A stretch of DNA of 23,959 bases from IMG/VR virus record IMGVR_UViG_2648501400_000002, positions 1 through 23,959 of that record. One strand, 5' to 3'. Made by a program: the position numbers and the translations under genes. The stretch comes from a virus (Duplodnaviria > Heunggongvirae > Uroviricota > Caudoviricetes). The notes beneath the pieces are model-generated. The model made no database searches. It was not told the origin of the DNA and worked only from the letters and a program-made list of their open reading frames with translations. This document shows, piece after piece, positions 1 through 23,959 of the stretch (the first letter of the stretch is position 1; each line of letters begins with the position of its first letter).

Positions 1-8286: not shown

Positions 8287-9045
8287 ATGAGTTGTAAGCC
8301 AATGTTATCATCTTGTATTGGGGTGGTTATGAAGGATGGTGCGCTGCTCAGGAGTTCTTCACTTTTTATTGCCTACATGGGATGCCTTGGATGGGGGAGT
8401 GCTTATTTCTATGGATGGGGTACTTCTTTTTACTACGGCTTCCCATGGTGGATTGTAGGTGCAGGTGTTGATGATGTTGCCAGAAGTTTATTTTTTGCAG
8501 TTATCGTCATTGCTATATTTCTTATCGGTTGGGGTATTGGTGTTGTATTCTTTTTCGCAGTGAAAAGAAAACATTCTATGCAAGAGCTAAATGTATTTCG
8601 CCTTTATTTTGCTGTGGAATTATTGTTTGTGCCGGCAATTATTGAGTTTTCTATATTGAGACAGAAGATTCAGGTACCTCTTTTGCTACTGTCAGCAGCG
8701 ATTGCGCTGGCGGTTACAATTTCGATAAGATCTTATGGGCGATTTTTATCGGTATCATGCTTCTATGATAAGCCATTTATAAAAAAACATTTTTTTGAGA
8801 TTGTGATGATTGCTTTTGTGGCATATTTCTGGCTTTTTTCATTTCTGACAGGATATTACAAACCGCAGTTTAAGAAAGAATATGAAATGATTAATTATAA
8901 TGATGGTTGGTATTATGTTCTTGCTCGTTATGATAATTGTCTGGTTTTGTCTACTTCTTTCAATGCAGGTAGTAAAAGGTTTGTCATTTATCAATCAGCA
9001 CAAGATAAGAATCTTCAGGTTGATATTGTAAGGACCAGAATTTAA
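8287..9045 (+). CDS. Hypothetical polytopic membrane protein (~5 predicted hydrophobic helices plus a C-terminal soluble tail) in the Q-S moron slot
   Basis: 252-aa ORF in AT-rich DNA, absent from lambda at this position. Hydrophobic helices such as LFFAVIVIAIFLIGWGIGVVFFFAV. Start uncertain: 8287, or 8329 after a GGGGTGG-like site. Confidence 0.65.
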   Translation: MSCKPMLSSCIGVVMKDGALLRSSSLFIAYMGCLGWGSAYFYGWGTSFYYGFPWWIVGAGVDDVARSLFFAVIVIAIFLIGWGIGVVFFFAVKRKHSMQELNVFRLYFAVELLFVPAIIEFSILRQKIQVPLLLLSAAIALAVTISIRSYGRFLSVSCFYDKPFIKKHFFEIVMIAFVAYFWLFSFLTGYYKPQFKKEYEMINYNDGWYYVLARYDNCLVLSTSFNAGSKRFVIYQSAQDKNLQVDIVRTRI

Positions 9046-9178
9046 TTGGCTGCATAAATAATATTTTAAGTTGCAAGTTGGCTATTCGTAGGAATAGAAC
9101 CTTAGGCATGCTGAATGCGTTTTCTGAACATTGTTTTATAAACTGTGTCTGCTTGCTGTTGTGATCCTGCTTTTAGTG

Positions 9179-9289
9179 ATGGTGATGATGGATTTCACCA
9201 GCAGGATAATGTTGGTACTGACTGATGGCGCTCTGGTCTGCGGCATTGTGGTATTGCTGTGGCCGATGATGAAAAAACAGAATGAATAA
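9179..9289 (+). CDS. Candidate small hydrophobic peptide (36 aa) MVMMDFTSRIMLVLTDGALVCGIVVLLWPMMKKQNE
   Basis: Short ORF below the track cutoff, read by hand. One predicted membrane helix with a basic C-terminus. No convincing ribosome-binding site. Confidence 0.3.
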   Translation: MVMMDFTSRIMLVLTDGALVCGIVVLLWPMMKKQNE

Positions 9290-9424
9290 TCCTTGACTTT
9301 TTTGTTTACTGTTTATTAAAAAATCAACCGCATGGTGAATCCTCCTTGGAGGGGCTAAATGATCGAGTTTTAAGGGCACGTAGCGAGTTCTGTTTGATCA
9401 TTGCAGAACTTAGCGGGAGGCGCC

Positions 9425-9541
9425 ATGCGTACATCACTAATGTTATTTCCTTCTATCATTTTCCTTGTGAGTTCTGGCTGCGCATGGCGCGGCCTTTTTT
9501 TTATGACCTGCCACTGGCAGATGGTCATCCTGTGATTTGAT
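9425..9541 (+). CDS. Candidate small lipoprotein-like peptide (38 aa) MRTSLMLFPSIIFLVSSGCAWRGLFFMTCHWQMVIL
   Basis: GGGAGG 5 nt upstream of the ATG at 9425. Signal-like hydrophobic N-terminus ending in a lipobox-like VSSGC. A weak CCGG-TT-CCGG plus T-run follows. Confidence 0.35.
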
Positions 9542-9682
9542 TCCGGTTCCGGCTTTTTAACACTGTTCCTGTACACGGGAGAAATTCTATGTCGATTAAT
9601 CGTTATGATATTGGTTACAAGAAGTACCACGTATTGTGTTGAGATAGAAAGCCTGGTGCCAGAGGTAAATGCAGCAGCATAA

Positions 9683-9731
9683 TAAAAAAGAGCCAGCGCA
9701 GAAGAGAACGGGTAAAAGAGTCTGCGCTGGC
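9683..9731 (-). terminator. Putative minus-strand intrinsic terminator
   Basis: 11-bp GC-rich inverted repeat GCCAGCGCAGA / TCTGCGCTGGC (9692-9702 and 9721-9731), followed on the minus strand by TCTTTTTT. The 18-nt loop is larger than typical. Confidence 0.45.
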
Positions 9732-9910
9732 GTGGGGATATTCCCCGTGGAGAAATGATATGTAACACACATCGGGAACCTTTCTATATAAACATTATCA
9801 TTATTGTCAATCATAACAGTCAGGTATTATGACGTTTATGCATCAGGGCCATCAGGAATTAACTGGTGGCTTTTTATTGTTGTCAGCTTCCGGATAACGG
9901 GAGACGGGGT

Positions 9911-10126
9911 ATGTACCAGATGGAAAAAATCACAACAGGTGTGTCATACACCACGTCAGCGGTGGGGACGGGATACTGGCTACTGCAGTTGCTGGACAAA
10001 GTCTCCCCATCCCAGTGGGTGGCAATAGGCGTATTGGGTAGCCTGGTGTTTGGCTTGCTGACGTATCTGACAAACCTTTATTTCAAGATTAAAGAAGATA
10101 AGCGTAAGGCTGCGAGAGGTGAATAA
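9911..10126 (+). CDS. S: Class II holin (phage-21 S-type pinholin) with dual-start motif
   Basis: ...[40 protein letters not shown] matches recalled S21. Two in-frame starts, ATG 9911 (MYQMEK...) and ATG 9920 (MEK...), as in the antiholin/holin pair. Confidence 0.9.
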
Positions 10127-10623
10127 TGTCGCCATCATTACGCAAGGCTGTTGCTGCTGCTATTGGTGGTGGGGCTGTTGCCATAGCGTCTGTGCTCATC
10201 ACTGGTCCGAGTGGTGACGATGGCCTGGAAGGTGTCAGCTACATACCATACGAAGATATCGTTGGCGTATGGACTGTATGTCACGGACACACCGGAAAAG
10301 ACATCATTCCCGGTAAAACGTATACCGAAGCAGAATGCAAAGCCCTCCTGAATAAAGACCTTGCCATGGTCGCCAGACAAATTAACCCGTACATCAAAGT
10401 CGATATACCGGAAACAACGCGCGGCGCTCTTTACTCGTTCGTTTACAACGTGGGCGCTGGTAATTTCAGAACATCGACGCTTCTTCGCAAAATAAACCAG
10501 GGTGATATCAAAGGCGCATGTGACCAGCTACGTCGCTGGACATACGCTGGCGGTAAGCAATGGAAAGGGCTGATGACCCGTCGTGATATTGAGCGTGAAG
10601 TCTGTTTGTGGGGGCAGCAATGA
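10126..10623 (+). CDS. R: SAR endolysin (lysozyme, phage-21 R-type)
   Basis: 165-aa product [59 protein letters not shown]... matches recalled R21, including the Gly/Ala-rich N-terminal signal-anchor-release segment. Confidence 0.95.
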
Positions 10624-11087
10624 GCAGGGTAACCGCGATTATCTCCGCTCTGGTTATTTGCATCATCCTCTGCCTGTCATGGGCTGTTAATCATTACCGT
10701 GATAACGCCATCGCCTACAAAGAGCAGCGTGATAAAAAAGTCAGTGAGCTGAAGCAGGCGACTGCCACCATTACTGACATGCAGCAACGCCAGCGTGCTG
10801 CTGATGTACTCGATGCTAAATACACGAAGGAGTTGGCTGATGCGAAAGCTGAAAATGATGCTCTTCGGCGCAAGCTTGATAATGGTGGTCGGGTGCTCGT
10901 CGAAGGAAAATGCTCTGTGCCATCCTCAGCCGAAACCTCCAGCGCCTCCGGCATGGGCAATGATGCCACCGTCGAACTCTCTCCAGTTGCTGGACGAAAC
11001 GTTCTCGGTATCCGGGACGGAATTATCCGTGACCAAACAGCACTGAGAACGCTTCAGGAGTACATCAGGACGCAATGCCTGAAATAA
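10620..11087 (+). CDS. Rz: Rz (i-spanin)
   Basis: [40 protein letters not shown]... matches recalled lambda Rz. ATGA overlap with the R stop. Confidence 0.9.
10840..11046 (+). CDS. Rz1: Rz1 (o-spanin lipoprotein) embedded in the +1 frame of Rz
   Basis: [23 protein letters not shown]...[14 protein letters not shown] has the lipobox VVGC and a proline-rich core like lambda Rz1, and is nested within Rz. Confidence 0.8.
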
Positions 11088-11120
11088 TTTTTTTGCAAAT
11101 CACAAAGTCAATTTAATGAG

Positions 11121-11151
11121 CCTCGCGATGCGGGGCTTTTTTATGTCCGCA
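11121..11151 (+). terminator. Possible intrinsic terminator after the lysis cassette
   Basis: CCTCGC-GAT-GCGGGG hairpin (with one G-U pair) followed by CTTTTTTAT. Confidence 0.4.
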
Positions 11152-11285
11152 GTAAACGCGCATCTCACGCGCATATTAACGAGAGCCTTTCAGTAAGCGA
11201 GCCTGAGAAATGCCGTTATAGGTGGCGACCTCTCTCGGGCGGCTTTTCTGTGAGACAGGCTCACTTTCTAAAAGGTAAAGACGCT

Positions 11286-11810
11286 ATGAATAATCATTCA
11301 GTTATTCCAGCCTTCGACTTCCGAGAAATGGTGCAAGCCAAAAACGGAGAGGTCGTTACCACATCCAGAAAAATTGCCAAGTACTTCGGCAAGCGACACG
11401 GTGATGTTCTCAGGAAAATCGAGCAGGTTAAGGCTGATTGCTCGCGTGAGTTTAGCCAACGCAATTTTGCGTCGGCTGATTATATCGATGAGCAGGGCAA
11501 GGTTCGCCCGATGTACAGCCTGACGAAAGATGGCTGGATCATGGTTGTGATGGGGTTCACCGGGAAAGCTGCTGCGGCAATCAAGGAGAGCTATATCGCA
11601 GCATTCAACTGGATGGCAGAGCAACTGAGCCGCCGCATGGCAATTGGCGAAGAAATGCAGCACCGCTACGCCATCAAAGAAACACGCTCAAAGCTGAAAG
11701 GTACGATCGGCAGTCGGTTAATGAACGAACGGAAGAGAGAGAAGCGTGTCCTGGCTGTCGAGCATGAATACATTTTGCAGGTGACACAGCCTGAACTGCT
11801 GATTAATTGA
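11286..11810 (+). CDS. rha: Rha-family phage regulatory protein
   Basis: N-terminus MNNHSVIPAFDFREMVQAKNGEVVTTSRKIAKYFGKRHGDVLRKIEQ resembles the Rha domain as I recall it. Occupies the slot between Rz and cos where lambda carries bor. Confidence 0.7.
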   Translation: MNNHSVIPAFDFREMVQAKNGEVVTTSRKIAKYFGKRHGDVLRKIEQVKADCSREFSQRNFASADYIDEQGKVRPMYSLTKDGWIMVVMGFTGKAAAAIKESYIAAFNWMAEQLSRRMAIGEEMQHRYAIKETRSKLKGTIGSRLMNERKREKRVLAVEHEYILQVTQPELLIN

Positions 11811-12221
11811 AGATGTCATTACAAAGCCTATCTACGGGTGGGCTTGATAATGGCTTATACCCTGCACGGGATAACTTAACTGATATCCCTTTTAACGGAT
11901 AAAGGTATTCAGGCCTGACACATCATGCGCTGTATCGTCGCCGTATTCCCGCATTAACCATGACCGTAGCCCGACGGGGAACTCCTCTGCGCGAGTGTGC
12001 GGGAATAATCAAAAACGATGCACACCGGGTTTTTACCGCGTTTATGATTCGCGGGTTTGTCCCTCATGCTCGCCAGTCCTGTGCGGGGGTGGAAGAAACA
12101 GGACGTGTATTCAGGTCTGTGCAACCGTGGTTGCACGACTTTTGTCGTTCAGCTATTAAATCCCATTACGAAGTCGACCAGAACGGCTGACGGGTCCTTT
12201 CCGGCAATCCGACAGGTTACG

Positions 12222-12233
12222 GGGCGGTGACCT
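12222..12233. other. cos: cos cohesive-end site (cosN 12-nt overhang GGGCGGTGACCT), flanked by cosQ upstream and cosB downstream
   Basis: GACAGGTTACG/GGGCGGTGACCT/CGCGGGTTTTCGCTATTTATGAAAATTTTCCGG is collinear with the recalled lambda genome ends (lambda GGGCGGCGACCT; one C to T difference). Nu1 starts about 180 bp downstream, as in lambda. Confidence 0.85.
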
Positions 12234-12410
12234 CGCGGGTTTTCGCTATTTATGAAAATTTTCCGGTTTAAGGCGTTTCCGTTATTCTTCGCCGTAACTT
12301 CATGTTTTTATTTAAAACACCCCCTGAAAAGAAAGGAAACGACAGGTGCTGAAAACGGGCTTTTGGGCCTTTGTCGTTTCCTTTCTCTGTTTTTGGCCGT
12401 GGAATGAACA

Positions 12411-12930
12411 ATGGAAGTCAACAAAAAGCAGCTGGCTGACATTTTCGGTGCGAGTATCCGTACCATTCAGAACTGGCAGGAGCAGGGAATGCCCGTTCTG
12501 CGAGGCGGTGGGAAGGGTAATGAGGTGCTTTATGACTCTGCCGCCGTCATAAAATGGTATGCCGAAAGGGATGCTGAAATTGAGAACGAAAAGCTGCGCC
12601 GGGAAGTTGAAGAACTGCGGCAGGCCAGCGAGGCAGATCTCCAGCCAGGGACTATTGAGTACGAACGCCATCGACTTACGCGTGCGCAGGCCGACGCACA
12701 GGAGCTGAAAAATGCCAGAGACTCCGCTGAAGTGGTGGAAACCGCATTCTGTACTTTCGTGCTGTCGCGGATCGCAGGTGAAATTGCCAGTATTCTCGAC
12801 GGGATCCCCCTGTCGGTGCAGCGGCGTTTTCCGGAACTGGAAAACCGACATGTTGATTTCCTGAAACGGGATATCATCAAAGCCATGAACAAAGCAGCCG
12901 CGCTGGATGAACTGATACCGGGGTTGCTGA

Positions 12931-12956
<26 letters not shown>
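12411..12956 (+). CDS. nu1: Terminase small subunit Nu1
   Basis: 181-aa product MEVNKKQLADIFGASIRTIQNWQEQGMPVLRGGGKGNEVLYD... near-identical to recalled lambda Nu1. Confidence 0.97.
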
Positions 12957-16637
<3,681 letters not shown>

Positions 16638-16657
<20 letters not shown>

Positions 16658-17957
16658 TCTCCCGCATATTGCCAGCATGGCCTTTAATGAGCCGCTGATG
16701 CTTGAACCCGCCTATGCGCGGGTTTTCTTTTGTGCGCTTGCAGGCCAGCTTGGGATCAGCCGCCTGACAGATGCGGTGTCCGGTGACAGCCTGACTGCCG
16801 GAGAGGCACCCGCGACGCTGGCGTTATCCGGTGATGATGACGGACCTCGACAGGCCCGCAGTTATCAGGTCATGAACGGCATCGCCGTGCTGCCGGTTTC
16901 CGGCACGCTGGTCAGCCGGACGCGGGCGCTGCAGCCGTATTCGGGGATGACCGGTTACAACGGCATTATCGCCCGTCTGCAACAGGCTGCCAGCGATCCG
17001 ATGGTGGACGGCATTCTGCTCGATATGGACACGCCCGGCGGGATGGTGGCGGGGGCATTTGACTGCGCTGACATCATCGCCCGTGTGCGTGACATAAAAC
17101 CGGTATGGGCGCTTGCCAACGACATGAACTGCAGTGCAGGTCAGTTGCTTGCCAGTGCCGCTTCCCGGCGTCTGGTCACGCAGACCGCCCGGACAGGCTC
17201 CATCGGCGTCATGATGGCTCACAGCAATTACGGTGCTGCGCTGGAGAAACAGGGCGTGGAAATCACGCTGATTTACAGCGGCAGCCATAAGGTGGATGGC
17301 AACCCCTACAGCCATCTTCCGGATGACGTCCGGGAAACACTGCAGTCCCGGATGGATGCAACCCGCCAGATGTTTGCGCAGAAAGTGTCGGCATATACCG
17401 GCCTGTCCGTGCAGGCTGTTCTGGATACCGAGGCTGCAGTGTACAGCGGTCAGGAGGCCATTGATGCCGGACTGGCTGATGAACTTGTTAACAGCACCGA
17501 TGCGATCACCGTCATGCGTGATGCACTGGATGCACGTAAATCCCGTCTCTCAGGAGGGCGAATGACCAAAGAGACTCAATCAACAACTGTTTCAGCCACT
17601 GCTTTGCAGGCTGACGTTACTGACGTGGTGTCAGCGACGGAGGGCGAGAACGCCAGCGCGGCGCAGCCGGACGTGAACGCGCAGATCACCGCAGCGGTTG
17701 CGGCAGAAAACAGTCGCATTATGGGGATCCTCAACTGTGAGGAGGCTCACGGACGCGAAGAACAGGCACGCGTGCTGGCCGGAACCCCCGGTATGACCGT
17801 GGAAACGGCCCGCCGCATTCTGGCAGCTGCACCACAGAGTGCACAGGCGCGCAGTGACACTGCGCTGGATCGTCTGATGCAGGGTGCACCGGCACCGCTG
17901 GCTGCAGGTAACCCGGCATCTGATGCCGTTAACGATTTGCTGAACACACCAGTGTAA
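16638..17957 (+). CDS. C: Head maturation protease / minor capsid protein C (GTG start)
   Basis: VTAELRNLPHIASMAFNEPLMLEPAYARVFF... matches recalled lambda gpC (439 aa). Start placed at GTG 16638 after GGAGGAG, overlapping B by 20 nt as in lambda. The track ORF extends artificially upstream. Confidence 0.92.
17352..17957 (+). CDS. nu3: Scaffolding protein Nu3 (in-frame internal start within C)
   Basis: Internal ATG at 17352 (MDATRQMFAQKVSAYTG...), in frame with C and sharing its stop, matching the lambda arrangement as I recall it. Confidence 0.6.
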   Translation: MDATRQMFAQKVSAYTGLSVQAVLDTEAAVYSGQEAIDAGLADELVNSTDAITVMRDALDARKSRLSGGRMTKETQSTTVSATALQADVTDVVSATEGENASAAQPDVNAQITAAVAAENSRIMGILNCEEAHGREEQARVLAGTPGMTVETARRILAAAPQSAQARSDTALDRLMQGAPAPLAAGNPASDAVNDLLNTPV

Positions 17958-17966
17958 GGGATGTTT

Positions 17967-18299
17967 ATGACGAGCAAAGAAACCTTTACCCATTACCAGC
18001 CGCTGGGCAACAGTGACCCGGCTCATACCGCAACCGCGCCCGGCGGATTGAGTGCGAAAGCGCCTGCAATGACCCCGCTGATGCCGGATACCTCCACCCG
18101 TAAGCTGGTTGCGTGGGATGGCACCACCGACGGTGCTGCCGTTGGCATCCTGGCGGTTGCTGCTGACCAGACCAGCACCACGCTGACGTTCTACAAGTCA
18201 GGCACGTTCCGTTATGAGGATGTGCTCTGGCCGGAGGCTGCCACCGACGAGACGAAAAAACGGACCGCGTTTGCCGGAACGGCAATCAGCATCGTTTAA
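17967..18299 (+). CDS. D: Head decoration protein D
   Basis: [39 protein letters not shown]... (110 aa) matches recalled lambda gpD. Confidence 0.96.
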
Positions 18300-18320
18300 C
18301 CTTACCCTTCATCACTAAAG

Positions 18321-18341
18321 GCCGCCTGTGCGGCTTTTTTT
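18321..18341 (+). terminator. Short D-E intergenic hairpin with T-tract (partial terminator or attenuator)
   Basis: GCCGC-CTGT-GCGGC followed by TTTTTTT, between the D stop and the E start. Confidence 0.45.
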
Positions 18342-18354
18342 ACGGGATTTTTTT

Positions 18355-19380
18355 ATGTCGATGTACACAACCGCCCAGCTGCTGGCGGCAAATGAGCAGA
18401 AATTTAAGTTTGATCCGCTGTTTCTGCGTCTCTTTTTCCGTGAGAGCTATCCCTTCACCACGGAGAAAGTCTATCTCTCACAAATTCCGGGACTGGTAAA
18501 CATGGCGCTGTACGTTTCGCCGATTGTTTCCGGTGAGGTTATCCGCTCCCGTGGCGGCTCCACCTCTGAATTTACGCCGGGATATGTCAAACCCAAGCAT
18601 GAGGTGAATCCGCAGATGACCCTGCGTCGCCTGCCGGATGAAGATCCGCAGAATCTGGCGGACCCGGCTTACCGCCGCCGTCGCATCATCCTGCAGAACA
18701 TGCGTGACGAGGAGCTGGCCATTGCCCAGGTCGAAGAGATGCAGGCCGTTTCTGCCGTGCTCAGGGGCAAATACACCATGACCGGTGAAGCCTTCGATCC
18801 GGTTGAGGTGGATATGGGCCGCAGTGCGGCGAATAACATCACGCAGTCCGGCGGCACGGAGTGGAGTAAGCGTGATAAGTCCACGTATGACCCGACCGAC
18901 GATATCGAAGCCTACGCGCTGAACGCCAGCGGTGTGGTGAATATCATCGTGTTTGATCCGAAAGGCTGGGCGCTGTTCCGTTCCTTCAAAGCCGTCAGGG
19001 AGAAGCTGGATACCCGTCGCGGCTCTCATTCCGAACTGGAGACAGCGGTAAAAGACCTGGGCAAAGCGGTGTCTTATAAGGGAATGTATGGCGATGTGGC
19101 CATCGTCGTGTATTCCGGACAGTACGTGGAAAATGGTGTCAAAAAGAACTTCCTGCCGGACAACACGATGGTGCTGGGCAACACTCAGGCACGCGGTCTG
19201 CGCACCTATGGCTGCATTCAGGATGCGGACGCACAGCGCGAAGGCATTAACGCCTCTGCCCGTTACCCGAAAAACTGGGTGACCACCGGCGATCCGGCGC
19301 GTGAGTTCACCATGATTCAGTCAGCACCGCTGATGCTGCTGGCTGACCCTGATGAGTTCGTGTCCGTACAACTGGCGTAA
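18355..19380 (+). CDS. E: Major capsid protein E
   Basis: MSMYTTAQLLAANEQKFKFDPLFLRLFFRESYPFTTEKVYLSQIPGL... (341 aa) matches recalled lambda gpE. Confidence 0.97.
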   Translation: MSMYTTAQLLAANEQKFKFDPLFLRLFFRESYPFTTEKVYLSQIPGLVNMALYVSPIVSGEVIRSRGGSTSEFTPGYVKPKHEVNPQMTLRRLPDEDPQNLADPAYRRRRIILQNMRDEELAIAQVEEMQAVSAVLRGKYTMTGEAFDPVEVDMGRSAANNITQSGGTEWSKRDKSTYDPTDDIEAYALNASGVVNIIVFDPKGWALFRSFKAVREKLDTRRGSHSELETAVKDLGKAVSYKGMYGDVAIVVYSGQYVENGVKKNFLPDNTMVLGNTQARGLRTYGCIQDADAQREGINASARYPKNWVTTGDPAREFTMIQSAPLMLLADPDEFVSVQLA

Positions 19381-19421
19381 TCATGGCCCTTCGGGGCCAT
19401 TTTCTCTCTGTGGAGGAGTCC

Positions 19422-19817
19422 ATGACGAAAGATGAACTGATTTCCCGTCTTCAGGTGCTGGGTGAGCAACTGAACCGTGATGTCAGCCTGACGGGGACGA
19501 AAGAAGAACTGGCGCTCCGTGTGGCAGAGCTGGAAGAGGAGCTTGATGACACGGATGACGCTGCCGGTCAGGACACGTCTGTCAGCCCGGAAAATGCGCT
19601 GACCGGGCATGAAAATGAGGTGGTGTCAGCGCAGCCGGGTACCGTGACTGATACGGCTGATCTGGTCACGGTTGTGGCACTGGTGACGCTGCATACTGAT
19701 GCACTTCACGCCACGCGGGATGAGGCTGTGGCATTTGTGCTGCCGGGAACGGCGTTCCGTGTTTCTGCCAGTGTGGCAGCCGAAATGACAGAACATGGCC
19801 TGGCCAGAATGCAATAA
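19422..19817 (+). CDS. FI: DNA packaging protein FI
   Basis: MTKDELISRLQVLGEQLNRDVSLTGTKEELALRVAELEEEL... matches recalled lambda FI. One codon shorter than the lambda length I recall. Confidence 0.93.
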   Translation: MTKDELISRLQVLGEQLNRDVSLTGTKEELALRVAELEEELDDTDDAAGQDTSVSPENALTGHENEVVSAQPGTVTDTADLVTVVALVTLHTDALHATRDEAVAFVLPGTAFRVSASVAAEMTEHGLARMQ

Positions 19818-19828
19818 CGGGAGGCGCT

Positions 19829-20182
19829 GTGGCTGATTTCGATAACCTGTTCGATGCTGCCATTGCCCGCGCCGATGAAACGATACGCGGGTACATGGGA
19901 ACGTCAGCCACCATGACATCCGGTGAGCAGTCCGGCGCAGTAATACGTGGTGTTTTTGATGACCCTGAAAATATCAGCTATGCCGGACAGGGCGTGCGTG
20001 TTGAAGGCTCCAGCCCGTCCCTGTTTGTCCGGACTGATGATGTGCGGCAGCTGCGGCGCGGCGACACGCTGACCATCGGTGAGGAAAACTTCTGGATAGA
20101 CCGGATTTCACCGGATGATGGCGGAAGCTGTCATCTCTGGCTTGGGCGTGGCGTGCCGCCTGCCGTTAACCGTCGTCGCTGA
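19829..20182 (+). CDS. FII: Head-tail connector protein FII
   Basis: 117-aa product MADFDNLFDAAIARADETIRGYMGTSATMTSGEQSG... matches recalled lambda FII. Confidence 0.95.
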   Translation: MADFDNLFDAAIARADETIRGYMGTSATMTSGEQSGAVIRGVFDDPENISYAGQGVRVEGSSPSLFVRTDDVRQLRRGDTLTIGEENFWIDRISPDDGGSCHLWLGRGVPPAVNRRR

Positions 20183-20193
20183 AAGGAGGAGGT

Positions 20194-20499
20194 ATGGCCA
20201 TAAAAGGTCTTGAGCAGGCCGTTGAAAACCTCAGCCGTATCAGCAAAACGGCAGTGCCCGGTGCCTCCGCAATGGTCATTAACCGCGTGGCCACAACGGC
20301 AATGAATCAGTCGGCGTCACAGGTTGCCCGTGAGACAAAGGTGCGGCGAAAACTGGTAAAGGAAAGGGCCAGACTGAAAAAGGCCACGGTCAAAAATCCG
20401 CACGTAAAAATCATTGTTAACCGCGGTGATTTACCTGTCATCAAACTGGGGATACGGATGATGCGCCGCGCGATAAATGCACTCTATCTTGTGCGATAA
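20194..20499 (+). pseudogene. Z: Tail protein Z, 3'-truncated; lambda-like sequence ends at about 20455
   Basis: First ~87 codons (MAIKGLEQAVENLSRISKTAVPGA...NRGDLPVIKLG) match recalled lambda Z (192 aa). The sequence then diverges and hits a stop at 20497-20499. No U, V, G, T, H, M, L, K, I or J genes follow. Confidence 0.85.
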
Positions 20500-20536
20500 A
20501 TGGCATCCACGCGGCGTTTCATTATTTGAAAAAGAA

Positions 20537-23959: not shown

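Follow-up and report, generated by a model that had tools for sequence, protein, structure and literature searches.

Genomic context and content of the locus

What is encoded between the antiterminator gene Q and the holin gene of a lambdoid prophage where the DNA offers hardly any room for conventional genes? The region in question (positions 9046–9910 of the window, i.e., of the whole 23,959 bp stretch of DNA that was analyzed) lies between Q and an S21-type holin in the "moron" slot of a prophage of the Sp3/PP4 type. The window region is 99.4–99.9% identical to Sp3 of E. coli O157 Sakai and PP4 of EPEC E2348/69 (99.8–99.9% to PP4 and others, 99.4% to Sp3), and Sp3 shows no difference from the window inside either of the two small RNAs (sRNAs) described below. 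An earlier note made from the sequence had found no long credible open reading frame (ORF) here. This holds, the 132-aa minus-strand ORF annotated in RefSeq having been judged spurious. With considerable confidence, the parts of the module can be identified as the sRNAs PasD1/EcOnc13 and EcOnc32, a gene of the DUF3927 family, and the deletion scar of a nanS-p esterase gene (Table 1).

The 865 bp form an accessory slot with the Q/pR' late promoter region on one side and the lysis cassette on the other, in which the DUF3927 gene is followed by PasD1/EcOnc13 on the plus strand, the nanS-p scar, and EcOnc32 on the minus strand, converging on PasD1. Both sRNAs end in their own intrinsic terminator with a U tail, bind Hfq, and act in trans on host mRNAs. 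According to published RNA-seq data, the flanking late genes are silent in the lysogen while both sRNAs are made, and we infer a separate promoter for each of them. The expression evidence for both sRNAs comes from identical sequences in other strains (EPEC and EHEC). At gathering thresholds Rfam had no match in the whole window, and a tRNA or other structured RNA in the slot was ruled out on this lack of Rfam matches; only a permissive Rfam scan revealed the matches to STnc100 and Esr41 discussed below.

The holin gene marks the boundary of the module. A terminator-like hairpin with a T tract is located directly 5' of the holin ribosome-binding site; phage 434 has an annotated terminator at the matching place, and the sequence is kept upstream of S in Stx phages. 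In the lysogen, the hairpin would probably keep transcription of the moron from reaching S, and Q-modified polymerase would read through it. The possibility that the region as a whole is the untranslated leader of an S21 holin was rejected, as only ~70 nt upstream of S are common to other S21-type phages.

Table 1. Positions of features in and next to the slot (window coordinates; minus-strand elements are given in their 5' to 3' direction where two ends are joined by a dash).
Feature	Position	Strand	Evidence or remark
DUF3927 ("TciB-like") small membrane protein, 52 aa, TTG start	9131..9289	+	Pfam, PHROG, annotation
Promoter-like sequence for PasD1	9293..9322	+	TTGACT 9293-9298, 17-18 nt spacer, TTAAAA/TAAAAA
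PasD1/EcOnc13 sRNA, 173 nt, Hfq-dependent, STnc100-like	9330..9502	+	published coordinates, identity, probe, Rfam
PasD1 5' hairpin	9341-9352	+	
PasD1 conserved GGGAGG	9415-9420	+	
PasD1 helix arm CGCCAUGC	9421-9428	+	pairs with 9330-9337
PasD1 seed UGUGAG	9466-9471	+	
PasD1 terminator	9476-9502 (scan 9476-9504)	+	8-bp stem, 7 G-C pairs, T8
Lipoprotein-like 36-aa ORF	9425..9535	+	judged not a gene
132-aa "hypothetical protein" (ECs_0817 / E2348C_1013)	9370..9768	-	RefSeq; judged spurious
nanS-p (SASA family) sialate O-acetylesterase deletion scar	9589..9682	+	blastn vs intact genes
EcOnc32, Esr41-like Hfq-bound sRNA	9683..9794	-	fold, Rfam, RIL-seq, CRAC, Northern, CLASH
EcOnc32 3' end	9683/9684	-	
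EcOnc32 candidate 5' ends	~9776 (94 nt) or ~9787-9794 (105-112 nt)	-	
EcOnc32 stem-loop 1	9773-9757	-	
EcOnc32 single-stranded seed AUCAUUUCUCCAC	9759-9747	-	
EcOnc32 stem-loop 2	9746-9734	-	
EcOnc32 terminator	9731-9692, then U tract to 9683	-	
EcOnc32 candidate sigma-70 promoters, two overlapping	9783..9823	-	P1 by scan, P2 by eye
Candidate promoter P1	CTGACT 9823-9818, 18 nt, GATAAT 9799-9794	-	scan
Candidate promoter P2	TTGACA 9810-9805, 16 nt, TATAGA 9788-9783	-	read from sequence
Terminator-like hairpin and T tract	9846..9879	+	scan match 9845-9873, 11 pairs
S21-type class II holin, dual start (MYQM)	9911..10126	+	Pfam PF04971 112 bits; RefSeq annotation

A membrane protein gene and an esterase remnant

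The 36-aa hydrophobic ORF singled out in the earlier note exists exactly as given (ATG at 9179, stop at 9289) and belongs to a real family, DUF3927, but is only the C-terminal part of a 52-aa protein. The complete ORF matched Pfam PF13064 with 54.2 bits (cut-off 25) over profile positions 7–49 of 53, and phrog_1470 with E = 1e-17. The gene is annotated at the same coordinates in RefSeq and is also annotated in phage 434, and the hydrophobic segment that precedes ATG 9179 at the N-terminus is retained in diverged homologues. Literature searches for "TciB/DUF3927" gave unrelated papers only.

Comparison by blastn with the annotated intact esterase genes of phage 434 and E2348/69 PP2 defined the scar between the two sRNA genes, which keeps the first 25 nt (9589–9613) and the last 72 nt (9614–9682; nt 1780–1851 including the stop codon) of the esterase gene joined at 9613|9614, whereas nt 26–1779 (1,754 bp) are missing. 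Most related prophage contigs carry the same scar; an intact esterase gene adjoins the EcOnc32 variant V3.

The plus-strand sRNA PasD1/EcOnc13

PasD1 is an sRNA confirmed experimentally, both in Northern blots and in RIL-seq data (Pearl Mizrahi et al., 2021; PMC8550237), and its published coordinates (NC_011601 1060260–1060432; PMC8550237) translate by alignment to window positions 9330–9502. The window and E2348/69 do not differ in these 173 nt, and the published Northern probe matches exactly at 9463–9486. EcOnc13 (Tree et al., 2014; PMC4104026) equals PasD1, with the Sakai EcOnc13 peak falling within 9330–9502. The EcOnc13 Northern probe, as extracted from the PDF with a possible parsing problem, had no match in the window within three mismatches; EcOnc13 is still placed on PasD1 by its coordinates and by the statement of Pearl Mizrahi et al. 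(PMC8550237). The window copy thus shows no sequence-level difference from PasD1 of E2348/69 PP4, with which it shares the seed UGUGAG, the terminator, and the site downstream of the DUF3927 gene, and like the latter it directly adjoins the holin operon without an esterase gene in between. PasD2 and Rfam STnc100 (RF02076) are relatives. Published motif analysis indicates that PasD1 uses the seed UGUGAG just 5' of the terminator, and many trans partners among host genes have been reported both for PasD1 and for EcOnc32.

The structural kinship of PasD1 with STnc100 is also published. In the Rfam scan the STnc100 model matched PasD1 over its full length with 37.7 bits (E = 4.3e-6), below the gathering threshold of 47, and the conserved 5' GCAUGGUG helix closed by C(A/G)CCAUGC, the hairpin right after it, and the U-tract intrinsic terminator are all present. 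Compared with Rfam STnc100, the 5' hairpin of PasD1 is shorter, and the CCGGGAGGCACCCGG hairpin is missing. Among six PasD/STnc100 alleles the changes within the 5' helix are one-sided only (U-A to U-G, C-G to U-G), with no double compensatory change; MAFFT and RNAalifold applied to these alleles misaligned the CACCAUGC region and found no compensatory pairs, a result that is uninformative either way on the PasD1 structure. The CCTCC-TT-GGAGG repeat, in which the earlier note had seen a possible mask of a ribosome-binding site, is present at 9341–9352 rather than 9338–9349, but is the 5' stem-loop of the sRNA. Since a 2-nt loop is impossible, the real hairpin is the one seen in the STnc100 alignment of Rfam, either CCUC[CUUG]GAGG or CUCCU[UGG]AGGGG.

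Read by eye, the sequence at 9293–9322 is a putative weak PasD1 promoter, which the consensus scan did not flag; alternatively, PasD1 could be processed from an upstream mRNA. A strong plus-strand terminator at 9476–9504, absent from the features listed in the earlier note, ends PasD1 inside the lipoprotein-like ORF.

This ORF had been described as 38 aa long. Its ATG at 9425 is as described, and the GGGAGG lies 4 nt ahead of it, but it ends at 9535 and not at 9541 and thus has 36 aa. As a gene it was rejected: it lies inside PasD1, whose terminator falls within it, and its frame is not conserved. The PasD2/phage 434 allele, although nearly identical, has an indel of 1 nt that shifts the frame, and other (STnc100-type) alleles have unrelated sequence in place of the ORF. 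No family match was obtained in Pfam or PHROG, and the residues preceding the cysteine (S-S-G-C, position −3 not being L, V or I) do not conform to the lipobox [LVI][ASTVI][GAS]C. The start codon lies within the conserved long-range helix arm 9421–9428. One could still propose that PasD1 is a dual-function RNA on which translation from GGGAGG-ATG (9415–9427) yields a small membrane or lipoprotein-like product, if only when terminator read-through or late transcripts are present. The strong Shine-Dalgarno-like GGGAGG and the signal-peptide-like N-terminus of the product speak for this, as do a 62-aa membrane protein called by the annotators of phage 434 at the PasD1-equivalent site and the coverage value of 2.16 for STnc100_1 at 902843 in ribosome profiling of EDL933, presumed by coordinates to be the same locus. 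The same table, however, gives 2.16 for CyaR, a non-coding sRNA. Moreover, an sRNA that ends at the terminator contains no stop codon for the ORF, the ATG belongs to the helix arm paired with the 5' end, and the peptide lacks a family match. Because of the indel, different frames are joined in PasD1 and in PasD2/434, and the three peptides that have been annotated or proposed do not share a reading frame; STnc100-type alleles retain GGGAGG and CAUGC as RNA motifs, yet with 11-nt spacing and unrelated sequence thereafter. A coding function of PasD1 is therefore considered very unlikely, and the small ORFs inside it are by-products of RNA motifs.

The minus-strand sRNA EcOnc32

On the minus strand the earlier note had predicted an sRNA of about 100 nt reaching from a promoter near 9785–9810 to a terminator at 9683. 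This RNA proved to be EcOnc32, as shown by its 3' end in RIL-seq data, the published Northern probe, and the ~112-nt band. The GC stem and T-tract at 9683–9731 had been located exactly: the terminator consists of an 11-bp stem (9692–9702/9721–9731) with an 18-nt loop and the tail CUCUUUUUUA to 9683, and was missed by our simple terminator scan, which allows loops of at most 8 nt. A 93-nt minus-strand RNA folds with −34.9 kcal/mol (z = −6.7), and none of 200 shuffled sequences was as stable. The minus-strand TTGACA is also present (9810–9805) as part of P2, one of two overlapping candidate promoters. Both are retained in the variants V1–V3, the −10 element of P1 being GATAAT, TATCAT or TATAAT and that of P2 TATAGA or TATAAA. 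Starting from the TTGACA promoter, an RNA of 94 nt would be expected, which is shorter than the Northern signal of ~112 nt.

Chimeras in the Hfq RIL-seq data of EPEC end at NC_011601 1060613, which corresponds to window position 9683, and EcOnc32 is always the second RNA in them. With ~808,000 of 18.2 million Hfq fragments it accounts for ~4% of the total. RNA-seq of EPEC gave a baseMean of 2064 for EcOnc32 versus 5–6 for Q and S, and in the hfq deletion mutant EcOnc32 was 7.5-fold lower (log2 −2.91, padj 1e-23). In Sakai, the rows of Table S2 considered here list EcOnc32 with a ~112-nt Northern band and as one of the orphan Hfq sites with the strongest signal (Tree et al., 2014; PMC4104026), and the CRAC data covered there give it a signal of 64.7 million, present in five of five datasets (PMC4104026); no homologue of EcOnc32 is given in these rows (Tree et al., 2014; PMC4104026). 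The published Northern probe corresponds exactly to window positions 9738–9772 and the EcOnc32 sequence is identical to Sakai 901579–901672, so that the window does not differ from EcOnc32 of Tree et al. (2014) and has the same 3' end as the RIL-seq data. Of the 5,426 complete genomes of E. coli, 603 (~11%) contain the RNA, among them O157:H7, O26, O103, O111, and EPEC O127.

The RIL-seq tables of EPEC count EcOnc32 under the coding sequence E2348C_1013, which failed criterion 4 of the authors (CDS/5'UTR making up only 50% of the partners), and for this reason it is not among the new sRNAs listed in that study. Neither EcOnc32 nor E2348C_1013 is named in the main texts searched. This bookkeeping raises the question of whether the minus strand instead encodes the 132-aa RefSeq protein, in which case the Hfq signal would stem from the mRNA of this protein and there would be no sRNA. 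In favor of this, the ORF is uninterrupted, hundreds of genomes have it annotated, and the RIL-seq authors did count the reads under it. Yet in EPEC the reads and chimeras accumulate (1060613–1060672) where a ~100-nt RNA, situated at the 5' end of the ORF, has its 3' terminator, the Sakai CRAC peak is 89 nt long and located at the same terminator, and the Northern band is ~112 nt and not at least 400 nt. The ORF contains EcOnc32 together with its terminator 9683–9731 and is antisense to PasD1. It spans the esterase deletion junction and thus cannot predate the deletion, its PP2 counterpart is frameshifted, and it has no Pfam or PHROG match. The probability that it is a real gene and the source of the signal appears close to negligible.

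Relationship of EcOnc32 to Esr41 and other prophage sRNAs

Judged from sequence and predicted fold, EcOnc32 is a paralogue of Esr41 with the same three-hairpin architecture, which the variants V1–V3 display as well. Esr41 (EcOnc14) is an Hfq-dependent sRNA of the EHEC island SpLE1 that represses chuA, cirA, and bfr. The Rfam Esr41 model (RF02676) matched EcOnc32 over its full length with 32.3 bits (E = 1.1e-3); the gathering threshold of 102, which was not reached, is close to the self-score of the near-identical seed sequences. In the reverse direction, the covariance model R1, built from window-type variants only and without Esr41, retrieved canonical Esr41 (L006 2499–2572) as the best non-self match (30.8 bits, E = 4.7e-5 in 43 kb). 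When Esr41 and five variants were folded, each minimum-energy structure contained stem-loop 1, the single-stranded seed, stem-loop 2, and a terminator with U tail. As MAFFT misaligned stem-loop 1 of Esr41 and the variants, helices were compared by eye and by individual folds instead; paired changes that keep the pairing were seen by eye, without a formal count, in stem-loop 1 (G-C to A-U, C-G to U-A) and in the terminator (A-U to G-C, C-G to U-A). Comparison of window positions 8000–10700 with the canonical Esr41 locus by blastn found no similarity, flanks included, and the homology therefore rests on ~67% invariant positions over 72 nt and the shared structure, the kinship being visible only by covariance models and by eye.

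Esr41 and EcOnc32 share the order of 5' hairpin, single-stranded U-rich/CUCCA seed, GGGG...CCC hairpin, GCC(A/G)GC terminator, and U7 tail, and both have a TTGACA promoter at a matching position (P2 in EcOnc32) and iron-related targets (chuA, cirA, and bfr for Esr41; entC for EcOnc32). They differ in length (94–112 nt for EcOnc32, which has a terminator with an 18-nt loop and 11-bp stem, versus 74 nt for Esr41) and in location, as EcOnc32 is flanked by PasD1 and the holin gene in the late region of a lambdoid prophage, whereas Esr41 is found in SpLE1 (O-island 43/48) near iha. The seed core UUUCUCCA is common to both, but its flanks differ (AUAUCAUUUCUCCAC in EcOnc32, AUCACAUUUUCUCCAU in Esr41). 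O157 strains carry both sRNAs.

PasA/PasC (EcOnc51/52) occupy the same slot as EcOnc32, being encoded on the minus strand with the 3' end of the esterase gene on one side and the holin gene on the other, and these sRNAs share with it the esterase-proximal terminator arm GCCAGCG...CGCUGGC. Their bodies and seeds, however, are unrelated to EcOnc32, and the 13–18 bits that the EcOnc32 model assigns to them derive from the terminator. The same slot and orientation are also known from the "convergent sRNA pairs" at prophage moron sites (AsxR and AgvB with EcOnc27-type partners; Tree et al., 2014; PMC4104026), which like the pair in the window are Hfq sRNAs from a repressed prophage. AsxR and AgvB are anti-sRNAs of 51–60 nt that sponge host sRNAs, whereas no evidence of sponging was found for EcOnc32.

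Predicted pairing of EcOnc32 with entC

An interaction of EcOnc32 with the entC mRNA is shown by two ligation datasets and an energy calculation. RIL-seq of EPEC recovered 263 chimeras of EcOnc32 with the entC 5'UTR (p = 4e-165), and independently a hybrid read in CLASH data of EHEC joins the entC ribosome-binding site to the EcOnc32 seed. The duplex of the EcOnc32 seed with entC has an energy of −18.2 kcal/mol, which none of 500 shuffled sequences matched, whereas the duplex formed by the Esr41 seed is much weaker (−11.5 kcal/mol; 51/500 shuffles as good). In this interaction the stretch AUAUCAUUUCUCCAC, single-stranded between the first two hairpins, pairs with UGUGGAGGAUGAUAU of entC and covers its Shine-Dalgarno sequence and start codon, presumably blocking translation of the first gene of enterobactin synthesis. 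By analogy with Esr41, which represses iron-uptake mRNAs, we think it rather likely that the outcome is repression of entC.

For other RIL-seq partners, namely the rpoS leader and an nleB pseudogene, seed pairing was weak or not significant. A possible second seed, located in the terminator within the 18-nt loop, gave marginal values only (37/500 and 98/500 shuffles) and was not adopted. Full-length duplexfold calculations of the sRNA against its targets yielded meaningless long duplexes and were replaced by seed-restricted calculations with shuffles.

Toxin-antitoxin and lysis timing as unlikely functions

The short hydrophobic peptides next to an antisense-oriented RNA had reminded the earlier note of type I toxin-antitoxin or lysis-timing modules, in which the DUF3927 protein or the lipoprotein-like peptide would be the toxin or timer and be restrained by a neighboring sRNA. 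Like hok/sok, ldr/rdl, tisB/istR, and ibs/sib, the slot does have a small hydrophobic peptide gene near small RNAs, and this 52-aa peptide with two hydrophobic segments is encoded less than 400 nt from two abundant sRNAs and directly upstream of the holin gene. It differs from these systems in lacking antisense overlap or significant complementarity and in the many trans targets of its sRNAs among host genes. By coordinates, neither sRNA overlaps the DUF3927 mRNA, PasD1 is even encoded on the same strand as the peptide gene, and duplex energies against positions 9046–9300 were within the shuffle range (53/300, 161/300, and 100/300), so that the defining feature of type I toxin-antitoxin systems is absent. 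The lipoprotein-like ORF, as outlined above, is not conserved. Furthermore, an intact 1.85-kb esterase gene separates the sRNA slots in other prophages, which makes their present closeness a deletion accident. The proposed module thus found no support and is regarded as extremely unlikely.

One observation in favor of a role in lysis timing is that EcOnc32, read from the sequence, is complementary over its entire length to the late pR' read-through transcript 135–230 nt upstream of S, and a cis-antisense effect on the late mRNA is thus physically possible. EcOnc32 would be transcribed against the Q-antiterminated late transcript at this distance from the holin gene, and after induction its promoter or the RNA itself might delay or dampen the lysis genes in cis, by transcriptional interference or antisense-guided cleavage. 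We consider such a cis role unlikely; if true, it would partly vindicate the lysis-timing guess. EcOnc32 would then have two jobs, the other being that in the lysogen EcOnc32, which ranks with the most abundant Hfq-bound RNAs, would shut down entC and thereby rewire the siderophore production of the host.

Implications

Everything in the slot has been detected before, and none of it is a new kind of system; the kinship of EcOnc32 with Esr41 and its pairing with entC are not discussed in the paper text searched. A region that seems empty, or that is represented in databases by a 132-aa hypothetical protein, holds two highly expressed regulatory RNAs. One of these, EcOnc32, is a widespread prophage sRNA and, by sequence and fold, an Esr41 paralogue that would have its own target range. 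If EcOnc32 indeed represses enterobactin synthesis, it would add a second level of iron control encoded by prophages, next to Esr41 and AsxR.

Genomic setting and coding content of the locus

The 865 bp at window positions 9046-9910 lie between the antiterminator Q and membrane-protein genes on one side and the holin gene S on the other, and hundreds of complete E. coli genomes contain them at 99.5-99.9% identity. Their counterpart in EPEC E2348/69 is NC_011601 1059976-1060840, and prophage Sp3 of EHEC O157:H7 Sakai is 99.4% identical, with none of the five mismatches inside the genes of the two Hfq-bound sRNAs PasD1 and EcOnc32. Position and near-identity to known prophages thus identify the region as the accessory ("moron") slot in a lambdoid prophage's late operon. 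The membrane-protein gene upstream had an RNA-seq baseMean of 147 in EPEC from a repressed prophage (Q and S, approximately 5), and may be a moron expressed in the lysogen. Immediately 5' of the holin ribosome-binding site, in the 9846-9922 region, lies a plus-strand hairpin with a T tract, which is kept in Stx2 phages whose more upstream sequence differs and may protect S in the lysogen from moron transcription. The holin gene shows an S21-type dual start, MYQM, with ATG codons at 9911 and 9920.

All features listed in an earlier note, made from the sequence alone, were found. Its 36-aa hydrophobic ORF has exactly the reported coordinates (9179-9289), and lies within a DUF3927 gene annotated at identical coordinates in RefSeq and the phage 434 record. 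The 52-aa form is the likelier product, because diverged homologs conserve the N-terminal hydrophobic segment upstream of the ATG of the 36-aa form.

Features in and around window positions 9046-9910
Feature	Position	Strand	Remarks
Antiterminator Q gene	7426-8049		Upstream of 9046-9910; Pfam PF03589
Multi-pass membrane-protein gene, 252 aa	8287-9045	+	Between Q and 9046-9910; phrog_1521, no Pfam family
DUF3927 gene, 52 aa, TTG start	9131-9289	+	PF13064, 54.2 bits; phrog_1470 "TciB-like"
PasD1 5' hairpin	9341-9352	+	CCTCC-TT-GGAGG palindrome
GGGAGG	9415-9420	+	Conserved RNA motif
Helix arm CGCCAUGC	9421-9428	+	Holds ATG 9425; pairs with PasD1 5' end GCAUGGUG (9330-9337)
PasD1 seed UGUGAG	9466-9471	+	Published seed (PMC8550237)
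Hypothetical protein, 132 aa	9370-9768	-	Spurious; ECs_0817, E2348C_1013 / E2348C_RS28255
P1, CTGACT-18-GATAAT		-	Candidate promoter (promoter scan); predicts ~105 nt, fits ~112-nt Northern band
P2, TTGACA-16-TATAGA		-	Candidate promoter (earlier note); predicts ~94 nt
S21-type holin gene	9911-10126		Downstream flank; PF04971

The plus-strand sRNA PasD1

PasD1 (NC_011601 1060260-1060432 (+), 173 nt, Northern-validated; Pearl Mizrahi et al., PMC8550237, Table S6) maps onto window 9330-9502 with identical sequence, and its published Northern probe matches 9463-9486 exactly. It is among the abundant Hfq-bound RNAs in EPEC RIL-seq (PMC8550237) and is named EcOnc13 (~187 nt) in EHEC (PMC8550237; Tree et al., 2014, PMC4104026). 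Rfam STnc100 aligned with it over the full length, at 37.7 bits under the gathering score of 47. The EcOnc13 Northern probe, as parsed from the PDF of the supplementary table (PMC4104026), had no window match within 3 mismatches. EcOnc13 coordinates fall within PasD1 despite this mismatch, which may stem from PDF parsing or shifted rows.

Since PasD1 occupies this interval, several features of the earlier note, namely the palindrome (real, but slightly displaced in the note), the GGGAGG motif and the ATG at 9425, are parts of the sRNA. The note had read the latter two as the start of a 38-aa lipoprotein-like ORF; the ATG does follow GGGAGG, but the stop at 9535 leaves 36 aa. A terminator scan revealed a strong plus-strand terminator at 9476-9504, overlooked in the note, and the ORF therefore has to be read differently. 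As a gene (9425-9535) it was rejected, as the PasD1 terminator falls within it, its frame is not conserved, and searches of Pfam and PHROG gave no match. PasD1 differs from its relative PasD2/phage 434 at four positions, one of them a 1-nt deletion fusing two frames, so that this ORF, a 64-aa frame-1 ORF of the window and a 62-aa protein of phage 434 share no common frame. In STnc100-type alleles GGGAGG and CAUGC are retained, but their spacing is altered and the downstream sequence is unrelated. Ribosome coverage of the probable PasD1 copy in EDL933 is 2.16, the value also given for CyaR, a non-coding sRNA, and so does not discriminate coding.

The minus-strand sRNA EcOnc32

The sRNA prediction of the earlier note was good: the minus-strand terminator is as described (11-bp stem 9692-9702/9721-9731, 18-nt loop, U tail reaching 9683), TTGACA lies at 9810-9805, and the 93-nt RNA folds with z = -6.7 (0/200 shuffles as stable). 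This RNA is identical to Sakai 901579-901672. The EcOnc32 entries of Tree et al. (2014; PMC4104026) give Sakai 901574-901662 (-), within Sp3, with a predicted terminator, a Northern band of ~112 nt in EHEC Sakai and a probe equal to window 9738-9772. CRAC detected it in 5/5 datasets with a signal of 64.7 million, exceeded among the Table S2 rows examined only by AgvB1 (77.8 million; PMC4104026). In EPEC (PMC8550237) its reads were counted under the annotated CDS E2348C_1013, with a baseMean of 2064 vs 5-6 for Q and holin and a 7.5-fold decrease in the hfq deletion mutant (log2 -2.91, padj 1e-23). With its U6 tract and eight partners, it is always the second RNA in RIL-seq chimeras, and it accounts for ~808,000 of 18.2 million "other fragments" (ArcZ, 146,000; PasD1, 24,000); its reads end at NC_011601 1060613, which is window 9683. 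It was left out of the EPEC list of new sRNAs as CDS or 5'UTR made up only 50% of its partners (PMC8550237). A full-text literature search found neither EcOnc32 nor E2348C_1013 named in any searchable main text. The 132-aa database ORF, antisense to PasD1, is spurious, because it spans an esterase deletion junction and includes both the terminator and EcOnc32.

The window-type gene and promoter occur in 603 of 5,426 complete E. coli genomes. The overlapping candidate promoters P1 and P2 are conserved in V1-V3, sequence variants from related prophages, and P2 is the positional counterpart of the promoter of Esr41, an sRNA whose canonical origin is O157 SpLE1, near iha. A permissive Rfam scan gave a full-length Esr41 (RF02676) match at 9682-9771 (-) with 32.3 bits (E = 1e-3), and a covariance model built from the window-type variants alone found Esr41 as best non-self match (30.8 bits, E = 4.7e-5). 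Both share the order of stem-loop 1, single-stranded UUUCUCCA seed, GGGG/CCC hairpin, GCC(A/G)GC terminator and U tail; among the six sequences compared, 48 of the 72 positions of Esr41 do not vary, and by eye stem-loop 1 and terminator show paired changes that preserve pairing. However, blastn of the window against the canonical Esr41 locus detected no similarity, and the score falls far short of the Esr41 gathering score of 102. Judged by sequence and structure models, EcOnc32 thus appears to be a paralog of Esr41 rather than Esr41 itself.

The esterase scar and possible exchange of sRNA cassettes

Homology to phage 434 and E2348/69 prophage PP2 ends at window 9613, 25 nt into a SASA-family (nanS-p) esterase gene, and restarts at 9614, where esterase nt 1780-1851 begin; the gene has thus lost 1,754 bp. 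Most related IMG/VR prophage contigs carry the identical scar, and in V3 an intact 616-aa esterase adjoins the same minus-strand RNA. Since the esterase is deleted here and intact beside V3, the proximity of PasD1 and EcOnc32 is secondary.

Compared with window 9330-9502, at least three distinct PasD/STnc100 alleles, differing in bodies, seeds and even terminators, precede one esterase scar and EcOnc32 gene (L015, L036, L037, L045, L002 and L027, from IMG/VR and phage Evi), which suggests that recombination shuffles sRNA cassettes among prophages. The slot between esterase 3' end and holin holds varied minus-strand sRNA cassettes by prophage, namely PasA, PasC and EcOnc32-type V1-V3 (compared: L004 2967-3220, PP2; L005 2832-2930, PP5; L032/L040/L057/L030, IMG/VR; window 9683-9823). 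PP2 (L004 2967-3052) and phage 434 (L001 5394-5479) have a second minus-strand terminator beside the esterase, which is similar to that of the window and corresponds to the 3' end of PasA in its "minor" 236-nt form.

Targets of EcOnc32 and alternative functions

The strongest specific RIL-seq partner of EcOnc32 is the entC 5'UTR (263 chimeras, 3/3 libraries, p = 4e-165; PMC8550237). Its seed region 5'-AUAUCAUUUCUCCAC pairs with entC 5'-UGUGGAGGAUGAUAU, spanning Shine-Dalgarno sequence and AUG, at -18.2 kcal/mol (0/500 shuffles equally good), whereas the Esr41 seed reaches merely -11.5 kcal/mol. ECs0632 (entC)::EcOnc32 hybrids also appear in the RNase E-CLASH table of Waters et al. (PMC5286369); in these, independently of RIL-seq, the same entC site is fused to ATATCATTTCTCCACGGGGAAT. 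Chimeras, duplex energy and independent hybrids together establish the interaction. Esr41 represses chuA, cirA and bfr, and by analogy the pairing of EcOnc32 over the ribosome-binding site would repress entC translation. The seed also fits the dnaK Shine-Dalgarno region (GUGGAGA; 9/500 shuffles equally good), but in the same shuffle-tested energies it fits neither the rpoS leader nor nleB. These two, the rpoS leader (GAGAACGGAG) and the nleB pseudogene (AGAGACGGGAAAA), are RIL-seq partners complementary to the 18-nt terminator loop (9692-9731 (-), CUCUUUUACCCGUUCUCU). The loop could be a second seed, its pairing being marginal against shuffles (37/500 and 98/500, respectively).

A type I toxin-antitoxin pair, as proposed in the earlier note, requires an antisense partner to the peptide mRNA. 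This reading is not supported, as neither sRNA overlaps the DUF3927 peptide mRNA and their complementarity to it is at shuffle level. It is improbable that EcOnc32 acts in cis on late mRNA upstream of S.

Tree et al. (PMC4104026) had already described pairs of convergent sRNAs at the moron sites of prophages, and Zhu et al. placed PasD upstream of the esterase and PasA/PasC downstream, with Esr41 matches frequent near PasD. The earlier note thus correctly detected elements that were already known. The additions are modest: EcOnc32 is the "E2348C_1013" RNA, is a probable Esr41 paralog, and pairs with the entC ribosome-binding site.
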